64,000 nucleotides of DNA from a virus (taxonomy: Duplodnaviria > Heunggongvirae > Uroviricota > Caudoviricetes). The notes beneath the pieces are model-generated. The model saw nothing but the letters and a program-made list of their open reading frames with translations. It had not been told where the DNA came from and made no database searches. Within the stretch, counting starts at the first letter, position 1; each line of letters starts with the position of its first letter. This document shows, piece after piece, positions 1 through 64,000 of this stretch. A program made the translations under genes and the position numbers. The stretch is taken from the IMG/VR virus record IMGVR_UViG_3300027747_001395; one strand, given 5' to 3'.

Positions 1-1
1 T

Positions 2-1405
2 AAGCGTATCAGAGAAAAAGGTATCCCACAGTCAAAATACACAAAAGCATACCATGCTAAGTTCGGTGAGAGCATAGAAAATCTTGATGAAGATGCTCTA
101 GCTGATAAAGCTAAAAAGTCAGGTATTTCACTTGGTACACTAAAGAAAGTTTATCGCCGTGGTGTGGCTGCTTGGAATTCAGGTCATCGCCCTGGGACAA
201 CACCTCAGCAGTGGGGTATGGCTCGCGTGAACTCTTATATTGCTCATGGTAAGGGAACATATGGCGGTGCCGATAAAGATCTTCATGAGGATGACGATAG
301 ACCTATTGCTGTATCTAGAGGTGAAACACCACGTAAAAAGACTCAGAATGTAGAACGAGATCTTACTCCACAAACCCCAAGTAATGATGCAGCGCCCCCT
401 AAAAATCCTGCTTCTGATATGTTCAAGCAGCAACAAATCAAGAAGAAAATTATTGATGAGTTTGACTTTAGTTCTGAAGAATTAGATTTCTTTCTTGAAC
501 ATGGAGTTGAGTTTGGAGAATTACTAGATGAAGCTGTAAATCCAACAAAACGCCAAACCAAAAAGTTAATTTCTAGATGGCATGATAAAGAACAAGGTCA
601 GATGTATGGTGATCTTCCGTATTCATACCACCCTAAAAAGGTAATGAATATTGGTAAAAGAGTATTTGGAACAAGAAGATTCGGACCTGCAACTAAGAAG
701 GTAGCACTTCTACATGACACTCTTGAGGATACTCCACACACGCCTGAGGATCTAAAAGCAAAAGGCTTTACACCTGAAGTAATTAATGCTGTCAAACTTC
801 TCTCGAAGGATAAGAAATTATCTTATAGAGACAATATTGAACGCATCATTAGAAGTGGTGATAAACATGCGCAAATGGTAAAATATGCTGACAATATGGC
901 AAACTATACTGGTGATAAGTCAGGATGGGATCCAGAAAAGCGTAAAGCATCACAGGCTAAGTATATGGATAGTATGAAAAGACTTGGTGCTGTTCTTGGT
1001 GTGAACCATCACGAAAAGCTTGATGAATCCGATAAACCAACATCAAGACTAATCGGTACTGACTCATTGGTAAAGACATACAAGAAGTCAACACCAGGTC
1101 AGAAACTAGATGAAGCATTTAATATTGCTTTTGCTGCTGGTATTGGTCAGACCTATACTGCTGCTGATTTAGGTATGAAAATGCAAGGTGGTTTTGCATA
1201 TCATCCATCAGTCCTTGATCAAATTGAAGAGGATGTTGTATCCGCCGAAAAGGCACCAGTAGTAGTTCCAGCACATATGGATGCTTATGGCAATGTTATT
1301 CCAGCCAAAACAGTACTTCGTAAACTAGGACGTAAAATCATCAGAAGTGGCAACGTCCATAATGGTGATACAGATCAACAAATTGGAGACCCTAATAATG
1401 GATAA
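2..1405 (+). CDS. SpoT/RelA-like HD-domain (p)ppGpp hydrolase, 5'-partial (open frame runs to window edge)
   Basis: Frame open from nt 2. Motifs ALLHDTLEDT...VKLLSK...VKYADNMANY match the SpoT HD hydrolase motifs (HDxxED; IKLADRLHNM). Confidence 0.55.
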   Translation, partial: KRIREKGIPQSKYTKAYHAKFGESIENLDEDALADKAKKSGISLGTLKKVYRRGVAAWNSGHRPGTTPQQWGMARVNSYIAHGKGTYGGADKDLHEDDDRPIAVSRGETPRKKTQNVERDLTPQTPSNDAAPPKNPASDMFKQQQIKKKIIDEFDFSSEELDFFLEHGVEFGELLDEAVNPTKRQTKKLISRWHDKEQGQMYGDLPYSYHPKKVMNIGKRVFGTRRFGPATKKVALLHDTLEDTPHTPEDLKAKGFTPEVINAVKLLSKDKKLSYRDNIERIIRSGDKHAQMVKYADNMANYTGDKSGWDPEKRKASQAKYMDSMKRLGAVLGVNHHEKLDESDKPTSRLIGTDSLVKTYKKSTPGQKLDEAFNIAFAAGIGQTYTAADLGMKMQGGFAYHPSVLDQIEEDVVSAEKAPVVVPAHMDAYGNVIPAKTVLRKLGRKIIRSGNVHNGDTDQQIGDPNNG

Positions 1406-1835
1406 ATTAATTGAAGCTATGAAAAGACTACTAGCGGATGTTTCGGCATTTCGTATTAAGTCACAGTACTATCACTGGAATGTTGAAGGACCTAATTTTC
1501 CACAATATCATAGTCTATTTGAAGAACTATACACTACTGCAGATGAAAATGTAGATGATATTGCAGAACATATTCGTGCTCTTAATGCATATGCACCCGG
1601 TTCACTTGGTAGGTTTCTTGCACTCACAAGTATTCAAGATGAGACAATTGTTCCTGAAGCTTGGGAAATGATTAATCGGATTTCACAAGATAATCTGAAA
1701 GTTCATGCTTCACTCATTCAGTGTCATATTATAGCAGATGAACTCAATCAATATGGGCTTGTTAACTTCCTAGAAGGTCTGCTTGAAGTATATGAAAAGC
1801 AACAATGGAAACTTCGCTCAACACTTAAACGTTAA
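1398..1835 (+). CDS. Dps-like ferritin (DNA-binding protein from starved cells family)
   Basis: ATG at 1398 overlaps the upstream stop. YYHWNVEGPNFPQYHSLFEELY...IAEHIRALN matches the Dps ferroxidase-site pattern (HWNVkG..F..LH..fEE). Confidence 0.6.
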   Translation: MDKLIEAMKRLLADVSAFRIKSQYYHWNVEGPNFPQYHSLFEELYTTADENVDDIAEHIRALNAYAPGSLGRFLALTSIQDETIVPEAWEMINRISQDNLKVHASLIQCHIIADELNQYGLVNFLEGLLEVYEKQQWKLRSTLKR

Positions 1836-1879
1836 ATTTAGTTTTAATAAATAACCAATAGAAATTCTAGGAGAAGAAA

Positions 1880-4066
1880 ATGAAGAATAATAGTTTTTTA
1901 ACTAGCTTAAGCAAGGATCTCGTAAGAGACGTCCGTGATCTTATGGCTGGTAATTCATCAGTTGAAGCACCACTTGAAGAACTTGGTGAAGCAGCTAAGG
2001 TACTTTCAGATAAGCAAAAGAAGCTTGACAAGAACCACAATAATAAGCTTGATGCAGATGATTTTCGTCGTCTTCGTGGTGAGGGTATTGATCGTGTAGT
2101 TATTCATTCACCATATACACCAGATATTCATGGTGGTCTTGCTGAAGTAACCCATCGTGATCTTCGTACTGGCATTGTTACAGTCATGTTTGAGAATATG
2201 TATTACAAACTCAAGAAGGGTCAGTTTACAGAACTCCCAGAAAACTTCGAGCAGCTTGATGAACTTTCAAAGAAGACTCTAGGTTCATATGTAAAGAAAG
2301 CAGCTAACTCAATGGCACAGAGCCATGCTGAGGTTGAAAAGGCTCGTGCGGATCGTAATGCAGCCCATGCTATTGATTATGCAACTACAGGTACTCCTTC
2401 TGATGTTCGCCAAAAGGTAAAAGATATTATCTCAAACGATGCTTCTAAGCGTGAGAAGACACACTTTAAAGATGTAGTAAAGCGTCACACAGGTATCAAT
2501 AAAGCTGCTGATAAACTTACCAAGGAAGAAGTAGAAGATCTTGATGAAGCAAAAAAGAAACATCAGTATATTGAAGTAGTAAATAAGTATACTGGTGGTA
2601 TTACCAAGCATAAAGTTCATCCAGATAAGGCATTTGCTGCACTAAATCACTTTAGAAGTGATATGCATACTAAGTCGGCAAGAATTGTTCATGAAGATCT
2701 TGAAGAAACATTTGAAATCTATGATCTAACTGAACTCAATGAAGGTGCTGGAACACTCAAGGGTCTACCAAAGCACATGATCAAGACAATTGTACACAGT
2801 GTACATGGTGGTGAGAATTCACCAGTTGAAGAACATGGTAGATCACCTAATCACAGTCATCTTCGTACTACACTTAGTAAGGCTATGAGTTCTGGTGATG
2901 TTTCAGTAGTTCATGTCAATGGTAAACCAGTTTCGGCAGTTCATATCTCCTCCCCAGATAGTAGACCAAAGTATGGTGTCGGTGACGAGACTAGTAACAG
3001 ATCAATTACTAGAACACAACAACAACACAATACCGGTAAATATGATAGTCGTACAAAAAAATATATTCCTGCTAAGTATCATGATTATCAGAGCCCACAT
3101 CACTCAAAGGAAGAAGCACTTCACAGAGTAATGAATGCTATTGAGAAGCACACTGGTGATCTTACTGATAAGGCTACTTACAAGAAGCACAATATTGAGA
3201 TCAAGTCATATAAGCGTGACCCAAAGCGGGCTGAAGTTTCTGCAAATCGAACCAAGAATAAGCCAAACATGCAGTCTAACTATGTTAACTATGCACCTGG
3301 TGAAGCAAGACCTGCATATTCAACTGTAAAGAAAACTTCAAGTACACCTGCTGGTGATATGAGTGGCATCAAGTCTAAAGCACTTGATAAGATGGCTGAT
3401 AAGCATGTTGTAGATAATTCATCACCAAAGACTAAAGCAGAAGAACTACATGCAGCTCTTGGTAAAGCTATTGCTTCTGGTGACACCAGACAAGCTAAAT
3501 CTCACATGGATGCGCTAGATCAACACGTTCGTCAGAAAGGTATTGGTTCAGAATCACCAACAAGATCTAGATATAAAGATGCGGTAAAAGATCTGCGTGA
3601 TCGTGGTGGCTACAGTAAGGATTATGCAAGAAGCAGTATCAAGGATATGAAAGCTGGTGGTAAGATCAAGGAAGATATCGAACTTTCACAAGATGAAATT
3701 GATATGATCGAAGCTTCACTTGCAGATCTAGATGAAGGACGTGGTCGCCCACCAAAGGAAGGTTCTGCAGCATGGAAACTTCGTCAGACACAGGCAGCAG
3801 AAGATGTTCCAGCTCTTGGTATTCAACTACGCAAAGCTGCTTCAATAAATAAGCCTGTAACCTTTGCTAATGGTGAATCAAAAGAAATTCATCGTAACCA
3901 CATTGACCGCTTTAATGATCATATGGATGCTCGCAAAACTTCACAGGAAAAAGCAAACTTCCAAAAGACCGCCAATAAATCACATGCCGACTTTGTCAAA
4001 GCAGTTACTGCCGATATTCCACATCGCACAAAGGACACTGGCGAAATAGTTAAATACGGTCGGTAA
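1880..4066 (+). CDS. Large hydrophilic Lys/Asp-rich hypothetical protein (728 aa)
   Basis: Long ORF with RBS aggagaagaaaATG. Low-complexity charged composition, no recognisable domain. Confidence 0.6.
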   Translation: MKNNSFLTSLSKDLVRDVRDLMAGNSSVEAPLEELGEAAKVLSDKQKKLDKNHNNKLDADDFRRLRGEGIDRVVIHSPYTPDIHGGLAEVTHRDLRTGIVTVMFENMYYKLKKGQFTELPENFEQLDELSKKTLGSYVKKAANSMAQSHAEVEKARADRNAAHAIDYATTGTPSDVRQKVKDIISNDASKREKTHFKDVVKRHTGINKAADKLTKEEVEDLDEAKKKHQYIEVVNKYTGGITKHKVHPDKAFAALNHFRSDMHTKSARIVHEDLEETFEIYDLTELNEGAGTLKGLPKHMIKTIVHSVHGGENSPVEEHGRSPNHSHLRTTLSKAMSSGDVSVVHVNGKPVSAVHISSPDSRPKYGVGDETSNRSITRTQQQHNTGKYDSRTKKYIPAKYHDYQSPHHSKEEALHRVMNAIEKHTGDLTDKATYKKHNIEIKSYKRDPKRAEVSANRTKNKPNMQSNYVNYAPGEARPAYSTVKKTSSTPAGDMSGIKSKALDKMADKHVVDNSSPKTKAEELHAALGKAIASGDTRQAKSHMDALDQHVRQKGIGSESPTRSRYKDAVKDLRDRGGYSKDYARSSIKDMKAGGKIKEDIELSQDEIDMIEASLADLDEGRGRPPKEGSAAWKLRQTQAAEDVPALGIQLRKAASINKPVTFANGESKEIHRNHIDRFNDHMDARKTSQEKANFQKTANKSHADFVKAVTADIPHRTKDTGEIVKYGR

Positions 4067-4092
4067 TTAAAATTTAATTTAGGAGAAAAGAA

Positions 4093-4698
4093 ATGTCACT
4101 TTGGGGCAATAAAGATCAATCTAATAATTCACCAATTTTCACGCCACTACAAGTAAATCTTAGTATAACTGCAAATAATGCTAATGCTGTTTTTGGTAAC
4201 ACTACATTTGGTGCATTTAAAAATAACAACGTAGCAATGAAAGAAGCTGTAGGTGTGTTTGGTATTAGTACTGTTGAAGCTGCAAATGCAGTCTCTGGTG
4301 GTACTAAGGCTGCACATGCCGGATGGAATATGCGCACAGCATATACCGGTCCATTAACAGGTATTACTATTGTAGCACCAGGTAAACTTTTCACCAATGG
4401 TGATATTATCACAGTAAATCCAGGTACAAGTGCTGTTTCTGCAAATGCAACTGCTACAATTGCTACTAACGGTTTGGGTAACGTAGTTTCAGTATCAATT
4501 ACATCTGTGGGTGCTGGTTTTACTGCCACAGCAATATCTAATGCTTCTGTTACATTTGCTAATTCAACTGGTGGTGCATCACTTGGAAGTCTTGCAAATA
4601 TCACTGGAACTGCTGGCGGTAGAGCAGGACGTATTCAACTTGAAACACTAGTTGCAATGGGTTCAATTACTGGTGACAGTGACGGTACAATTTTCTGA
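4093..4698 (+). CDS. Ala/Thr/Gly/Ser/Asn-rich structural-like protein
   Basis: RBS aggagaaaagaaATG. Beta-rich low-complexity composition typical of fibre or decoration proteins. Followed by a strong terminator. Confidence 0.55.
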   Translation: MSLWGNKDQSNNSPIFTPLQVNLSITANNANAVFGNTTFGAFKNNNVAMKEAVGVFGISTVEAANAVSGGTKAAHAGWNMRTAYTGPLTGITIVAPGKLFTNGDIITVNPGTSAVSANATATIATNGLGNVVSVSITSVGAGFTATAISNASVTFANSTGGASLGSLANITGTAGGRAGRIQLETLVAMGSITGDSDGTIF

Positions 4699-4705
4699 TT
4701 TGGTT

Positions 4706-4738
4706 GGGGTGGTTGTTAATTCAGCCACCCCATTTTTA
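4706..4738 (+). terminator. Rho-independent terminator
   Basis: ggggtgg-ttgttaattcag-ccacccc stem-loop followed by atttttaag. Confidence 0.7.
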
Positions 4739-4752
4739 AGTAGAACTATAAA

Positions 4753-5136
4753 ATGAATTTAGATCATGTTAATGAAAATAACTTTCTATTATTTGCTGCA
4801 AAACATTATGATAACCCACAATGCCATAATACTCAAGAATTCTATGATGATCTAAATAGATTTAAATATATAAAACGACTTTTTATTAAATATTTAGAAT
4901 ATGGTGAACTACGTGAACGATTAATTTTAAATCATATAACGATTCTATATAATGTATTTAATGATGCAACTACCGAAATGTTATTCTTTAAACTTGATGG
5001 TTATCATGAACTATTAAAGCCATTTTTGATTCTACTTAATAGAATACCAGATAAGATAATCTATAATAATATTTCAATATATAGTAGTGACATAGATATG
5101 AATGCTAATATAATTAAGATACTAAGGATGATTTAA
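4753..5136 (+). CDS. Hypothetical protein (AT-rich)
   Basis: ORF of 127 aa. Its low GC relative to neighbours suggests a morons-like insertion. Confidence 0.45.
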   Translation: MNLDHVNENNFLLFAAKHYDNPQCHNTQEFYDDLNRFKYIKRLFIKYLEYGELRERLILNHITILYNVFNDATTEMLFFKLDGYHELLKPFLILLNRIPDKIIYNNISIYSSDIDMNANIIKILRMI

Positions 5137-5498
5137 TGCTTGAAGCAAAAGATTCTAGAGAATATGGATATGAAGGTGAGATGGTTATGTCTCAACTTAA
5201 AGGTATTATCTCACATTCTAAACAACTGCATGATATGTTAGAACCTGATACTGATTTACCTGAGTGGGTTCAATCAAAGATTACATTAGCATATGACTAT
5301 ATTCAGACTGCTGCCGATTATATGGCTACTGAGTTAGATGAAGATATGGCAATGCCAACTAACAATGCCGGCAGTGGAAAGATTGCAGCAATTGGCATAG
5401 GATCTCAAGGTGAGCCAGGTGTGTCCAAGAAACGAAATCCAATTCTACAATCAACTGGCCGCCGTAAATCACTCACTGACTTTATGCGAGGTAACTGA
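5136..5498 (+). CDS. Hypothetical protein
   Basis: ORF of 120 aa with start overlapping the upstream stop (ATGA). Confidence 0.5.
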   Translation: MLEAKDSREYGYEGEMVMSQLKGIISHSKQLHDMLEPDTDLPEWVQSKITLAYDYIQTAADYMATELDEDMAMPTNNAGSGKIAAIGIGSQGEPGVSKKRNPILQSTGRRKSLTDFMRGN

Positions 5499-5914
5499 TG
5501 TTTGGTTTAGCACTTCGTTTACTTGGTATTGGTAAACTCATTAGACAGTTTATTTTCAACAATTGGAAACTTTTTGTTGGTATTACCGTTATAATAGGTG
5601 CTTATTATTATGTGAACCATATAAAGCATGTTGCTTATCAATCTGGTCGTAATGATGTAGTTGCTGAAGTTAAAGCAGAAACTGAAACAGAAAATAACCG
5701 AAATAGAATCTTTGAACAAAAGCTTCAGACTATTGTCGATACATACGGTAAGACTGCAGTTCAAGAAGCTTCAAAACGAATTGAAAAAGAAACTATCCAG
5801 ACTAACACAATTCAGACTTTAATTAAAGAGAAGTCAATTTATACCGAATGCAAAGTTGATCAAGCAGTAACAGATGCACGTAATGCAATTAGAGAACTAG
5901 GACCAACACCATGA
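5498..5914 (+). CDS. i-spanin-like protein (N-terminal TM plus coiled-coil periplasmic domain)
   Basis: N-terminal hydrophobic helix LFVGITVIIGAYYYV, then a charged coiled-coil region. Immediately followed by a lipoprotein gene with 4-nt overlap. Confidence 0.45.
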   Translation: MFGLALRLLGIGKLIRQFIFNNWKLFVGITVIIGAYYYVNHIKHVAYQSGRNDVVAEVKAETETENNRNRIFEQKLQTIVDTYGKTAVQEASKRIEKETIQTNTIQTLIKEKSIYTECKVDQAVTDARNAIRELGPTP

Positions 5915-6210
5915 AAAAGTTAATCTTGCCATTTCTTTTGTTGTTGAGTGCTTGTGGTCATGATAATGCACATGTGGTTCCAGGTGTTAAGCCAGTAGTA
6001 ATCCCAGCACTTCCTGCTAATCTTTCTATTAAAGCTAAACGACTACCTGATATTAAAGATAATACAATGGGTGGTAGAGAAGTAATTGGTGCCGCTGATG
6101 ATCAAGCTTATAATTCTGTAGCACATCAACTTAATAAAGTAATTGATCTATATGATTGTGTCCGAGACTCTATAAATAATAAGAAAAATGCAGAGGGATG
6201 CTTAAAATGA
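5911..6210 (+). CDS. o-spanin-like outer-membrane lipoprotein
   Basis: Signal peptide plus lipobox LLLSAC-G. 99 aa. Adjacent to the i-spanin candidate. Confidence 0.5.
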   Translation: MKKLILPFLLLLSACGHDNAHVVPGVKPVVIPALPANLSIKAKRLPDIKDNTMGGREVIGAADDQAYNSVAHQLNKVIDLYDCVRDSINNKKNAEGCLK

Positions 6211-6455
6211 AGCAGTTTAAAGACTTTATTAGTGAAGCGGAAGATCTAAATGATCCAACAGAAACTAAGAAGTCACTACTAGCTTTAATTTCATCAAATT
6301 TCTTCCGATTTGCAAGTACAGATAAAACAGATACACGTTCTTTATTAATGCTTATTGCAGCTTTAGGTATTCTAAATGCAGGTAATGATCTTAATTCATT
6401 AAACCTTGCAAGAAGATTAGCTACTGGCGCTTTATCTCGTGGTAATTTAAAATAA
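6198..6455 (+). CDS. Hypothetical protein
   Basis: ORF of 85 aa. Confidence 0.35.
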   Translation: MLKMKQFKDFISEAEDLNDPTETKKSLLALISSNFFRFASTDKTDTRSLLMLIAALGILNAGNDLNSLNLARRLATGALSRGNLK

Positions 6456-6473
6456 AAAATTAGCGAGGGACTT

Positions 6474-6695
6474 ATGAATAATATAAAACAAATTATGAGT
6501 GACATTAACGGAAATCTTTCATCCAAACGACTTGTTACATTTATTTCCTTAGCACTTATTGTTGCTGGTTATGTAGCCAATCTTGTTTATGGCAAAGTTG
6601 TAGACCAAAATATGTTTAATTCTGTTATGTACATTGTAGTTGCTGGATTAGGCTTTACAGGTGCTGAACAATTTGCACCAACGAGATCACAATGA
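6474..6695 (+). CDS. Holin-like small membrane protein (2 TM)
   Basis: 73 aa with two hydrophobic helices and a charged C-terminus. RBS agcgagggacttATG. Sits next to the spanins. Confidence 0.45.
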   Translation: MNNIKQIMSDINGNLSSKRLVTFISLALIVAGYVANLVYGKVVDQNMFNSVMYIVVAGLGFTGAEQFAPTRSQ

Positions 6696-7177
6696 GCAGC
6701 ACAAATTTAGAAATACGAAAAATTGAAGAAAATGTTTCTTCACTTCAACGAGACATGGCTCAGGTAGGTCAATTAGTAGATAGACTTGATGTGACAATTG
6801 AAAAGTTAACAGAAGTTTCTACTACTGTATCACAGCTTCTAGCGGTTCAAGCAAACAGACTCGAAGTTCAAGAAAAAACAGCAGATAAAATTCAAGATCT
6901 AATCGAGCAAAGAAGAATGGAAACAGATAAAACTCTTAAGGATCTTTACGATCGAATTGATGACGTAGAAGTAGACCTTCAAAAAGAAATAAAAGAAAAT
7001 CAAGCAGAAGTTCTAAAAAAGATTCAAGAATTAAAAGATTCAGGAACAACGCAACATAATCATTTAGAACAACGTCTGACTAAACTTGAAAAGTGGATAT
7101 GGATCATTATCGGTGGCGGTGTTGTTATTGGATTTTTAATGGATAAAATTAATCTGATTTCATTATTTCACAACTAA
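6692..7177 (+). CDS. Coiled-coil protein with C-terminal TM anchor
   Basis: 161 aa, heptad-rich, with C-terminal WIWIIIGGGVVIGFLM. Confidence 0.45.
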   Translation: MSSTNLEIRKIEENVSSLQRDMAQVGQLVDRLDVTIEKLTEVSTTVSQLLAVQANRLEVQEKTADKIQDLIEQRRMETDKTLKDLYDRIDDVEVDLQKEIKENQAEVLKKIQELKDSGTTQHNHLEQRLTKLEKWIWIIIGGGVVIGFLMDKINLISLFHN

Positions 7178-7181
7178 TTTG

Positions 7182-7209
7182 TTTACATAATTGCTAATAT
7201 GTATATAAT
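7182..7209 (+). promoter_or_regulatory. sigma70-like promoter (TTTACA-N16/17-TATAAT) upstream of primase
   Basis: gtTTACAtaattgctaatatgtaTATAATg. Confidence 0.5.
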
Positions 7210-7247
7210 GACTTATAAGGTCAATAGTTATATGTTAGTGAGAAGTA

Positions 7248-8273
7248 ATGAATTGGATTGATTTGAAGTATGTGAATATGTTATCAATCAGACTTGAACG
7301 ATTTAAAAAGGTTCAAGACAGGTTCAACATGCGTTGTCCTATCTGTGGTGATTCAAAAAAGAATAATTCAAAGACACGAGGTTGGATTCTACCTCATGGA
7401 AATAAAACTAGATACTATTGTCATAACTGTAATGTAAGCTTAAGTCTGTCTGATTTTATCAAGTCGGTGGATCAGAATCTTTATTTTGAATACATCAAAG
7501 ATGTAATGATTGAGAAGTCAGGTACTGCTCAACTTACACCAGTTCAAGAATTTGCTAATTGTATGAAGAAACCAGTCTTCATCAAAAGCACCGCATTATC
7601 AGCATTAAAGAAAATCTCTCAACTAGAACCTAGTCACCCTGCAAAACTATATGTATCCGACAGAATGATTCCATCTGAAACTCACTATAAACTATTTTAT
7701 GCACCAAAGTTCAAAAAGTGGGTTAATAGTATTATACCTGGCAAATTTGAAAGTACAGAACTTGATGAACCCAGGCTCATTATACCATTCCTAGATAAAA
7801 ATAAAATATTCTTTGGGTTTCAAGGTCGGTCTTTTAAAGCTAAAGATGATCTAAAATATATTACTATTCTATTAGATGAAAGTAAACCCAAGGTTTTTGG
7901 GCTGGATACTGTAGACCCTACTTCTAAAATATATGCATTTGAAGGACCTTTGGACTCATTATTTATTCCTAATTCTATTGCGTCTGCTGGCGGTAGAATT
8001 GACTCAAGTCTTTTGTTGACAAATTTACCAAAATATAATATAGTGGTTGTATATGACTATGAACCACGAAGTGTTGAAACGGTCCATAAAATGGAAGCAG
8101 CAATTGCTGACGGTTATTCAGTTTGTTTTTGGCCTGAACTTGATTATAAAGATGTAAATGATATGGTCAAGAAAGGTGGATATTCTCAAGAATATATAAA
8201 ACATATGATTGATTCCAATACTTATAGTGGACTCAAAGCGCAACTTCAATTAGCTATATGGAAGAAAGTTTAA
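7248..8273 (+). CDS. DNA primase (T4 gp61-like: Zn-ribbon plus TOPRIM)
   Basis: N-terminal CPICGD...CHNC zinc ribbon. TOPRIM residues YAFEGPLDSLF and VVVYDYEPRS...DVNDM. Length 341 aa, like gp61. Confidence 0.7.
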   Translation: MNWIDLKYVNMLSIRLERFKKVQDRFNMRCPICGDSKKNNSKTRGWILPHGNKTRYYCHNCNVSLSLSDFIKSVDQNLYFEYIKDVMIEKSGTAQLTPVQEFANCMKKPVFIKSTALSALKKISQLEPSHPAKLYVSDRMIPSETHYKLFYAPKFKKWVNSIIPGKFESTELDEPRLIIPFLDKNKIFFGFQGRSFKAKDDLKYITILLDESKPKVFGLDTVDPTSKIYAFEGPLDSLFIPNSIASAGGRIDSSLLLTNLPKYNIVVVYDYEPRSVETVHKMEAAIADGYSVCFWPELDYKDVNDMVKKGGYSQEYIKHMIDSNTYSGLKAQLQLAIWKKV

Positions 8274-8370
8274 TGTGGAAACGGATTTTGTGTAGATTTG
8301 GATGGCATTCCTGGACTCCTTGGGATACACCACGATTGCTTGAAAATGGATCTGGTCTTCAGTATCGTAA

Positions 8371-8916
8371 GTGTACAATTTGCAACCTCCAAAAGAAACA
8401 TATTATATGATGACATTTCGTGAACGCATGCTTTTCTTAGAGAAGCTAAAAGTAAACAATCATGCTGGTGGTACTTACATGTGTGTCAATATATCTACTA
8501 AAACGCAGAAAGATCTTTCTGCTTGGGTTGCAACTCATAATATTCCCAATGCCTCAGATCCTAAGCAATATCACACCACAATCATCTATAGTCGCAAGGG
8601 TGTTCCTGATGTTAAAGACTATAAACTTGATCTACCACTTACTGGTAAAATAACTAAGTGGGATATTTTCAAGAATGGTGATAAGAACTGTTTGGTAGCT
8701 TTGATTGACTGCCCAGAACTTGTAGAACACCATAAGTCTATTAGAGCACAATTTGGTGCTACTCATGATTTTCCAGACTTCAAGCCTCATATTACAATTA
8801 GTTACGATTATGGTAATACTGATATTCCGAAAGAACTACCGTCGGTTCCTATTGTCTTTACAAAGATACATATTGAGCCACTAGATTCTGACTTCACACC
8901 AGCAAAGGCCGACTGA
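8371..8916 (+). CDS. 2H phosphoesterase superfamily protein (LigT / 2'-5' RNA ligase-like)
   Basis: Two H-x-T/S-x motifs (YHTTIIYS and KPHITISYD) with the spacing typical of 2H enzymes. Confidence 0.55.
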   Translation: MYNLQPPKETYYMMTFRERMLFLEKLKVNNHAGGTYMCVNISTKTQKDLSAWVATHNIPNASDPKQYHTTIIYSRKGVPDVKDYKLDLPLTGKITKWDIFKNGDKNCLVALIDCPELVEHHKSIRAQFGATHDFPDFKPHITISYDYGNTDIPKELPSVPIVFTKIHIEPLDSDFTPAKAD

Positions 8917-8917
8917 T

Positions 8918-9310
8918 ATGAAAGTTATTGTTGCTGGTAATCGGTATAAAGATTCACAAAATAAGATTGTCTTTGATGATTACGACTTAGTTTTAAGTGC
9001 AATCAACTCTTGCGGCTTCTTCATAGATGAACTTGTAAGTGGTACTGCAATCGGGGTTGATCAACTTGGTGAGCAATGGGCACAAACAAGAAGTATTCCT
9101 ATCACAAGAATGCCTGCTGATTGGAACAAATATAATAAAGGTGCTGGTCCAATTCGAAATAGAGCAATGGCTGTTTATGCTGATGCTGCAGTTATTGTCT
9201 GGGATGGTACTTCTGAGGGCACCAGAAGTATGATTAATGAGATGATCCGCATTAAAAAGCCTTATCATCTTCAACTGTCACTATCAACATTGGAGTCTTT
9301 TTATGAGTAA
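8918..9310 (+). CDS. DUF2493 / SLOG-family (YspA-like) protein
   Basis: KVIVAGNR...GVDQLGEQWA...IVWDG pattern typical of the phage SLOG/DprA-like Rossmann family. Confidence 0.5.
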   Translation: MKVIVAGNRYKDSQNKIVFDDYDLVLSAINSCGFFIDELVSGTAIGVDQLGEQWAQTRSIPITRMPADWNKYNKGAGPIRNRAMAVYADAAVIVWDGTSEGTRSMINEMIRIKKPYHLQLSLSTLESFYE

Positions 9311-9980
9311 AGCGAATCTAGTAGGTATTACTATACCAAATTATAAGTACACAAATTGCGACACACCAGAAGAATTAGTAGCTTGGTGTGCTCGTGTAAG
9401 CAATCCTTCTAATCAGAATAATACTGCAACTGCAGGTAAGTTGCTTAAATATCTAATTTCACATCAGCATTGGAGCCCACTTGAAATGCTCCATGTTGCA
9501 ATCGAAGTTAGAACTACCAGAGATATTGCTCGCCAGATGTTACGTCATCGGTCATTTTCCTTTCAAGAATTCAGTCAGCGATATGCAGATCCAACTAAGG
9601 ATCTTGGTTTTGTCACTCGTGAAGCAAGACTTCAGGATACTAAGAATCGCCAAGCTTCTATTGAAGTAGATGATGACACACTTGCAAATGCCTGGTACCA
9701 CTATCAGAAGCGGGTGATTGCTGTCAGCCTTGATGCTTTCAAATGGGCAATTGACAATGGTATTGCAAAGGAACAAGCTCGTGCTGTTTTACCAGAAGGT
9801 CTCACAGAATCGGTGGTAATCGTGTCTGGAACTCTTCGTTCATGGGTTCACTATTGTCAACTTCGTATGGATCAAGCTACTCAGAAAGAACATCGGATTG
9901 TAGCTGAGCAGTGTTGGGCTATTATTGCTAAGGAATTTCCTTCTATTCTTGAGGCATTAAGCAATGATGATTCATTATAA
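9303..9980 (+). CDS. thyX: Flavin-dependent thymidylate synthase ThyX
   Basis: ThyX motif RHRSFSFQEFSQRY (RHRxxSxxxxSxRY). Confidence 0.8.
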   Translation: MSKANLVGITIPNYKYTNCDTPEELVAWCARVSNPSNQNNTATAGKLLKYLISHQHWSPLEMLHVAIEVRTTRDIARQMLRHRSFSFQEFSQRYADPTKDLGFVTREARLQDTKNRQASIEVDDDTLANAWYHYQKRVIAVSLDAFKWAIDNGIAKEQARAVLPEGLTESVVIVSGTLRSWVHYCQLRMDQATQKEHRIVAEQCWAIIAKEFPSILEALSNDDSL

Positions 9981-10124
9981 TATAAATTCAACAACATGTA
10001 ATTGTATGGTTTGTGATGAGACTTTAATTCCAGAACAAGTAACATCACATTCTTGTGCTTCATATCTTAAGAAAAGAATAGAAGTATTAGAAGCAAAAGT
10101 GAATAAGTTATTAAGTGAGTCAGA

Positions 10125-10312
10125 CTATGCCTCTTGAATTAGATGGACTTGTATATAAAAATCTTACTCACAGATTAAATAATTTAGCTAAAAATGTTGA
10201 ACTAGATGGTCATTGTAATGCTGCGCGACTCATGCGAAATGCAGCAGACACTCTTGATCATTTAGAAAAACTAGGTCTTATTAAGCTGGACAAGTCAAAG
10301 GATTTTGATTAA
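10125..10312 (+). CDS. Hypothetical small protein
   Basis: ORF, start uncertain (GTG 10112 or ATG 10125). Confidence 0.4.
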
Positions 10313-10351
10313 AATAAATAACGTTGTCATCCACTTAATAAAGGATTCAGC

Positions 10352-10684
10352 ATGACACCTACTCAATTAGCCGAGCAATATATAGAACTCAGCAAGAACC
10401 CAGGAAAAACAACTGCTTTAATTAATGCACTGCCAAACGAAAAATGTGCAGTAATGAGTTCTAGTCATGCAGCAAATGATAATATTAAAGATAAACTAAA
10501 ACAACTTCGTCCAGACTACAACTCAGATAATGTAGAATGGTTAGTCTATTCTCCAAATTCTGGTTGGAGAGATAAGACACTATTGAGAGATATGCATGTG
10601 TATTTAGATGATTCATTAATCGGTGATATGAGCATCAATCAAATTAAGGCAATCAACGATGTCTATGGCAAAGAAAAGAGTTGA
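10352..10684 (+). CDS. Hypothetical protein
   Basis: ORF of 110 aa with RBS aaaggattcagcATG. Confidence 0.5.
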   Translation: MTPTQLAEQYIELSKNPGKTTALINALPNEKCAVMSSSHAANDNIKDKLKQLRPDYNSDNVEWLVYSPNSGWRDKTLLRDMHVYLDDSLIGDMSINQIKAINDVYGKEKS

Positions 10685-10716
10685 CATTTTTATTTCAGTG
10701 ATATAAGATGGACTTA
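10681..10716 (+). promoter_or_regulatory. Promoter-family repeat (variant) upstream of nrdA leader
   Basis: TTGACAttttt...ATAAGA. Confidence 0.4.
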
Positions 10717-10866
10717 ATTGAAAGGATATATAATGAACCTTGCCGCTAAGTTTTACCACAAGCTGTACAAATCAAATTTCTTTCTAAAGCCGACTCAATA
10801 TCAAAGAGATTTTGAGTCGGCAGTGAAAGAATTTTTAGAAGAATATGAGAAGGATAAAAATAAGAC

Positions 10867-13137
10867 ATGATTCAGGTAGTTAAGCGAAATGGTAGTAAAG
10901 AACCACTAAATATTGATAAGATCCACAGAGTAATTGAATGGGCATGTGAAGGTCTTACTGGTGTTTCGGTTAGTGAAGTTGAACTTGCATCTCATATTCA
11001 ATTCTATAATAATATCAAGTCTTCTGATATTCATGAAACCTTGATTAAAGCGGCTTCAGAATTAATTACCGCTGATAATCCTAACTATCAATACGTAGCT
11101 GGACGTCTAGTCAACTATCAGCTACGTAAAGAAGTTTATGGTACATATACACCAGTTAGTCTTCAGTTACACTGGTGTAAAGTTGTAGACTATGGTTATT
11201 ATGATGAACAATTAAGTACTGCTTATAGTCCCGAAGAGTGGTTTGAACTTGCGGAATATATAGACCATGAACGAGATAACAAGCTTGCTTATGCAGCTAT
11301 GGAACAATTTCGTGGTAAGTATCTAGTAAAGAATAGAGTCACCGGTCAGATTTATGAGACTCCTCAAATGGCTTTTATGTTAATTGCCATGACTCTTTTT
11401 CAGAATTATAAAACCGATCGACTAAAATGGGTAAAGGATCTTTATGACGCAATCAGTACTTTTGACATTAGTTTACCTACTCCGATTATGGCTGGAGTTA
11501 GGACACCTCGTAGGCAGTTCAGCTCTTGCGTACTCATCGAAACAGATGACTCACTCGATTCGATCAATGCTACATCTTCGGCAATCATAAAATATGTCTC
11601 GAACAAAGCTGGCATCGGAATTGGCGGTGGTGCTATCCGTGCTCTCGGGTCTGGTATTCGCGGTGGTGACACTGTGCATACTGGTGTTATTCCTTTTTGG
11701 AAGCATTTTCAGACGGCTGTTAAGAGCTGTAGTCAAGGTGCTATAAGAAACGGCGCAGCAACTATGTATTATCCTTTTTGGCATTTGGAAGTAGAAGATC
11801 TACTTGTACTAAAGAACAACAAGGGTACAGAGGATAATCGTATTCGTCATTTGGACTATTCCGTCCAGTTTAATAAGGTAATGTATGAACGACTTCTTTC
11901 TGGAGGTAACATCACTCTCTTCTCACCTCATGATGTACCAGATCTTTATGCTTGTTTTTTTACAGATGTAGATAAATTTAGAATTCTATATGAGAAATAT
12001 GAGAAAAATTCCAAAATAAGAAAGAAAAGTATTCCTGCAATAGAACTTTTCAGTTCCTTTATGACGGAACGTAAAGATACAGGCAGGATCTATTTTATGA
12101 ATGTAGATCACTGTAATACCCATGGTTCTTTTATTCCTGAAGTTGCACCTATTCGTATGAGTAATCTGTGTGCCGAAATTACGCTGCCCGTTAAACCGCT
12201 TAATGATATTAATGACGAAACCGGACGTATTGCACTGTGTACTTTAAGTGCAATAAACTGGGGTAAGATTAAAAATACTTCAGATTTTGAACGACCATGT
12301 ACACTTGCAGTTAGAGCATTAGATGCACTTTTAGATTATCAAGATTATCCTGTAAAAGCAGCTGAACTTCACAGCAAGGAATATCGTCCGCTTGGTGTTG
12401 GCATTATCAACTTTGCATATTGGTTAGCTAAGAATGGTAGTACCTATTCTAATCCTAATCTTGATCTGATTCATGAGTATGCCGAAGCTTGGTCATATTA
12501 TCTTATTAAGGCATCAGTAGATCTTGCTGAGGAATATGAAGCTTGTACACTTCATCAGAATACTAAGTATTCTGCAGGTGTTTTACCTATTGATACATAT
12601 AAGAAAGAAGTTGATGAATTGGTTGCTCCAGTCTATAAGATGGACTGGGATCAACTGGCACTTCGAGCTAATCAAGTTGGTATTCGTAATTCTACTTTAA
12701 TGGCACTTATGCCTGCCGAAACATCTGCACAGATTAGTAATTCAACAAATGGTATTGAACCTCCTCGTGCTCTTGTTTCGATTAAGCAGTCCAAGGATGG
12801 AGTCCTTAAGCAAGTAGTTCCAGGTATTAACAATCGAAGTGTCAAGTACGAATTACTCTGGGATCAACCAAGCCCAGAAGGTTATTTAAAGATTATGGCT
12901 GTACTTCAAAAGTTTATTGACCAGTCTATTTCCACTAACACTTCATATAATCCAAAGTTTTATGAAGATGGAAAGATTCCAATGTCAGTTATGCTACAAC
13001 ATCTTCTGATGATGTATAAATACGGCATCAAGACTGGGTATTATTTCAACACAAATGATGGCGCTGGTGAAATTGAATTGGAAGATCTGGCACCAGGTGA
13101 AACTGATGACGAGGATTGTTTATCATGCAAGATCTGA
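10867..13137 (+). CDS. nrdA: Ribonucleoside-diphosphate reductase class Ia alpha subunit (NrdA) with ATP-cone
   Basis: N-terminal ATP cone (VKRNGSKEPLNIDKI). Catalytic motifs NLCAEI and PAETSAQISN, C-terminal CxxC. 756 aa. Confidence 0.9.
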   Translation: MIQVVKRNGSKEPLNIDKIHRVIEWACEGLTGVSVSEVELASHIQFYNNIKSSDIHETLIKAASELITADNPNYQYVAGRLVNYQLRKEVYGTYTPVSLQLHWCKVVDYGYYDEQLSTAYSPEEWFELAEYIDHERDNKLAYAAMEQFRGKYLVKNRVTGQIYETPQMAFMLIAMTLFQNYKTDRLKWVKDLYDAISTFDISLPTPIMAGVRTPRRQFSSCVLIETDDSLDSINATSSAIIKYVSNKAGIGIGGGAIRALGSGIRGGDTVHTGVIPFWKHFQTAVKSCSQGAIRNGAATMYYPFWHLEVEDLLVLKNNKGTEDNRIRHLDYSVQFNKVMYERLLSGGNITLFSPHDVPDLYACFFTDVDKFRILYEKYEKNSKIRKKSIPAIELFSSFMTERKDTGRIYFMNVDHCNTHGSFIPEVAPIRMSNLCAEITLPVKPLNDINDETGRIALCTLSAINWGKIKNTSDFERPCTLAVRALDALLDYQDYPVKAAELHSKEYRPLGVGIINFAYWLAKNGSTYSNPNLDLIHEYAEAWSYYLIKASVDLAEEYEACTLHQNTKYSAGVLPIDTYKKEVDELVAPVYKMDWDQLALRANQVGIRNSTLMALMPAETSAQISNSTNGIEPPRALVSIKQSKDGVLKQVVPGINNRSVKYELLWDQPSPEGYLKIMAVLQKFIDQSISTNTSYNPKFYEDGKIPMSVMLQHLLMMYKYGIKTGYYFNTNDGAGEIELEDLAPGETDDEDCLSCKI

Positions 13138-13394
13138 CTGAAGAAAAACGTGGTAAACGCCGCCGACTTACTACTAATGCAATTAAACGACAGAAGCAAT
13201 TAGCAAAGATTAATAAACTAGGTGCTGTTCATAAGCATAACGAACAAGATCATCGGTTTGCAAAGATGCATGCACTTAATTGTGGAATTCCCAAATGTAT
13301 TATGTGTGGTAATCCCAGAAAGATTTGGAAAGAACGTACACTTCAAGAAAAGAGATTTATGCAAGATGACTGGATATATGAGACTAAACAATGA
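13125..13394 (+). CDS. Small basic CxxC protein between nrdA and nrdB
   Basis: ATG overlaps the nrdA end. CIMCGNPRK motif. Start and reality uncertain. Confidence 0.35.
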   Translation: MQDLTEEKRGKRRRLTTNAIKRQKQLAKINKLGAVHKHNEQDHRFAKMHALNCGIPKCIMCGNPRKIWKERTLQEKRFMQDDWIYETKQ

Positions 13395-13566
13395 CAAGTG
13401 GGATGACCTTGGAGTAGTTTATAAAGTTTTGAGCTATTTTAAAGATGTAACTTCAACAAGTGTTAAACTTGAACTTCAAACAATAGATGGTGCAATTCAT
13501 ACTCGTGTCGAACCAGAAGCATATATAGAATGGCTTCAAGACGGAGATACTAATGTCAGTTTTTAA
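13366..13566 (+). CDS. Small hypothetical protein
   Basis: ORF ending in overlap with the nrdB start. Alternative to the previous call in another frame. Confidence 0.3.
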   Translation: MTGYMRLNNDKWDDLGVVYKVLSYFKDVTSTSVKLELQTIDGAIHTRVEPEAYIEWLQDGDTNVSF

Positions 13567-14665
13567 TACTAGTACAAATAAGAATCATCTAGAACGAACA
13601 ATCTTTTTTGACGAGCCGGTTGATATTGCTCGTTATGATAAAGTAAAGTATCCAGCATTTGAAAAACTAACAGATAAACAACTTAGTTTCTTTTGGCGCC
13701 CTTCTGAAATAGAATTGTCCAAAGACTCTAAAGATTTTAAGGGTCTTACTGATAATGAGAAGCATATTTTTACTTCCAATCTTAAAAGGCAGATTCTACT
13801 TGACTCTGTTCAGGGTAGAGCTCCATCTCTGGCTTTTCTCCCTATTTGTTCACTACCTGAGGTGGAAACCTGGATCCAGACTTGGGCGTTTAGTGAAACG
13901 ATCCACTCCCGTTCTTACACTCATATCATTCGCAACGTTTATTCTGACCCTTCCCGAGTCTTTGATGAGATGTTGGAGATCCAGGAAATAGCCGACTGTG
14001 CTGCTGATATCAGTAAGTATTATGATGAACTGATTGATATGAATATTTGGAAGTCTGATTGGAGAGCTGACAGGTCTTATAGTGGTTCTGGTAGAATTGA
14101 AAATGAATACCAACACAAGAAAGCTCTATGGCTTTGTTTAAATGCTGTCAATGCTCTAGAAGGTGTCCGATTCTATGTTTCTTTCGCGTGCTCTTGGGCG
14201 TTTGCCGAAGTCAAAAAGATGGAAGGTAACGCAAAAATCATTAAGCTCATCGCACGTGATGAAAATGTTCATCTTGCCTCAACTCAACAGCTTCTCAAGC
14301 TTCTACCAAAAGAAGATCCTGACTTTGCTAGAATTGCAGAGGAAAGCAAACAAGAATGTATTGATATGTTCAATGCCGTTATTGCACAAGAAAAGCATTG
14401 GGCACGTTATCTTTTCAGAGACGGATCTATTCTGGGTCTAAATGAAGCATTGCTTAATGAGTACACTGATCATATCGGTGCAAAGCGAATGAATGCAATT
14501 GGACTGCCAAGCAAGACTATTCCAAATCCACTACCCTGGACCCAACGCTGGATAGCAGGAAGTGATGTACAAGTCGCGCCTCAAGAGACGGAAATAGTAT
14601 CGTACCAGATTGGTGAAGTGAAACAAGATATTGATGAAAATTCATTTAAAGGTTTCTCTCTATGA
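13553..14665 (+). CDS. nrdB: Ribonucleoside-diphosphate reductase beta subunit (NrdB)
   Basis: Di-iron ferritin-like motifs (ETIHSRSYTHI, EGVRFYVSFA, ARDENVHL) and the tyrosyl-radical region. Confidence 0.9.
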   Translation: MSVFNTSTNKNHLERTIFFDEPVDIARYDKVKYPAFEKLTDKQLSFFWRPSEIELSKDSKDFKGLTDNEKHIFTSNLKRQILLDSVQGRAPSLAFLPICSLPEVETWIQTWAFSETIHSRSYTHIIRNVYSDPSRVFDEMLEIQEIADCAADISKYYDELIDMNIWKSDWRADRSYSGSGRIENEYQHKKALWLCLNAVNALEGVRFYVSFACSWAFAEVKKMEGNAKIIKLIARDENVHLASTQQLLKLLPKEDPDFARIAEESKQECIDMFNAVIAQEKHWARYLFRDGSILGLNEALLNEYTDHIGAKRMNAIGLPSKTIPNPLPWTQRWIAGSDVQVAPQETEIVSYQIGEVKQDIDENSFKGFSL

Positions 14666-14853
14666 TGCTTCAACTAGACCCAGCAATACCAGTTGTAACA
14701 CCAAAAGGTAATGCTATGGCTCATATTCTACTTGATTATGGAATTGAAGCCGATTTGGTTTGGGTTTGTTTTGAAGCTAATGGTGAGTGTTGGTCATGGG
14801 GAAATAAAGATATAAGAGCCCAAACAAATATAACTATAGGAAGAACTAAATGA
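14662..14853 (+). CDS. Hypothetical small protein
   Basis: ORF of 63 aa overlapping the nrdB stop. Confidence 0.4.
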   Translation: MMLQLDPAIPVVTPKGNAMAHILLDYGIEADLVWVCFEANGECWSWGNKDIRAQTNITIGRTK

Positions 14854-14993
14854 ATTGGATTACGTGTACTGAATGCGAAGAAGAGTTTAGAGTAATTACA
14901 GACGGTATTGAGCCTATTTTATTCTGCCCTTTCTGTTCAGCTGATATTGTCGAACAAGACGAAGATGAAGAAACAGAAGAACCGGATGAATAA
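14850..14993 (+). CDS. Zinc-ribbon small protein (47 aa, acidic tail)
   Basis: CTEC...CPFC pairs. ATGA overlap with the upstream ORF. Below the ORF-track size cutoff. Confidence 0.4.
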   Translation: MNWITCTECEEEFRVITDGIEPILFCPFCSADIVEQDEDEETEEPDE

Positions 14994-15024
14994 ATAAATC
15001 TTTTAATTGATGAAAGATTTATAG

Positions 15025-15438
15025 ATGTGGCTTTATGAAAATAAACAATTTGAGAACTCAGATGAGTGGTATGGTTTTATATACTTAATTGAGAACTTAA
15101 AGAATGGTCGAAAGTATATCGGCCGTAAATATCTAACTAAAGCTGCATATAAAACAACAAAAGGTAAACGGAAGAAAATCCGTAAAGAGTCTGATTGGGC
15201 TGATTATTACGGATCATCTCCTTCACTACAAGCCGATGTTGAACTATATGGTAAAGAAAACTTTAAACGTACTATTTTAAGATTATGTAAATCTCGCGGA
15301 GAATGCAACTATTTCGAGGCTAAAGAGATTTTTGATACTGACGCAGTATTGGATGGTAATTACTACAACTCTTGGGTTTCATGTAAGGTCCATGCTGCAC
15401 ACGTCAAAGCATTGCATTTTAACCAGGAGATTTCATGA
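15025..15438 (+). CDS. GIY-YIG homing endonuclease (short form)
   Basis: GFIYLIENLKNGRKYIGRK motif (GIY...YIG). Confidence 0.6.
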   Translation: MWLYENKQFENSDEWYGFIYLIENLKNGRKYIGRKYLTKAAYKTTKGKRKKIRKESDWADYYGSSPSLQADVELYGKENFKRTILRLCKSRGECNYFEAKEIFDTDAVLDGNYYNSWVSCKVHAAHVKALHFNQEIS

Positions 15439-15439
15439 A

Positions 15440-15832
15440 GTGGGTAGCGTACTAGAACATAAGCATCTAATCATTAGAGCAGAGATAACAGATCCTCCAT
15501 ACGATGCTGTTGACATTAAACGTTGGATGAAGAATCTGGTGGAAGATATCGGCATGAATGTACTCATGGGACCATATGCGATCTATTCAGACATGGAAGG
15601 TAATCAAGGTCTTACTGCGGTTACTATTATAGAGACGAGCCACATTGCAATCCATGTGTGGGACGAATGTGAACCAGCAATGCTCCAGATGGACGTGTAC
15701 ACTTGTAGTACTCTAAATATTGATGATGTATTTAAAGCCATAGAAGAATTTAAACCAACTAAGATCGAATATAAGTATATAGATCGAGAAAACGGATTAG
15801 AACTTCTTGATGTTGGTACATTAAAGAGTTGA
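15440..15832 (+). CDS. S-adenosylmethionine decarboxylase-like proenzyme (class 1, SpeH-type)
   Basis: ETSHIAIHVWDE matches the AdoMetDC core (ESHISIHTWPE). Proposed GTG start 10 nt after aggag. The ORF-track start at 15332 overlaps the upstream gene. Confidence 0.6.
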   Translation: MGSVLEHKHLIIRAEITDPPYDAVDIKRWMKNLVEDIGMNVLMGPYAIYSDMEGNQGLTAVTIIETSHIAIHVWDECEPAMLQMDVYTCSTLNIDDVFKAIEEFKPTKIEYKYIDRENGLELLDVGTLKS

Positions 15833-15870
15833 CATTAATTTAGAATGGTATATAGTAATATTATGCAACT
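15829..15870 (+). promoter_or_regulatory. Promoter-family repeat
   Basis: TTGACAttaatttagaatggTATAGT variant. Confidence 0.5.
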
Positions 15871-15887
15871 ATACAATGGAGTGAATA

Positions 15888-16160
15888 ATGGGCAAGAAAA
15901 CAATTCGTAAAACAAAGACTTCAAAGGGTCTTCATAGCAATGTTGCTGCAGCTACACTAAAACTTGCTGCTGCTGCTGTAAGTCCTCTTGAAAAGGCAAT
16001 GAACAAGGTAAAGGCTTGGCGAAAGGGTCAAAATCCTTGGATTACTGTAAAGAACAATGATGGTTCTACAAATAAACCTTTTATTAAAGTTAGAGCTAAT
16101 TCTCTTTATGGAAACCCAAAGTTTTCCACTAGCGGCCTCTTTAAGGGTAAAGAAGAATGA
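15888..16160 (+). CDS. Hypothetical basic protein
   Basis: ORF of 90 aa after the promoter repeat. RBS ggagtgaataATG. Confidence 0.5.
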   Translation: MGKKTIRKTKTSKGLHSNVAAATLKLAAAAVSPLEKAMNKVKAWRKGQNPWITVKNNDGSTNKPFIKVRANSLYGNPKFSTSGLFKGKEE

Positions 16161-16402
16161 ATGTACTAATCTATACTAAACCAGGTTGTGGTCCCTGTGT
16201 AAAAGCTAAAGCCCTTTTAAAGATGAAAGGCATTGATTTTACAGAAATGACCATTGGTATGGATCTTCTTAGTGAAGATTTTATTGCTACATTTCCGGAA
16301 CAAAAATCAGTTCCATTTGTTTTAATTAATAATGAAAAGATTGGTGGATATAATGAACTCGTTGAATACTTTGACAGCCGACCACAATTCCTCGCAGAGT
16401 GA
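16157..16402 (+). CDS. Glutaredoxin (NrdH/NrdC-like)
   Basis: CGPC active site in KPGCGPCVKAKALL. 81 aa thioredoxin fold. Confidence 0.75.
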   Translation: MNVLIYTKPGCGPCVKAKALLKMKGIDFTEMTIGMDLLSEDFIATFPEQKSVPFVLINNEKIGGYNELVEYFDSRPQFLAE

Positions 16403-16634
16403 ACTTCTTACTACTCTACTAAAAGAGAATATTCTTAGTGTAGTTTTTGTAAAGAATGATGGAACCGAACGTGTACTTAAATGTACATTACGTCCTGATT
16501 TACTCCCAGAACAAACTGAATCAACTGGAACTCGTAAGCCAAATCCAGCCATTCTTTCAGCTTGGGATCTTGAAAATGATGGATGGCGCTCGTTTAGACT
16601 TGATTCAGTAATTACTACAACGGTAGTAAACTGA
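16353..16634 (+). CDS. Hypothetical protein (overlaps glutaredoxin 3' end)
   Basis: ORF in an alternative frame. The start choice is uncertain. Confidence 0.4.
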   Translation: MNSLNTLTADHNSSQSELLTTLLKENILSVVFVKNDGTERVLKCTLRPDLLPEQTESTGTRKPNPAILSAWDLENDGWRSFRLDSVITTTVVN

Positions 16635-17617
16635 TGGGCTTTGCTAAAGATAAACTATCCACTAATGCCATGGGTGGTACTGAGCTCATGAAGTATGAAC
16701 TCATGAAACGAATTGATCCTAATTTACTAGATCAATTCCAGATCTTTATGTCAAGGGTGCATGAAGAACTTGATGAAACAAAGCTTCGTATTTATTGGAT
16801 GCAAGATCTTCCTGGTGATCCAGAAGCAGAACATCTAAAGAATGATGGTTGGTCAAAGTTTCATAAGCTCGTCTTCGTATCTAATTGGCAAATGCAAGCA
16901 TTCATTAATCACTATGGTATTCCTTGGTCGAAGTGTATTGTACTTCATAATGCTATTAATCCAATTGTACCACATGTAAAGCCAATGGATGGAACTATTA
17001 GACTTGCATATTGGTCAACACCACATCGTGGTCTAAGTATTCTAGTTCCTGTTTTTACTGAACTTTGTAAGAAGTATGATAATATTGAACTTGATGTCTA
17101 TTCATCATTTAAGCTTTATGGCTGGGGTGAACGTGATGCTCAATTTGAACAACTCTTTGATGCTTGTAGAGCTCACCCAAAGATTAATTATCATGGCTCA
17201 GTCTCTAATGAAGTACTTCGTGAAAATCTATTGAGTACTCATATTCTTGCATATCCAAACATTTGGCCCGAAACTTCTTGTATTACACTTATGGAAGCAA
17301 TGTCTGCTCGTATTCTAGCAGTACATCCCAATTTTGCTGTACTACCAGAAACTGCTGCAAATTGGACTTATATGTATCAGTGGGCCGATGATCAAAATGA
17401 GCATGCTAAGATCTTCTATAATGTTCTTGATGGTGCTATTCAAAATCTCAATGACGACCGAGGGCAGCTTCAGCTTCAAGCTCAAAAATCCTATGCTGAT
17501 GGATTCTATGGTTGGGAAGGACGTGAACAGCAATGGAAGATGCTTCTTACATCTTTGCTGAATCAGCCTAGAGAAATTTCAAAGCCACAAAAATTCTTCC
17601 AGTATAAAGTTGGTTGA
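16634..17617 (+). CDS. Glycosyltransferase, GT-B fold (group-1-like)
   Basis: N-terminal GGTE and a C-terminal E..ITLMEAMSA..L motif resembling the GT1/GT4 nucleotide-sugar binding site (E...lEAma.G). Confidence 0.5.
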   Translation: MGFAKDKLSTNAMGGTELMKYELMKRIDPNLLDQFQIFMSRVHEELDETKLRIYWMQDLPGDPEAEHLKNDGWSKFHKLVFVSNWQMQAFINHYGIPWSKCIVLHNAINPIVPHVKPMDGTIRLAYWSTPHRGLSILVPVFTELCKKYDNIELDVYSSFKLYGWGERDAQFEQLFDACRAHPKINYHGSVSNEVLRENLLSTHILAYPNIWPETSCITLMEAMSARILAVHPNFAVLPETAANWTYMYQWADDQNEHAKIFYNVLDGAIQNLNDDRGQLQLQAQKSYADGFYGWEGREQQWKMLLTSLLNQPREISKPQKFFQYKVG

Positions 17618-17660
17618 CATTTTTCTTGGCATGGTTTATTTTATAAAAATAAATCATAGG
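17614..17660 (+). promoter_or_regulatory. Promoter-family repeat
   Basis: TTGACAtttttcttggcatggTTTATT. Confidence 0.45.
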
Positions 17661-17670
17661 AAGGTTCAAA

Positions 17671-18750
17671 ATGGCCGTTAAGAAATCAGCCGTAAATAAG
17701 TCGTTGGATAAAAAATTTGCTGGTGCTGAACCGATTGTCGAGGAAATTATCGGTCGGCAAGATCCTCAGCTTACAAGAATTTTCAACTGGTATAATTATG
17801 TCTATGGGGTTTCCGATGGAAAGGTCTGGCTTCTCCAGTGGATGAAGCTTGAAAAGTTTGAAAAATCTGCCATCGAAACTATCAAAAAGTCAAACGACGC
17901 TTATATTCCGACTACAATCTGTTGGGTTGCTAAGATGGCACTGAATGGGACTAAATTTGCTCCAGAGAATCTTGATTATGTGCGACGCCGCATTGCTGAT
18001 ATTATAGCTAAATATGGTGAACCAACTGAAGAGGAATCTACCGAGGAAAAAACCAATGTGATCTCAATTCAAGACCGTACTAAGGCTAAACTTGAGCAAA
18101 TCCTCACTATGGCTGAGGAGGAAGTAATTGATAGGCAGTTGCCTATGTATCAATTCCTCCAGAAACATTCTTGTACTCCTGCTGCTGCAAATTATCTGCG
18201 AGCATATTACATCAAGAGCCGTGATGAACTTTTCTCTGATGAATCTCAGGTCAAAGAAGCTTATGGCAAGAACCTAAAGAAGTGGCAAGCATTTTGGCAG
18301 GGTGTAATTGATGATCTTGATCGGTATGTTGGCAACAAGAAAGCCGTTAAAGTCAGGAAAGAACGTGTCCCTAAAGCCAAACCAATCTCTAAGTTGGTTG
18401 AAAAGCTCAACTATCAAAAAGAAGATCCTACACTCAAGATTGTATCGGTCCTCCCACAAGAGCTTATTGGTTCAAAAGAGCTTTGGGTTTATAATACTAA
18501 AGAAAAGAAGTTGACCGTCTTCTATGCAACTGGACCGGCAGGTCTAGGTATTAAAGGTTCAACTCTTATTAACTTTGATGTTGATCAATCGGAGTCAAAG
18601 AGACTCCGTAAACCTGAAGTTACACTTTCAGAACTACTTAAGGCTGGTAAAGTGGCTATTCGAAAGATTATGCCTGCACTTACCACCACATCTGTGAAAC
18701 CTACCGGAAGGATAAATAACATGACAATCCTTCTGAAGGTGATAAAATAA
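17671..18750 (+). CDS. Hypothetical protein (359 aa)
   Basis: ORF with RBS aggaaggttcaaaATG. No recognisable domain. Confidence 0.55.
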   Translation: MAVKKSAVNKSLDKKFAGAEPIVEEIIGRQDPQLTRIFNWYNYVYGVSDGKVWLLQWMKLEKFEKSAIETIKKSNDAYIPTTICWVAKMALNGTKFAPENLDYVRRRIADIIAKYGEPTEEESTEEKTNVISIQDRTKAKLEQILTMAEEEVIDRQLPMYQFLQKHSCTPAAANYLRAYYIKSRDELFSDESQVKEAYGKNLKKWQAFWQGVIDDLDRYVGNKKAVKVRKERVPKAKPISKLVEKLNYQKEDPTLKIVSVLPQELIGSKELWVYNTKEKKLTVFYATGPAGLGIKGSTLINFDVDQSESKRLRKPEVTLSELLKAGKVAIRKIMPALTTTSVKPTGRINNMTILLKVIK

Positions 18751-19095
18751 ATGACAAGTAATGTAATTCGCTTCCCTAAAGAAAAAAAGAATAGCCCTCC
18801 TCAGACAATGGAAGAACTTTTGGTTGGTGTAGAAGAAACACGCAAAGAACAAGTGGAATATTTGCTTGATGAAATTTTATCTAACTCATTTAGAATCTTA
18901 TATGAAGAAGGTTTTGATATGAGTAAAGATGATTGTGTTAATTCAACTGCATTCTTGATTGAAGCATTTAAAGCTGCAATTTACCGATCTGTTGGGTTTG
19001 AACACACTTTACAAGAAATAGCAGATCAAGTAATGAATGTTGTAGATGAAGAAGATATTTTGAATTTGGTTGACATTATTCCCGATACCGAATAA
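18751..19095 (+). CDS. Hypothetical acidic protein
   Basis: ORF of 114 aa, start adjacent to the upstream stop. Confidence 0.5.
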   Translation: MTSNVIRFPKEKKNSPPQTMEELLVGVEETRKEQVEYLLDEILSNSFRILYEEGFDMSKDDCVNSTAFLIEAFKAAIYRSVGFEHTLQEIADQVMNVVDEEDILNLVDIIPDTE

Positions 19096-19111
19096 ATTGT
19101 ATTATGTTTAA

Positions 19112-20005
19112 ATGGTTAGGACATTTTTTGTGCTTATAGTAGATCTCAATCAAGTTATGATCTCAAATCTTATGACGACACTTGGCAACCATGCCGATGG
19201 TGTTACCGTTGAAGAAGATCTTCTTCGTCACTTTATTCTCAACTCACTTCGTAGTTATAATGCCAAGTTCCGTGCGGAATATGGTGAGATGATTATTGCA
19301 TGCGATGACAAGAACTACTGGCGCAAGCAGATCTATCCTTATTACAAGGCAAATCGTAAGAAAACTCGTGATGCATCCAAGCTTGATTGGAATGCAATCT
19401 TTACAGTACTTAATAAGATTCGTGAAGAACTCAAGGATTATTTTCCATATCGTGTTATTCAAATTGATGCAGCAGAAGCCGATGATGTTATCGGTACTTT
19501 ATGCATGAAGTTTGGTAATGATATGCCAATTGGCGGCTTCGGTGATCCTATTCTAATCATCTCTGGTGATAAGGACTTCCGTCAACTTCAGTGTTATAGT
19601 AATGTAAAGCAATATGATCCGGTACGTAAGAAATGGCTTGTTGAAAAGAACCCTGCTGCATATCTCAAAGAGCATATTATCCGTGGCGATACCGGTGACG
19701 GTGTTCCTAACTTTCTAAGCAAAGACGATTGCTTTGTTTCACCTGAAGGTAGACAAAAGCCAATTGCTCAGAAAAAGTTGGATGTATGGCTAACACAAGA
19801 ACCAGAGATCTTTTGCACGGATGATATGCTTCGTGGGTGGAAACGCAATGAGCAGATGGTGGATCTCACAAAGATTCCAGCTGACATTCAAACTAAAATT
19901 CTCGACAGTTATACTGCTCAAGCAGGTAAAGGTCGTGATAAACTATTCAACTACTTTGTTGAAAATCGGTTACGCAACCTGCTAACTGATATTGATCAAT
20001 TCTAG
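19112..20005 (+). CDS. rnh: T4-type RNase H / 5'-3' flap endonuclease
   Basis: Strong similarity pattern to T4 RNase H: LIVDLNQV (cf. ICLIDFSQI), IISGDKDFRQL...NVKQYDP (cf. IISSDGDFTQLHKYPNVKQW). Confidence 0.8.
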   Translation: MVRTFFVLIVDLNQVMISNLMTTLGNHADGVTVEEDLLRHFILNSLRSYNAKFRAEYGEMIIACDDKNYWRKQIYPYYKANRKKTRDASKLDWNAIFTVLNKIREELKDYFPYRVIQIDAAEADDVIGTLCMKFGNDMPIGGFGDPILIISGDKDFRQLQCYSNVKQYDPVRKKWLVEKNPAAYLKEHIIRGDTGDGVPNFLSKDDCFVSPEGRQKPIAQKKLDVWLTQEPEIFCTDDMLRGWKRNEQMVDLTKIPADIQTKILDSYTAQAGKGRDKLFNYFVENRLRNLLTDIDQF

Positions 20006-20013
20006 GAATTATT

Positions 20014-20427
20014 ATGTCACGAAAATCAGTATCTTGGATCTTGGATTTTACTTCCAAGCTTCCTAATGAAGAAGAAAAAATCAAATGTCTTAGAGCAAAT
20101 GATGACCCAGTTATTCTATCTGTCTTTAAGTTGGCATATGATCCAAATTTAAAGTGGGCTCTCCCCGAAGGACCGGCGCCATATGTTCCATGTCAGTATC
20201 CAAATCAGGACAATATGCTGTATATGGAAGCACGTAGGTTATATCTCTTTCTAGAAGGTATAAATCCACAGATGCCCGATTCAAAGAGACAGTCACTCTT
20301 TCTTGAACTTCTAAATGTAATTGACCCTAAGGATGCAGAACTTATCATTTCAATTAAAGATAAGAAACTTCCATATCCAGGTCTTTCTTCCGAACTAATT
20401 CTAAAAGCATTTCCAGGTCTGTATTAA
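20014..20427 (+). CDS. Hypothetical protein
   Basis: ORF of 137 aa. Confidence 0.5.
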   Translation: MSRKSVSWILDFTSKLPNEEEKIKCLRANDDPVILSVFKLAYDPNLKWALPEGPAPYVPCQYPNQDNMLYMEARRLYLFLEGINPQMPDSKRQSLFLELLNVIDPKDAELIISIKDKKLPYPGLSSELILKAFPGLY

Positions 20428-20442
20428 GGATATAATGAACAA

Positions 20443-20610
20443 ATGAGTAAGAAGTTTCCGCGCAATGATCAATATGATGATTATGATAATGACCACTACG
20501 AAAATGGTTATCGTGACCAATTGGTAGAGCGTAGAAAAAATAAAAGAATCCGCAACGCATTAAGATCAAAGGACATCTATGATCTAATGCACATTGATGA
20601 AGATTATTAA
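20443..20610 (+). CDS. Small hypothetical protein (55 aa)
   Basis: Plus-strand ORF below the track cutoff, preferred over an antisense 71-aa ORF. Confidence 0.35.
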   Translation: MSKKFPRNDQYDDYDNDHYENGYRDQLVERRKNKRIRNALRSKDIYDLMHIDEDY

Positions 20611-20930
20611 TGCCATTATATGATTTAATTGATTCAGAGACTAATAAAATACAAGAAGTGTTTATGACTTATTCTAAGTTGCAAGAATACTTAGAAGAGA
20701 ATCCTACACTTAGTCAAATGCCTGCAGCACCAGCACTTGTTTCTGGAGTTAGAGGTATTACACATAAGAATGATTCTGGTTTTAATGATATGTTATCTAG
20801 GATTGCTGAAGCTAATCCTACTTCACCATTGGCGGAAACACGAGGTTCAAAGGGAATTAAGGAATCAAAAACTCGAGATGCTGTTAGAAAACAAAGAGTA
20901 CGACAAGCATCATCTCGGTTTATGATCTAA
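20610..20930 (+). CDS. Hypothetical protein
   Basis: ORF of 106 aa with ATG overlapping TAA. Confidence 0.45.
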   Translation: MPLYDLIDSETNKIQEVFMTYSKLQEYLEENPTLSQMPAAPALVSGVRGITHKNDSGFNDMLSRIAEANPTSPLAETRGSKGIKESKTRDAVRKQRVRQASSRFMI

Positions 20931-20973
20931 GTTTATTATGCTTCTGTGATAACAATCAACATCAGGAGCTTTC

Positions 20974-21741
20974 ATGGCAGAAAGAACTCAGCGCTTAACT
21001 AAAAGACAACAAAGACTAGCTGAAAAAGGTAATCCTAGAAAAGAATGCACACCAAAAGTTCCATCTCTGCAACAACAACATTTTGAACTGAAATCTGTTG
21101 TACCAATTACGGATAATCAGATTAAAACATTTAATGCGTTTGATGATGGTGATCACATATTCTTACACGGCTGTGCAGGCACCGGTAAGACTTTCATCTC
21201 ATTTTATCTGGCACTTAAGGAAATTATGTCAGGTAAGACTAAACGAACAAAACTCATCATTATCCGTAATGCTCAATCATCAAAAGACATTGGTTTCCTA
21301 CCAGGAACTGAAAAGGAAAAACTAGCGGTTTATGAAGCTGCTTATAAAGCCATTTGTTCTGAGCTATTTAATCGCGGTGATGCATATGATGTTCTTAAGA
21401 CTAAGGGTATCATCGAGTTTCACAGTACATCATTCCTTCGTGGTACTACAATTGAAAATGCCGTTATTCTTGTAGATGAAGTGCAGAATCAGCGCTATAG
21501 TGAAATGCGTACTGTATTAACCAGAACTGGTGATAATTCTAGAATCATTCTATGTGGTGATACCAAACAGGACGATCTTACTAGTGAACGATTTAAAGAA
21601 ACTAGTGGTCTTAGAGATATGATGCGAGTTTTTGATAACATGGACTCTATGAGTACTATACATTTTGAAATTGACGACATTGTCAGATCCGGATTTGTGA
21701 AGGCTTTCATTATTGCGGAGTATAACTTAGGACTATATTAA
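20974..21741 (+). CDS. phoH: PhoH-like ATPase
   Basis: Walker A GCAGTGKTF, Walker B ILVDEVQN. The size and motifs are typical of phage PhoH. Confidence 0.8.
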   Translation: MAERTQRLTKRQQRLAEKGNPRKECTPKVPSLQQQHFELKSVVPITDNQIKTFNAFDDGDHIFLHGCAGTGKTFISFYLALKEIMSGKTKRTKLIIIRNAQSSKDIGFLPGTEKEKLAVYEAAYKAICSELFNRGDAYDVLKTKGIIEFHSTSFLRGTTIENAVILVDEVQNQRYSEMRTVLTRTGDNSRIILCGDTKQDDLTSERFKETSGLRDMMRVFDNMDSMSTIHFEIDDIVRSGFVKAFIIAEYNLGLY

Positions 21742-21752
21742 TGGAGAATATT

Positions 21753-21923
21753 ATGGATAAGAAAGAATTTGTTCAACGTTACATACTTGAAAGTTTGGAT
21801 ATTTTAGGTAACACGGAAAATAAAATTCAACGTGCAATTGTTGTTTATGATAAGATTGAAAAAGCATTTGCAGTCACACCGACTACTAATCTTTGGGACT
21901 ACAATGACATGCAGCGTTAATGT
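21753..21923 (+). CDS. Small hypothetical protein (56 aa)
   Basis: RBS ggagaatattATG. Below the track cutoff. Confidence 0.45.
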
Positions 21924-22579
21924 TTGAACATAATTTAATTGAACTGCCTCGGTTGGAACGTATTGATGGAGCAATCCGTCTATATAAAACTCCAACCGGG
22001 GCTTTATATCCTTCAGTCACTACAGTAATCGGAGCAGCAGCTGACAAGTCTGGTCTTGATGATTGGCGCCGAGCTGTAGGTGAAGAGGAAGCAAATCGAG
22101 TTTCAGCTAGAGCGGCTCGACGAGGCACGGAAGTTCACAGGCTCTGTGAGGATTTAGTTCTTAACAGACCTATTGATCTACGTAGAGAAATGCCTTTCAA
22201 TATCCAGATGTTTAAGCAATTGGAACGAAAGTTAACTGCAAATGTAACCAATGTTCGAGGTTCTGAACTATTCCTCTACTCTGATAAACTTAAGGTTGCT
22301 GGAGCTTGTGATCTTATATCTGACTATGCTGGCAAAAAGTCAATTATCGACTTTAAGACATCTGGTAAGAATAAACGGAAAGAATGGATTGAAGGCTATT
22401 TTATTCAGGCAACTCTTTATTCGATGATGTTCTATGAGCGGACTGGCCTTAAGCATTCTCAGCTTGTTATTATGATAGCAGTTGAGGAAGAAGATCAACC
22501 TCAGATCTTTATCGAGCAAGCATCCAACTATATGGCCAAAGCCAAGCAGATCTGTGATCAGTTTCACCTAACACATTAA
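21920..22579 (+). CDS. PD-(D/E)XK nuclease (RecB/Cas4/YqaJ-like)
   Basis: CDLISDY...IIDFKTSGK (D...(D/E)xK) and a downstream QATLY motif. Confidence 0.55.
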   Translation: MFEHNLIELPRLERIDGAIRLYKTPTGALYPSVTTVIGAAADKSGLDDWRRAVGEEEANRVSARAARRGTEVHRLCEDLVLNRPIDLRREMPFNIQMFKQLERKLTANVTNVRGSELFLYSDKLKVAGACDLISDYAGKKSIIDFKTSGKNKRKEWIEGYFIQATLYSMMFYERTGLKHSQLVIMIAVEEEDQPQIFIEQASNYMAKAKQICDQFHLTH

Positions 22580-22599
22580 TCTACTTTAAAACTTAAAAG

Positions 22600-22632
22600 T
22601 GCAGTAGGAATCGTTCTTGCTGCACTTTTTTG
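22600..22632 (+). terminator. Rho-independent terminator
   Basis: aagtgcag-...-ctgcactt followed by a T-run. Confidence 0.65.
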
Positions 22633-22675
22633 TTTACTTTTTTATCAGAATATGGTAGTTTAAGAATATGAGGAA
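22633..22675 (+). promoter_or_regulatory. Promoter-family repeat (variant TTTACT)
   Basis: tgTTTACTtttttatcagaatatggTAGTTTaag. Confidence 0.4.
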
Positions 22676-22692
22676 TGAGGAAGGAATTCAAA

Positions 22693-23025
22693 ATGATTAA
22701 GGTTTATCAAATCCGTCTCACCGACAATGAAGTTAATATGATCAATGGTGACTGTGGTTATACTCCCCGCATCAAGGCCTACTTTGATCGTGGGATCGAA
22801 TCAAGGTTCAAGGCTGAAAATTTCCAGTATTACGATCATGTTGCCAACGTTGATGTTGATGGCTTTGAACAGGCTTTCCGTGTTATGAACCTCTGGGAAG
22901 ATGATGAAAACTTTGATCGTGTCGAACGACTCGGTCGTTGCTCGTCTATGTCGGTTGGTGATATTGTTGCCGATCATGATGGTACTTTGTACCGTTGTGC
23001 TTCGTTTGGCTTTACTGCTCTTTAA
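22693..23025 (+). CDS. Hypothetical protein
   Basis: ATG after gaggaaggaattcaaa. The ORF-track start at 22675 is probably too long. Confidence 0.5.
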   Translation: MIKVYQIRLTDNEVNMINGDCGYTPRIKAYFDRGIESRFKAENFQYYDHVANVDVDGFEQAFRVMNLWEDDENFDRVERLGRCSSMSVGDIVADHDGTLYRCASFGFTAL

Positions 23026-23031
23026 GGATAT

Positions 23032-23457
23032 TTGATTATGACTAAGATTGTTTATAATGCTTGCTATGGAGGCTTCAGCCTTTCCCACGAGGCGATTATG
23101 CGCTATGCCGAGATCAAGGGTATTACTTTGTATCCTCACAAAGGTCAGTTTGGATTGACCAGTTATTATCTCTGTTCTATTGAAGAATATGATAGAATCC
23201 AGGCAGAAGAAAATGCTGCGCCAGTTGGACTAGGTCGTTACGCGCGATCAAATGCAATGTATTTTAGCGATAGAGATATTGAGCGCAATGATCCTATTCT
23301 AGTTCAGGTCGTAGAAGAACTTGGTGATAAAGCTAATGGTTCGCATGCCAAGTTGCGGATTGAAGAGATTTCTCCGGGCACTATGTATCGTATTGATGAG
23401 TATGATGGATATGAGTCTGTGGAAACCAAAGATAGCTATGATTGGAAAGTTGCGTAA
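23032..23457 (+). CDS. Hypothetical protein
   Basis: ORF of 141 aa. Confidence 0.5.
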   Translation: MIMTKIVYNACYGGFSLSHEAIMRYAEIKGITLYPHKGQFGLTSYYLCSIEEYDRIQAEENAAPVGLGRYARSNAMYFSDRDIERNDPILVQVVEELGDKANGSHAKLRIEEISPGTMYRIDEYDGYESVETKDSYDWKVA

Positions 23458-23467
23458 ACTTTATTGG

Positions 23468-23516
23468 TTGACATTTTTTCAAAACAATGGTAGACTAAAC
23501 TATAAGGAATGAGGAA
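23468..23516 (+). promoter_or_regulatory. Promoter-family repeat followed by leader hairpin
   Basis: TTGACAttttttcaaaacaatgGTAGACTaaactataaggaatga. Confidence 0.55.
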
Positions 23517-23579
23517 GTCGTTCGGAAATTGACGGCAGGTCTAGGTTGACTTCCTCTTCCTTTCTTTTTTGGAGACACT

Positions 23580-23783
23580 GTGATGGAATATTTTCTTGTC
23601 ATTGGTACCGTCTATCGTACTTACTACATGGACGAACAAACCAAGTTTGATGATATGAGGTTGGTTAAGGCTATCTCCGTGAGTGAAGCCGAACGCAAAT
23701 ATCATGAATATTGGTCTGGTCAGACCAACGAATACAGTGTGTATTATAGTGCCACTGGTCATGCCTTTCCCACCATTGTTTAA
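23580..23783 (+). CDS. Hypothetical protein
   Basis: ORF of 67 aa after the leader hairpin. Confidence 0.45.
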   Translation: MMEYFLVIGTVYRTYYMDEQTKFDDMRLVKAISVSEAERKYHEYWSGQTNEYSVYYSATGHAFPTIV

Positions 23784-23794
23784 GGACTTTCAAT

Positions 23795-23974
23795 ATGTTT
23801 GTAGTTTGTGCAGAACGTCCCAGTGGTCGACCTTTCATGCCACAATCTTTTTCAACGCTTGAGGAAGCTATGGACTTTCTTGATCTTCCCGGTGTTGCCA
23901 TGGGAACAATTCATTCCAAATATGCTGGTGGTCAAATTGTTTTCACTAATGATCCTGATGATATGGAGTCTTAA
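23795..23974 (+). CDS. Small hypothetical protein (59 aa)
   Basis: RBS aaggactttcaatATG. Preferred over the junk-like 97-aa ORF 23808-24101 in another frame. Confidence 0.4.
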   Translation: MFVVCAERPSGRPFMPQSFSTLEEAMDFLDLPGVAMGTIHSKYAGGQIVFTNDPDDMES

Positions 23975-23976
23975 AA

Positions 23977-24111
23977 ATGACTGGCATGGATTATTTTCTG
24001 GCAATCGTTGGTATCGTTCTCATGGCAGCACCAGAGTCGATCATCCTTCCACTCATTGGTCTAATCATCTTTCTGGTGAGCGTTCTCCCAGAGCTTGGTA
24101 GAGGTAACTAG
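23977..24111 (+). CDS. Small membrane protein (44 aa, 1-2 TM)
   Basis: RBS ggagtcttaaaaATG. Hydrophobic. Confidence 0.4.
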   Translation: MTGMDYFLAIVGIVLMAAPESIILPLIGLIIFLVSVLPELGRGN

Positions 24112-24314
24112 TGCGTATTCAAACGTTTGATGATGTAAACTTCCGAGGGCATCATCTAGTTGATGTAGTCTGGAATGTAGTCTCATCTCGGACTGGTGAA
24201 GCATATAAGATTAAAATGACTGACTATGGACTCTCCTGCAATTGTACTGCAGGTGCAATGCGTGGTAAGTGTAAGCATGCACAATTTGTTCACGATCAAC
24301 TGGTGGCAGACTAA
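24111..24314 (+). CDS. SWIM zinc-finger small protein
   Basis: CNCTAGAMRGKCKH (CxC...CxH). Confidence 0.45.
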   Translation: MRIQTFDDVNFRGHHLVDVVWNVVSSRTGEAYKIKMTDYGLSCNCTAGAMRGKCKHAQFVHDQLVAD

Positions 24315-24661
24315 TGAAAAAGAAATCTGATGTTACGATTACCGCTAAGTTTGCTCAGGAGTTTCGAGAATACAATTCTCAGATGAAACGCCTTGGTAGT
24401 AAAACTAAGACTATGGATGAATATATTACGTATCGTCTGGGTAAGTTCAGTCCAAAGCTTCGAGGTATTAAGACTGACAAGCTACAAGTCAGTGATCATC
24501 GAGACAAGTATCCTTCCGGTGAAGGTATTGGTATTTCCTTTGCTAAACAAGCCAATACGTATACTGGTACGCTGATAAAGGGCGTTTCTACTATGCATAA
24601 GTCTAATGCTGTTCCAGTCATTTCCGAAGAGGAAATGAAAGAACATTCAAAGATGCGTTGA
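24314..24661 (+). CDS. Hypothetical protein
   Basis: ORF of 115 aa. Confidence 0.5.
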   Translation: MKKKSDVTITAKFAQEFREYNSQMKRLGSKTKTMDEYITYRLGKFSPKLRGIKTDKLQVSDHRDKYPSGEGIGISFAKQANTYTGTLIKGVSTMHKSNAVPVISEEEMKEHSKMR

Positions 24662-24670
24662 GTATTAGTT

Positions 24671-25093
24671 ATGATTAAAAGAATTATTCCAATTGAAGAA
24701 CGACCTATGTGTATCGTTCAAGGTTGTTCTAATAAGGGACAGCATACGGGAAATTATAAAAAGAATGGTTATCCAAGTTTTAGAAAAACTTGCACAAAAC
24801 ATCATTCTATTAAGTATGGATTACATGATTGGCATTATAAAATTCACAGAAAAGAATTTTGTGAAAATATTGATGGTAGACTTGAATTTAAATGTACTAC
24901 AATAATTGATTACGAATGGCAACTTGATATTGATCACATTGATGGTGATCCATCAAATAATAAATTAGAAAATCTTCAGACTCTATGTAAATGTTGTCAT
25001 GCTATTAAGACTAAGACAGAACGTGACTATATGTCACCAGGAAGAAAAACTTTAAAAGAAAATGAAAGTACAATTTTTAAGTTTTTTGGTTGA
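24671..25093 (+). CDS. HNH endonuclease
   Basis: DIDHIDGDPSNN...CKCCHAIKT HNH core with Zn-binding cysteines. Confidence 0.6.
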   Translation: MIKRIIPIEERPMCIVQGCSNKGQHTGNYKKNGYPSFRKTCTKHHSIKYGLHDWHYKIHRKEFCENIDGRLEFKCTTIIDYEWQLDIDHIDGDPSNNKLENLQTLCKCCHAIKTKTERDYMSPGRKTLKENESTIFKFFG

Positions 25094-25138
25094 CATTTTT
25101 TCAAAACTATGGTAGACTAAACTATCAACTGAGGAGAT
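25090..25138 (+). promoter_or_regulatory. Promoter-family repeat
   Basis: TTGACAttttttcaaaactatgGTAGACTaaactat. Confidence 0.55.
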
Positions 25139-25142
25139 AAAC

Positions 25143-25871
25143 ATGACTTCTGATCTTACGAAAATCAAGGCTCGTATTCTGGCCCTCTCTGCCAAGACTG
25201 TTAAGAATGGTTGTACCGAAGAAGAAGCTATGACGGCTATTTCGATGGTCGGTAAACTCCTCCAGCAATACAATCTGTCGATGGATGAAGTAGAACTTCG
25301 GGCAGAGGAATGCAACACTCTGGTAATTAATACAGGAAGTAAAGTTCGGGGTGGTGTGTACTTTGCAGTTGCAGCTATTGGTTCTTTCACGGGCTGTAAG
25401 GTCTGGATTAATCGTTCACGCTTTGAATTGAATTATTCGTTCTTCGGTCAGGAGAGTGATTTGCTCATGGCAAAATATCTTTATGATCTTATTGTTGAAG
25501 CAATCAAGACCGAATCTGTAAAGTTTAAAAAGACAAGTCCTTATATTATGGCTAAGTCAAAGAAGGCAGCAACCAGTTCATTTACTGTTGGTATGGGTAG
25601 TCGCGTTGCTACTCGTCTTAACAACACCAGGAAAGAGAATGAAAAGGAACTCATTACTGCTCGAGGTGGTAATACAGCACTTGTCGTTCTAAAATCCAAG
25701 ATTGTTGATGAAGCATATCGTGATCTTGGTCTTAAGCTCAGTAAAAATAACAATAAGACCAAAATCTATGATGGGTCTGCATATCGCAGCGGTCAGGCTG
25801 CTGGTGATCGTGTAAACCTCAATCGGCCTGTGAATGGTCCCGGTGAGAAAACTCTCCAAATTTGCGGTTGA
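25143..25871 (+). CDS. DUF2786 domain protein
   Basis: N-terminal LTKIKARILALSAKT...EEEAMTAISMVGKLLQQYNL matches the DUF2786 N-terminal signature. Confidence 0.5.
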   Translation: MTSDLTKIKARILALSAKTVKNGCTEEEAMTAISMVGKLLQQYNLSMDEVELRAEECNTLVINTGSKVRGGVYFAVAAIGSFTGCKVWINRSRFELNYSFFGQESDLLMAKYLYDLIVEAIKTESVKFKKTSPYIMAKSKKAATSSFTVGMGSRVATRLNNTRKENEKELITARGGNTALVVLKSKIVDEAYRDLGLKLSKNNNKTKIYDGSAYRSGQAAGDRVNLNRPVNGPGEKTLQICG

Positions 25872-25918
25872 CATTTTTTCAAAACTATGGTAGACTAAAC
25901 CATAAGGAATGGAGATCA
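25868..25918 (+). promoter_or_regulatory. Promoter-family repeat
   Basis: Consensus copy. Confidence 0.55.
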
Positions 25919-25922
25919 ACCA

Positions 25923-26075
25923 ATGATTGAATATTATGAATATCAAGGTCTGTTGCTCAACTCCTACGAATGGGCAGGTGGTCTCGGTAAGGGACACAAG
26001 GAAGTCACCAAGAACCAGGCTGCTCGTCGGAAACAGGTAAAGTCCGGCGAAGCAATCATTGTGAAGGATAAGTAA
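25923..26075 (+). CDS. Small hypothetical protein (50 aa)
   Basis: ATG directly after the conserved leader. Below the track cutoff. Confidence 0.4.
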   Translation: MIEYYEYQGLLLNSYEWAGGLGKGHKEVTKNQAARRKQVKSGEAIIVKDK

Positions 26076-26077
26076 AG

Positions 26078-26446
26078 ATGGGTTACGAAACACGCTATTC
26101 GCTTGAGATTAAGGCTAATGTTATTCAGAAGGAAGTCAAGGGTGTAGATGCCAATGGCAAGCCTGCTTCGGTCTTTGTTTGTGAGTCTGTCGACGTTGAT
26201 GATCTGAAGAAAAAAATTGCCAATATGATTGGTTATACCTATTTGTGGTCTGATCCCTGCAAGTGGTATAATCATGAGAAGGATATGCGAGAGTTTTCTC
26301 GGATGTATCCTGATATTCTCTTCATCCTTTCTGGTGAAGGCGAAGAGTCTGGCGATCTGTGGCGTGCTTACTTCAAGAATGGTAAGATGCAAATGACCAT
26401 GGCCAAAATTGTCTACGATAAATTTGATGCTGGACAACTAAAATAA
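26078..26446 (+). CDS. Hypothetical protein
   Basis: ORF of 122 aa. Confidence 0.5.
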   Translation: MGYETRYSLEIKANVIQKEVKGVDANGKPASVFVCESVDVDDLKKKIANMIGYTYLWSDPCKWYNHEKDMREFSRMYPDILFILSGEGEESGDLWRAYFKNGKMQMTMAKIVYDKFDAGQLK

Positions 26447-26459
26447 TTTTAAAAATTGT

Positions 26460-26510
26460 TTGACATTTTTGTCGGTCCGTGGTAGACTAAACTATAAGGA
26501 ATGGAGATTG
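26460..26510 (+). promoter_or_regulatory. Promoter-family repeat
   Basis: Consensus copy. Confidence 0.55.
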
Positions 26511-26514
26511 AAAC

Positions 26515-27384
26515 ATGCCACGTGGTGTCCCTACTTCAGGTTTTCGTAAGCCCCGCGACAAGAAGGTCGTTAAGACTAAGACGGTAGCATCGGTTAAGAC
26601 AGTTCAGGTTCCTGAGGTTGTCGAGACTGATGCTGAAATCTTTAATCGGATCGTTGAGCGCTTTGAAGTTCTTGAACTGATGACTGAGGCTTCGATCACT
26701 GGTGATGCTACCTCGCTCATCGTCTCAGGTCCTGCTGGGCTCGGTAAGTCGTTTACCGTTGAAAAGGCTCTCCATGAGTGGGACCCAGAGGAATATAAAC
26801 ACACGATTGTGAAGGGCTACATTCGTCCTCCCTCACTCTATCGTCTTCTCTATCAGCATCGGGATGCTGGTCAAGTCTTGGTCTTTGATGATGCTGACTC
26901 GATCTTCTTTGATGATGTATCGCTCTCTCTTCTTAAGGCTGCATGTGACAGCAATAAGAACCGTCGCATCAGTTATCTGACGGAAGGTACCTTGCTTGAC
27001 GGTGATGCTGATATTCTGCCACGCGGTTTCGACTTCCATGGTACCGTCATCTTCATCACCAATCTTGACTTTGATGCGATGATTAACAAGGGTCACAAGC
27101 TTGCTCCTCATCTTTCAGCTATGATCTCTCGGTCGCACTACATTGATCTTGCAATGAAGACCAAGCGTGATTATCTCATTCGGATCAAGCATGTTGTTGC
27201 TAACGGAATGCTCAAGGATGACGGTCTGTCTCCTACTGCCCAGGAAGATATCATTGCTTTTATCTTCAACAACCAGGACAAGATGCGCGAACTCTCGCTT
27301 CGCATGGTCCGCAAGGTTGCTGATATTCGCCGCAAGGGTAACCCCAACTGGGAAAAGATTGCAAGAATTACCTGCTGCCGTTAA
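26515..27384 (+). CDS. AAA+/P-loop ATPase
   Basis: Walker A SGPAGLGKSF and Walker B VLVFDDAD. Confidence 0.6.
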   Translation: MPRGVPTSGFRKPRDKKVVKTKTVASVKTVQVPEVVETDAEIFNRIVERFEVLELMTEASITGDATSLIVSGPAGLGKSFTVEKALHEWDPEEYKHTIVKGYIRPPSLYRLLYQHRDAGQVLVFDDADSIFFDDVSLSLLKAACDSNKNRRISYLTEGTLLDGDADILPRGFDFHGTVIFITNLDFDAMINKGHKLAPHLSAMISRSHYIDLAMKTKRDYLIRIKHVVANGMLKDDGLSPTAQEDIIAFIFNNQDKMRELSLRMVRKVADIRRKGNPNWEKIARITCCR

Positions 27385-27390
27385 AATCGT

Positions 27391-27440
27391 TTGACATTTT
27401 TATCAAAGAAATGGTAGACTAAACTATAGGGAATGGAGAT
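27391..27440 (+). promoter_or_regulatory. Promoter-family repeat
   Basis: Consensus copy. Confidence 0.55.
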
Positions 27441-27444
27441 TGTT

Positions 27445-27684
27445 ATGACTGATCGTACCAAGCTTATCAATGACTTTCAGGAGTATGCCAATTCGCTTAG
27501 TTCCGGGTATCTCAAGACCTGGAAGGCAAACGGCATTATCTGTACTCTGACTGATAAGCGTCTTCCGATCATGGAAGATAATGTGCGACTTCTGGCATAC
27601 CTCACCAATTGCCTTGCAATGGAAGGCTTTCGTAACACTGACATTGAAAAGATTCAGCGTTGGGTTATCGGGAAGGTGGGTTAA
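27445..27684 (+). CDS. Hypothetical protein
   Basis: ATG after the leader. The ATG inside the GGAATGGAG motif at 27433 is unlikely to be the start. Confidence 0.5.
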   Translation: MTDRTKLINDFQEYANSLSSGYLKTWKANGIICTLTDKRLPIMEDNVRLLAYLTNCLAMEGFRNTDIEKIQRWVIGKVG

Positions 27685-27740
27685 TTATCCTGACTGCGAT
27701 TGAAGTTATTCGCAACGGTGAGAAAATCTTTTAAAGCAGT

Positions 27741-27790
27741 TTGACATATTTCTTGGTGTAGGTTATACATAATCTATAGGGAATGGAGAT
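27741..27790 (+). promoter_or_regulatory. Promoter-family repeat (variant)
   Basis: TTGACAtatttcttggtgtaggTTATACAtaatctataggg. Confidence 0.5.
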
Positions 27791-27794
27791 TGAC

Positions 27795-27962
27795 ATGTCA
27801 GAAGCTCGCTTTAATCCTGAAGGTAAGGAATTCCTTGGGGTCTATAGGATGCCCAACAAGCCTAATCTGAACCTTCCGGTTTTCTACGATGATAATGGCA
27901 ATACTGTCAATATCATTGGTGTGAAGGTCAACCTCAATCGAATGATTCTTGTTGAAGATTAA
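27795..27962 (+). CDS. Small hypothetical protein (55 aa)
   Basis: ATG after the leader. Its 3' end converges on the minus-strand HNH gene. Confidence 0.4.
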   Translation: MSEARFNPEGKEFLGVYRMPNKPNLNLPVFYDDNGNTVNIIGVKVNLNRMILVED

Positions 27963-28458
27963 ACTTACATCTATCAAAATGCCATCTTTTCATGGCACGA
28001 TATTGTCCTTCTTTATTACAATGTGGGCATATACTCATTGAATTGTTTTGGTTGGCTTTTAATTTACCATATTCACTTGAAAAATAAGAAGAATTTTTAG
28101 TTGGTTCTAAATTAAAAGCTTTTTGAACACATTTAATGTGTGGTGAAGAAGGTTTAATTTTCTTTCTACAACCAACACAATAACAATCTAATTTGTTCCA
28201 AGCAGGAACTTTATTAGGTTTCTTGGCGTAACCACCTTTATAAGAACCTATTATATGTGCAAGTTTTGATGCATCAGATGGGTTAATTTGTTTGGAAAGA
28301 GATTTCCAAGCTATATAATCTTCCCACTTATTATATTTCTCATATAGAATTCTATGCTCTTCTGCATGTTGTTCTATAGTGATGGTTATTAAATTTTTTG
28401 AATCATCGGTTCCTCCCATATGTCGTGGGATTATATGATGTTTATGATAAATACTCAT
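27934..28458 (-). CDS. HNH homing endonuclease (minus strand, AT-rich)
   Basis: HHIIPRHMGGTDD...N HNH signature. Own RBS ggagtatcagctATG on the minus strand. GC lower than its flanks. Confidence 0.6.
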   Translation of the reverse strand: MSIYHKHHIIPRHMGGTDDSKNLITITIEQHAEEHRILYEKYNKWEDYIAWKSLSKQINPSDASKLAHIIGSYKGGYAKKPNKVPAWNKLDCYCVGCRKKIKPSSPHIKCVQKAFNLEPTKNSSYFSSEYGKLKANQNNSMSICPHCNKEGQYRAMKRWHFDRCKFNLQQESFD

Positions 28459-28545
28459 AGCTGATACTCCATCTAGTATTAGAGCCTATGGGTACGCTAA
28501 TACCGCGATAGGCAAAAATTTATTTATAAAAATTCCTGTAGCGGG

Positions 28546-28600
28546 TTGACATTTTATCAAAACAATGTTAAACTTAATTTATCAACAACGAAGGAAGGAA
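28546..28600 (+). promoter_or_regulatory. Promoter-family repeat (variant)
   Basis: TTGACAttttatcaaaacaatgtTAAACTtaat. Confidence 0.45.
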
Positions 28601-28606
28601 TTTATT

Positions 28607-29590
28607 ATGAGTCATGAATTGGAGTTTCTTGAGAACGGCGAAGCCTCAATGGCATATGCTTATAACGGCACTGCCGGAGATGTGCCATGGCATGGTCTTG
28701 GTGTTAAGGTCGATGGTGATCTTACACCAGTTCAGATGCTTGAAGCCGCAGGTCTTGATTGGACTGTTTCTACCCAGCCTTGCTTTACTATGCTCGACGA
28801 CAAGCGCGTCCGGATTGGTAAGCAGGCGCTCGTGCGGTCCAGTGATAATGCAATCCTTGACATCATCTCTGATGACTGGGTTCCTATGCAGAACCAGGAT
28901 GCTTTCGAGTTCTTCAATGACTTTGTTGCTGCTGGTGATATGTCGATGGAAACAGCTGGTAGCCTCAAGGGCGGTAAGATCGTCTGGGCTCTTGCGGCTG
29001 TAAAGGAATCGTTCGAACTCTTCGGTGGTAAGGATAAGATTGACGCCTATCTGCACTTCACCAATCCTCACTCCTACGGTCAGTCAATCGACGTTCGGTT
29101 TACTCCAATCCGTGTGGTGTGCAATAACACTCTGACTTTGTCACTTCGGACTCAGTCCAAAAATATGGTCAAGGTTAGCCATCGCCGTGAATTTGATCCT
29201 GAACTCGTGAAGGAAACTCTTGGTGTTGCCAAGAACAAGCTTCAGGACTACAAGGCAATGGCCGAATTCCTCACAACCAAGCGCTATACCAACGAGACCA
29301 TTGTGGATTATTTCACTCGTATCTTCCCAGTGATGTCCTCGAAGGCTAATCCTCGGAAGGAACTCTCTAAGTCGGCCAGTTCTGCTCTTTCTGAGGTTCT
29401 TCACTCGCAGCCTGGAGCTGAACTCGGTGAAGGTAGCTTCTGGCAGGCATTCAATACTGTCACCTATATGACTGATCACTTGATCGGTCGCTCGGCTGAT
29501 ACCCGCCTCCAGTCGGCTTGGTATGGTACTAATCAGGGTCTCAAGACCAAGGCTCTTGAACTTGCTATGGAGATGGCTGAACATGCGTAA
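28607..29590 (+). CDS. DUF932 (phage/plasmid-like protein TIGR03299 family)
   Basis: N-terminal VPWHGLGVKV...LEAAGLDWTV motif characteristic of DUF932. Confidence 0.55.
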   Translation: MSHELEFLENGEASMAYAYNGTAGDVPWHGLGVKVDGDLTPVQMLEAAGLDWTVSTQPCFTMLDDKRVRIGKQALVRSSDNAILDIISDDWVPMQNQDAFEFFNDFVAAGDMSMETAGSLKGGKIVWALAAVKESFELFGGKDKIDAYLHFTNPHSYGQSIDVRFTPIRVVCNNTLTLSLRTQSKNMVKVSHRREFDPELVKETLGVAKNKLQDYKAMAEFLTTKRYTNETIVDYFTRIFPVMSSKANPRKELSKSASSALSEVLHSQPGAELGEGSFWQAFNTVTYMTDHLIGRSADTRLQSAWYGTNQGLKTKALELAMEMAEHA

Positions 29591-29741
29591 GCCTATTACT
29601 GCGGCGGACTTCCGAGAATGGGTGAAGTCCGCCGATGCTGAAAGTCTTGAGGTGTTTATTGATGAAACACTAAATGTTATTCTTGATCTCGAGTCTGACG
29701 ATTTCTTTGGTACTGAAGGTCTCAATAAGCGATTTGCTTGA
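29583..29741 (+). CDS. Small hypothetical protein (52 aa)
   Basis: ATG overlapping the upstream stop. Confidence 0.4.
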   Translation: MRKPITAADFREWVKSADAESLEVFIDETLNVILDLESDDFFGTEGLNKRFA

Positions 29742-29755
29742 AAAGGAATTTTAAA

Positions 29756-30403
29756 ATGGATTATGTGACAAATCTTAATAGCGGTATTGTTGTAGAGCGT
29801 ACTGCATTTGAAAATCTCAAGAACGAAGATCTTGGTGCAGGTCTTGCAAAGATCTACTCCGAAAATAAGCCTGTTGTTATTGTTCGTAGTGCTCAAGCTT
29901 TCTTTAATCGTGAAAATCTTATCAAGGTAATTGACTCAAACGATCAGACTGCTCTTCCTATTATTCTTGAAAAGCTTGGGATTGAGTTTACGGACGAGTT
30001 CAAGGTAGTTATTACCTCCTTTGCTCGAGTCAAGGCTCAGATTCTTGAATCGTTTCAACTATCTCCTACATCTAATGTTTATACTTTTGCAGATGTGCCC
30101 AAGAATTGGTCTATTGATCAGTTGAAGATTACTGACCGTAATATCTACCGAAAGAATAATACCAATTATTCCATTGGACATAAGACACTTGAACGAATCT
30201 GGAAGTATGCGTCCAATATTTGGATTGGAAATACTGGAGGCCCTGAATTTACAGTTTCTGCTGCTGGGTATAGCTCGCGAAATGTATCAGTTCAGGGTGA
30301 TACAGTAAACGTAGGTTGTCAGTCTATCCAGCGCTTCGAACTTGAAGCTGTTGCCCAAAAGCTTGATTGGGAATTTCCAGTCAAGGTCTACCCTTATGCC
30401 TAA
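29756..30403 (+). CDS. Hypothetical protein
   Basis: RBS aaaaggaattttaaaATG. 215 aa. Confidence 0.5.
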   Translation: MDYVTNLNSGIVVERTAFENLKNEDLGAGLAKIYSENKPVVIVRSAQAFFNRENLIKVIDSNDQTALPIILEKLGIEFTDEFKVVITSFARVKAQILESFQLSPTSNVYTFADVPKNWSIDQLKITDRNIYRKNNTNYSIGHKTLERIWKYASNIWIGNTGGPEFTVSAAGYSSRNVSVQGDTVNVGCQSIQRFELEAVAQKLDWEFPVKVYPYA

Positions 30404-30572
30404 TGATGAGATTGATACAATCATTGAGAATGGTGTTGCAGAGATCTATCGTGGTTTCTATCGACTTCGTGTCTCAGAACAGTACCAGCGTGAATATGAC
30501 GAGATGGGTGCTTTGCTGAATATGCTCATGAAAGATCGAGACTATCTCCGTAAGAATAAAGGAGTTGTTTAA
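30396..30572 (+). CDS. Small hypothetical protein
   Basis: ATG overlapping the upstream end. 58 aa. Confidence 0.4.
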   Translation: MPNDEIDTIIENGVAEIYRGFYRLRVSEQYQREYDEMGALLNMLMKDRDYLRKNKGVV

Positions 30573-30835
30573 TGCTTGATTTTATTTGGACTATAGGTTT
30601 TATTGGTATTATCGGATACCGTATTTTTAATGCAGGTATGAATACCAAGGCTCTATTCTATGTAACTCGTGAACCTTATGGTAGGAAACCATACACCGAG
30701 ATGGTAGTTGATAAGGTTCTTGCTTATATTGCATGGACTTGTGCTGCTGCTCTTTTCTGGATGCTTGCAATTCCTGTCTATGGGCTTTTTCTTCTCGGCA
30801 AGAAGTACGGCAAGAAGTACAGCAAGGAAGCCTAA
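30572..30835 (+). CDS. Membrane protein (2-3 TM)
   Basis: Hydrophobic segments. 87 aa. Confidence 0.45.
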   Translation: MLDFIWTIGFIGIIGYRIFNAGMNTKALFYVTREPYGRKPYTEMVVDKVLAYIAWTCAAALFWMLAIPVYGLFLLGKKYGKKYSKEA

Positions 30836-30843
30836 GTTTTCCG

Positions 30844-30888
30844 TTGACATTTTTCTCATAGTATGTTAGATATAATCTATAAGGAGAT
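30844..30888 (+). promoter_or_regulatory. Promoter-family repeat (variant)
   Basis: TTGACAtttttctcatagtatgTTAGATAtaatctataaggag. Confidence 0.5.
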
Positions 30889-30892
30889 TAAT

Positions 30893-31372
30893 ATGATTGA
30901 ATATACTGTTAATGTTTATGCCAATGGCAACAAGTTCTGGTACTTGAACGACAAATTTCATCGTGAAGATGGACCTGCTATTGAATTTGCTAATGGTACC
31001 AAGTACTGGTACTTGAACGACGAACTCCACCGTGAAGATGGACCTGCTATTGAATTTGCTAATGGTACCAAGTGCTGGTACTTGAATGCTAAGTTACTGT
31101 CTGAAGAAGAGTTTAATCGCCGCATGAATTCTCCTACATCCAAATTTAAGATTGGTGATAAGGTAACCGCACCAGCTTATCTTGGCGAGTGGACTAATTG
31201 TACCGTGATTGATATTAACTTTTGTGACGAATGGCCTATACAGTGTGTGCGCCCAGATGGCATGACTGGCGTCTTTCGTGAAAATGAACTTGAGTTTATG
31301 CCTGAACCGAAGGAACTTACTGTCAAGGAAATTTCTGAACTTCTTGGTTATGAAGTAAAGGTGGTTCAATGA
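30893..31372 (+). CDS. MORN-repeat-variant protein
   Basis: Tandem repeats KFWYLNDKFHREDGPAIEFANGTKYWYLNDELHREDGPAIEFANGTKCWYLN (MORN_2-like). Confidence 0.55.
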   Translation: MIEYTVNVYANGNKFWYLNDKFHREDGPAIEFANGTKYWYLNDELHREDGPAIEFANGTKCWYLNAKLLSEEEFNRRMNSPTSKFKIGDKVTAPAYLGEWTNCTVIDINFCDEWPIQCVRPDGMTGVFRENELEFMPEPKELTVKEISELLGYEVKVVQ

Positions 31373-31566
31373 GATTGATTTTCTTTAGTTGTGCTGTATT
31401 TCTACTTATTACAATTCCTGTTCTAGGTAGAAATGTAATTGCTTTTCTTATAAACTCACATACAGATATAGGTCTTTTTGCTCTACTTCTTGTTATCTGT
31501 TTGTTTATTGGTTCAATTATTACTGTCGTTACTACTATTATAGATGTTCTAAGTGAAAAGAACTAA
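31369..31566 (+). CDS. Small membrane protein
   Basis: Two hydrophobic helices. Confidence 0.4.
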   Translation: MRLIFFSCAVFLLITIPVLGRNVIAFLINSHTDIGLFALLLVICLFIGSIITVVTTIIDVLSEKN

Positions 31567-31597
31567 GTGTGTTAACTTTTAAAATGAAGGACTTAAA

Positions 31598-32422
31598 ATG
31601 AAGATTAAACTATTTGCTCTTATTGCTACTTCTGCTCTTGCTCTTGGCGCTTGTTCACAGGTTGAACCAGGTCATGTTGGTATTCGTGTTGATCAATATG
31701 GATCTGGTGCTGGAGTCTCCAAGGACTCACTACCTGTCGGTACTTACTTTACTGGCGTTGGTACTACAATCTATGAATATCCTGTCTTTACTAAGACTTA
31801 TACCTGGACAATTAACAAGACTGAAGATTCTGTTGTTAATGAAGAATTCTCATTTGCTGATAAGAGCGGTTTAACTCTTACTGGTGACGTATCTGTAAGC
31901 TATCACGTGGATGCTACCAAGGCTCCAATTCTGTTTCAAAAGTATCGTATGGACATGGATGCAATTGTCTCGGGACCACTTCGAGTAGCCATCCGCGGTG
32001 CAATTAACAACGAAGCTTCCAAGATGACTGTTGAGGAAATCTACGGTTCACGTAAGGCCGAATTGATTGCTCTAGCTCAGGCTGATGTTCGGAAGTTCTT
32101 CAGTCCATTTGGTCTTGAGGTAGAACGAGTTGAATGGGCTTCACCAGTTCGAGTTCCAGAAACAGTTATGCGTCAGATCAATGCCAAGATTGCTAACGAG
32201 CAACAAGCTCTAGCAGCTCAGGCTAACGTAGCTACCGCTGAAGCTGATGCCCGCGCAAAGGTTGCTAAGGCTGAAGGTGATGCTAAGGCAACTCAGATTG
32301 AAGCTGAGGCTCTAAGATCTAACCCTAAGATTCTTGAGCAGAAGGCAATTGATAAGTGGGATGGACACTTTCCAACTTATATGGGTGGTAATGCACCACT
32401 TCCTTTTCTTAAAGTCGATTAA
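31598..32422 (+). CDS. SPFH/band-7 (prohibitin/HflK-like) lipoprotein
   Basis: Signal peptide plus lipobox LALGAC. SPFH-like core and a C-terminal Ala/Glu-rich coiled coil. Confidence 0.6.
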   Translation: MKIKLFALIATSALALGACSQVEPGHVGIRVDQYGSGAGVSKDSLPVGTYFTGVGTTIYEYPVFTKTYTWTINKTEDSVVNEEFSFADKSGLTLTGDVSVSYHVDATKAPILFQKYRMDMDAIVSGPLRVAIRGAINNEASKMTVEEIYGSRKAELIALAQADVRKFFSPFGLEVERVEWASPVRVPETVMRQINAKIANEQQALAAQANVATAEADARAKVAKAEGDAKATQIEAEALRSNPKILEQKAIDKWDGHFPTYMGGNAPLPFLKVD

Positions 32423-32619
32423 AGCTTAAAGATTGAACCATCTTCTCCGAGGATGACTAATGCGCCCTTGCCTTTGTTTCCGTAAATACAGGATGCTAAG
32501 GCAAGGGCTTCTTTTTCACTTCTGGTATCAAATGTTGTAAAAAAGACACTTTGATTCTGATGCAAGCATGGGATTGCATAAAGGGATTTGGTCTCACTTG
32601 GTTCAATTTTCTTAGACAT
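32419..32619 (-). CDS. Hypothetical protein (lone minus-strand gene)
   Basis: Strong minus-strand RBS aggagatttttATG. Convergent 4-nt overlap with the SPFH gene. Confidence 0.5.
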   Translation of the reverse strand: MSKKIEPSETKSLYAIPCLHQNQSVFFTTFDTRSEKEALALASCIYGNKGKGALVILGEDGSIFKL

Positions 32620-32657
32620 AAAAATCTCCTATTTTGTTTTATTTATGCAAAATTCAG

Positions 32658-32735
32658 TTGACATTTTATCAAAAGTGGAATATATATAAACTATGAAGGG
32701 ATAGACCCTTCAATTTTTACTCAAAGGAGTTTTGA
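32658..32735 (+). promoter_or_regulatory. Promoter-family repeat plus leader with GGGATAGACCC hairpin
   Basis: TTGACAttttatcaaaagtggaaTATATAtaaactatgaaGGGATAGACCCttc. Confidence 0.5.
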
Positions 32736-32738
32736 GAA

Positions 32739-33833
32739 ATGACTGACACTAAAGAATTTGATCTACTAGTTTTCATTGGAAGATTCCAACCTTTCCATCT
32801 TGAACATCAGCGTGTCATTGCCACTGCTCTTGAAAAGGCCAAGAATGTTCTTGTGCTTGTGGGCAGTGCCGGCAAGGCTCGAACTGTTCGCAATCCTTTC
32901 ACCTTTGAAGAACGGAAGGATATGATCAATGGCTCATTCGACTGTAACGGTGGGCGGCAATGTCGTATTATCATCAAACCAATCTACGATAAGACCTATA
33001 ACGATGCTGCCTGGATTAAACAGGTTCAAGACGTCGTTAAAGATGCTGCGCTTGATATTCTCAATGATGGTGGTTTCCGGTCTGTCGGTCTAAGCGATGC
33101 TAAGGTGGGTCTGATTGGTGCCTCGAAGGATAATACATCCTACTACTTGAAGTTGTTCCCTCAGTGGTCCTCGGTTAATGTTCCAATCGAACGTGAAATG
33201 CATGCTACGGTTATTCGCGAGCACTTCATTGATGGCACATTTGAGCGACATCTGATGGATAACGTTCTAGTTCCACGAAGTGTGGCTAAGTTTCTCTTCG
33301 AAGACTTTATCCATACTGATTCTTATGCTCAACTTCGCCGAGAGTTAGAACATGTCCGCAAGTACAAGAAGGCCTGGGAAGCGGCACCATATCCTGTTAA
33401 ACATGTCACAGTTGATGCTGTGGTTGAACAGAGTGGACACATTCTACTTGTAAAGCGAAAAGCAGAACCAGGCAAGGGTCTCTGGGCAATTCCTGGCGGG
33501 CATCTTGAGATGGATGAAACCGTCTTGAATGGCATCATCCGTGAACTAAAGGAAGAAACTGGAATCAAGGTTCCTACAGCTGTCTTGCTTGGCTCGATTG
33601 TAGCTCAAAACGTCTTTGATGATCCACATCGTTCGACTATCGGCCGTGTGATTACGCATGCTGCTCACATTCATCTGTCAAGTGAAACAAAGCTACCCAA
33701 GCTAAAAATTCCCAAAGGTGAGCACGGCGAAGACGAAGTTGACAAGGTCAAATGGGTTCCTATTAGTGACCTCCGTGAAGATCAAATGTTTGATGATCAC
33801 TTTCACATCATCAACTATTTTCTGGGAGTTTAA
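32739..33833 (+). CDS. natV: Bifunctional NMN adenylyltransferase / Nudix ADP-ribose pyrophosphatase (KVP40 NatV-like)
   Basis: NMNAT motif LVFIGRFQPFHLEHQ. Nudix box GGHLEMDETVLNGIIRELKEETGI. Confidence 0.8.
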   Translation: MTDTKEFDLLVFIGRFQPFHLEHQRVIATALEKAKNVLVLVGSAGKARTVRNPFTFEERKDMINGSFDCNGGRQCRIIIKPIYDKTYNDAAWIKQVQDVVKDAALDILNDGGFRSVGLSDAKVGLIGASKDNTSYYLKLFPQWSSVNVPIEREMHATVIREHFIDGTFERHLMDNVLVPRSVAKFLFEDFIHTDSYAQLRRELEHVRKYKKAWEAAPYPVKHVTVDAVVEQSGHILLVKRKAEPGKGLWAIPGGHLEMDETVLNGIIRELKEETGIKVPTAVLLGSIVAQNVFDDPHRSTIGRVITHAAHIHLSSETKLPKLKIPKGEHGEDEVDKVKWVPISDLREDQMFDDHFHIINYFLGV

Positions 33834-33835
33834 TC

Positions 33836-34099
33836 ATGGCTACTATTATTGAATACTTTGAGGTTTTAGATGATGATGGATATAACCGTGATGGTCCATC
33901 ATCATCTGCTAGATTTCTGTCACTTATTGCTGCTGAGAAATATGCAGCACTTAATCGAAATAGATATGTGAATAAAACAAAGAAGAAGATTATCATTTAT
34001 GATAGTGCTGAGGAAGTAGATCTACATAAGAGAGAAGATCTTAAACAATCTGCAATTAGTAAACTCACTACAGATGAACGCGTAGCTCTAGGAGTCTAA
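33836..34099 (+). CDS. Hypothetical protein
   Basis: ORF of 87 aa. Confidence 0.45.
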   Translation: MATIIEYFEVLDDDGYNRDGPSSSARFLSLIAAEKYAALNRNRYVNKTKKKIIIYDSAEEVDLHKREDLKQSAISKLTTDERVALGV

Positions 34100-34401
34100 T
34101 GATGAAACCTATTAAACCAAGTGATATAGCCACAGCTAAACAAACTGCAATTCCTGAAGTTGTTATCGAAGTAATTAATAATTTGCTTGCTCTTAAGTTT
34201 TCAAATGGTAGAGCAACAATTTATCAAAAGGATATCGTAAATTCGCTTCTTAAAAATGGCGATATATCAAAAGATGAAATCTTTAATTTAGGTTATCTCA
34301 ATTTTGAAGAGATCTATCGAGAACAAGGTTGGAAAGTAACTTACGATAAGCCTGGCTATGGAGAAAGTTATGATGCATTCTTCGAATTTAAGGTGAAATA
34401 A
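34099..34401 (+). CDS. Hypothetical protein
   Basis: ORF of 100 aa. Confidence 0.45.
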   Translation: MMKPIKPSDIATAKQTAIPEVVIEVINNLLALKFSNGRATIYQKDIVNSLLKNGDISKDEIFNLGYLNFEEIYREQGWKVTYDKPGYGESYDAFFEFKVK

Positions 34402-34403
34402 GA

Positions 34404-34574
34404 TGCGATATGAACTACGAAGATGGACTGATAGTTCAAAGACTGATTATGTAATCAGACAGCTATCAGACGATAGAAATGCTATTGAAGCTCAACTCGA
34501 ACGAGTGCTTAATGCAAGCACAGAACCAAATCTTAACTATATTGTAGATACAGTAGGTGAATATGATGACTGAG
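34404..34574 (+). CDS. Small hypothetical protein (56 aa)
   Basis: RBS aaggtgaaataagATG. Confidence 0.4.
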
Positions 34575-34731
34575 ACTAAACCAAAACGAAATACTTGTTA
34601 TACTATTACTGCTCAAACTCCATTACTTCGACCAGGCCTGAGTATTCAAGTAAATACAAGTGAACGATATGCTGCTGAAGCAGTAGATCTTCTTATGGAA
34701 GTCGTCAGACAAGTTAATAATAAGGACTGAG
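34564..34731 (+). CDS. Small hypothetical protein (55 aa)
   Basis: RBS gtaggtgaatATG. Confidence 0.4.
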
Positions 34732-34734
34732 AAT

Positions 34735-35037
34735 ATGACGATTAAACCTTACTCCATCGGCTCTTCTGAGTGGAATGGTCTTTCAAAAGTAATTGAAGAG
34801 CTAGGTGAGCTTCAGCAAGTCTGCGGTAAGACTATTGGTTCTGGTGGTGATCAAAATCATTGGTCTGGTAATCTTGTTGAGAAGTTTATTGAAGAGATTG
34901 GTGATAGCTATGCAGCACTTGATTTCTTTGTTGACCAGAACTTTAGTAGAGAAGATCAAGCTAGGATCTATAAACAAGCTCATATGAAGTACGAACGATT
35001 CAGACAATGGGATAAAGAAACTAAACAAAACGATTGA
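34735..35037 (+). CDS. MazG-like nucleotide pyrophosphohydrolase
   Basis: EELGELQQVCGK and FIEEIGDSYAAL (EExGE/D metal-binding pairs). Confidence 0.55.
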   Translation: MTIKPYSIGSSEWNGLSKVIEELGELQQVCGKTIGSGGDQNHWSGNLVEKFIEEIGDSYAALDFFVDQNFSREDQARIYKQAHMKYERFRQWDKETKQND

Positions 35038-35060
35038 CATTATCTAGAATTGGTGTATAA
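35024..35060 (+). promoter_or_regulatory. sigma70 promoter (canonical TTGACA-N16-TATAAT)
   Basis: TTGACAttatctagaattggtgTATAATag. Confidence 0.6.
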
Positions 35061-35096
35061 TAGTTATATAGAGATAATGTATTAGGGGTTTGATTT

Positions 35097-35579
35097 ATGT
35101 TACTACATGCTAAAGGTAATCTTATTGATATGGCCGAACAAGGTCTATTCGATGTAATCGTCCACGGATGCAACTGTCAGAATACTATGGGATCTGGTAT
35201 TGCTAAAGAGATTCGTGCTCGATATCCTCAAGCTTATGAAGCCGACTCTGCAATGATCTATACCTATCAGAAGCCCGTATTGAAGCTCGGCAACTTTAGT
35301 GTGGCTGCAGACAATCAAATCGATCCCAAGTTTGAGATCGTAAATGCCTACACTCAGCTTCATTATCTGCCTCGCAGTATAGATCACTTTGACTATGAAT
35401 CGTTCAAATTGATTCTCAGAAAGCTTGAAGTTATTGCACCAGATGCTCGTTTTGGTTTCCCATACATCGGGATGGGCCTTGCTGGTGGCAATTCCAAGCG
35501 TATCTTAGCATTACTAGAAAAATTTGCAGTGGATATTACCGCAACTGGTGGTTCTGCTACACTTGTGGAATTTGGATAA
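35097..35579 (+). CDS. Macro domain protein (ADP-ribose / O-acetyl-ADP-ribose processing)
   Basis: DVIVHGCNCQNTMGSGIAKEI matches the macro-domain ADP-ribose binding loop. Confidence 0.7.
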   Translation: MLLHAKGNLIDMAEQGLFDVIVHGCNCQNTMGSGIAKEIRARYPQAYEADSAMIYTYQKPVLKLGNFSVAADNQIDPKFEIVNAYTQLHYLPRSIDHFDYESFKLILRKLEVIAPDARFGFPYIGMGLAGGNSKRILALLEKFAVDITATGGSATLVEFG

Positions 35580-35584
35580 AAAGG

Positions 35585-35779
35585 ATGCCTTACATGAAAA
35601 TTGTTGTAAATGAAGAAGATATGAAGCCAGACGTTAAAAATAGATGGTTTGATGCCAGGATAAGTGGTGACAATCTTAAAGTTGAAGATTTTTATCTTGG
35701 TGCACATATGCTTAATACAGCTCAAGTTATTGTCTTTGAATCTGCTTATATTTCAGTTAAAAAGATTCTAAAAAAGTAA
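35585..35779 (+). CDS. Hypothetical small protein
   Basis: ORF of 64 aa. Confidence 0.4.
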   Translation: MPYMKIVVNEEDMKPDVKNRWFDARISGDNLKVEDFYLGAHMLNTAQVIVFESAYISVKKILKK

Positions 35780-35788
35780 AAATACCAG

Positions 35789-35870
35789 TTGACATTTTTA
35801 TGAGAATGGTATAGACTAAACATAATGGCAACGGGATAGACCCAAAGCCCAAACGATAGAGGAGTTCTAT
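35789..35870 (+). promoter_or_regulatory. Promoter-family repeat plus leader with GGGATAGACCC
   Basis: TTGACAtttttatgagaatggTATAGACTaaacataatggcaacGGGATAGACCCaaagcc. Confidence 0.5.
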
Positions 35871-35871
35871 T

Positions 35872-37242
35872 ATGAAAAACATTATTTTAAACGCAGACTC
35901 GTACAAGTACAGTCAGTTCAATCAATACCCCGAAGGTACAGAGTACATCTACTCTTACATCGAAAGCCGTGGCGGCAAGTATGATGAAACAGTCTTCTTT
36001 GGTCTTCAGGCTTTCATCAAGGAATACTTGACTGATCCAATTACCATGGACATGATTGATGAAGCTGAGGCTATTATCACAGCTCATGGTGAACCTTTCA
36101 ACCGTGCGGGATGGGAACATATTCTCAATGCACATGACGGCTACCTGCCTGTTACTATCAAGGCAGTTCCTGAAGGTACGGTTGTTCCTGTCAAGAACAT
36201 TCTTGCTTCGATTGTCAACATGGACCCAGAATGCTACTGGTTGACTTCGTTTCTTGAGACTGCATTGCTTCGAGCAATTTGGTATCCTACAACTGTGGCT
36301 ACTAACAGCCGTGAAATTAAGAAGGTGATCCTTGATGCACTTGAACGAACAGGCACTCCAGCTGACATTAATTTTAAGCTTCATGACTTCGGTGCTCGTG
36401 GGGTCAGTAGTCTTGAGTCTGCCGGGATCGGCGGCGCAGCACATCTTGTCAACTTCATGGGTACGGATACTGTTGAAGCTTTACTTTTTGCTCGCAGGTA
36501 TTACAGTGCTGACATGGCTGGTTTTAGCGTTCCTGCAATGGAGCACTCAACTGTAACAAGCTGGGGTCGAGAAGGTGAGGTTGCTTCTTACCGGAACATG
36601 GTTAAGAAGAATGGTAAGCCTGGTGGTATTGTTTCGGCCGTCTCTGACAGCTATGATATCTACGAAGCTTGCCGTCTCTGGGGTACAGAACTCAAGCAGG
36701 ACATTATCGACTCGGGTGCTAAGCTTGTAGTTCGTCCTGACTCGGGTGATCCAGCTGAGGTTGTAACTAAGTGTCTTCGAATTCTTGATCAGTACTTTGG
36801 TAGTACAATTAATGAGAAGGGCTACAAGGTTCTTAACAACGTTGGTGTTCTTCAGGGTGATGGTATTACGATTGATTCGATTAAAGACATCTTGCGATGG
36901 TCTGAAGCTGCTGGTTTCAGTGCTGACAATCTTGTCTTTGGTCAGGGTGGTGCTCTTCTTCAGATCGTAAACCGAGATGACCAGAAGTTTGCCATGAAGA
37001 CTAGCGCTGCTTTCATCAAGGATAAGGGCTGGGTTGACGTGTTCAAAGATCCAATTACCGATCCTGGTAAGAAGTCTAAGAAGGGTATGCTGAAGCTTAT
37101 CCGTACTGAAAGTGGTGAATACAATACTACTCGAGATACGGCAGCAATGTCTTATCCTGATGTTCTTGAAGTTGTATTCTCGATGGGCAAGCTTATTCGT
37201 GATCAAAACTTTGCAGATATCCGTGCTAGGGCAGAAATTTAA
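35872..37242 (+). CDS. nadV: Nicotinamide phosphoribosyltransferase (NAMPT / NadV)
   Basis: 456 aa. N-terminal ILNADSYKYSQF and overall NAMPT-family architecture. Confidence 0.85.
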   Translation: MKNIILNADSYKYSQFNQYPEGTEYIYSYIESRGGKYDETVFFGLQAFIKEYLTDPITMDMIDEAEAIITAHGEPFNRAGWEHILNAHDGYLPVTIKAVPEGTVVPVKNILASIVNMDPECYWLTSFLETALLRAIWYPTTVATNSREIKKVILDALERTGTPADINFKLHDFGARGVSSLESAGIGGAAHLVNFMGTDTVEALLFARRYYSADMAGFSVPAMEHSTVTSWGREGEVASYRNMVKKNGKPGGIVSAVSDSYDIYEACRLWGTELKQDIIDSGAKLVVRPDSGDPAEVVTKCLRILDQYFGSTINEKGYKVLNNVGVLQGDGITIDSIKDILRWSEAAGFSADNLVFGQGGALLQIVNRDDQKFAMKTSAAFIKDKGWVDVFKDPITDPGKKSKKGMLKLIRTESGEYNTTRDTAAMSYPDVLEVVFSMGKLIRDQNFADIRARAEI

Positions 37243-37309
37243 AAATAATTTTGTGAAACTTTGTTACGGCACGGATTTCTTGTATATATAATTTACTTGA
37301 AGAAATCGT

Positions 37310-37350
37310 TTGACATTTTATGCGAAATGGTTTAGTCTAAGAATATACGG
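37310..37350 (+). promoter_or_regulatory. Promoter-family repeat (no downstream CDS, first of tandem pair)
   Basis: TTGACAttttatgcgaaatgGTTTAGTCTaag. Confidence 0.5.
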
Positions 37351-37394
37351 AATGCAGATTCTCCTCCGGGACGAAAAACTTTCCAAATTTAGTC

Positions 37395-37440
37395 GTTGAC
37401 ATTTTATATGAAATGGTATAGACTAAGAATATAGGGAATG
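37395..37440 (+). promoter_or_regulatory. Promoter-family repeat (second of tandem pair, leads into tRNA island)
   Basis: TTGACAttttatatgaaatgGTATAGACTaagaatataggg. Confidence 0.5.
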
Positions 37441-37731
37441 GAAACAAACCCTGTCTTTGACATTGTTGGGAAAAGAAAAATAACTTGGAGGTTATTAAGT
37501 GAGCCGGAGACGGCAAGACCGCAAGTCTAAAGCTTAATAACCTCTCAGTTAAGACTTATTAGATGAGTTCAGATAGGATGGGAAATGTGTCCCGATCTGC
37601 TGTAATTAGTTCTCTCACAAGGGATCTGAATTCTTCTAATAAGTTTTATCTGGTAGAGATAGCAAGGGCTAAACGTGGCTTTGGAAGCTTCGGATCGCAG
37701 GGGCGGTACCTGCCTACCAGACCAGTTTCAT

Positions 37732-37806
37732 GGCCCAGAACGCTAACGGCGGGCGGACTGATTTTCAATCAGTTGTAAGCGGGTTCAACTCCCGTCTGGG
37801 CTACCA
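37732..37806 (+). tRNA. tRNA-Glu (anticodon TTC)
   Basis: Acceptor ggcccag/ctgggct with CCA encoded. Anticodon stem actga/tcagt, loop ttTTCaa. T-arm gcggg-ttcaact-cccgt. Confidence 0.5.
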
Positions 37807-37811
37807 GTTAT

Positions 37812-37891
37812 GTATAGTAAAATCCTCTGTTGTGGGTTGACGCACTGTTCAAAGTCGTTTTAGGTTGGTTCAATTCCAGTACTATACACCA
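37812..37891 (+). tRNA. tRNA-like element (anticodon arm not resolvable)
   Basis: Acceptor gtatagt/actatac plus CCA and T-arm ttcaatt. The body is irregular. Confidence 0.3.
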
Positions 37892-37897
37892 ATTCAT

Positions 37898-37971
37898 GTG
37901 CGTGTCGTCTAACGGTAAGGCGCTCCCCTGATTAGGGAGTTATCGGAGTTCAAATCTTCGCATGCACACCA
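37898..37971 (+). tRNA. tRNA (anticodon GAT, Ile-like, unusual U37)
   Basis: Acceptor gtgcgtg/catgcac plus CCA. D-stem gtct/aggc. Anticodon stem ctccc/gggag, loop ctGATta. T-loop ttcaaat. Confidence 0.45.
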
Positions 37972-38078
37972 GAAATTCGTAGTAGACGGTCAGTACTGTG
38001 GAATATGCCAAAGAATGCAATGATCGGCATCACACAGTCAACATGGCTTGCATTTCATCTACTACGAACATAATATGC

Positions 38079-38160
38079 CCCGTTAGTCGGTTCGGTCTTC
38101 TAAGCCGCTATCCGTAACTGGATCTGAAAATACTGGTTCGAGTCCAGTACGGGGTACCAA
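38079..38160 (+). tRNA. Long tRNA-like element (type-II-like length, arms unresolved)
   Basis: Acceptor gccccgt/acggggt plus CCA. T-arm actgg-ttcgagt-ccagt. Confidence 0.3.
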
Positions 38161-38169
38161 AATTTAGTT

Positions 38170-38205
38170 GTTTACATTTATTCGGTTTTGGTATAGAGTT
38201 GAAAA
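38170..38205 (+). promoter_or_regulatory. Promoter-family repeat (variant TTTACA)
   Basis: TTTACAtttattcggttttgGTATAGAGTtg. Confidence 0.45.
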
Positions 38206-38730
38206 ATGGAAACACAACTTGAACATTTGATCGGTCGAGGTATGGACCCAACTAGGTATCCAATCTCGTATGATCCAGAGGAAGGTATCATCACCTTTCT
38301 TCTGTTTAACTATAATGGTGGTCTTGTTGGTTACCAGCAGTATAGACCAGATCAGGCTTCTAAACAAAAGAAGAATGATCCTAAGACTGGCAGGTATTAT
38401 ACATATCTCCCTAAAGATACTGACGGCGTGTTTGGACTTGATGTTCTTAATCATGCTGACAGGACTATTTATGTGGTTGAAGGTGTGTTTAAAGCAGCGG
38501 TTCTACATCGTCTAGGTTTTAATGCTCTTGCGGTTCTTACTTCGACACCTAAGAGGCTCAAGCCTTGGTTTCGAATTTTGCGACCGACATGGAATCTGGT
38601 TGCTATTGGTGATAATGATGATGCCGGTCAAAAACTGGTTAACATTGTCGGCCGAGGCTTTCAGTCTCCAGAAGATCTTGACGAAATGTCAGATGAGGAA
38701 ATTTTGGAACTTCTGAAACATAATGGTTGA
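38206..38730 (+). CDS. TOPRIM-domain protein
   Basis: TIYVVEGVFKAAVL (Toprim Glu) and WNLVAIGDNDDAGQK (DxD). Confidence 0.5.
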   Translation: METQLEHLIGRGMDPTRYPISYDPEEGIITFLLFNYNGGLVGYQQYRPDQASKQKKNDPKTGRYYTYLPKDTDGVFGLDVLNHADRTIYVVEGVFKAAVLHRLGFNALAVLTSTPKRLKPWFRILRPTWNLVAIGDNDDAGQKLVNIVGRGFQSPEDLDEMSDEEILELLKHNG

Positions 38731-38775
38731 CATTTATTCGGTTTCGTTGTAGACTAAACTATAAGGAATGGAGAT
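38727..38775 (+). promoter_or_regulatory. Promoter-family repeat
   Basis: Consensus copy. Confidence 0.55.
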
Positions 38776-38779
38776 CAAC

Positions 38780-38943
38780 ATGAATGTTTTTGTAGTCACT
38801 TATACCTCGGTAAATGGCGACACCGGTGACGAAAATGTCCGTGTATCTAAAGTCTTTGCATCAGAAGATGCAGCCAATATCTATTGCGAGGCTATTAAGT
38901 CTCGCTGGGGTTGGTATGAATATCAAGAATTTGAAGTAGAATA
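38780..38943 (+). CDS. Small hypothetical protein (54 aa)
   Basis: ATG after the conserved leader. Below the track cutoff. Confidence 0.4.
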
Positions 38944-39043
38944 AGTTTACTCCGCGGGTGTAGTGCACCGTAAGACGGCAGAATTAATGGCCTGGAGTTT
39001 AAAGACCTTACGGTGGTGTTACCAGGATAAACCGTCAGATTAT

Positions 39044-39117
39044 CTCCACGTTGCCGTCAGGGAAGGCTACCGGCTGTCTACCGGTAAAGGCGGGTTCGAG
39101 TCCCGTCGTGGGGGCCA
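39044..39117 (+). tRNA. tRNA-Asp (anticodon GTC)
   Basis: T-arm ggcgggttcgagtcccgtc identical to E. coli tRNA-Asp. Acceptor ctccacg/cgtgggg plus CCA. Anticodon stem accgg/ccggt, loop ctGTCta. Confidence 0.55.
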
Positions 39118-39377
39118 GTTTTCCGTTGGGTTCGATTCCCAGGGTATATAGATGGTCTTAGTTGAGGTTCGATTCCTCAATATATGCAACAAGCATGGTG
39201 GTGGACATTAGTTCTAGAGTTGTTACAGCAAACCAAAACGCTTAAACAATGGATGTCTTAGCGGACAAAAACAACTCTGTAGAAATTTAGTTTAAGGTTC
39301 CTTACCGCAACTCAAACAACTTTTATTGCAAAAGCCAAAGCGGAACCTGTAGAATTTGGAATGGTACAGCAACAAAC

Positions 39378-39450
39378 CTTATGGTAGCTCATCGGTAGAG
39401 CATCTGACTTCAACTCAGACGGAACGGGTTCAATTCCCGTACAACAAACC
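39378..39450 (+). tRNA. tRNA-like element with anticodon loop cuUCAac (would read UGA); acceptor stem not evident
   Basis: D-arm gctc-atcggtag-agc. Anticodon stem tctga/tcaga. T-arm acggg-ttcaatt-cccgt. No paired acceptor, no CCA. Confidence 0.3.
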
Positions 39451-40072
39451 CATTCCAGTTGTTTTTGGTCCTATGGAGTAATTAACCAGAGAAACCAGTC
39501 TCAAGGAACTGTCCCTCTAAGGAGTAATTAACCTTATGTTCAGCCCTTGCTTCGTTCATCTAGCTAGGCAGGATGCTCCCCCTCGCAGGAGTCACATGGG
39601 TTCGATTCCCATACGAAGGTTACGACTTTTAAGATGAGTTCTGTTTCGGTAGAATATAAAGCTGGGTGTGTGGTATCGCCGCTGAAATGACCTGCCCAGG
39701 AAGGTTCGAGTCCTCAAGGCGGCTTGGTATTCTTACAGAACTCTTCTTAACAGTTATGCCTCTATAGTTAAATAGTATAACAAGGACCTTGTAAGTCTTA
39801 GTCCAGGGAGCGTTACCTTGTAGGGGCACCAGAATTACCCATCAATGATAGTATGATGTAAAACCTATCGGTTTTTGTGTTGGTTTTTGACTTAATATAA
39901 TCAACCGGTCATGTTACCGACCTGATAGGGACAGCGCTCATTATGCTACAATAATGGGAAATCCTTAACAGGGTGTCTGGGCCGGACACTGTTGGTATAT
40001 TGTTGGTAAGCAATGTATCAGGTCGAAGTTTCCGTTATAAATAGGAGTGAACACAAACTAAGGAGGTTGTTC

Positions 40073-40231
40073 ATGACTAATTTTCTAGACGGTAAGAAAA
40101 CATACATCGTAGCTCTTGTTGCTGCAGGTTTTGCATTTGCACAGGCTATGGGTTATGTAGTTCCAGAATATGTTTATACTCTACTAGCGGCATCAGGTCT
40201 TGGTGCACTTAGAGTTGCAGTAACTAAGTAA
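40073..40231 (+). CDS. Small membrane protein (52 aa, 2 TM)
   Basis: Strong RBS aaggaggttgttcATG. Hydrophobic. Confidence 0.45.
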   Translation: MTNFLDGKKTYIVALVAAGFAFAQAMGYVVPEYVYTLLAASGLGALRVAVTK

Positions 40232-40240
40232 TAAATTAGA

Positions 40241-40316
40241 GGGCCCTTAGCTCATCTGGGAGAGCACTTGATTTGCATTCAAGAGGTGATCGGTTCGAGT
40301 CCGATAGGGTCCACCA
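40241..40316 (+). tRNA. tRNA-Ala (anticodon TGC)
   Basis: Clean cloverleaf. Acceptor gggccct/agggtcc plus CCA. D gctc/gagc. Anticodon stem cttga/tcaag, loop ttTGCat. T-loop ttcgagt. Confidence 0.8.
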
Positions 40317-40594
40317 ATAAAACAGCCAGTCACTCGACGATACTGGTACCTGACGGGGCATGGGACGGTATAACGTTGCGAAAGTAAAAAGCCGCTCCAC
40401 CAATTTGACCTGCTCGTGGGAGCTAGTGCACTAAGGCGGATTCGACTTCCGCAGGTCATCTTTCAATTAGGAAAAGTTTATGATCGAAGTAATTGTGCTC
40501 GTTCTAGCGGTATTGGCAATAGTAATTGCTAGTATCAACGGTATTCTCGATAGAGATGACAATACCGCAGGATGGATCTAAACATAACGTATTT

Positions 40595-40666
40595 GGGGAA
40601 GCTGTATGGGACAGCGTCTTGACTTGCAATCAGGAACGTGTGGGCTCGGTACCCATCTTCTCCACC
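40595..40666 (+). tRNA. tRNA-like (anticodon loop cuUGCaa; non-canonical T-loop)
   Basis: Acceptor ggggaag/cttctcc plus CCA. Anticodon stem cttga/tcagg. T-loop ctcggta. Confidence 0.35.
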
Positions 40667-40754
40667 AAGTTTAAATGTACATTCTTAGTAGTTAGTTGGT
40701 GAGGTAGCGGCTACACCAAGGCAATGATGAGAAAGAATATTGCGTGCATTTAAT

Positions 40755-40830
40755 GGATCTCTGGCGTAGCTGGTGTGCGCGTGCCCCTGAAGAGGGTGAG
40801 GTCGGGGTTCGATTCCTCGGGGATCCACCA
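40755..40830 (+). tRNA. tRNA-Phe (anticodon GAA)
   Basis: Acceptor ggatctc/gggatcc plus CCA. D gcgt/gcgc. Anticodon stem tgccc/gggtg, loop ctGAAga. T-arm cgggg-ttcgatt-cctcg. Confidence 0.55.
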
Positions 40831-40839
40831 TTTTATCCG

Positions 40840-40890
40840 TTGACATTTTTCCTTAGATGGTTTAGATTAAATCTATAAGGAAAGGAATCA
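40840..40890 (+). promoter_or_regulatory. Promoter-family repeat
   Basis: TTGACAtttttccttagatgGTTTAGATTaaatctataagg. Confidence 0.5.
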
Positions 40891-40892
40891 AC

Positions 40893-41081
40893 ATGCGAAA
40901 GACCTTCAATCAACCCATCAGCCCCAAATGGCCTGACTATGGTTGCAATGTCTATAAGAACGGCGACTTTATTGTTGCTCATCTGTATGAAAACTACAGT
41001 GGTTATGCAATGGCTGACGAGGTCATGTATCTTCGTCGCTTTGAATATCCTAGTTCTGAAGGATACACAATTGAATGGTAA
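40893..41081 (+). CDS. Hypothetical small protein
   Basis: ORF of 62 aa after the promoter repeat. Confidence 0.45.
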   Translation: MRKTFNQPISPKWPDYGCNVYKNGDFIVAHLYENYSGYAMADEVMYLRRFEYPSSEGYTIEW

Positions 41082-41091
41082 AGTTAAATAT

Positions 41092-41167
41092 GCCTGCGTA
41101 GCCCAATGGCAGAGGCAATGCGCTTAGAACGCATCCAGTGCGAGTTCGAGTCTCGCTGCAGGTACCA
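41092..41167 (+). tRNA. tRNA with anticodon TAG (Leu-like anticodon but type-I body)
   Basis: Acceptor gcctgcg/tgcaggt plus CCA. Anticodon stem atgcg/cgcat, loop cuUAGaa. T-arm gcgag-ttcgagt-ctcgc. Confidence 0.5.
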
Positions 41168-41174
41168 AGTTTAA

Positions 41175-41257
41175 GGGTCCCTAAAGCCGGTAGTTTCGGC
41201 AGTCGGTCTGTAAAACCGATCTCTTGGGGAGTGGAGCGTAACCACAGGGGCCCACCA
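41175..41257 (+). tRNA. tRNA-Tyr (anticodon GTA), type II
   Basis: Acceptor gggtccc/ggggccc plus CCA. D gccg/cggc. Anticodon stem tcggt/accga, loop ctGTAaa. Long variable arm. T-loop agcgtaa. Confidence 0.55.
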
Positions 41258-41266
41258 AATTTTAAT

Positions 41267-41340
41267 GCGGATATCGTATAATGGTATTATTACAGCCTTC
41301 CAAGCTGAAGACGCGGGTTCGATTCCCGCTATCCGCTCCA
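41267..41340 (+). tRNA. tRNA-Gly (anticodon TCC)
   Basis: Acceptor gcggata/tatccgc plus CCA. Anticodon loop cuUCCaa. T-arm gcggg-ttcgatt-cccgc. Confidence 0.65.
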
Positions 41341-41366
41341 AAGATTGAGACGAAAGTCTCTACGTT

Positions 41367-41445
41367 TTGCGCGGTAGAGGAGTCCGGCCGTCCTCGTCTG
41401 TCTCATAAGCAGAAAATCGTGGGTTCAAATCCCATCTGCGCTTCC
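41367..41445 (+). tRNA. tRNA-Met/Ile2 (anticodon CAT)
   Basis: D gagg/cctc. Anticodon stem tctgt/gcaga, loop ctCATaa. T-arm gtggg-ttcaaat-cccat. Acceptor 6/7 paired plus CCA. Confidence 0.5.
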
Positions 41446-41548
41446 AATCTGATATGGATACACTGCGCCTAGTCGCTGTCGCAATTCCATACCTTTATTG
41501 CCGATACGTGAGGTGATAGCCATATAAATATGTTTACTTAATATCTCA

Positions 41549-42115
41549 ATGTGGTATAAGAAAATTATGAAGAGTACAATTGTTTATATCCATGGTTTTG
41601 GTAGTGGTCCTAATGGTACCACGGCTCAAGATGTCAAAAAGGCCTTTCCTAGTGAAAAGTTCCTTTGCCCTCAGCTTGACCACTCTGCCGATCCAGATAC
41701 TATCAAGGCACAACTTGATAAGCTGGCAAAAACACTAGGTAAGCACGACGATGTGATTATTGTCGGTTCCAGTGCTGGTGGTTTCTGGGCTGATTATCTC
41801 GGTGCGGTTTATGGTTTCAAGACTGTTCTTGTAAATCCTTCGTTGCGACCTGCCACTAATTATAAGAAATACAATTTGCCTTCAGCATATTATGATAAAT
41901 ATGCGGATATGCAAGAATGGATCAAACATCATGCTCGTCATCACATGGTTGCATTTGCTGGTGATAAAGATGATGTGGTTCCACTCGATCATGTAAAGAC
42001 TCATTATTCAAATCCTATTATGCTAAAAGGTGAAGGTCATAGACTTAATGATATGACTCCGGTTATTAAAATGGTACGTAGTATGATTGGCAACTTCCCG
42101 GAGCACAATCAATGA
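41549..42115 (+). CDS. Alpha/beta-hydrolase esterase (YqiA-like)
   Basis: VYIHGFGSG...IIVGSSAGG (GxSxG nucleophile elbow). ATG 41567 is an alternative start. Confidence 0.5.
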   Translation: MWYKKIMKSTIVYIHGFGSGPNGTTAQDVKKAFPSEKFLCPQLDHSADPDTIKAQLDKLAKTLGKHDDVIIVGSSAGGFWADYLGAVYGFKTVLVNPSLRPATNYKKYNLPSAYYDKYADMQEWIKHHARHHMVAFAGDKDDVVPLDHVKTHYSNPIMLKGEGHRLNDMTPVIKMVRSMIGNFPEHNQ

Positions 42116-42687
42116 TTAACTTTAAAGACTTTTTAGCTGAAGGTTTTTCAATCCTTCATCCAGAACATGAAGAAGAAAAAAAGAAACATGCTGAACATGT
42201 CTACAATATGGTTCAACATGCTTATAAATCGATTGGTGGTATTCACGGCTCCGGCTTTAAAGACCATCACGATATGGTTAAGAATATTCCAATCTGGAAG
42301 CTTCACAAAGATCATGAAGGCAAGGTAAGAGCTGTTGGTCTTTATAAAGTCAAGAATGGTAAGACAAAACGTGTTGCCGTTGCAACTGATAACACTGGTC
42401 AGGGTAAGAAAGGTCTAAAGCATATCGTCAAGAATGATCTGTCGTCTAGACGTGCTTTTGTTGAAACCTCTGGTCCGTCACTTTCTTTTCATAAGAAAGT
42501 TCATGGTGATCTTACACAGCATGCTTTGACTCATGATCAAGTACGTAAACATTTGCCAGATGATGAAATTCGTCCGGCACCACATGATGATCCAGAAGTT
42601 AAGCGCCACCCAGAGTTGAAGAAACATTTCTATCAACGAAAGATTGGTGGTGAATGGCACACCAAGGTCGCGCTGGGCCATCACTAA
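42112..42687 (+). CDS. His-rich hypothetical protein
   Basis: ORF of 191 aa overlapping the upstream stop (ATGA). Confidence 0.5.
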   Translation: MINFKDFLAEGFSILHPEHEEEKKKHAEHVYNMVQHAYKSIGGIHGSGFKDHHDMVKNIPIWKLHKDHEGKVRAVGLYKVKNGKTKRVAVATDNTGQGKKGLKHIVKNDLSSRRAFVETSGPSLSFHKKVHGDLTQHALTHDQVRKHLPDDEIRPAPHDDPEVKRHPELKKHFYQRKIGGEWHTKVALGHH

Positions 42688-42761
42688 GAATTAGGTCCTG
42701 TATCTCAATTGGTTAGAGCGGTGAGGATTTATAAATATATACAACTAATTTAGGAGTATAT

Positions 42762-43226
42762 ATGTATATCACAATGGAAGAATATCTTTCTAAGACTAGA
42801 GAAGAAAGAAGATCACATCTGAAACTTAATGAGTCTTGTATTGAAATTGGCCATAAACATAATGCAGAATTAAGAGTTCTGTTGGCACATAAATTTAAAG
42901 TACTTTTTCCTACAAAAAAGTATATGGCTGCAGTTTGTCATGCTTGTAACAACACCAAGTGCTCAAATTCAGACCATTTATATTGGGGAAGTCCTTTTGA
43001 TAATATACAAGATCAAAAAGAGGCGGGGACTCTCACTTCTATAAATGAAAGAACCATAAATAAATATGGGTCAGAAATTTACAAAGAGTTACATAAAAAT
43101 TCTTCTAAGAAAGGCGGCTTATCTAATAAAGGTAAACCTAAAACAGAAGAACATAAAAGAAAAATTAAAGAGTCATTATTACGGAGGGCAGCACCAGCAG
43201 TGCGGGAGGGACTTATATCCCCTTAA
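42762..43226 (+). CDS. HNH homing endonuclease (HNH_3-type)
   Basis: CHACNNTKCSNSDHLYWGSPFDN motif. Preceded by a TATAAATA (T4-late-like) element and RBS aggagtatatATG. Confidence 0.6.
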   Translation: MYITMEEYLSKTREERRSHLKLNESCIEIGHKHNAELRVLLAHKFKVLFPTKKYMAAVCHACNNTKCSNSDHLYWGSPFDNIQDQKEAGTLTSINERTINKYGSEIYKELHKNSSKKGGLSNKGKPKTEEHKRKIKESLLRRAAPAVREGLISP

Positions 43227-43290
43227 GGCGCCAGATTAGCGTTCACGGGCCGGGGCAGCACCGGCGTTCTCTACCATTATCAAGTTTAAT

Positions 43291-43366
43291 GCCGCTGAAG
43301 CTCAACTGGAGGAGCAACTCCCTACGAAGGAGAAGGATGCAGGTTCGAACCCTGTCAGCGGCTCCA
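43291..43366 (+). tRNA. tRNA-Arg (anticodon ACG)
   Basis: Acceptor gccgctg/cagcggc plus CCA. D gctc/gagc. Anticodon loop ctACGaa. T-arm gcagg-ttcgaac-cctgt. Confidence 0.75.
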
Positions 43367-43384
43367 GTTTAAGGATCATATTAT

Positions 43385-43575
43385 GAATGAAGAATCTGAG
43401 CGTCAAGCTAAAATCTTATATACGTACTATACAGATAATGATCCAATTATACAGATAATGATCCAATTATACAGATAATGATCCAATTATTCATTCAAAT
43501 CGCTTTCCATCTTGGTCAGAACTTAGTGAAGAAACTAAAGATAAATGGCGAAGAAGAGTAGAACGAGACATTTAA
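43385..43575 (+). pseudogene. Small ORF disrupted by 3x20-nt tandem repeat (frameshift)
   Basis: With one copy of tatacagataatgatccaat the ORF reads through to ...KDKWRRRVERDI*. Three copies add 40 nt and create a premature stop. Confidence 0.35.
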
Positions 43576-43702
43576 AGTTAATGGCCTAGTAACCGAGCAA
43601 CGCTTCGAACGTTTCTCCAAACGGTAAAAATGGAGTGGTGGATGCAGTATCTTAGATACGGCCCTTATGCAGTGTAACTGAAGACCGGTGCAAGATACGG
43701 GC

Positions 43703-43735
43703 AGTGAATGGGAGCTTCACATCTTTTTTAAAAAT
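43703..43735 (+). terminator. Rho-independent terminator
   Basis: gtgaa-tgggagc-ttcac followed by atctttttt. Confidence 0.55.
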
Positions 43736-43738
43736 CGT

Positions 43739-43790
43739 TTGACATTTTTCCAGAACCGTGGTAGTCTAAACTATAAGGAATGGAGATCAA
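43739..43790 (+). promoter_or_regulatory. Promoter-family repeat
   Basis: Consensus copy. Confidence 0.55.
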
Positions 43791-43791
43791 C

Positions 43792-44094
43792 ATGTCAAAG
43801 ATGAAATTTATCCCCGAGCTCAGCACCAAGCAGTTCACTTATAATCCTGCTACAAAGACCTTTGTATGTGAGGCTAGTGATCTTCGGGGCTTTGAGCCAA
43901 GGCGCATCTATGATGATGCTTGTGATATTGGCTTCTATCTGGTCTCTGAAAAGACCGGTAAGAAGATCCTCTTTTGTGAGGTTGGACCTACTCGTGATGA
44001 AGATGATGATCTTGTCTCGTTTAACTTCTCGGCTCACTGTTATGAAAATCCAGAACATTGCATGGATTTAAAGTTGATTGTTTTTAATGACTAA
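43792..44094 (+). CDS. Hypothetical protein
   Basis: ATG after the leader. 100 aa. Confidence 0.5.
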   Translation: MSKMKFIPELSTKQFTYNPATKTFVCEASDLRGFEPRRIYDDACDIGFYLVSEKTGKKILFCEVGPTRDEDDDLVSFNFSAHCYENPEHCMDLKLIVFND

Positions 44095-44214
44095 ACAAGA
44101 TCGAAATGTCGGCTCACCGGACAATAGATAGCTAGCATCCAAGCTGCTTGGGTATAATGCAGGTGACAAGTAACGCGGGGCTCTGCTTGTAAAATCTAGA
44201 ATACCCCAGCTTAT

Positions 44215-44289
44215 ATCGGTGAGGGAAACTGGTAATCCGCGGGCCTCCAAAACCTTGAGAAGTCGGTTCGATTCCGACCACCGATGCCA
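44215..44289 (+). tRNA. tRNA-like (anticodon loop cuCCAaa, Trp-like; anticodon stem unpaired)
   Basis: Acceptor atcggtg/caccgat plus CCA. T-arm gtcgg-ttcgatt-ccgac. The anticodon stem cgggc/acctt does not pair. Confidence 0.4.
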
Positions 44290-44306
44290 TTTTAAAGGAA
44301 AGTAAC

Positions 44307-44750
44307 ATGTTTGATGAAGCAAAGAAGGCGATTCTAGAATCAAGTCCACAGTCTTCAGTATACGTGGGTTGTGATTCCATTCGCTATAAGAAGAAGGGTG
44401 AGTGGTGGGCTAAGTATTCGACTTGTATCATCGTTCATAAGGATTCTAGACACGGTTGCAAAATCTATCACGAATCAATTGATATGCGTGACTACGGCAA
44501 CCTAAAGCAGAGACTTCTAACTGAAGTTCAGCTTGCAGTTGATGCAGCTACTGAAATTGTTGAAGTTATCGGTGATCGCCATCTTGAACTTCATATTGAT
44601 ATCAATCCTGATCCACGACACAAATCAAACGTTGCTGTTAAGGAAGCATTGGGTTGGGTTCGAGGTTCGCTCGGCTTTGAAGCTAAGATCAAACCAGACT
44701 CTTGGGCAGCTACACATTGTGCTGACCATGCTGTAAGACATCTACATTAA
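44307..44750 (+). CDS. Hypothetical protein
   Basis: RBS aaaggaaagtaacATG. 147 aa. Confidence 0.5.
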   Translation: MFDEAKKAILESSPQSSVYVGCDSIRYKKKGEWWAKYSTCIIVHKDSRHGCKIYHESIDMRDYGNLKQRLLTEVQLAVDAATEIVEVIGDRHLELHIDINPDPRHKSNVAVKEALGWVRGSLGFEAKIKPDSWAATHCADHAVRHLH

Positions 44751-44773
44751 AAAGCAATCTCCATTCTTTTTAG

Positions 44774-44825
44774 TTGACATTTTTCCACAACCGTGGTAGA
44801 CTAAACTATAAGGAATGGAGATTGA
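44774..44825 (+). promoter_or_regulatory. Promoter-family repeat
   Basis: Consensus copy. Confidence 0.55.
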
Positions 44826-44826
44826 T

Positions 44827-45153
44827 ATGATTAATCTTACCGGAACTGACATTGTAAACCTTCTTAAGACTAATGATAAAGCAGTAGCTCGGGCGTTGGT
44901 TCTTCTTAAGAATCGTCAGACATATGATGAACAACAAGCCGAAGATGTTAAGTATCGGAATGGTCGTGGCTTTCGTCCTTGTCATGCAGCACGTGGTACT
45001 TCCATGGCTAAGTTTTATGAACGGAATGGATATCTCTCTCCAAAGCAGATTGCATATTGGAGACAACAGGGTAAACAAGGTATGAGGATTGCCATTTATT
45101 GGCGCCAGATACTTGAGGAAGCTCATCTTAAAGCTGAGAGAAAGGCTGCTTGA
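44827..45153 (+). CDS. Hypothetical protein
   Basis: ATG after the leader. Confidence 0.5.
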   Translation: MINLTGTDIVNLLKTNDKAVARALVLLKNRQTYDEQQAEDVKYRNGRGFRPCHAARGTSMAKFYERNGYLSPKQIAYWRQQGKQGMRIAIYWRQILEEAHLKAERKAA

Positions 45154-45154
45154 C

Positions 45155-45331
45155 ATGATCAAGACAATTTCAAAAGGCCGTTATGTTGCAACCATCCGTA
45201 CAAACTCGGATGGTTTTCTTGTCCTCGTGACTCGTGATGGTGATTGCCTACACGGTCTTCCTTCTCGCTCTTATGCTACCCAAATTGCAGCAGAACGCGG
45301 TGCAGCTAAGATGCTTGCAAAAGTTGCATAA
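45155..45331 (+). CDS. Small hypothetical protein
   Basis: 58 aa. Confidence 0.4.
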   Translation: MIKTISKGRYVATIRTNSDGFLVLVTRDGDCLHGLPSRSYATQIAAERGAAKMLAKVA

Positions 45332-45336
45332 GTTGG

Positions 45337-45388
45337 TTGACATTTTACCACAACCGTGGTAGACTAAACTATAAGGAATGGAGATTGA
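45337..45388 (+). promoter_or_regulatory. Promoter-family repeat
   Basis: Consensus copy. Confidence 0.55.
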
Positions 45389-45390
45389 CC

Positions 45391-45594
45391 ATGCAATTTT
45401 GGTTTAACACACTCAATGATGCTCTTGAAGCTGAGGGTTTGGTTGACTTTTGGCCCATGGGTCTTAATATTTCCTACGATCAGACTGTCCAATTTGCATC
45501 GAATGGTAAGTGGATTAGTGTCTTCCGCGACGAAACTGGTCGCTATGAACGACCGATTCATTATGCTACCAAGATGGAAAACACTTTTGGTTGA
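45391..45594 (+). CDS. Hypothetical protein
   Basis: ATG after the leader. 67 aa. Confidence 0.45.
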   Translation: MQFWFNTLNDALEAEGLVDFWPMGLNISYDQTVQFASNGKWISVFRDETGRYERPIHYATKMENTFG

Positions 45595-45604
45595 GGATGT
45601 TTCA

Positions 45605-45778
45605 ATGCCTAAGATCTATCAGACAATTTTGACCAACTTTGGTACTACGGTGTATACCGGTCATGCCTCACATGAAGCGGCGCAGGCTGCTGAAAAGAGC
45701 GGCTTTGAATGTACCATTCTACTTGATGGTTCGTTTGTTGGGTCTTACTCTCCCATCTCTGGTTGGAAGTTTTTCTGA
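45605..45778 (+). CDS. Small hypothetical protein
   Basis: RBS gaggatgtttcaATG. 57 aa. Confidence 0.4.
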   Translation: MPKIYQTILTNFGTTVYTGHASHEAAQAAEKSGFECTILLDGSFVGSYSPISGWKFF

Positions 45779-45933
45779 TGGTAAAGATTGGTAATCGAGT
45801 CATTACTCCTGGTGGTCACATAGGTACAGTAATTAGTATCTTAGATGATACAACAGTTGAAGTAGAACTTGATTTTGGTGGATTGATGCATTATAATGTA
45901 CATTCACTTAAAGTAATTTTAATGCCGGCGTAG
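45778..45933 (+). CDS. Small hypothetical protein
   Basis: 51 aa. Its 3' end overlaps the next tRNA. Confidence 0.3.
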   Translation: MVKIGNRVITPGGHIGTVISILDDTTVEVELDFGGLMHYNVHSLKVILMPA

Positions 45934-46000
45934 GCTTCTGGTGAATCCGCCCTCCTTACAAGTGGGTTTTAGGTGAGTTCAATTCTCACCGCCGGTACCA
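45924..46000 (+). tRNA. tRNA (anticodon TAC, Val-like; anticodon stem with mismatch)
   Basis: Acceptor gccggcg/cgccggt plus CCA. Anticodon loop cuUACaa. T-arm gtgag-ttcaatt-ctcac. Confidence 0.45.
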
Positions 46001-46158
46001 TTTACTAAGAACGATCCGACTGTACGATCTAGTATTAGTTTTTAAATCCAAGTCCTGCGGCCACAGATTCATCTGTGTTGACCGTTCAGGATAAGTTGAT
46101 GATCGGATGACATGCCAGTGGAATCCGTAGACCAAGAGAGAGGGCTGGCACCTTTTCT

Positions 46159-46392
46159 GTGCTTGGATTTAAGATGAAATATTTTACTGATGGTAAACGG
46201 CATCTTGTTTGTGTTCCATATTCAATTGAGAACCTCCACGAGATGGCTAAGCAATTAGGGTTAAAGAGGTGCTGGTTTCATAAGAATCATTACGATCTAC
46301 CTAAGAGGCGCCAGAAGGAACTTGAAGCTCTATGTGAGATCGTTTCTTCTAAAACAATTATTGACATTATTAAGAAAAATGAGTATATATAA
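46159..46392 (+). CDS. Hypothetical protein
   Basis: ORF of 77 aa (alternative start 46174). Confidence 0.45.
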   Translation: MLGFKMKYFTDGKRHLVCVPYSIENLHEMAKQLGLKRCWFHKNHYDLPKRRQKELEALCEIVSSKTIIDIIKKNEYI

Positions 46393-46407
46393 GACTATAG
46401 AGATCAT

Positions 46408-46484
46408 TCCCTAGGGGCCGGATGGGTACTGGCACCTGCCTGTTAAGCAGGACGTTACAGGTTCGAGTCCTGTCTAGGGAGCCA
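46408..46484 (+). tRNA. tRNA-Asn (anticodon GTT)
   Basis: Acceptor tccctag/ctaggga plus CCA. Anticodon stem cctgc/gcagg, loop ctGTTaa. T-arm acagg-ttcgagt-cctgt. Confidence 0.8.
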
Positions 46485-46539
46485 CTGATAAAATCCTTGA
46501 TCATAAGTCAAGGTTGCAGCCGATATTGAGAGTCTTTAT

Positions 46540-46616
46540 GGACCCGTAACTCAATAGGTCAGAGTAACCGCCTTTTAAGCGGTAAGTTCTCGGTTCAAGT
46601 CCGAGCGGGTCCACCA
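46540..46616 (+). tRNA. tRNA-Lys (anticodon TTT)
   Basis: Acceptor ggacccg/cgggtcc plus CCA. D actc/gagt. Anticodon stem accgc/gcggt, loop ctTTTaa. T-arm ctcgg-ttcaagt-ccgag. Confidence 0.8.
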
Positions 46617-46678
46617 GTTAAGGGTTGCTACTTAATAGGCACGCGTAGACTCACGGTTAGGTCTACAACCAGTTTATG

Positions 46679-46754
46679 GTGGACATGGTGTAGTCGGAAG
46701 TCATACGGGCCTGTGAAGCCTGAGGAACGAGTTCGAACCTCGTTGTTCACCCCA
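46679..46754 (+). tRNA. tRNA-like element (anticodon arm unpaired) followed by duplicated minihelix
   Basis: Acceptor gtggaca/tgttcac plus CCA. T-arm acgag-ttcgaac-ctcgt. A second T-arm plus acceptor-3' plus CCA copy follows at about 46760-46800. Confidence 0.3.
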
Positions 46755-46802
46755 TTATTGAAAAGTGAGGGGATCGTTACCCCTACGTCACCCCAAATTA
46801 AT

Positions 46803-46877
46803 GCCCGTTTAGCTCAGTGGGAGAGCAACGAGCTGATAACTCGTAGGTCGGAAGTTCAATTCTTCCAGTGGGCACCA
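46803..46877 (+). tRNA. tRNA-Ile (anticodon GAT)
   Basis: Acceptor gcccgtt/agtgggc plus CCA. D gctc/gagc. Anticodon stem acgag/ctcgt, loop ctGATaa. T-arm ggaag-ttcaatt-cttcc. Confidence 0.75.
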
Positions 46878-46886
46878 AGAATTAAT

Positions 46887-46962
46887 GTCTCGTTGACAGA
46901 ATGGCAATTGTCGTGGTCTGCAAAACCATCGTACTCGGGTTCAATTCCCGAACGGGACTCCA
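46887..46962 (+). tRNA. tRNA-Cys (anticodon GCA)
   Basis: Acceptor gtctcgt/acgggac plus CCA. D gaca/tgtc. Anticodon stem gtggt/accat, loop ctGCAaa. T-arm tcggg-ttcaatt-cccga. Confidence 0.7.
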
Positions 46963-46975
46963 GTTTAGGATATAT

Positions 46976-47150
46976 GATGAAAGAAGAATGCTTTGGGAAT
47001 GCTTATGAAGACTGTGATAAGAAAGCAGAATATATAAGACATACTCAATTTGCAGGTTCACATTATCTTTGTGAACCTCATGCTCAAGAAGATGAGAACT
47101 TTATGAAAAATGATTCTTATACTTGTTGGGTTAAACTTAAAGAAATATGA
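46976..47150 (+). CDS. Small Cys/His-containing hypothetical protein
   Basis: C-terminal part of a track ORF whose 5' part overlaps three tRNAs. Confidence 0.3.
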
Positions 47151-47223
47151 GGGTGTCGTAGTTTGGGAACTGCGCTAGATTGCCAGTCTAGAGATGAGGG
47201 TTCGATTCCCTTCATCCTCTCCA
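47149..47223 (+). tRNA. tRNA-Gly (anticodon GCC)
   Basis: Acceptor gagggtg/catcctc plus CCA. Anticodon stem ctaga/tctag, loop ttGCCag. T-arm gaggg-ttcgatt-ccctt. Confidence 0.7.
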
Positions 47224-47304
47224 CCTTATGGGCATGTTAGGCAACCACCAACCATACGGCGCCCGGTATTTGGGTTCGAGTCCCATTATGTCCACCAGTT
47301 ATAT

Positions 47305-47378
47305 TGCCCTTTCCTCTAATGGTAAGAGAGCGGACTCTGAATCCGTCAATCAAGGTTCGAGTCCTTGAGGGGCAGCCA
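47305..47378 (+). tRNA. tRNA-Gln (anticodon CTG)
   Basis: Acceptor tgccctt/aggggca plus CCA. Anticodon stem gcgga/tccgt, loop ctCTGaa. T-arm caagg-ttcgagt-ccttg. Confidence 0.7.
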
Positions 47379-47394
47379 ATCAAGTGAGATTAAC

Positions 47395-47556
47395 ATGGAA
47401 GATCTTTTTGACTCACCTGAGTTTAAGAAAGCTTTTTGGGACTGGTTTGATAATCTCCCTAAAGCTGAACGTGCAAAGTTTCTAACTTACAAACACAATA
47501 TTGCAGAATTAAACTTCTATAATACAGTTTGGTCTAAGCGAGTACATAATGCTTAA
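47395..47556 (+). CDS. Small hypothetical protein
   Basis: 53 aa. The track start at 47365 overlaps the tRNA. Confidence 0.4.
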   Translation: MEDLFDSPEFKKAFWDWFDNLPKAERAKFLTYKHNIAELNFYNTVWSKRVHNA

Positions 47557-48829
47557 AAATATCTATATTCTATACATTGACAATAAAGACTCAATTTCTT
47601 ATAAAGATGATTGCGTTGGGACTTGTTTAAAGTTCAATTTTAATCCTATTCCAGTACTTGGTTATAATGGTGCTACATATCAAGAACTATGTAAGGAACT
47701 AGATGTTCCAATCATTCCCTTCTATGTAAATCAGATAAGTACTAAGTCTAAAGAAATTAACGGTGCATTCTCTTGTTCCGCAGGTCATTATCGTATTTGG
47801 CAAAAAATTGTCGAGTCTGGTGAGCCTGGCGTTGTTTTAGAGCATGATGCAATTGTTAAGTATGACTTTAGTTCAGTTGAACCTGTGGATAATGAAATTT
47901 TATGGCTTGGTCCTAGAATCGACTTAGAATACGACTACAATGTTCCATCTGATGTGTCGTATGATTATGTTGAGGTGGATAGATTCGAAGGTACTCACGC
48001 TTATGCTATCACACCAGCCACAGCAAGATATCTAATTTTTTGCTTTGAAAAGTATGGCTTTAATGATTCGCTTGATGGTCAACTTGGTATGCGAAACATG
48101 TTCGATCTTAAGATGCGGACACTTGATCCACCCCCAGTAGTAGCTGTAGTAGGTAACAGATCATCTTGTATTGAAACAAGTGGCAATCCTGGCTTTTGGA
48201 ATGCTTATAATACACAAAAGTTCTTAAAGTATGTTCGACCTGGGGCTAAGATTGCACCAGAACGAAAGCTTCATTACTCAAATAAGATATTTGATCTTCA
48301 GATTCCAGCACTTAATGTTGTTTTTGATAACTACTTTAATGCAGATCGAAAGCTTAATGTTCTGGTTCTTGGTGGTTATGAAGGTAGATCTACAGTCTGG
48401 CTATCTAATAAGCTATTAAGTCATAATGATAGTCAGATGCATGTTATAGGTTCATTTAGAGGAACTTATGAACAGAAGGAAGCTTATTGGCCTTCACAAG
48501 ATCTTGAACAATTGTTCAGATATCATACTTACTTTTCAAAGTATTACTACAAGCTTAATACAATTCCAGTAGAATCTACTAGTGTAATGCTTGAAGCTTT
48601 GACTGATCCTGATATTAAGTTTGATGTCATTTATGTTGATGGTGAACATGATCTTAAAAGTGTTCTTACTGATGCTATTCTAAGCTATAATCTATTAGCA
48701 GATAATGCATTACTCATTTTTGATGATATAAACATTGACAGTGTAAAACTTTCAGTTGACTTATTTGCTCAAACTGTTAATGTAAAGAATATACATAGAG
48801 ACAATTTAATTTCTGTGTATCGCAAATAA
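47549..48829 (+). CDS. Bifunctional glycosyltransferase family 25 / class I SAM-dependent methyltransferase
   Basis: N-terminal half has GAFSCSAGHYRIWQKI...VVLEHDAIV (GT25 LPS glycosyltransferase pattern). C-terminal half has VLVLGGYEGRST...IYVDGEHD...LLIFDDI (TylF/FkbM-like MTase fold). Confidence 0.55.
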   Translation: MLKNIYILYIDNKDSISYKDDCVGTCLKFNFNPIPVLGYNGATYQELCKELDVPIIPFYVNQISTKSKEINGAFSCSAGHYRIWQKIVESGEPGVVLEHDAIVKYDFSSVEPVDNEILWLGPRIDLEYDYNVPSDVSYDYVEVDRFEGTHAYAITPATARYLIFCFEKYGFNDSLDGQLGMRNMFDLKMRTLDPPPVVAVVGNRSSCIETSGNPGFWNAYNTQKFLKYVRPGAKIAPERKLHYSNKIFDLQIPALNVVFDNYFNADRKLNVLVLGGYEGRSTVWLSNKLLSHNDSQMHVIGSFRGTYEQKEAYWPSQDLEQLFRYHTYFSKYYYKLNTIPVESTSVMLEALTDPDIKFDVIYVDGEHDLKSVLTDAILSYNLLADNALLIFDDINIDSVKLSVDLFAQTVNVKNIHRDNLISVYRK

Positions 48830-48832
48830 CAT

Positions 48833-48903
48833 TCCCCGTTCGTTTAACGGCAGGACCGGTGGTTTTGAGCCATCAGATTGGGGTTCGAATCCCTGACGGG
48901 GAT
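48833..48903 (+). tRNA. tRNA-Gln-like (anticodon TTG), no encoded CCA
   Basis: Acceptor tccccgt/acgggga perfect. Anticodon stem ggtgg/ccatc, loop ttTTGag. T-arm tgggg-ttcgaat-ccctg. Confidence 0.5.
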
Positions 48904-48968
48904 CATAGAGTTCAGGATTTTATAAATAGAGCATATAAGACTCTTTTATAAAATCCTGGACTATAAAC

Positions 48969-49649
48969 ATGCAAAAGTATTATACAATTTATCAGATAAC
49001 AGACTTACTTAATAATAAAATTTATATCGGTAAACACGAAACATATGATCTTAATGATAATTACATGGGTTCTGGTAAATTATTAACTAGATCTCAAAAG
49101 AAACACGGTTTAGAAAATTTTAAGAAAGAACTTCTTTTCATATTTAGTTCAGAAGAAGAAATGAACTCTAAAGAAGCTGAACTTGTAACCGAGGACTTCT
49201 GCCTTCGTGAGGACACTTACAATATCTGTCCCGGAGGAAAAGGCGGTTGGGGTTATATTAATAAGAATGGAAAAAGAAATGGTTTGGAAGTAACCATGTT
49301 TGTTCTTGAATATAGAAAAATATTTTTTGATGGATTAAATAAGGGAAGAGTTACTCAAAAGATATTATGGAAACAAAATGGTTTATGGGCAGAAGAAAGA
49401 AGAAAAAAGGTTTCAGAAAGCAATAAAAATTATTATAATAATGGCGGTGTTAATGGATTTAGTGGTAAAATTCACACCGAAGAAACTAAGAAAAAAATGG
49501 GAATTGCAAATTCTCTTTCACAATCTGGTTCAAAAAATTCTCAATTTGGGTCAATATGGATTACAAATGGTACTGAGAATAAAAAAATAAAAAAGACAGA
49601 TATAATTCCTGAGAATTGGTATTCTGGAAGAAAATTAAACAACAAGTGA
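48969..49649 (+). CDS. GIY-YIG homing endonuclease with NUMOD-like C-terminal repeats
   Basis: IYQITDLLNNKIYIGKHET (GIY-YIG). Lys-rich repetitive DNA-binding tail. Preceded by TATAAATA and a 14-bp hairpin. Confidence 0.65.
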   Translation: MQKYYTIYQITDLLNNKIYIGKHETYDLNDNYMGSGKLLTRSQKKHGLENFKKELLFIFSSEEEMNSKEAELVTEDFCLREDTYNICPGGKGGWGYINKNGKRNGLEVTMFVLEYRKIFFDGLNKGRVTQKILWKQNGLWAEERRKKVSESNKNYYNNGGVNGFSGKIHTEETKKKMGIANSLSQSGSKNSQFGSIWITNGTENKKIKKTDIIPENWYSGRKLNNK

Positions 49650-49660
49650 AGGACTATATT

Positions 49661-49909
49661 ATGATTGATACTGATGCAACTACCACTGATGATCGGCTAC
49701 GCCTACTTATTGAACGTGTCGAGCGCCTACAAGATGAAAAGAAGGGCATTAGTGACGACATCAAGGATGTTTTTGGTGAAGCTAAAGCCACTGGGTATGA
49801 TACCAAGGCTATGAAGGAAATCATCAAGATCCGTAAGAAGTCACGTGATGATCGAATGGCTGAGGAAGCTATTCTTGAGACTTACAAATGCAGTCTTGGA
49901 ATAGATTGA
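49661..49909 (+). CDS. GapR-like DNA-binding protein (DUF2312)
   Basis: RLRLLIERVERLQDEKKGISDDIKDVFGEAKATGYDTKAMKEIIKIRKK...AILETY closely parallels Caulobacter GapR ([48 protein letters not shown]). Confidence 0.6.
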   Translation: MIDTDATTTDDRLRLLIERVERLQDEKKGISDDIKDVFGEAKATGYDTKAMKEIIKIRKKSRDDRMAEEAILETYKCSLGID

Positions 49910-50160
49910 CAAACGAAGAATTCTACAAACATGTGGCTGGGATACTTGATACTACCTACGACTGTAAACCATTCCCATGGACGTCTTCCAGACGCACCAG
50001 GTGGAACAACAGAGCTCCAGGTAGTGGTAGGTATCCCGGCTACGGGTTGATTAGGTGCTTTGGTGAGACTGTCCATGTCGCACTTCAAGATCCTCTAATC
50101 TCAAAAACTTTTAAAACAAAAGAAGAAGCAATGCTCTTTTTGGTTGACATTTTTCCATAG
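49888..50160 (+). CDS. Hypothetical protein
   Basis: 90 aa. The 3' end runs into the next promoter repeat, so its reality is uncertain. Confidence 0.35.
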   Translation: MQSWNRLTNEEFYKHVAGILDTTYDCKPFPWTSSRRTRWNNRAPGSGRYPGYGLIRCFGETVHVALQDPLISKTFKTKEEAMLFLVDIFP

Positions 50161-50195
50161 CCGTGGTAGACTAAATTATAAGGAATGGAGATCAA
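50144..50195 (+). promoter_or_regulatory. Promoter-family repeat
   Basis: Consensus copy. Confidence 0.55.
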
Positions 50196-50196
50196 T

Positions 50197-50394
50197 ATGA
50201 TTGCTTGTGATCTTATCAAAAAGCTCAAGAAGTTTCAAGGTCCGGTTTTTGTCGAACTTTCTAACTTTAATGACACTATGTATATACAGGCAGTTAAGAA
50301 AGATTTGATCAATTTGATCGAGACCAAGTTCGAATTGAATTCGGAGACTGGCTTTGAGATGGATGACTCAGGTTTTATGAGTAAGGATTACTGA
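50197..50394 (+). CDS. Hypothetical protein
   Basis: ATG after the leader. 65 aa. Confidence 0.45.
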   Translation: MIACDLIKKLKKFQGPVFVELSNFNDTMYIQAVKKDLINLIETKFELNSETGFEMDDSGFMSKDY

Positions 50395-50395
50395 T

Positions 50396-50518
50396 ATGCT
50401 TTGCGATTTTTGTGAAGAATACTTGGAAGTACATGGAACAGAACGGTCTGGTCACTGTTATGGTTGTGATTTTGTGAATGAAGATAAGACTTCTGAAGCT
50501 GATGAAGGTGAATTTTAA
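50396..50518 (+). CDS. Zinc-ribbon mini-protein (40 aa)
   Basis: CDFC...CYGC pairs. TGATATG overlap. Confidence 0.35.
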   Translation: MLCDFCEEYLEVHGTERSGHCYGCDFVNEDKTSEADEGEF

Positions 50519-50524
50519 GTTAAT

Positions 50525-50601
50525 GGACCTGTCTTAATAATAGGCTAATAGCGGGACTCTTAATCCTTGCGATCCGGGTTCGAGACCCGGCAGGTCCTCC
50601 A
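50525..50601 (+). tRNA. tRNA (anticodon CTT, Lys-like)
   Basis: Acceptor ggacctg/caggtcc perfect plus CCA. Anticodon loop cuCTTaa on a 4-bp stem. T-arm ccggg-ttcgaga-cccgg. Confidence 0.45.
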
Positions 50602-50738
50602 GTTAAACCGAGTTAGGCGGATATTAGAGCTCGTACTAGTCAACAATAGGATACGTATCCATTCCGTTTTGTTGTGTTCATAGTACTGCCGTGTGGGACA
50701 AAACTCGACCCACAGGGAATACGATAATTCCCATCTTT

Positions 50739-50815
50739 GTGACGGCGTGGTGTAAACGGTGAACACGCGGGTTTGTGGTACCCGAGTTAGGAGTTCGAAT
50801 CTCCTCGTCGCGACC
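50739..50815 (+). tRNA. tRNA-His-like (anticodon GTG), imperfect acceptor
   Basis: D gtgt/acac. Anticodon stem cgggt/acccg, loop ttGTGgt. T-arm aggag-ttcgaat-ctcct. CCA present. Confidence 0.45.
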
Positions 50816-50832
50816 AATTAGAAGGATTTAAA

Positions 50833-51249
50833 ATGCAATATAAAATGTACTGCATCTTTGCACTTGAATCTGTAAAGAAGATGAATGGAATTCGAGGTAA
50901 GATGTGTACTCAAGCAGGACACGCTTACCTCCATGCGTTTTGGGACGCTAACTATGCTGCTAATGTAGAACCGTTTACTACGGAAGAAGTATTAATTGCA
51001 AAACGCAAAGTAGATCAAGCACAGGCGTACTATAATAGTGACCGTGCATACAAGATTACGTTGATCGTAGATACTGTGGATGAACTCAAGACTCTACAAG
51101 AAAAGTACAAGAACATCTGCGGTACTAGTCTTGTAACTGATGCTGGGTTCACAGTATTCGATGAACCTACGACTACTTGCTTGGGTCTAGGTCCAATTGC
51201 AGAAGATAAAGTTGGTCCGGATCTTAGATCCCTTAAGACATTCACATAA
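50833..51249 (+). CDS. Peptidyl-tRNA hydrolase, PTH2 family
   Basis: GKMCTQAGHAYL (cf. GKxxAQCxHA) and LIVDT...DAGFTVFDEPTTTCLGLGP (cf. DAGxT.....T.laiGP). Confidence 0.6.
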   Translation: MQYKMYCIFALESVKKMNGIRGKMCTQAGHAYLHAFWDANYAANVEPFTTEEVLIAKRKVDQAQAYYNSDRAYKITLIVDTVDELKTLQEKYKNICGTSLVTDAGFTVFDEPTTTCLGLGPIAEDKVGPDLRSLKTFT

Positions 51250-51308
51250 ATAGAATTGGCGTTGATCCAGAGACTTAATGCGGGAAACGGACCGCGCCGA
51301 CAAATTTT

Positions 51309-51401
51309 GGAGTAGATAAGCGAGGCGGCCCTCGTCTTGGTTTTGAAAACCAAAGGTACCACTAAGACTGGTATTCGGATCGACACCGAACTGCTCCTCC
51401 A
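51309..51401 (+). tRNA. tRNA-Ser (anticodon TGA), type II
   Basis: Acceptor ggagtag/ctgctcc plus CCA. Anticodon stem ttggt/accaa, loop ttTGAaa. Long variable arm. T-stem ttcgg/ccgaa. Confidence 0.6.
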
Positions 51402-51409
51402 CTTTTTGG

Positions 51410-51462
51410 TTGACATATTTCTCGGTATGGATTATACATAATCTATAGGGAATGGAGTTTAA
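51410..51462 (+). promoter_or_regulatory. Promoter-family repeat (variant)
   Basis: TTGACAtatttctcggtatgGATTATACAtaatctataggg. Confidence 0.5.
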
Positions 51463-51463
51463 C

Positions 51464-51625
51464 ATGGTTTTGGTTGTTTACCGTTGCTATGACAACAAGG
51501 AAGAAGAGTCCATGTTTCTTATGGACTCTGAAGATGATGCAAAGGACTGGCTTGATACTAAGCCTGCTCGCCCTCTTGGTTTTGAGGACCGTGACGGTTA
51601 TTACTTCTTTGAAGCTTATCCGTAA
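51464..51625 (+). CDS. Small acidic hypothetical protein (53 aa)
   Basis: ATG directly after the conserved leader. Preferred over the TTG-initiated 102-aa track ORF in another frame. Confidence 0.4.
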   Translation: MVLVVYRCYDNKEEESMFLMDSEDDAKDWLDTKPARPLGFEDRDGYYFFEAYP

Positions 51626-51650
51626 GTTTAAGAAAAGTTTGGAGATCGAC

Positions 51651-51782
51651 ATGAAGCCGCGTAATCCAGTTGCAGGTAATGCTTGGAAATACAATGTTCC
51701 GAAGGTTGTGCCTGATAAGAAAACCACTTATCAGCGGCGCCGTCTTCGCAAGTTTGAATATGATCGCGTTTATGACGAATAA
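51651..51782 (+). CDS. Small basic hypothetical protein (43 aa)
   Basis: RBS ttggagatcgacATG. Confidence 0.4.
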   Translation: MKPRNPVAGNAWKYNVPKVVPDKKTTYQRRRLRKFEYDRVYDE

Positions 51783-51785
51783 TGC

Positions 51786-51863
51786 CAGTGGGTCAGGGAC
51801 CGGTCGGCTCTCATAAGGCTGACTAGGTGGGATCGTTACCCACTTCTGGCACCAAAAGGATTT
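51786..51863 (+). tRNA. tRNA-like element (loop cuCATaa flanked by direct not inverted repeat; T-loop atcgtta)
   Basis: Acceptor gccagtg/ttctggc (6/7) plus CCA. T-arm gtggg-atcgtta-cccac. The anticodon stem does not pair. Confidence 0.3.
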
Positions 51864-51867
51864 TGTT

Positions 51868-52077
51868 ATGACTGATTTGATTGCTGCAGTTCGTGAACAT
51901 GCACTTGCTAACTATGAGAAAGATGGTTGGGACTATTTGGTTGAGTGTTGGAGTGATGAGGATATTGCAAAAGAGATTGGAAGATCTAGAACAACTCAGG
52001 GTGCTATCTCAAAATGTCGCAGAGTTGTAAAACTTCTAGATGAACGTAGACAAGAAGTTCGAGCAGAAATTTGGTAA
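51868..52077 (+). CDS. Hypothetical protein
   Basis: RBS aaaaggattttgttATG. 69 aa. Confidence 0.45.
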   Translation: MTDLIAAVREHALANYEKDGWDYLVECWSDEDIAKEIGRSRTTQGAISKCRRVVKLLDERRQEVRAEIW

Positions 52078-52086
52078 TTAAGAATA

Positions 52087-52163
52087 TGGACGATTAGCAC
52101 AGTTGGTAGTTGCACGGGTCTTTTAAACCTGAGGTCCTGGGTTCGAACCCCAGATTGTCCACC
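52087..52163 (+). tRNA. tRNA-Lys (anticodon TTT), second copy
   Basis: Acceptor ggacgat/attgtcc plus CCA. Anticodon stem cgggt/acctg, loop ctTTTaa. T-arm ctggg-ttcgaac-cccag. Confidence 0.6.
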
Positions 52164-52184
52164 ACTTTACTTTTGGAGAATATT

Positions 52185-52394
52185 ATGGATTCTGATGCTT
52201 TTGCAAAGTTTGTCGGCTCAATTATAGCTAATATCATTCTAGGTTGTATTATGTCATTCCCTATAATGTGGCTATGGAATGATTCACTTGTTCCTGCTGT
52301 GACATGGGCTAAGGCTATTGACTGGTCATCAGCATTTGGTCTATGGATACTTGTTGGTATTTTCACCGGTGCTGTGCATACTACGTCTAAATAA
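52185..52394 (+). CDS. Small membrane protein (70 aa)
   Basis: RBS ttggagaatattATG. Three hydrophobic segments. The track start at 52110 overlaps the tRNA. Confidence 0.45.
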   Translation: MDSDAFAKFVGSIIANIILGCIMSFPIMWLWNDSLVPAVTWAKAIDWSSAFGLWILVGIFTGAVHTTSK

Positions 52395-52398
52395 GTCT

Positions 52399-52490
52399 GG
52401 AGTGTGAACCAGCCGAGGTGCTGGCACCGCTTGGAAAGCGGTTGGGACCTCTAAAACAGGTCTGGATGGCGGGAATCCCGCGCTCCTCCA
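52399..52490 (+). tRNA. tRNA-Ser (anticodon GGA), type II, non-canonical T-loop GGCGGGA
   Basis: Acceptor ggagtgt/gcgctcc plus CCA. Anticodon stem accgc/gcggt, loop ttGGAaa. Variable-arm hairpin gacct/aggtc. Confidence 0.55.
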
Positions 52491-52516
52491 TTATGAAAGA
52501 AAATTGACATGTGGAT

Positions 52517-52662
52517 TGTATTACAAATTTTACTTCTTATTCTTAATCTTGGTCTAGGATTTAATAACATTGCTAATAATATAAATCCATATATAATTGC
52601 TACATATTTCTTTGCCGCTGGATTTGCAGGAATGGGTGCTATTGCAATGGCACCAAAATAAT
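52517..52662 (+). CDS. Small membrane protein (48 aa)
   Basis: Hydrophobic ORF with a weak RBS. Competes with an antisense 71-aa ORF. Confidence 0.3.
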
Positions 52663-52772
52663 ACACGGAAGGTCAAGCAGTCGGGTGATTGTCACGGTTT
52701 GCTAAACCAGTGGGGCTATAGTGATATAGTCTGAGGATCGGGACCTCGGCCTTCCTCCACTGAAAGAATTTT

Positions 52773-52910
52773 ATGTCTAAGAAGAAAAAAGAAGAAACAA
52801 CAACACTTATGAAGTGTGCTGTTTGTACTTCTTGCTATAGATATAAAAACAGTAGAAGTGATAGATGCCATTTTGGTGGACCTTATTATGGATATGTTCA
52901 AGTAGAATAA
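52773..52910 (+). CDS. Small Cys-rich (Zn-finger-like) protein (45 aa)
   Basis: CAVCTSC...C.H pattern. Weak RBS. Confidence 0.3.
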   Translation: MSKKKKEETTTLMKCAVCTSCYRYKNSRSDRCHFGGPYYGYVQVE

Positions 52911-52912
52911 TT

Positions 52913-52987
52913 GCCCACATAGTTGTAACGGCAGAACGGGTCCTTGGTAAGGATCAAGTCGGAGTTCGATTCTCCGTGAGGGCACCA
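52913..52987 (+). tRNA. tRNA-Thr (anticodon GGT)
   Basis: Acceptor gcccaca/tgagggc (6/7) plus CCA. Anticodon stem ggtcc/ggatc, loop ttGGTaa. T-arm cggag-ttcgatt-ctccg. Confidence 0.65.
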
Positions 52988-53003
52988 GATATAAATAGAT
53001 TAT

Positions 53004-53082
53004 GCCTGTGTAGCCCAAATGGAAGAAGGCGAGGGGTTCAAAACCGCTTACAGTGTGAGTTCGAGTCTCACTACAGGCACCA
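53004..53082 (+). tRNA. tRNA (anticodon uncertain: CAA or TCA), long D region
   Basis: Acceptor gcctgtg/tacaggc plus CCA. T-arm gtgag-ttcgagt-ctcac. Candidate anticodon loop ttCAAaa. Confidence 0.4.
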
Positions 53083-53089
53083 AGTTAAT

Positions 53090-53166
53090 GCCCGGATACG
53101 CAAATTGGCAAAGCGATTAGGTCGAGAGCCTAATGTCTGAGGGTTCAAGTCCCTCTCCTGGCACCA
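53090..53166 (+). tRNA. tRNA (anticodon loop tcGAGag, C33; identity uncertain)
   Basis: Acceptor gcccgga/tcctggc (6/7) plus CCA. Anticodon stem ttagg/cctaa. T-arm gaggg-ttcaagt-ccctc. Confidence 0.45.
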
Positions 53167-53175
53167 GAATTATAT

Positions 53176-53250
53176 GTCTCTCTAGTTCACTAGTTAGAAT
53201 CCCAGATCGACATTCTGGAGAAGTAGGAGCGTAACCTACGAGAGATACCA
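53176..53250 (+). tRNA. tRNA-like (anticodon loop tcGACat; T-loop agcgtaa)
   Basis: Acceptor gtctctc/gagagat plus CCA. Anticodon stem ccaga/tctgg. T-arm gtagg-agcgtaa-cctac. Confidence 0.4.
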
Positions 53251-53334
53251 CTGATGACTAAAGTTTGGAGATTAAAAATGAACTACATGGAAAGCGATAT
53301 CTTCTAAGCTAACTTACTAGCTAGGAGATAAAAC

Positions 53335-53802
53335 ATGAACTACCTCTATCCTCTCATTGCTATCCACATCGATGGCAAACCTATTCTTCTTTATTCCAAC
53401 GATGCACTTGCTTCCTTCATTGGTAAGTACGGTCAGTTCACTGAACATCACGTTGATTACTACTATGATATTAGTTCTTTTATGTATCGTAGAAAGACCA
53501 ACGGCTGGATTGTTCGTGATGATCGTGGCAAAATTGTTAAGTACGACGATGTAGTTTCCTTTGGAACTAACTGGAAGTACTACAACAAACGGCAGGCTGA
53601 AATCCGAGGAATTGCTGCAAAGGGACTTCCTATTCCTCGTACTGGCACTAGCAAGGCTGGTTGGAAGATGAACCACGTTGCTAAGAAGAACAGCGGTTCT
53701 GGTCACCGCAATCGGAACCGTGCTCTTGCCATCTATGATGCTAAGGAATATGATGTTAAGAACAACGTCGGTAACAGAGTAATTCCCTACGAACATTGGT
53801 GA
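53335..53802 (+). CDS. Hypothetical protein
   Basis: RBS gctaggagataaaacATG. 155 aa. Confidence 0.5.
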   Translation: MNYLYPLIAIHIDGKPILLYSNDALASFIGKYGQFTEHHVDYYYDISSFMYRRKTNGWIVRDDRGKIVKYDDVVSFGTNWKYYNKRQAEIRGIAAKGLPIPRTGTSKAGWKMNHVAKKNSGSGHRNRNRALAIYDAKEYDVKNNVGNRVIPYEHW

Positions 53803-53806
53803 TAAG

Positions 53807-53975
53807 ATGAGTGACGAACATAGAATTAAACAATATGAATTTTGGTCTAAAGAGTCTAAAAAGTATCTGAATCTCTATGTTCAGAAATCCGTACTTGAAA
53901 AACTTCCACAATCTGAACTTGATGTGTATAGATATGCAATGTGGTATTGTCAAGAACAGACTAGAAAATGCTATT
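53807..53975 (+). CDS. Small hypothetical protein (55 aa)
   Basis: RBS ggtgataagATG. Confidence 0.4.
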
Positions 53976-53979
53976 AATC

Positions 53980-54071
53980 GGAGAGTAAACTAGCCGAGGT
54001 GCTAGTGCCGTTTCGAAAACGGCTGGGACCCCTAAGACGGGTCTGGGTGGCGGGAACCCTGCTCTCCTCCA
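53980..54071 (+). tRNA. tRNA-Ser (anticodon CGA), type II, T-loop GGCGGGA
   Basis: Paralog of the 52399 tRNA. Acceptor ggagagt/gctctcc plus CCA. Anticodon stem gccgt/acggc, loop ttCGAaa. Variable-arm hairpin gaccc/gggtc. Confidence 0.6.
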
Positions 54072-54089
54072 ACTTTTGGAGTTTATATT

Positions 54090-54584
54090 ATGAATGATAT
54101 TCTACCAGGTTATCTAGTCAAGATTAAGTCTTGGGAAAATGATTTAGGCAATTATAATACAACTGAGTTTAGTGGACTTACTGAGTCTGCCGCTCGTGTT
54201 TTGATTTCTATTGCTAAACTTTTCTATAGTGAAAATGATGGTAGCTTTATAAATGGTAAGTGGAAAAAGCTAAGAGAAAACGCATTCGGTAATTCTGATA
54301 TTGACCGGACGAGAGATGCTCTTACACAAGCTATCACTCAAATTGTTGATAGCGCTCGTAGACTCAACTATGATATTCCTAAAGAATGGGATTTTATGAA
54401 TCCTGACTATGCAGACTTTGTAAATGATATTCGAAATAGTCTCAGTGATTTTTATCAAAAATCTATTTATGATCTCATTGGTATCTGGTGCGAAGGAGAA
54501 CTATATAGAGTGTTTGATAGCTTTGAAGTCTATCTAGTACCAGAAAGTTCAATTAAGAATGTTACCGCTGATTTTGGCGGATAA
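54090..54584 (+). CDS. Hypothetical protein
   Basis: RBS ttggagtttatattATG. 164 aa. Confidence 0.5.
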   Translation: MNDILPGYLVKIKSWENDLGNYNTTEFSGLTESAARVLISIAKLFYSENDGSFINGKWKKLRENAFGNSDIDRTRDALTQAITQIVDSARRLNYDIPKEWDFMNPDYADFVNDIRNSLSDFYQKSIYDLIGIWCEGELYRVFDSFEVYLVPESSIKNVTADFGG

Positions 54585-54595
54585 ATAGAATTCTT

Positions 54596-54681
54596 GGGGG
54601 CGTGACCAGATGGCAAATTGGTACAGTCGGCTGGTTTAAACCCAGTGGTTTTTGAGGGTTCGAGTCCCTTCGCCCCTACCA
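54596..54681 (+). tRNA. tRNA-Leu-like (anticodon TAA), extra nucleotides between D and anticodon arms
   Basis: Acceptor gggggcg/cgcccct plus CCA. D acca/tggt. Anticodon stem gctgg/ccagt, loop ttTAAac. T-arm gaggg-ttcgagt-ccctt. Confidence 0.45.
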
Positions 54682-54690
54682 ACTTAGTTG

Positions 54691-54736
54691 TTTACATAAT
54701 TCACGTTTTATGGTAGACTAAACCATAAGGAGTGTT
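54691..54736 (+). promoter_or_regulatory. Promoter-family repeat (variant TTTACA)
   Basis: TTTACAtaattcacgttttatgGTAGACTaaaccataaggag. Confidence 0.5.
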
Positions 54737-54737
54737 T

Positions 54738-55835
54738 ATGATCTTTTCCGAAAATCTTAAAATCCTGGGGACTGCGTTCCGCCAATATGGCTTCGAAATT
54801 CGAGTCGTTGGTGGTGCAGTCCGCGATAGCATTCTCAAGATGGAACCTAAGGACATTGATCTGTGTGTCAATGCTACACCTCAGGAGATGATTGAGATTG
54901 TAGAGGATATGGATTTCTCTTACATTCCTACTGGTCTGCAACACGGCACGATTACGATCGTTGTGAATGGTGAGCAGTTCGAGGTTACGACTCTGCGGAT
55001 TGATACCGAGACTGATGGTCGGCATGCAGTCATTGCATATACGCGTGACTTTGAGGCTGATGCAGCACGCCGTGATTTGACTATCAATGCTATGTCGATG
55101 GACTTTGATGGTAAGATCTATGACTACTTCGGCGGTCAGGAAGATCTTCTGAACTATCAAGTTCGGTTCGTTGGTGATGCTGATGCTCGTGTCAAAGAAG
55201 ACTATCTGCGCATTCTGCGGTACTTCCGGTTCATGGCTCGGTTCGGCAACATCAATCAGTGTCTGGATGAGGTCAAAGATATCTGCACCAAGGAAAATCT
55301 GGACGGTCTTAAGACTGTGTCGGTTGAGCGCTACTGGTTGGAAATGCAAAAGCTTGTCACCAGTCTTTATGCAAATGAAGTTCTGGATTGCATGTACTAT
55401 CATGGAGTTCTGAAAGCTCTGGGTCTCGGCAAACGGCGCCACTGCACTATCAAACAGTCTGCCGTTGGTGCTCTGGGTACTATGCTGAGTGTTGGTACTC
55501 TGGATTCTTTTCTCTTTAAGTGGAAACTCTCTGCTGATGAAGCTAAGCATCTTCGCTGGATTGTAGAAAATTGCTACAAGCGGTGGGATTGGAGGGAACA
55601 GTTGGTTGATGGAGTTCCACGTCAGTGGGTTCTGGATCTTTCTTGGATTGAGCGTGATCAGTTCATGCCAGTTCGAGTTGCTAATTGGGAAATCCCTGTG
55701 TTCCCTGTGACGGGTCAAGATCTACTGGATCGTGGTATGAAGCAAGGTCGGGAACTAGGTGACGCTCTGAAGAACCTGCGAGACGAATGGAAGAAGTCTG
55801 ACTTCACACTGACTAAGAATGATCTGCTGGCTTAA
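54738..55835 (+). CDS. cca: tRNA nucleotidyltransferase (CCA-adding enzyme)
   Basis: Class II NTase head motif VVGGAVRDSIL...KDIDL plus C-terminal HD-less tail-domain features. 365 aa. Confidence 0.8.
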   Translation: MIFSENLKILGTAFRQYGFEIRVVGGAVRDSILKMEPKDIDLCVNATPQEMIEIVEDMDFSYIPTGLQHGTITIVVNGEQFEVTTLRIDTETDGRHAVIAYTRDFEADAARRDLTINAMSMDFDGKIYDYFGGQEDLLNYQVRFVGDADARVKEDYLRILRYFRFMARFGNINQCLDEVKDICTKENLDGLKTVSVERYWLEMQKLVTSLYANEVLDCMYYHGVLKALGLGKRRHCTIKQSAVGALGTMLSVGTLDSFLFKWKLSADEAKHLRWIVENCYKRWDWREQLVDGVPRQWVLDLSWIERDQFMPVRVANWEIPVFPVTGQDLLDRGMKQGRELGDALKNLRDEWKKSDFTLTKNDLLA

Positions 55836-55860
55836 GTTGGCAGATCATTTTTATTTTAAA
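55814..55860 (+). terminator. Rho-independent terminator
   Basis: gatctgc-tggcttaagttg-gcagatc followed by atttttatttt. Confidence 0.65.
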
Positions 55861-55864
55861 AACA

Positions 55865-55918
55865 GTTGACATTTTTCCTTAGATGGGTTATACATAATCT
55901 ATAGGGAATGGAGATCAA
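55865..55918 (+). promoter_or_regulatory. Promoter-family repeat (variant)
   Basis: TTGACAtttttccttagatggGTTATACAtaatctataggg. Confidence 0.5.
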
Positions 55919-55919
55919 C

Positions 55920-56321
55920 ATGCTTACTCTCTCTGACATCAATGCTCTCACTGACAGCCATGACGGTGACATCTACTCGGACCTCTATAAGGACGTTTAT
56001 GGTATGCGTCCTCGTGGTTCAACCTTCGCTTCGTTGGACGAGTTTCAAGAAGACTTCGATCAACTCTCTGAACAGCTCTCACGCCAGATTGATCAGGAAG
56101 CACTTGATCAAGCCGCTTGGTTTGAGGAGTTCAAGGTTCGTGTTGCAGATACCATGCAGATGGTAGTTAATTGCACCAGCCGTGAAGCTGCAGTTAAGAT
56201 TATTGCTGATGCTGAAGGCATCCGAGCCGATGAGATTGAGTTCTATGGTTGGGAAGTTCTTGAATATCGTCTTTGTCTCCGCTTTAATTCCATTAAGAAC
56301 TGGTTGAAGGAAGAAGCATAA
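55920..56321 (+). CDS. Hypothetical acidic protein
   Basis: ATG after the leader. 133 aa. Confidence 0.5.
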   Translation: MLTLSDINALTDSHDGDIYSDLYKDVYGMRPRGSTFASLDEFQEDFDQLSEQLSRQIDQEALDQAAWFEEFKVRVADTMQMVVNCTSREAAVKIIADAEGIRADEIEFYGWEVLEYRLCLRFNSIKNWLKEEA

Positions 56322-56493
56322 TGTACGTAGTCGTTGAGAATTCTTCATATAGTCTTGCAGTCTATGGTCCATATGCATCAGCAGATGAGGCTGAAGCGGT
56401 AAAGAATGAAATGTGGTGCAGACATGCGGAAAATAATTTTTCAGAACTTATTTCGTATCATGTCCGGCAAGTTAGAGAAGTGGGTTTTATGTA
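56321..56493 (+). CDS. Small hypothetical protein (57 aa)
   Basis: TAATG overlap. Confidence 0.4.
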
Positions 56494-56659
56494 ATGATTA
56501 CTCCTAGTAGTCGATTGATGATCTTTGTAACACTTATAGAATTTGCGGTCTCAATCGAGAAAGCATATAATCACGATATTGCTTGGCTGATTATGAGTGT
56601 GACATTTACTTTACTTGGTGGTTTTTTGTCTATTCTATTTACAAAAGAAGGTTTGTAAT
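56493..56659 (+). CDS. Small membrane protein (55 aa)
   Basis: Two hydrophobic segments. Confidence 0.35.
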
Positions 56660-56812
56660 ATGACGTTTGATGAATGGTTTGATTCGCGACTTCCTGAATC
56701 TGATTTTGCAGATCACATGAAGATAATTAGATTATCTTTCAAGGAAATTGCCAAAGAAGCTTGGGATGTTTCTGCCGAACAGTCATTCCATTCTTGTCAA
56801 CCTTTTGCTTAG
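56660..56812 (+). CDS. Small hypothetical protein (50 aa)
   Basis: RBS aaagaaggtttgtaatATG. Confidence 0.4.
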   Translation: MTFDEWFDSRLPESDFADHMKIIRLSFKEIAKEAWDVSAEQSFHSCQPFA

Positions 56813-56824
56813 GAGCTTTAACTT

Positions 56825-57205
56825 TTGTACCATTTGTTTCTTGATGACGAGCGAAACCCAGGTCAAGTTACTTGGGTTGGTATTCCTTATGCTAACTATC
56901 ACATTGTCCGCAGCTATAATCAGTTTGTGAATCATATTGAAGCATTCGGGGTTCCTAAATTTGTGACATTTGATCACGACCTTGCCGAGCAGCATTATGC
57001 TGCAATGCTCGATGAAGTTAACGACAAAAACAATGTCGACTATGGACCTGAAAAGACTGGTTATGAGTGCGCCAAGTGGCTTGTGGATTACTGCGAGCGG
57101 AAAAGGTGTAGCTTTCCTGATTATACCATCCATTCGATGAATCCTATTGACTCCAAGCGAATCAGAGACTACATTGAAAGTGCTAAAAAGAATCTGCCAA
57201 TCTGA
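56825..57205 (+). CDS. Hypothetical protein (TTG start candidate)
   Basis: ORF of 126 aa. Start codon uncertain. Confidence 0.45.
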   Translation: MYHLFLDDERNPGQVTWVGIPYANYHIVRSYNQFVNHIEAFGVPKFVTFDHDLAEQHYAAMLDEVNDKNNVDYGPEKTGYECAKWLVDYCERKRCSFPDYTIHSMNPIDSKRIRDYIESAKKNLPI

Positions 57206-57214
57206 ATAAATTGG

Positions 57215-57250
57215 TTGACATTATTCTTAGTGTGGTTATAATGATACTAT
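57215..57250 (+). promoter_or_regulatory. sigma70 promoter (canonical TTGACA-N17-TATAAT)
   Basis: TTGACAttattcttagtgtggtTATAATga. Confidence 0.6.
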
Positions 57251-57278
57251 CGGTTCAACATATAATTAGGATTTGAAT

Positions 57279-58484
57279 ATGGCTATAATGTATGATATGT
57301 GCTACAAGGTTGATTCCAAGTCTAAGGTACGGATTTGGTATATTGAACAACAGGACGATAAGTATCGTACATGGGATGGAACACAAGGTGGAAAGATTAA
57401 GTGTTCTGAATGGCGGATAGCTTTTCCTACTAATCTTGGTCGGTCTAATGAACGTGATGGTTCTGCTCAAGCCGCATTTGAAATTGAAGCTCTCTATAAG
57501 AAGAAGTGTGAAAAGGATTATCATACTTCCATTGAGTCTGCTAAGACTGGTGGATCGCATATCTTTGAAGCTATGCTGGCTGAGAAGTATGATGCCAAGA
57601 ACTTTCAATCTGGTTTTGCTCAACCTAAGCTAGATGGCTTCCGTTGTATCGCAAATAAGGACGGATTATGGAGTCGTTCTGGAAAGCCATTTGTTTCCAG
57701 TCCTCATATTATGGAAGCTCTTGCTCCTCTCTTTGCCGAAGATCCTGATCTGATTTTTGATGGTGAACTTTACAACCATGAGCTTCGGGATAACTTCAAT
57801 GAGATTGCAAGCCTGATTGGTGTGAAGTCTGACAAGAAGCTGACGCCTGAGCACTATACCAAGACACGTGCGATGGTTCAATACCATATCTACGATGTGC
57901 CCTCTCATAGCGGTAACTTTGCCGAACGGGATGCGTATCTGGAGAGTCTTTTCTTGGATGAGGAAGATCCATGCCCTAAGTGTCTTCGTCTGGTTTCTAC
58001 TCAGGCTGTTTTCACTGCTGATAGTTTTGACCAGTGTCATGGCGAATGGCTTGAGGCTGGTTACGAAGGTTCCATGTGGCGTAACAATACAAAGTATGAG
58101 AATCGCCGGACTAAGAACCTTCTGAAGCGCAAGGATTTTCTTGACGAAGAGTTTGAGATGATCAAGACTGAGGAAGGTCAAGGTAACTGGGCTGGAGCGG
58201 CAAAATCTGTTTTCTTCAAGGTTCCAGGTGCCGCAATCAACTTTGGTGATTTGTTCTATAATCCTGGTAGTGATGAGATGCTACAGTACTCCTCAACTGT
58301 AGTTCCTTCTGAAGGCTCTGTCCGTGTCGCTAAGGCTGGAATCAAGGGATCTTATGAGCGAGGTGTAGAACTTCTTACTGAGACTCATAAGATTGTGACT
58401 ATCAAGTTCTTTGAACGAACTCCTGATGGTGTCCCTCGGTTTGGTGTAGCTACTATGTTCCACGGTTTGAAGCGAGAAATTTAA
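57279..58484 (+). CDS. ATP-dependent DNA ligase
   Basis: Motif I KLDGFR (KxDG). Motif IV EGSMWR. Motif V LLKRK. Confidence 0.7.
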   Translation: MAIMYDMCYKVDSKSKVRIWYIEQQDDKYRTWDGTQGGKIKCSEWRIAFPTNLGRSNERDGSAQAAFEIEALYKKKCEKDYHTSIESAKTGGSHIFEAMLAEKYDAKNFQSGFAQPKLDGFRCIANKDGLWSRSGKPFVSSPHIMEALAPLFAEDPDLIFDGELYNHELRDNFNEIASLIGVKSDKKLTPEHYTKTRAMVQYHIYDVPSHSGNFAERDAYLESLFLDEEDPCPKCLRLVSTQAVFTADSFDQCHGEWLEAGYEGSMWRNNTKYENRRTKNLLKRKDFLDEEFEMIKTEEGQGNWAGAAKSVFFKVPGAAINFGDLFYNPGSDEMLQYSSTVVPSEGSVRVAKAGIKGSYERGVELLTETHKIVTIKFFERTPDGVPRFGVATMFHGLKREI

Positions 58485-58870
58485 TGTATTTGACTTATAT
58501 TAAAACATTTAAAGAATGGCTAAGTGAGCGCTCATTTGGTTACTGGGTTGGTGTTTATGGTATCGTTGCTCTACTAACCTTTGGCTTTGCTTCAGTAGAA
58601 CATCATAATGAAAAGGCTAGACTTCAAGCTTTTAAAGATGCTCAATGTTCAACATTAGAAGATCGAGTTGCAACTGGTAAAGATTGCTATAGTTTAGATT
58701 TTGATAATGATCCTGATGGAATGGTCGGTCTTTTTTCTGGTGTGTTTTGGCCTCTTTACTGGACTAATAAGACATTTTCAGTTCTTATGCCAGGTCCACA
58801 AATGCCGACTGTCGTGACTAAAATAGTCATTCAGAAAGAATATATTTCAGAAGATGCAGAAACCGATTGA
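58484..58870 (+). CDS. Hypothetical membrane protein
   Basis: TAATG overlap with the ligase. N-terminal TM. Confidence 0.45.
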   Translation: MYLTYIKTFKEWLSERSFGYWVGVYGIVALLTFGFASVEHHNEKARLQAFKDAQCSTLEDRVATGKDCYSLDFDNDPDGMVGLFSGVFWPLYWTNKTFSVLMPGPQMPTVVTKIVIQKEYISEDAETD

Positions 58871-58918
58871 CATTTTTCTTATGGTATGGTAGACTAAACT
58901 ATAAGGAATGGAGATTGA
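58866..58918 (+). promoter_or_regulatory. Promoter-family repeat
   Basis: Consensus copy. Confidence 0.55.
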
Positions 58919-58920
58919 CA

Positions 58921-59067
58921 ATGTTTTCCGCCATCTCCACCAGTAGTTATGAGGCGCCGAAAGAGGCTAGATGTTGCTTACTCATAACTACTGATGGGGA
59001 TGAAACAGGCTCGATTTTCGTGAACTTCTTCATAAAAGACAATATAAATAAGATATTGGTTGCTTGA
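58921..59067 (+). CDS. Small ORF (48 aa) overlapping a duplicated structured element
   Basis: ATG after the leader. The body is the first copy of a 98-nt element repeated at 59106-59203, so it may be non-coding RNA instead. Confidence 0.3.
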   Translation: MFSAISTSSYEAPKEARCCLLITTDGDETGSIFVNFFIKDNINKILVA

Positions 59068-59105
59068 AAGCTGACAATAAAGACGGAAAGACGCGGGGGC
59101 AGTAC

Positions 59106-59203
59106 CCGCCATCTCCACCAGTAGTTATGAGGCGCCGAAAGAGGCTAGATGTTGCTTACTCATAACTACTGATGGGGATGAAACAGGCTCGATTTTCGTG
59201 GAA
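59106..59203 (+). repeat. Second copy of 98-nt direct repeat (first copy 58927-59024)
   Basis: Near-identical ccgccatctccaccagtagttatgaggcgccgaaagaggctagatgttgcttactcataactactgatggggatgaaacaggctcgattttcgtg. Contains a 13-bp inverted repeat cagtagttatgag/ctcataactactg. Confidence 0.7.
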
Positions 59204-59709
59204 TAGGGATATTGCTTAGACTGATTCGGTGGCTGAGCGGCCAAAACAAACTAAATGTCGCATCTAATGATAACGATATTGTTGATTACGCACTAGCTGC
59301 CTAATTTAACATGGGTTTGGTGGGTACCTTGAAACAGAAACCCACCACTTAGATGAGTGCTGGTCTTGATCGGCAAATAAGCAGGAAGAGGAGAGCGCAC
59401 CTCTCCGATGGATATCCGACATTAGATCGGCAAACTCGACCCAACCAGCATTCTTCTAAGTTCTATTTTGTCTATCTACTAAGTAAGCCCTTCTCTTAGG
59501 GGGAGCCGAAAGGTCCTAGACAACGGGTTCGGTGGTACCTTTGAACAGAAATCCACCACTTAGATGAATCCATTGGTTACCATGGTCGGAGCTGAACATG
59601 GTGTAATTTAGTTCTCCGAAATTCCAGTGGGTTCATCTAAGTTTGTGTATAAATAGTCTGTCCACTGTCTCAGGACTAAGGACTGATACACATACACAAA
59701 GGAATTACT

Positions 59710-59925
59710 ATGTCACTAGATACCCCATATCTCCTACGCATGGAGATGATCAAACTAGCTCAACAGAGAGCTTCAGAAAAGTTTCACGTAGAGTGGCAAA
59801 CTGCTACCGAAAAGGCAAGAATCAATGAAAGTGCTCAGTTTTTGGTTGAGGTCCCACCTTATCCTACTGGTGATAGCATTATTGAAGAGGCAAAAAAGTT
59901 TAAATCTTTTGTAGATAAAGGTTGA
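59710..59925 (+). CDS. Hypothetical protein
   Basis: RBS acaaaggaattactATG. TATAAATA element upstream. 71 aa. Confidence 0.45.
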   Translation: MSLDTPYLLRMEMIKLAQQRASEKFHVEWQTATEKARINESAQFLVEVPPYPTGDSIIEEAKKFKSFVDKG

Positions 59926-59960
59926 CATTTTAAAGTAAATGATTATATTAAACTAATAAG
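59922..59960 (+). promoter_or_regulatory. Promoter-family repeat driving a non-coding transcript
   Basis: TTGACAttttaaagtaaatgATTATAT. No ORF follows. Confidence 0.45.
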
Positions 59961-60286
59961 GGATGGTTACTGCAAACCGACTCAAGCCTTCGGGCGCATA
60001 TGTACCTTCGGGTACTCTCGATGTTAAATCCGGTCACTGAGCGCTTCGGCGACTCATGCTATTAACAACGGCCTGGCGGACCAGGAGTAGGTGTCCTACC
60101 CGAATGTAGGAATAGGGCTTCTCCGAATAGAAGAAGAGGTAAAAATCCGAATTCAAATAACATCCCGTTGAAATTTAGGTAAGTTACAGCCACTCGCAAA
60201 ACTTTTAAAAAGGCTTCGGCCAGGACGATTTTCGATTTTGTACGTCTGGAAATAATACAAAGTAGGCAACTTACCTGTTATCTTAT
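59960..60286 (+). ncRNA. Candidate structured ncRNA / long tRNA leader with four C(UUCG)G hairpins
   Basis: gccTTCGggc, gtaccTTCGggtac, gagcgcTTCGgcgactc, ggcTTCGgcc. No ORF above 30 codons. Confidence 0.4.
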
Positions 60287-60364
60287 GCTTTGTTAGCTCA
60301 GTGGTCAAGAGCGGTGATCTCTAAAATCATGCCGTCGGGGGTTCAAATCCCCCACAAAGCACCA
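60287..60364 (+). tRNA. Suppressor tRNA (anticodon CTA, reads amber UAG), Gln-like
   Basis: Perfect acceptor gctttgt/acaaagc plus CCA. D gctc/gagc. Anticodon stem gtgat/atcat, loop ctCTAaa (cf. tRNA-Gln loop ctCTGaa). T-arm ggggg-ttcaaat-ccccc. Confidence 0.65.
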
Positions 60365-60485
60365 CTTTACTTAAATAAAGGAAATAGTATGAGTACCGAA
60401 ACTATGTAGCCGTATGACGCAGTAGGACCTCCCGAAGGTTTAATAAGATCAAACAAACTCTTATTAAACAAAAAGGAATCCTATT

Positions 60486-60869
60486 ATGTCTACTTTTATT
60501 ACTACATTCAAAACTAAAGCAAAGAACAAGACACTCACAGCAGCAGATATTATTGCACTATGTGTCTATAAAACTATGAAGGCTAAGTCAGAAGACAAGG
60601 TCACAATCCTCAAGCATTTTCTCACCAAATCATTTACACCAGGTAAGGTATGTGCTCACCGTCAGTATCCTTACCAGTCTATTACCAATAATATGTACGG
60701 GTTTAAACATAAACTTCGTGGTGGTAGAGTTTGGATAAATGATAGTTGGAAACAAACTAATGGTTGGATTCTTAACACTGAAATTACTGAACTTCTTACA
60801 GAAGAAGAAATAGTTAAGTTTAGAGAACTTGCTGCTATGATTACGTCTGACTTTGTGAAAGGACTTTGA
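60486..60869 (+). CDS. Hypothetical protein
   Basis: RBS aaaaggaatcctattATG. 127 aa. Confidence 0.5.
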   Translation: MSTFITTFKTKAKNKTLTAADIIALCVYKTMKAKSEDKVTILKHFLTKSFTPGKVCAHRQYPYQSITNNMYGFKHKLRGGRVWINDSWKQTNGWILNTEITELLTEEEIVKFRELAAMITSDFVKGL

Positions 60870-60870
60870 T

Positions 60871-61260
60871 ATGAGATACTACAGTTATTTTTTCACCCGA
60901 CAAGATATGTCGCCTGAGCAACAAGTAGTTCAGACTGCACATGCTGCTTTTCAACTTGGTGTTCATTCTCAACGAGCTATTGTTGAAAAGACTGCTTCTG
61001 GTGATGGTTACGTCTCTTGTCAGTTTAATGATAAGGTAGTTCCTGAACAGACTCACTTTACACTAATTGGTGTTCGTGATGCTGGTGCTCTTAATGCAGT
61101 TGAGCGAATACTTAAGAAGTTTGGTTATCGGTATGAGAAGTTCTTCGAGCCTGATCTAAAAGATGGTGAGTTTACTTCAATTGCCGTTTATCCAATCTCT
61201 GAGTATGACCGAGATGTTTTAATGGCATTTAATTTGCTTAAGATCGCAAAAATTGGTTGA
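60871..61260 (+). CDS. Hypothetical protein (weak PTH2-like pattern)
   Basis: VQTAHAAFQLG and TLIGVRDAGALN loosely resemble PTH2 motifs. Confidence 0.4.
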   Translation: MRYYSYFFTRQDMSPEQQVVQTAHAAFQLGVHSQRAIVEKTASGDGYVSCQFNDKVVPEQTHFTLIGVRDAGALNAVERILKKFGYRYEKFFEPDLKDGEFTSIAVYPISEYDRDVLMAFNLLKIAKIG

Positions 61261-61300
61261 CATTAAATGTAAACTATGATAGATTGAATAATATTGAATT
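61257..61300 (+). promoter_or_regulatory. Promoter plus conserved leader type B (paralog of 62543)
   Basis: TTGACAttaaatgtaaactatgaTAGATTgAATAATATTGAATTTgGG. Confidence 0.5.
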
Positions 61301-61690
61301 TGGGTTGTCTACAGCATTATTTTTATGGAATCGGTAAAGCGTGGTGTTCGAATCCCACCGCCCACACCATCATTCATTACCTCTTTGGCGGACGCAGGTC
61401 GGAAGTGGCATTCTCGGTTACACGTAAGTGATCATAACGGTGACTGTGGTCTGTGATAAGGTCTCCTAGATCAGGGAGATACCTCACGTAATGAATGTTG
61501 ATGTGGGTGTAGCCCAGTGGTAGAGGCAACCGACAAAATGTACAACCCGTTGAAATATGAGATTAGAATGTATTATTTTTGGTTAGGTTTTGATACTGAA
61601 TTCTTTCACGAGATTGAAGCTCAGTGGAAACGTGAAGAGAAATGGGAAGGCGACTTTACTCGCCTTTGGTAAGAGATAAAAAGGTTTTTA
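61300..61690 (+). ncRNA. Candidate ncRNA containing tRNA 3'-half, 10-bp inverted repeat, and tRNA 5'-half (permuted order)
   Basis: T-arm plus acceptor-3' plus CCA at about 61337-61370. cattcattac/gtaatgaatg stems at 61372 and 61479. tRNA-like 5' half gtgggtg-ta-gccc-agtggtaga-ggc at about 61505-61545. Confidence 0.35.
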
Positions 61691-61691
61691 T

Positions 61692-62525
61692 ATGATTAAA
61701 CGAATTACTGTTAATCATTTAGCAGTATTAGCCGCATTATTTTTATCTTGTGTGTCAGCATACTTCTCCATTACTGGAATGGCTATGCTGTTCTCTGGTG
61801 CTACAGTTGCTGTTATGATTATGGCTACAGCATTAGAGTTCAGCAAGATAATTTCTGCTGCATGGCTCCAGCGCAACTGGAAGACTAGTCCAAAGCTTAT
61901 TAGAATTTATCTGATTCTAGCTACGGTTATTCTAGTACTTCTTACATCAATGGGCACATTTGGTTACTTATCTCGAGCACATTTAGCAACAGCCGATAGT
62001 TTGCAGTTATCACATCTGCAAATCCAACCTCTTCAGGAACAATTTGATCTTGAACAGAGTAAACTTAAAAATGCTCAGACGTCACTTGATACACTAGATC
62101 GCTTTGCTAATACTTCCAATCCAAAAGATGCACCTTTTGTTCGTTATCTTCAAAAGGCTGAGAGGCAGCGGATTGACAATCAAATAAGCGATTCAACTGG
62201 AAAACTTGAAGTTCTCAATTCTAAGTTATTACCTCTTAAAACTAAAGAAGCGGTAACTACATCAGACATCGGACCACTCAAATACATTGCAGAGATGATT
62301 TATGGGAAGGATGCTTCTAATCACTTTGATGAAACGGTTCGTTTTGTCATTATCTTCATAGTAATGGTGTTTGATCCTTTAGCCATCATTCTTCTATTAG
62401 CTGGAAATTCTAGTATTAGTAATGAAGTGATATTACCACCTAAACGTAGACCGGGAAGACCACGAAAAGTCCCAGATAATATGGTATCCATCCCTAAATC
62501 TTCAATTATGGATTTTATGATGTAA
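61692..62525 (+). CDS. Multi-pass membrane protein with central coiled coil and C-terminal AT-hook-like KRRPGRPRK
   Basis: RBS aaaaggtttttatATG. 277 aa. Hydrophobic N and C segments. Confidence 0.5.
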   Translation: MIKRITVNHLAVLAALFLSCVSAYFSITGMAMLFSGATVAVMIMATALEFSKIISAAWLQRNWKTSPKLIRIYLILATVILVLLTSMGTFGYLSRAHLATADSLQLSHLQIQPLQEQFDLEQSKLKNAQTSLDTLDRFANTSNPKDAPFVRYLQKAERQRIDNQISDSTGKLEVLNSKLLPLKTKEAVTTSDIGPLKYIAEMIYGKDASNHFDETVRFVIIFIVMVFDPLAIILLLAGNSSISNEVILPPKRRPGRPRKVPDNMVSIPKSSIMDFMM

Positions 62526-62542
62526 GCCGTTGAATTTTTTGG

Positions 62543-62590
62543 TTGACATTTATTGTCAATTGTGTTAGATTAAATAATATTGAATTTAGG
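62543..62590 (+). promoter_or_regulatory. Promoter plus conserved leader type B
   Basis: TTGACAtttattgtcaattgtgtTAGATTaAATAATATTGAATTTaGG. Confidence 0.5.
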
Positions 62591-62723
62591 ATAGTTTCAG
62601 CAACCAATTGCACTGCACTGATAAAGCAACCAGCAAAAAGCTATCCTGTTGCTCTAGGTTAACTTCCGCAACATATCTTGCATCAAACGCAAAACTTTAA
62701 CCTGTATAATATGGAGAATAAAT

Positions 62724-64000
62724 ATGTCTTTTAAAAATGCTGTACTAAATACAACCGTTGCAACTCGTACCTGGAACGGTATGAAAGCTATCAAGTCTAC
62801 TCTTTCCAACACTACAGATCTTTTCTTCAAGATAGGCGCATCAAGAGGAAAGGATATTACCGCTCAGTTCGAAAAGGCTTTCCAAGAGAATCCTGATATT
62901 GCACTTCGTATTGCACAGTGGGCACGTGATGCTCGTGGTGGTGCAGGTGAACGCGAGCTTTATCGTCAGGTTCTAAAGTATCTTGAAAAGACTCGGCCAG
63001 AAGTTCTTCTTGAAACTAACCTTCTAAAGAATACAGTTGAGCTTGGTCGTTGGGATGATCTTCTTGTCTTTACAAATGCTGCCGTCAAGGATAAAGCATA
63101 TGGAATGATCAAGGAAGCACTTGATGCTGGAAATGGTCTCTGCAGCAAGTGGCTTCCAAGAAAGGGCCCTCTTGCAGTTGAGCTTCGTCAGACCTTTGGT
63201 TGGTCTCCAAAGTACTACCGTAAGCGACTAGTTGAGCTTACAAAGGTAGTTGAGACCCAGATGTGTTCAAAGCAGTGGGATGAGATTAACTTCTCACACG
63301 TTCCATCACTTGCTATGAGCCGCTACTCAAAGGCATTCGGTAAGAATGCTTCTGATTCGTTCACCGAGTTCAAGACAAAGCTCAAGAGTGGTGACAAGTC
63401 AGTCAAGGTAAATGCAGGTGCCGTATATCCATATGACATCACTAAGAACATAAAGTATGGTGATTCTGATCTTGCTGATGAGCAGTGGAAAGCTCTTCCA
63501 AACTTTATCGGCGATGCAATGGTCATGCCAGTTGTAGACGTATCTGGTTCAATGAGCACTCCAGCTGGTGGTTACGGTTCTAAGTCGACTGTAACTTGTC
63601 TTGATGTTGCAATATCCCTTGGTCTTTATTGCTCTGATAAGAACACTGGTCCTTTTAAGGATCTGTTTCTTACCTTCTCGACAAACTCTGAGTTCGTTCA
63701 CCTAACTGGTACTCTATCCCAGAAGATTGCTCAAATGAGTCAGACTGAATGGAATATGTCAACTGACCTTAACAAGGCGTTTGAAGAAATTCTACGTGTC
63801 GCTAGAGAAAATGATGTGCCTGCAAAAGATATGCCACAGGTTCTTCTAATCATGTCAGACATGCAGTTTAACAGCTGCACTCGTTATGATGATTCTGCAA
63901 TGCAGATGATCCGTCGTAAGTACACAGAGGCTGGATATGAAGTGCCACAGATTGTGTTCTGGAACCTAAATGCTGCGGACAATGTCCCAGTTAAGTTTGA
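62724..64000 (+). CDS. vWA (MIDAS) domain protein with TROVE/Ro60-like N-terminal region (DUF2828-like), 3'-partial
   Basis: MIDAS DVSGSMS. N-terminal T..WNG.KAIKS...DLFFKIGASRG parallels the Ro60 TROVE start (T.eGG.AfKL...RL.RFLiLGSEGG). ORF continues past the window end. Confidence 0.55.
   Translation, partial: MSFKNAVLNTTVATRTWNGMKAIKSTLSNTTDLFFKIGASRGKDITAQFEKAFQENPDIALRIAQWARDARGGAGERELYRQVLKYLEKTRPEVLLETNLLKNTVELGRWDDLLVFTNAAVKDKAYGMIKEALDAGNGLCSKWLPRKGPLAVELRQTFGWSPKYYRKRLVELTKVVETQMCSKQWDEINFSHVPSLAMSRYSKAFGKNASDSFTEFKTKLKSGDKSVKVNAGAVYPYDITKNIKYGDSDLADEQWKALPNFIGDAMVMPVVDVSGSMSTPAGGYGSKSTVTCLDVAISLGLYCSDKNTGPFKDLFLTFSTNSEFVHLTGTLSQKIAQMSQTEWNMSTDLNKAFEEILRVARENDVPAKDMPQVLLIMSDMQFNSCTRYDDSAMQMIRRKYTEAGYEVPQIVFWNLNAADNVPVKF

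Follow-up and report, generated by a model that had tools for sequence, protein, structure and literature searches.

A probable NARP2-type NAD+ reconstitution cassette with an intervening predicted macro-domain phosphatase and a candidate shared leader hairpin in a tailed phage

The closest described system to the locus analysed here is NARP2, a phage pathway formed by a nicotinamide phosphoribosyltransferase (Nampt) and a bifunctional NMN adenylyltransferase (Nmnat), which overcomes NAD+-depleting defences experimentally and produces excess NAD+ even when no defence system is present (bioRxiv 10.1101/2024.02.11.579819). According to published work, NARP2 alone cancels aRES defence. A macro-domain protein, Adpp, has been published as an ADP-ribose-1''-phosphate (ADPR-1''-P) phosphatase and has so far been described only within NARP1 operons, the validated enzyme coming from Vibrio phage Gary. 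We analysed 64,000 nucleotides of a Caudoviricetes genome (IMG/VR record IMGVR_UViG_3300027747_001395; hereafter the window) from a freshwater phage. A preliminary description of positions 32,658–37,242 had proposed that four genes, each behind its own early promoter, form a module for NAD+ regeneration and ADP-ribose processing against NADase defences. These genes (natV, a MazG-like gene, a macro-domain gene and nadV) all lie on the plus strand at the coordinates originally assigned, together with five further small ORFs that had been overlooked. With moderate confidence, we consider the region to be a NAD+ reconstitution cassette of the NARP2 type to which a phosphatase has been added and which is controlled by a shared RNA element.

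NAD+ enzymes, promoters and the natV operon

The two NAD+ enzymes were readily identified by profile searches, which returned all of the Pfam domains anticipated for them. NatV (32,739–33,833, plus strand, 364 aa) features CTP_transf_like (PF01467) and NUDIX (PF00293) domains and matches NCBIfam NF003786 (405.6 bits, cutoff 397) and phrog_395 (3e-79), and the Nudix box G-x5-E-x7-REUxEExGU is intact when its translation is read by eye (GHLEMDETVLNGIIRELKEETGI). NadV (35,872–37,242, plus strand, 456 aa) features NAMPT_N and NAPRTase domains, matches NCBIfam NF006629 (636 bits, cutoff 405) and phrog_448 (2e-168), and is 62% identical to a protein of Ralstonia phage RsoM2USA. It is closer to Nampt than to Namat, with 45% identity to the protein of the KVP40-like phage VH7D versus 28% to a NARP1 Namat. 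By homology, NadV would convert nicotinamide and PRPP to NMN, the N-terminal domain of NatV would adenylate NMN to NAD+, and the C-terminal Nudix domain would hydrolyse ADP-ribose (ADPR) to AMP and ribose-5-phosphate. The core of the initial proposal, NAD+ regeneration by NadV and NatV against NADase defence, is therefore correct, but because this pair forms the published NARP2 pathway, this portion was already known.

Only three early promoters were identified, rather than one for each of four genes. A sigma-70-like promoter precedes the natV operon (32,658–32,686; TTGACA at 32,658–32,663, a 17-nt spacer and TATATA at 32,681–32,686), a perfect TTGACA-16-TATAAT promoter (12/12 matches) precedes the macro gene (35,034–35,061), and a TTGACA-17-TAGACT promoter precedes nadV (35,789–35,817), all on the plus strand. 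We counted 31 copies of the phage -35 motif, TTGACATTW, in the window, always on the plus strand, against 2.85 expected; these include the sites at 32,658, 35,034 and 35,789, and many are followed by a conserved leader, AAACTATAAGGAATGGAGAT..ATG. The pattern of the nadV promoter occurs 12 times against 0.02 expected. Transcription of natV and nadV would start from separate early promoters. No promoter precedes the MazG-like gene, which is the last of a closely spaced series (natV-87aa-100aa-56aa-57aa-MazG-like, with -17 to +4 nt between genes). The four small ORFs in this series (33,836–34,730, plus strand; 87, 100, 56 and 57 aa) would be co-transcribed with natV and are found only in some relatives; the sole family match among them is that of the 87-aa ORF to phrog_5370. 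The fifth, a 64-aa ORF 3' of the macro gene (35,585–35,779, plus strand), returned no matches in profile searches.

The last gene of the natV operon (34,735–35,037, plus strand, 100 aa) probably encodes a MazG-like all-alpha NTP pyrophosphohydrolase, as judged from an invariant EExxE...EExxD motif. This metal-binding motif, its spacing and the helical fold are shared with MazG, DCTPP1 and iMazG, and a length of ~100 aa is also found in iMazG and HisE, but the protein has no Pfam or PDB sequence matches and its structural matches were non-significant. Its proposed membership of the module was not upheld: the gene is present in just 7 of 37 non-redundant related loci, every one of them syntenic with the window, and homologues in other phages adjoin the anti-CBASS gene Acb1, canonical MazG and thymidylate synthase, or occupy an unrelated early region. 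Given this lineage-specific distribution and the other contexts elsewhere, we left it out of the conserved set; together with the small ORFs, it may be a lineage-specific passenger of the natV operon.

The macro-domain protein between NatV and NadV

The 160-aa protein encoded at 35,097–35,579 (plus strand) falls slightly below the Pfam Macro cutoff (20.2 bits, cutoff 22), but its assignment as a macro domain is strongly supported by phrog_335 (1.6e-42), by its fold and by homology to Adpp. An AF2 model (pLDDT 84) gave 162 Foldseek matches in the PDB at E<=0.001, nearly all of those listed being macro domains, with the best TM-scores (0.72–0.74) to Poa1p and BT1257. KNV71_gp137, the validated Adpp of Vibrio phage Gary, aligns with the protein at 29% identity (E 3e-11, hhalign 98%), and the HGCNC, MGxGIA and IGxGLAGG motifs are shared with the macro proteins that lie between Adps and Namat. 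The yeast ADPR-1''-P phosphatase Poa1p (PDB 6LFQ) shares the macro fold, the HxCNC motif and the G-rich phosphate loops, although it is only ~20% identical. The invariant H23 of the window protein aligns with the Poa1p residue mutated in PDB 6lfs (H23A), and S30 aligns with T30. F152 of Poa1p corresponds to Ala129, within a GLAGG motif that phage Adpp also has. We infer that this protein is an Adpp/Poa1p-type ADPR-1''-P phosphatase.

The order NatV-macro-NadV was found in 22 of the 37 loci, in otherwise differing flanks, which together with the homology to a validated Adpp supports the proposed inclusion of the macro gene in the unit. The order is retained at only 39–43% NatV identity (L042, L076 and L088) and in loci with just 1–4 other flanking ORFs in common with the window. 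In the remaining 15, including most with NadV identity below 66%, the macro gene is not between NatV and NadV. Among 50,697 deposited phage records, NatV adjoins this macro gene in only three, and in Synechococcus phage B23 the macro gene is 22 kb from NadV. Rhizobium phage RHph_I1_18 has a second, independent arrangement, NatV-NadV-macro; its macro protein was not detected by tblastn with that of the window and is therefore apparently only distantly related.

The predicted phosphatase would convert ADPR-1''-P to ADPR, the ADPR-1''-P arising from RES-type cleavage of NAD+ and perhaps also from other 1''-substituted ADPR derivatives. The NatV Nudix domain could then recycle this ADPR to AMP and ribose-5-phosphate, precursors of ATP and PRPP. 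The net effect would be to clear a breakdown product and to recover some of the PRPP and ATP that NARP2 consumes. As NARP2 alone cancels aRES, that phenotype does not depend on the phosphatase, whose benefit would instead lie in recycling and detoxification.

A hairpin common to the natV and nadV leaders

Two features recur in both leaders: an 11-mer found only in these two (GGGATAGACCC) and a hairpin with a g-AUAGA-c loop (hairpin 1) that the preliminary description had not mentioned. In natV, minimum free energy (MFE) folding gave a 7-bp stem, UGAAGGG/CCCUUCA, at 32,694–32,712, followed by hairpin 2 (CUCAAA-GGAGU-UUUGAG, 32,720–32,736). In nadV, hairpin 1 (35,827–35,849) comprises outer GGC/GCC and inner GGG/CCC pairs separated by an A-rich internal loop, followed by hairpin 2 (GAUAGA-GGAGU-UCUAUU, 35,855–35,871). 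All four are on the plus strand, and both copies of hairpin 2 carry the Shine-Dalgarno sequence in the loop. A covariance model (R1) scored only these two leaders in the window (31.7 bits for natV and 29.8 bits for nadV; next best 14.9). None of the other early leaders in the window, which are short, has a hairpin, and the element has no Rfam match.

Across 667 kb searched on both strands, 35 of 68 ATAGA-loop hairpins fell 15–70 nt upstream of natV or nadV, an interval representing 0.3% of the search space. An alignment of hairpin 1 (53 sequences, 9 pairs; A5) was 81% paired versus 49% in shuffles, with a covariation score of 0.79 versus 0.21 (0/500 shuffles as high; slid controls 0.10–0.21), although its inner pairs are selection-biased because the alignment was built by choosing the best stem beside an A-N-AGA loop. 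Outside the training set, Synechococcus phages B23 and BUCT-ZZ01 and Xanthomonas phage LucasX have matches precisely upstream of both natV and nadV. Cultured cyanophages and Xanthomonas jumbo phages have the hairpin. The loop is AAAGA in both leaders of BUCT-ZZ01 and c-AGAGA-g in both leaders of L044, and both leaders of L045 have a C-G closing pair; in RTH11 the model matches natV only, and by eye a G-GUAGA-C variant can be seen in the nadV leader. RsoM2USA, ACP17, Mx1 and the nadV leader of VH7D lack the hairpin.

We regard the AUAGA hairpin as a candidate shared regulatory RNA. Both mRNAs would start with hairpin 1, with its variable stem, followed by hairpin 2 displaying the ribosome-binding site. 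A putative common trans-acting factor, most simply one encoded in the cassette, may recognise hairpin 1 and co-regulate the two messages at the level of translation or stability, perhaps curbing NAD+ overproduction, which is reported to be costly or toxic. The translational operators of T4 (gp43, gp32 and RegA) provide a precedent.

Alternative readings and comparison with known systems

It is quite unlikely that the macro protein instead removes ADP-ribose from macromolecules (phage DNA modified by DarT, or proteins or RNA modified by host or phage ADP-ribosyltransferases), the NAD+ genes adjoining it merely through a common, plastic early region. DarG macrodomains provide the top Foldseek match by E-value and a PDB sequence match (1.4e-5), the NCBIfam DarG model matches weakly (1.1e-5), macro domains of the same clade include the DNA de-ADP-ribosylase DarG, identity to the validated Adpp is low, and a relative (L008) has an ART-PolyVal gene ~6 kb downstream. 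However, the lysine of the DarG PTKKHW motif, which we take to be catalytic in DarG and TARG1, is replaced by an invariant Gln87 (YTQLHY), and the HxCNC histidine common to the window protein, Poa1p and Adpp is Asn in DarG. Furthermore, the window ORFs that were scanned showed no evident DarT or ART, and NatV-macro-NadV survives in otherwise unrelated flanks. An auxiliary metabolic module that boosts NAD+ for replication, with the macro protein clearing ADPR-1''-P or O-acetyl-ADPR from RNA repair or sirtuin reactions, is similarly improbable. This presumes a phage heavily invested in tRNA biology, and the window does encode 27 tRNA genes, a CCA-adding-type nucleotidyltransferase, PTH2 and an RNase H-like protein; Poa1p natively acts in tRNA splicing, RNA-repair origins of ADPR-1''-P are discussed by Iyer et al. 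2022, and NARP2 produces its NAD+ excess without a defence system. Nevertheless, the scanned ORFs include no KptA/Tpt1, sirtuin or NAD+-dependent ligase (the ligase is ATP-dependent), the anti-defence phenotype of NARP2 has been demonstrated, and Acb1 is encoded in the same window.

Hairpin 1 could also lack a specific partner and be a 5'-terminal stabiliser or a cassette-borne remnant whose loop is conserved by descent only, which we consider unlikely. 5' stem-loops commonly protect mRNA, and hairpin 1 begins a few nucleotides past the -10 box, the usual place for these; a 5-nt loop offers little room for a ligand, and among NadV sequences those accompanied by the hairpin are most closely related to one another. 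Yet the loop is invariant across phages of cyanobacteria, Xanthomonas and uncultured freshwater hosts while the stems have fully diverged, it is kept independently in two leaders per genome, changes to the loop or closing pair affect both leaders together, and the other early leaders lack it. It is very unlikely that the pathway includes the MazG-like protein as an integral fourth enzyme, perhaps one hydrolysing an ADPR or nucleotide signal that bears a pyrophosphate, as the preliminary description implied. Its gene would share a transcript with natV and immediately precedes the macro gene in all seven loci that have it, and the proximity of homologues to Acb1 makes an anti-defence role plausible, but it is missing from 15 of the 22 NatV-macro-NadV loci, occurs in only 13 deposited phage records (all 57–65 kb phages of Pseudomonas, Xanthomonas and Stenotrophomonas) and varies in position among related phages, following Acb1 in L012 where the window has a SLOG gene.

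The phosphatase gene wedged between the two enzyme genes and the same hairpin on both suggest an extended, jointly regulated counter-defence unit. The candidate operator resembles those of T4 in being a small conserved-loop hairpin just upstream of an early-gene ribosome-binding site, but it is common to two different genes. A repeated early-promoter cassette is also a feature of the PeSL promoter/stem-loop cassettes of T4-type phages (PMC2839356, PMC4122927); unlike PeSL, the AUAGA hairpin lies outside the promoter repeat, in this genome only at natV and nadV, and is conserved across genomes, not inside a single one. With NARP2, as represented by KVP40 NadV/NatV, the locus shares the same two adjacent, early-expressed enzymes, but it has a macro gene between them, extra small ORFs and a MazG-like gene, and, unlike the nadV leader checked in VH7D, a conserved hairpin on both genes. 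In NARP1-AP (Adps-Adpp-Namat; Vibrio phage Gary), a homologous macro protein likewise lies between two NAD+-rebuilding enzymes, although these are Adps and Namat rather than NatV and NadV, and the window encodes no Adps homologue. NARP1-AP pyrophosphorylates ADPR, whereas NARP2 does not build directly from ADPR, which the NatV Nudix domain would degrade. We read NatV-macro-NadV, from its gene order and homologies, as a likely NARP2 counterpart of the published "NARP1 plus phosphatase" pathway.

The natV–nadV region and its genomic setting

ORF calling placed all genes of the interval 32658–37242 on the plus strand, with natV 2 kb upstream of nadV on the same strand. NatV (32739–33833, 364 aa) matched the cytidylyltransferase-like and NUDIX domains of Pfam and scored above the NCBIfam equivalog cutoff for bifunctional NMN adenylyltransferase/Nudix hydrolases (NF003786; 405.6 bits against 397). 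NadV (35872–37242, 456 aa) matched Pfam NAMPT_N and NAPRTase and scored 636 bits on NF006629 (cutoff 405), which identifies it as a Nampt-clade nicotinamide phosphoribosyltransferase. The closest protein match of NadV is from Ralstonia phage RsoM2USA (62% identity). A tblastn search of the 64-kb window with the Quinn Adps did not find Adps, the mark of NARP1 (the Adps and Namat pathway). The reading of NatV and NadV as a counter-defence pathway was correct and is already known, as the homologous NARP2 (the phage Nampt and Nmnat pathway for NAD+ rebuilding) defeats NAD+-depleting defences, RES-type systems included (bioRxiv 10.1101/2024.02.11.579819; 10.64898/2026.01.28.702374). NARP2 draws on PRPP, and the pathway has been reported as costly or toxic (bioRxiv 10.1101/2024.02.11.579819).

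Between natV and nadV lie ORFs of 87, 100, 56 and 57 aa, followed by the MazG-like ORF (100 aa, 34735–35037), the macro-domain ORF (160 aa, 35097–35579) and an ORF of 64 aa. Early promoters were found at 32658 (natV), 35034 (macro; perfect consensus) and 35789 (nadV). The MazG-like gene has no promoter of its own and closes the run begun at natV, in which the gaps range from −17 to +4 nt. The interval therefore comprises three transcription units rather than the four, one for each named gene, of the preliminary description. Across the window there are 31 copies of TTGACATTW, all on the plus strand (2.85 expected), and 12 copies of TTGACA-N16-18-TAGACT (0.02 expected). The early-promoter cassette is repeated at 31 sites between 10681 and 62551 (for example 23468, 25090, 25868, 44774 and 58867), on the plus strand only; each copy is made up of TTGACATTTTT...GGTAGACT and then a near-identical short leader, AAACTATAAGGAATGGAGAT(C/T)AACATG, and the cassette precedes many small ORFs. 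It is reminiscent of the mobile promoter cassettes known from T4-type phages.

A megablast search of the interval against 50,697 deposited phage records gave no DNA-level match, and by this kind of comparison the window phage is without a close cultured relative; identical or near-identical sequences originate from freshwater metagenomes. As a large-phage window, it encodes a ribonucleotide reductase, ThyX, PhoH, a T4-type RNase H, an ATP-dependent ligase and several homing endonucleases. A Band_7/SPFH-domain gene lies 5′ of natV (31598–32422) and is likewise placed 5′ of natV in L001, L003, L008, L043 and L053 (L numbers denote NadV-encoding relative loci collected for comparison); in L001, L003 and the window (32419–32619) it is accompanied by a 66–67-aa ORF on the minus strand. 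Downstream, 27 tRNA genes are interspersed among small ORFs (37732–60364), and the anticodons of two of them, tca (called tRNA-SeC, 39379) and cta (called tRNA-Pyl, 60287), are of suppressor type. Beyond this array, a 129-aa ORF that matches no known family (60871–61260) has homologues directly 3′ of NadV in many relatives (L023, L032, L035, L037, L038 and L046; ~1.4 kb past the NadV start). As the ORF is 24 kb downstream of NadV in the window, the tRNA region looks like an insertion between the two.

Genes of homing-endonuclease type, at least four or five in number, are scattered over the early region (15025–15438, 24671–25093, 27934–28458 on the minus strand, 42762–43226 and 48969–49649), of SegE-like GIY-YIG and HNH types with a weak His-Me match at 42762–43226, which is consistent with heavy gene shuffling among relatives. 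At L053–L055 (10001–12500), L056 and L057, the NadV match stops at residues 1–234 and the remainder follows a GIY-YIG-like ORF that resembles the window's GIY-YIG endonuclease (48969–49649). This arrangement suggests that nadV of these loci is split by an intron or similar insertion that carries a homing endonuclease.

The macro-domain and MazG-like proteins

RES-domain defence proteins split NAD+ into nicotinamide and ADPR-1′′-P, which is unusable for NARP1, and ~15% of NARP1 operons encode a Poa1p-like macro phosphatase, Adpp, of which KNV71_gp137 of Vibrio phage Gary is the validated example (10.64898/2026.01.28.702374). The macro protein of the window aligned with KNV71_gp137 at 29% identity by BLASTP (E 3e-11) and at 98% probability by hhalign, and the motifs HGCNC, MGxGIA, KLG, NxYTQ and IGxGLAGG are common to it and the macro proteins encoded between Adps and Namat. 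On Pfam Macro it scored just below the threshold (20.2 against 22 bits), so the domain search proposed earlier fell short, but the macro assignment is upheld by this Adpp homology, by PHROG 335 ('phosphatase', 1.6e-42) and by the fold. The AlphaFold (AF2) model (pLDDT 84) gave 162 Foldseek matches in the PDB at E ≤ 0.001, almost all of them macro domains among the matches listed, with the highest TM-scores (0.72–0.74) for Poa1p and BT1257.

PDB sequence searches returned both yeast Poa1p, an ADP-ribose-1′′-phosphate phosphatase, and the DarG macrodomain (each ~1e-5). Membership in the DarG/TARG1 ADP-ribosyl glycohydrolases is unlikely, since the alignment places an invariant Gln87 of the window macro family at the position of the catalytic PTK-motif lysine of DarG/TARG1. 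No DarT toxin gene was noticed in Pfam scans of the window ORFs. The invariant H23 of the family aligns with Poa1p H23, the residue mutated in PDB entry 6lfs (H23A, by the name of that entry). On the basis of the Adpp/Poa1p homology, the shared motifs, H23 and Gln87, the protein is, by sequence comparison, a member of the Adpp/Poa1p family, with a predicted activity as a phosphatase that converts ADPR-1′′-P to ADPR.

To place this gene in context, NadV-encoding loci were gathered from IMG/VR and ENA and their other genes located by tblastn, giving 37 non-redundant loci. In 33 of these, NatV precedes NadV at a distance of no more than 6 kb, and a macro gene stands between the two in 22, often tightly (macro start 6 nt past NatV, macro end ~80 nt before NadV), with a downstream macro in one further locus. 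The order NatV–macro–NadV is kept with NatV at 39–43% identity (L042, L076 and L088) and on contigs of 90 to 360 kb that share one to four other flank ORFs with the window. The proposal that the macro gene belongs with the NAD+ genes is supported by this order. Two observations count against the link: the stretch from NatV to NadV is macro-free in 15 of the 37 loci, and Synechococcus phage B23 carries its macro gene 22 kb away. Among deposited phages, the macro family is found in 2,676 records and adjoins NatV in only three, which probably explains the lack of an earlier report of the association. Rhizobium phage RHph_I1_18 encodes NatV–NadV followed by an 'Appr-1-p processing' macro that was missed by tblastn with the window macro; the two therefore appear only distantly related, which points to an independent association. 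Macro domains are absent from the text of the 2024 NARP paper (bioRxiv 10.1101/2024.02.11.579819), and Iyer et al. 2022 reported NADAR domains, not macro domains, beside NadM and NadV.

Sequence and profile searches with the MazG-like protein gave no match in Pfam, NCBIfam or the PDB (chance matches only in the last). The MazG assignment thus lacked a Pfam or NCBIfam model and was instead favoured by phrog_4856 (4e-7) and by an EExxE(12–28 residues)EExxD metal-binding motif, in which E21, E22, E25, E53, E54 and D57 show no variation across 26 homologues. A weak hhalign match to a Pfam-MazG protein was in register (E 0.06), and the first 25 Foldseek matches of the MazG-like model were all of the MazG family (DCTPP1/RS21-C6, iMazG, YpjD and MazG), albeit at E ~0.2–0.6. 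Only 7 of the 37 loci have the gene, and each of these is syntenic with the window; homologues elsewhere adjoin Acb1, canonical MazG and thymidylate synthase or lie close to Tad3 in a T4-like early region. Given so few syntenic loci and these other contexts, we conclude from gene neighbourhoods that the MazG-like gene is probably a movable accessory and not, as previously suggested, a conserved part of the NAD+ unit; its product may be an anti-defence protein. The window also encodes an anti-CBASS Acb1 homologue (8371–8916; Pfam 2.9e-33), followed by a SLOG/YAcAr-domain protein (8918–9310) and ThyX (9303–9980), and the slot after Acb1 that holds the SLOG protein here holds a MazG-like gene in the relative L012. 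This stretch (8371–9980) looks like a second candidate anti-defence spot.

A stem-loop in the natV and nadV leaders

The window contains the 11-mer GGGATAGACCC at just two places, the natV leader and the nadV leader, each time as part of a stem-loop (hairpin 1) with a g-AUAGA-c loop. When the leaders of relatives were aligned, the loop was constant and the stem differed in every phage. Minimum free energy folds gave the same two-hairpin leader in all six cases tested, and in it the loop of hairpin 2 contains the Shine-Dalgarno sequence. ATAGA-loop hairpins with a stem of at least 4 bp were found 68 times in 667 kb of non-redundant loci, and 35 of these fall 15–70 nt ahead of the start of natV or nadV, a zone that makes up 0.3% of the sequence searched. 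In an ungapped alignment of 53 leaders, both sides vary at all nine loop-proximal pairs, which are 81% paired (49% in shuffles) with a covariation score of 0.79 (0.21 in shuffles, 0/500 of which reach the observed value; 0.10–0.21 in slid controls), values that are inflated for the inner pairs because the sequences were picked for having a stem.

A covariance model built from this alignment identified only the two leaders in the window (31.7 and 29.8 bits; next best 14.9). In 263 kb outside the training set, its two top matches came from the cultured Synechococcus phage B23, one exactly 5′ of natV and the other exactly 5′ of nadV, and weaker matches occupied the corresponding positions of Xanthomonas phage LucasX, also untrained sequence. 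Matches precede natV and nadV in Synechococcus phage BUCT-ZZ01, and natV only in Xanthomonas phage RTH11, where a G-GUAGA-C variant was spotted by eye in the nadV leader. Where the loop or closing pair differs, both leaders of one genome differ in concert: c-AGAGA-g twice in L044, a C-G closing pair twice in L045 and AAAGA twice in BUCT-ZZ01. Hairpin 1 was not found before the macro gene, in the NARP1-AP (Adps-Adpp-Namat) operons examined, or in RsoM2USA, ACP17, Mx1, KVP40-like VH7D (nadV leader), vB_VmeM-32 and RHph_I1_18. Rfam 15, NAD+ riboswitches included, gave no match in 32600–37300 apart from two chance snoRNA matches (E > 3).

Long-stemmed g-ATAGA-c hairpins were also observed 400–500 nt upstream of natV at L042 (4409–4435) and L061 (7967–7989), preceding unrelated ORFs of ~110–135 aa with coiled-coil stretches that may be further members of the hairpin regulon. 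A scan of genome contigs with NadV yielded two loci. One, L108 (CAZFPB010000002.1, a 330-kb 'Pseudobdellovibrionaceae MAG' contig), has a nadV leader at 3916–3956 with a 10-bp stem and ATAGA loop followed by ATAGAAAGGAGTTTTCTATG, and may be a misbinned jumbo phage; at the other, from Rubrivivax, no phage-type leader was found at the nadV locus. In the window, the loop and closing pair GATAGAC (35835–35841) resemble the phage −10 element, TATAGACT or GGTAGACT (e.g. 35810–35817), and a t-ATAGA-g hairpin at 38186–38204, before the ORF at 38206, overlaps such a −10 box.

Several readings of hairpin 1 were weighed. A pseudoknot between the AUAGA loop and UCUAU would fit the UCUAU that does precede the nadV start, but natV leaders have no such partner and the AGAGA loop of L044 is uncompensated, and this reading was rejected. 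An intrinsic terminator was likewise discarded, as most copies have no T-run. Nor is the hairpin part of the generic early-promoter cassette, since the other 29 early leaders of the window are short, conserved and hairpin-free; PeSL cassettes, the promoter/stem-loop cassettes of T4-type phages, place a stem-loop at many early promoters, whereas here it is confined to natV and nadV. Hairpin-bearing phages have hosts from cyanobacteria to Xanthomonas, and in LucasX and some other loci (L021 and L048 among them) no cassette genes besides natV and nadV were found. Most simply, given this range and gene content, hairpin 1, a candidate regulatory RNA, would be recognised by a cassette-encoded factor or would itself sense something. 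A more specific version, which we consider rather unlikely, would make hairpin 1 the cassette's autoregulatory operator: NatV or NadV, or a ligand-bound form sensing NAD+, NMN or ADPR, would bind both leaders and tune NAD+ rebuilding to need, and with the Adpp-type insert the cassette would be a self-contained, horizontally mobile 'NARP2-AP' counter-defence module. If this is true, phage anti-defence pathways would gain their first described cis-regulatory RNA.

Proposed role and comparison with known systems

NAD+ depletion is among the commonest bacterial anti-phage strategies, and the rebuilding of NAD+ by phages is a very active topic. By homology, NadV converts nicotinamide and PRPP to NMN, and NatV converts NMN and ATP to NAD+, with its Nudix domain hydrolysing ADPR. 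The macro protein would convert ADPR-1′′-P to ADPR, which the NatV Nudix domain could then hydrolyse to AMP and ribose-5-phosphate; the breakdown product would thereby be cleared, with carbon and phosphate returned to ATP and PRPP synthesis. The shared hairpin would tie together the expression of NatV and NadV. Because the published phenotype of NARP2 against aRES (RES-type NAD+-cleaving defence) does not need the macro protein, the selective value of the latter is the weakest link of the model. Were it shown that an Adpp insert is conserved among the NARP2 cassettes of abundant, uncultured phages from freshwater, the arms-race story would be extended, with the implication that the ADPR half of cleaved NAD+ is recycled or detoxified by phages even while they rebuild NAD+ from PRPP. 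The leader hairpin, which is the newest element found and lies outside the original finding, offers a testable handle on the control of a pathway with reported metabolic cost and toxicity, and a compact metagenome marker for such cassettes.

Overall, the preliminary description was largely correct for NatV, NadV and the macro link; the MazG link found no support as a conserved feature. The closest published analogue of the macro-bearing cassette is NARP1-AP, in which Adpp is flanked by Adps and Namat; the macro gene of the window is flanked by natV and nadV instead, which makes the cassette a NARP2-type variant. A NARP2 cassette with a predicted Adpp-type phosphatase insert is new, as earlier descriptions of this phosphatase place it only with NARP1.

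Follow-up and report, generated by a model that had tools for sequence, protein, structure and literature searches.

The window (i.e., the whole 64 kb stretch of phage DNA that was analysed) carries two open reading frames that, judged by their predicted domains, fit NAD-salvage enzymes: NatV/NadM (of the type combining NMN adenylyltransferase with a Nudix ADP-ribose pyrophosphatase) and NadV (nicotinamide phosphoribosyltransferase; see Table 1). A megablast search of the region against deposited phages returned no close relative. Both genes have a putative promoter with a TTGACA element. As the -10 of natV fails a strict consensus scan (its last base is A), we infer its promoter and a transcription start at approximately 32693–32695, while the nadV transcript would start at approximately 35824. 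Between the TTGACA element and the Shine-Dalgarno sequence (SD) and ATG of each gene lies the same 11-mer, GGGATAGACCC (32698–32708 and 35833–35843, both on the + strand).

Table 1. Features of the natV and nadV leaders and genes in the window. H1, first hairpin; H2, second hairpin.
Feature	Position	Strand	Description
natV promoter-like region	32658..32686	+	Perfect -35 TTGACA (32658–32663), 17-nt spacer, AT-rich -10 TATATA (approximately 32681–32686)
natV full covariance-model match (H1, linker, H2, AUG)	32691..32741	+	46.7 bits, E ~1e-9; sequence is part of the seed alignment
natV H1	32694..32712	+	7-bp stem UGAAGGG/CCCUUCA, pentaloop AUAGA (32701–32705); includes the 11-mer
natV H2	32720..32736	+	6-bp stem CUCAAA/UUUGAG, SD GGAGU in loop (32726–32730); AUG at 32739; from fold and H2 covariation
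natV/nadM coding sequence	32739..33833	+	PF01467 cytidylyltransferase-like and PF00293 NUDIX
nadV promoter	35789..35817	+	TTGACA, 17 nt, TAGACT
nadV full covariance-model match	35826..35874	+	38.2 bits, E ~2e-7; sequence is part of the seed alignment
nadV H1	35827..35849	+	Outer GGC/GCC (35827–35829 with 35847–35849), A-rich internal loop, inner GGG/CCC (35833–35835 with 35841–35843), pentaloop AUAGA (35836–35840); includes the 11-mer
nadV H2	35855..35871	+	Stem GAUAGA/UCUAUU, SD GGAGU in loop (35861–35865); AUG at 35872; from fold and H2 covariation
nadV coding sequence	35872..37242	+	PF18127 NAMPT_N and PF04095 NAPRTase

A preliminary description of this DNA had placed the 11-mer between promoter and ribosome-binding site (RBS), which is where both copies lie, and had called for a genome-wide search. 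Within the window GGGATAGACCC was confined to the natV and nadV leaders, with no third match on either strand at up to one mismatch. Taken by itself, the pair is only mildly unusual in the window: 0.37 matches are expected, and 7 of 100 shuffles contained at least two matches at up to one mismatch. The element was also correctly said to be missing from the short general leader (TAGACTAAACTATAAGGAATGGAGAT..ATG), which we found at approximately 14–17 other window genes. The proposed GGG-loop-CCC mini-hairpin proved real but larger than described (7 bp in natV; 3 bp, an A-rich internal loop and another 3 bp in nadV). Similarly, the 11-mer is indeed the same in both leaders, but what is conserved is G-AUAGA-C together with a second hairpin: relatives do not keep the additional G-C pairs to which the 11-mer owes its identity in the two leaders, and only L002, L012 and L031 among them carry it exactly. 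The second, SD-loop hairpin and the wide spread in phages and bacteria were absent from that description. The minimum free energy (MFE) structure of both window leaders consists of H1 and H2 (whole-leader folds of -14.1 and -10.8 kcal/mol), and for natV H1 the MFE and centroid folds agree.

A two-hairpin leader of NAD-salvage genes

By sequence comparison, the 11-mer is the apex of H1 in a conserved two-hairpin mRNA leader that precedes NAD-salvage genes and is common to approximately 170 distinct leaders from relatives. H1 combines a variable, covarying stem with a conserved and usually G-C closed pentaloop, A-N-A-G-A; H2 is a second covarying hairpin with the SD (GGAG) in its loop or partly paired beside it, followed by the AUG. 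The element, approximately 50 nt in all, is always found in the coding orientation, and its spacing to the SD is fixed: the median distance from the H1 loop to GGAG is 23 nt (IQR 22–24; n = 169), and the start codon follows 5–11 nt past GGAG. When 49 phage sequences were aligned on the loop without gaps, 81.6% of H1 positions were paired (48% in shuffles) with a covariation score of 0.81, compared to 0.20 in shuffles and at most 0.16 in slid registers. The corresponding figures were 87.5% vs. 55% and 0.76 vs. 0.18 for H1 in 57 bacterial sequences, with many G.U pairs, and 86% vs. 53% and 0.83 vs. 0.18 for H2. In GC-rich bacteria H2 pairs part of the SD (GAAG-GAG-CUUC), whereas in AT-rich phage versions, the window included, it is weak and leaves GGAG in the loop. 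Searching Rfam 15 at both gathering and permissive E-value thresholds gave no relevant match for the window leaders, bacterial loci or variant loci, and literature searches that took in three ncRNA catalogues revealed nothing relevant on a nadV/nadM riboswitch, an RNA motif or the sequence string.

We found the leader upstream of nadV and natV in IMG/VR phages and in the cultured phages Synechococcus B23 and BUCT-ZZ01, Xanthomonas LucasX and roseophage DSS3_MAL1, as well as upstream of chromosomal nadM and nadV in Alpha-, Beta- and Gammaproteobacteria and Cyanobacteria. Its range covers cyanophages, jumbo phages and the chromosomal nadM-nadV operons of Xanthomonadales, Burkholderiales, Caulobacter and cyanobacteria. 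Each cistron has a copy of its own, including in the 60-nt natV-nadV intergenic region of LucasX and in bacterial nadM-nadV spacers. H1 was absent from the KVP40-like Vibrio phage D527, Cronobacter leB, Caulobacter CcrBL10, Acidovorax ACP17, Rhizobium RHph_X66 and Myxococcus Mx1. Given that no third conserved neighbour gene (i.e., a regulator candidate) was found near 80 bacterial loci, the NAD-salvage module is self-contained.

The element is also specific to these genes. In the window the covariance model matched only natV and nadV (the next-best match scored 12.4 bits; compare Table 1), in keeping with the earlier suggestion that the element is dedicated to the two pathway partners. A permissive search for hairpins with an ATAGA loop and a stem of 4 bp or more yielded mostly background and did not recover nadV, whose stem has 3 bp; it gave way to the covariance model and a strict hairpin scan. 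The former gave 75 matches (E < 0.01) in 45 IMG/VR loci, all of them nadV/natV leaders except for three before adjacent small ORFs; in the latter, 29 of 30 ANAGA hairpins were NAD-gene leaders, while control loops gave 2–10 hairpins. In an unanchored pattern scan of IMG/VR, natV or nadV came next after 20 matches but not after 44 stemless chance matches, the one exception among real-stem matches with a readable downstream ORF being a weak match (L246). The motif occasionally precedes pnuC (PF04973; locus L067) or nadA (PF02445), and scans for further phage pnuC and nadA loci returned almost exclusively contigs that had already been found. The small ORFs behind the extra motif copies come from families that are unrelated and have no known function.

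Loop variants and a proposed translational operator

Rare variants of the H1 loop (GUUGA, ANGGA, AAGA and C-AGAGA-G) usually fall into the same class in both leaders of one genome. Matched pairs were GUUGA in Variovorax, GANGU in L062 and L077, ANGGA in RSP15, AAGA in BcepSauron and C-AGAGA-G in the clade carrying that loop; Caulobacter, with GGAGA on nadM and ACAGA on nadV, is an example of a discordant genome. Overall, we found 12 concordant non-majority loop pairs, a number reached by none of 20,000 permutations, which ignore phylogeny. Such matching of rare variants between the two leaders of a genome suggests a partner that co-evolves with the loop, although a ligand change common to both leaders, or leaders spreading within a genome, could also produce it.

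We hypothesised that the leader is a translational operator of the NAD-salvage module with a trans-acting candidate partner at the H1 loop, a reading to which we give slightly less than even confidence; operation by a protein is more likely than a riboswitch. The leader probably sets the amount of NadV and NatV/NadM translated, and control at the level of translation is favoured by the copy on each cistron and by the SD inside H2. Specifically, the partner would recognise the H1 loop, and the fixed geometry of H1 and H2 would let it, once bound, stabilise or open the SD hairpin; production of NadV and NatV/NadM (in some genomes also of PnuC and NadA) would thereby be coordinated according to NAD status. 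Proposals for the partner and the signal are speculative. The partner would most likely be a protein co-evolving with the loop, with the module's own enzymes as prime suspects, i.e., NatV/NadM, with its ADP-ribose-binding Nudix domain, or NadV, acting in the manner of NadR or NrtR but at the RNA level. The copy on each cistron, the within-genome loop matching and the lack of a linked regulator gene lend indirect support to an autoregulatory operator. The case for NatV as the universal partner is weakened by L042 and L043, which carry the motif on nadV with no natV within the fetched flank, and repression by SD sequestration is not obvious in the window, given its weak, AT-rich H2 with GGAG in the loop. 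Two observations count against an operator: the regulon of nadV, nadM, pnuC and nadA has the pathway-wide shape typical of riboswitches, and the canonical loop is kept across phyla, as in ligand-binding RNAs.

Known autoregulatory operators (lambda/P22 N-boxB, T4 gp43 and RegA, thrS, r-protein leaders and PyrR sites) resemble the NAD leader in being short hairpins with a sequence-specific loop and a stem whose identity is irrelevant, in having loop variants that co-evolve with a partner (a putative one for the NAD leader), and in lying beside or overlapping the RBS of the regulated gene. By contrast, boxB comes with boxA and an antitermination context, which the NAD leader lacks, and the H1 loop is not GNRA-like since its first base is A. 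C-AGAGA-G resembles a PyrR site, but the Rfam PyrR-site model did not match the C-AGAGA-G loci.

Alternative explanations

The element could be explained in several other ways. That the 11-mer is a chance repeat can practically be discounted: the shuffled windows would allow for it, but it is refuted by the leaders of relatives, their covariation and the IMG/VR and bacterial matches. We also find it improbable that a general RNA-binding regulator or an sRNA of the host targets the leader, for example a CsrA/RsmA-like dimer bridging two loops, one of them with the SD. The A-A-GGA-G displayed by the H2 loop is CsrA-like in its sequence and its place in a hairpin loop, H1 of RSP15 and L072 has ANGGA, and the two candidate sites are a fixed distance apart; dual-site CsrA/RsmA targets likewise have two hairpin loops, the downstream one with the GGA of the SD. 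In such targets, however, both loops contain GGA, whereas the canonical H1 loop has AGA (ANAGA in approximately 170 leaders) and ANGGA is limited to RSP15 and L072-type variants. Moreover, the motif is gene-specific rather than global and occurs in cyanobacterial genomes and cyanophages, and to our knowledge cyanobacteria lack CsrA. We give equally little credence to a constitutive structural element without sensing (i.e., an mRNA stabiliser, RBS insulator, processing site or, in the window, a transcription attenuator). In the window H1 does start no more than approximately 3 nt from where both transcripts are predicted to begin, and in natV it is followed by AUUUUU, which was flagged as terminator-like. 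Against this, the U-run is absent in nadV and not conserved in relatives of natV, the motif is found between cistrons as well as at 5' ends and is restricted to NAD genes, and a purely structural hairpin would not need a loop conserved across phyla. Two further candidates were rejected: a mini-ORF with the loop UAG as stop (neither its frame nor its start is conserved, and UAG is missing from the loops ACAGA, AAAGA and AGAGA) and an anticodon-loop mimic (NAG; there is an A instead of a U at position 33).

We regard it as very improbable that the element is a duplex DNA operator of NrtR, NadR or NiaR, or a sigma70 -10-like pause element, even though it adjoins promoters of NAD genes and GATAGAC is similar to the phage's own -10 (tGGTATAGACTaaa). 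Because the stems covary strongly and with G.U pairs, the element is RNA: of the two possibilities raised in the preliminary description, the RNA-level hairpin was borne out and the NrtR/NadR-like operator was not. Specifically, the conserved centre ATAGA is asymmetric, the arms vary with compensatory and G.U changes, and the element occurs only on the coding strand, locked to the SD. NrtR binds 21-bp palindromes built around a conserved GT-N7-AC core, and the NadR box is TGTTTA-N6-TAAACA (PMC2330246); neither is present at the leaders, and a NadR box scan of the window at up to 3 mismatches gave 63 matches vs. 64 expected, none of them in 32640–32740 or 35780–35875. The pause element was rejected as the final T of the hexamer is not conserved (TAGACC, TAGACA and TAGAAG occur). 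There is nonetheless a likeness in gene set, with NrtR acting on Synechocystis nadM-nadV and Shewanella prs-nadV and NadR on nadA/pnuC, and in the origin of NrtR and NadR from Nudix or NMNAT enzymes, like the suspects proposed for the leader (PMC2330246); the logic of a pathway-level NAD or ADP-ribose (ADPR) signal is probably the same. The difference is that these proteins bind palindromic double-stranded DNA, whereas the NAD leader forms a hairpin in RNA whose conserved loop is asymmetric. Taxa that carry the leader (Xanthomonadales, Burkholderiales and others) are absent from the NrtR regulon tables of the same study (PMC2330246).

Finally, the leader RNA may itself bind a pathway metabolite (NAD+, NMN, nicotinamide, ADP-ribose or PRPP) that fixes the arrangement of H1 and H2 and so alters SD accessibility, which would make it a third NAD-related riboswitch class; we consider this possible but doubtful. 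The leader has the generic hallmark of a riboswitch, being a conserved structured RNA in the 5' UTRs of functionally related genes across taxa: it precedes several NAD genes (nadV, nadM, pnuC and nadA) across phyla and also in phages, no regulator gene is linked to it, its H1-H2 spacing is tight, and it appears to serve hosts as unlike as cyanobacteria and proteobacteria. Its two-hairpin plan with conserved loops recalls guanidine-II (mini-ykkC), in which tandem hairpins have variable covarying stems, conservation essentially confined to the loops, and an SD within or close to the second hairpin. The mini-ykkC loops, however, are two identical ACGR kissing loops joined by a linker of variable length, whereas those of the NAD leader (ANAGA and GGAGU) differ, are non-complementary and lie a fixed distance apart. 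By sequence inspection, no consistent pseudoknot partner was found in phage and bacterial leaders, and a pseudoknot between the H1 loop and the 3' arm of H2 (AUAGA:UCUAU) fits some phage nadV leaders but not natV or bacterial ones. Furthermore, conservation outside the SD extends to approximately 4 loop nucleotides and the closing pair, with no conserved bulges or internal loops for a pocket, and lineage-specific loop versions matched within genomes are unusual for a ligand pocket. Two known classes, NAD+-I and NAD+-II, control nadA and pnuC (PMC6859854; PMC8632094), and like the NAD leader they are cis-acting 5' leader RNAs of NAD-metabolism genes, acting on the SD or a terminator. However, NAD+-I consists of tandem bulged-stem domains and NAD+-II of a stem, an internal bulge and an RBS pseudoknot, as opposed to two simple hairpins, and the main targets of the NAD leader are nadV and nadM. 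The Rfam model of NAD+-I (nadA motif) gave no match at E ≤ 10 on the window leaders or at E ≤ 1–5 on bacterial and variant loci, nor did that of NAD+-II (pnuC motif) on the window leaders or the bacterial and variant loci, including the pnuC locus L067.

Relation to phage counter-defence

Together, NadV and NatV make up NARP2, by which phages restore NAD+ and overcome immune systems that deplete it, at the cost of consuming PRPP and over-producing NAD+; the KVP40 operon was toxic when cloned in E. coli (bioRxiv 10.1101/2024.02.11.579819). This cost provides a rationale for control, and regulation of NARP2 is described neither in that study (bioRxiv 10.1101/2024.02.11.579819) nor in the literature we searched. 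We tentatively propose, as a possibility on the unlikely side, that the leader is a sensor of NAD status for on-demand NAD+ reconstitution, either as a tiny third class of NAD-pathway riboswitch or as an RNA-level counterpart of NrtR. In the latter case, NatV/NadM (an ADP-ribose-binding Nudix protein) or NadV would repress its own and its partners' mRNAs and be released by ADPR, nicotinamide (Nam) or low NAD+. Were the sensor reading true, expression of the NARP2 counter-defence in phages would be coupled to the firing of host NADase defence (Thoeris, DSR, SIR2-HerA). The leader would represent a new riboswitch candidate or, alternatively, a new feedback pair of enzyme and RNA, and may fill a gap in NAD regulation in taxa outside the NrtR, NadR and NiaR regulon papers that we consulted. 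It also gives a concrete handle of approximately 50 nt on the control of the NAD-salvage module, and its covariance model provides a specific marker for annotating such modules in metagenomes.

A two-hairpin leader before natV and nadV

As the preliminary description had reported, an exact search found the 11-mer GGGATAGACCC in the window only in the leaders of two genes, with no further copy on either strand at up to one mismatch. The genes are also the ones it had named: the first encodes a cytidylyltransferase-like NMNAT domain and a NUDIX domain (NatV/NadM type), and the second NAMPT_N and NAPRTase domains (NadV). Both copies lie, as described, between a TTGACA promoter element and the Shine-Dalgarno sequence (SD), and the element is separate from the general early leader of the window (TAGACT-AAACTATAAGGAATGGAGAT-ATG, about 14–17 copies), which lacks this insert. 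Within the window the statistic for the repeated 11-mer is weak: 0.37 matches are expected by chance, and two or more copies turned up in 7 of 100 shuffles.

The real feature is bigger, and much more widely distributed, than was first suspected. We found no close relatives among deposited phages; IMG/VR has numerous contigs whose NadV is 61–85% identical. The 11-mer itself is rarely kept in the nadV or natV leaders of relatives (only in loci L002, L012 and L031), and nearly all of them carry at the same position a hairpin, here called H1, with the loop (G)ATAGA(C) and arms that differ but remain complementary (e.g., CTAGTT-GATAGAC-AACTAG, CTGAC-TGATAGACA-GTCAG or GTAGAAA-GATAGAC-TTTCTA). H1-type hairpins persist even in homologues that are only 34–39% identical. 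Downstream of H1 lies a second hairpin, H2, with GGAG(U) in its loop and the start codon 5–11 nt past GGAG. Minimum free energy and centroid folds of both window leaders consist of exactly H1 and H2; the originally described GGG/CCC mini-hairpin holds as a hairpin, in the folds and in relatives, and falls short in extent. natV H1, which a U-run follows, was flagged as terminator-like; relatives do not keep the U-run, so attenuation, if there is any, would be peculiar to this phage.

The canonical H1 loop has invariant A, A, G and A at positions 1, 3, 4 and 5; any base (U, C, A or G) can stand at position 2, where the two leaders of a genome often disagree. All bacterial H1 hairpins and most phage ones are closed by a G-C pair. 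Although stems and linkers vary, the H1 loop lies at a nearly constant distance from GGAG (median 23 nt, IQR 22–24, n = 169). Both leaders of Burkholderia phage BcepSauron carry an AAGA tetraloop, i.e., A-N-A-G-A minus the free position, which suggests an extruded N. A highly repetitive early promoter and leader cassette (gTTGACAttttt..N..tGGTAGACTAAACTATAAGGAATGGAGATcaacATG; about 25 window sites) has a -10 element, TAGACT, similar to the H1 loop region GATAGAC.

Coordinates of the leaders and associated features, in the window unless a relative's locus (L-number) is given
Feature	Position	Strand	Details
11-mer, natV leader	32698-32708	+	
11-mer, nadV leader	35833-35843	+	
natV ORF	32739-33833		
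nadV ORF	35872-37242		
natV leader fold, H1	32694-32712	+	7-bp stem; whole leader -14.1 kcal/mol
nadV leader fold, H1	35827-35849	+	3+3 bp round A-rich internal loop; whole leader -10.8 kcal/mol
natV H1 and U-run	32694-32720	+	AUUUUU
Early cassette, example sites	23468, 25090, 25868, 38727, 43739, 44774, 50144		
H2-less hairpin	18590-18608	+	CGGAGUC-AAAGA-GACUCCG
SPFH/Band-7 gene	31598-32422	+	prohibitin-like
100-aa ORF	34735-35037	+	phrog_25433
Macro-domain-like ORF	35097-35579	+	Pfam Macro E=6e-4; phrog_335 'phosphatase' E=2e-42
Its promoter	35034-35061		
Its leader hairpin	~35063-35078		GUUAU-AUAGAG-AUAAU
tRNA genes (~26)	37732-60361	+	
tmRNA gene	59025-59349	+	89.8 bits to RF01849; 75.3 bits to RF04321
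Small ORF	L025:3740-4069		109 aa; phrog_12218
Small ORF	L043:1789-2046		85 aa; no family
Small ORF	L044:4019-4429		136 aa; phrog_33851
nadV leader, tandem hairpins	L148:2426-2500		

Covariation, specificity and distribution

Covariation was scored on ungapped alignments that were anchored by the loop only and fitted to no structure. In phage H1 (49 sequences), 81.6% of cells were paired compared with 48.0% in shuffles, the covariation score was 0.81 compared with 0.20 (no slid register exceeded 0.16), and double changes occurred at all 8 pairs. H2 (40 sequences) gave 86.1% vs. 53.0% paired and a score of 0.83 vs. 0.18, and bacterial H1 (57 sequences), where G.U and U.G pairs were frequent, 87.5% vs. 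55.2% and 0.76 vs. 0.18. An asymmetric conserved loop, compensating variable arms, wobble pairs and a fixed strand and spacing to the SD identify an RNA hairpin, which bears out the RNA-level option of the preliminary description; a palindromic DNA operator for a protein would show the reverse pattern. The other option it had offered, a DNA operator for NrtR or NadR, proved wrong and is excluded, as neither consensus site fits the leaders.

The suggestion of a dedicated co-regulatory site was also right. A covariance model spanning H1, linker, H2 and AUG (R1) matched the natV and nadV leaders alone in the window (46.7 and 38.2 bits). The next best match (12.4 bits) was a hairpin with an ANAGA-type loop and no H2, which is within chance expectation for a strict hairpin scan. 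Across 567 kb of related viral loci, R1 gave 75 matches (E <0.01), all but three of them natV or nadV leaders; those three precede small ORFs that immediately adjoin natV or nadV on the 5' side (L025, L043 and L044), mutually unrelated and each with its own motif copy, which are possibly extra members of the NAD module. The strict scan returned 30 hairpins with ANAGA loops, 29 of them these leaders, compared with 2–10 for control loops. An unanchored pattern scan of IMG/VR (GGATAGACC..AAGGAGTT) gave 20 matches followed by natV or nadV, 44 stemless matches attributable to chance, and two other stem-bearing matches (one natV-like in appearance and cut by a contig end, one weak).

The motif precedes both genes in Synechococcus phages B23 and BUCT-ZZ01, Xanthomonas jumbo phage LucasX (where it occupies the 60-nt spacer between natV and nadV) and roseophage DSS3_MAL1; it is missing in KVP40-like Vibrio phage D527, Cronobacter leB, Caulobacter CcrBL10, ACP17, RHph_X66 and Mx1. 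Nor is it confined to phages: a scan of one genome per species found it before chromosomal nadV, and also before the nadM-Nudix gene upstream of nadV, in many Gammaproteobacteria (Xanthomonadales/Lysobacteraceae, Cellvibrionaceae, Microbulbifer, Thiothrix, Alcanivorax, Neptuniibacter), Betaproteobacteria (Burkholderia, Paraburkholderia, Ralstonia), Alphaproteobacteria (Caulobacter, Rhodospirillales, Aestuariispira) and one cyanobacterium. In bacterial leaders the stems are GC-rich, and some of the SD is base-paired within H2 (GAAG-GAG-CUUC, UAGAG-GAG-CUCUA). Further genes with the motif encode the PnuC transporter (L067/L068; PF04973, E=7e-46) and quinolinate synthase NadA (L080; PF02445, E=1e-83; weaker in L288).

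No Rfam 15 family matched window, bacterial or variant leaders, nor did the NAD+-I, NAD+-II and PyrR-site models. Searches for nadV or nadM with riboswitch or RNA motif, and for the sequence string, returned nothing in freely accessible full-text literature; the motif was not found in three large ncRNA catalogues (PMC5737381, PMC8632094, PMC11109978), nor was anything on it in the paper describing NARP2, the NAD+-rebuilding counter-defence pathway. Within these sources the motif appears undescribed. The RNA family is new, its general type well known (a cis-regulatory leader, here probably controlling translation), and its interest is high because it offers a testable control point for NARP2 and for bacterial nicotinamide salvage.

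Loop classes and candidate effectors

Loop-agnostic, energy-based extraction uncovered additional loop classes: GUUGA in Variovorax (seven genomes, five of them with it on both leaders), GANGU in L062 and L077, ANGGA in Ralstonia phage RSP15, and C-AGAGA-G in a phage clade (including all three leaders of L067). Both leaders share one class in 69 of the 82 genomes in which both were classified, and the 12 concordant non-majority pairs were reached by 0 of 20,000 permutations, which do not correct for phylogeny and cover about six independent classes. The nadV leader of an uncultured gammaproteobacterium (L148) carries two tandem hairpins, a GUUGA-loop one (UGGGCCGCG-GUUGA-CGCGGCCCA) followed by a canonical ACAGA-loop H1.

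Our results show that the leader is a structured RNA, dedicated to NAD-metabolism cistrons and geometrically locked to the SD. We infer that it acts on translation, since each cistron has its own copy, also inside operons, and the SD lies within H2. As effector we tentatively favour a trans-acting protein that would co-evolve with the H1 loop, given that so few nucleotides are conserved, that there are neither conserved bulges nor a pseudoknot partner, and that several lineage-specific loop versions are matched within genomes, as in N-boxB pairs or coat-protein operators. The prime suspects would be the module's own enzymes: NatV/NadM combines an NMNAT with an ADPR-binding Nudix domain, and the known NAD regulators NadR and NrtR likewise consist of NMNAT and Nudix domains (PMC2330246).

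The main rival is a riboswitch, which we consider possible but less likely; the gene set (nadV, nadM, pnuC, nadA), conservation across phyla and the lack of any linked regulator found would all fit it. Riboswitches with two hairpins and conserved loops exist. No third gene conserved beside the bacterial modules was found. A CsrA-type general host regulator is improbable, given that the motif is restricted to particular genes and that GGA is absent from canonical H1, and a purely structural role, which would leave the conserved loop unexplained, is less likely. A chance repeat of the 11-mer is excluded.

Neighbouring genes and other features of the window

Between natV and nadV lies a macro-domain-like ORF, syntenic in 28 related loci, which is probably a third module member with a link to ADP-ribose. 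The AU-rich hairpin in its leader is not scored by the covariance model. A 100-aa ORF weakly resembles a MazG-like NTP pyrophosphohydrolase family (phrog_4856), with homologues between natV and nadV in 9 related loci. Just 5' of natV is an SPFH/Band-7 gene with homologues in L026 and L036-L038; a prohibitin-family gene also adjoins nadV in Rhizobium phage RHph_X66 (L056).

In many relatives (e.g., L006, L015, L020-L022 and L029) the natV -10 region directly 5' of H1 reads TATAAATA, the T4 late-promoter consensus, so that natV may have both early and late transcription. The general early promoter repeat precedes each block of the tRNA genes, which are scattered among small ORFs. The window also encodes a permuted, two-piece alpha-type tmRNA, an unusual cargo for a phage-like region that may hint at the host lineage.
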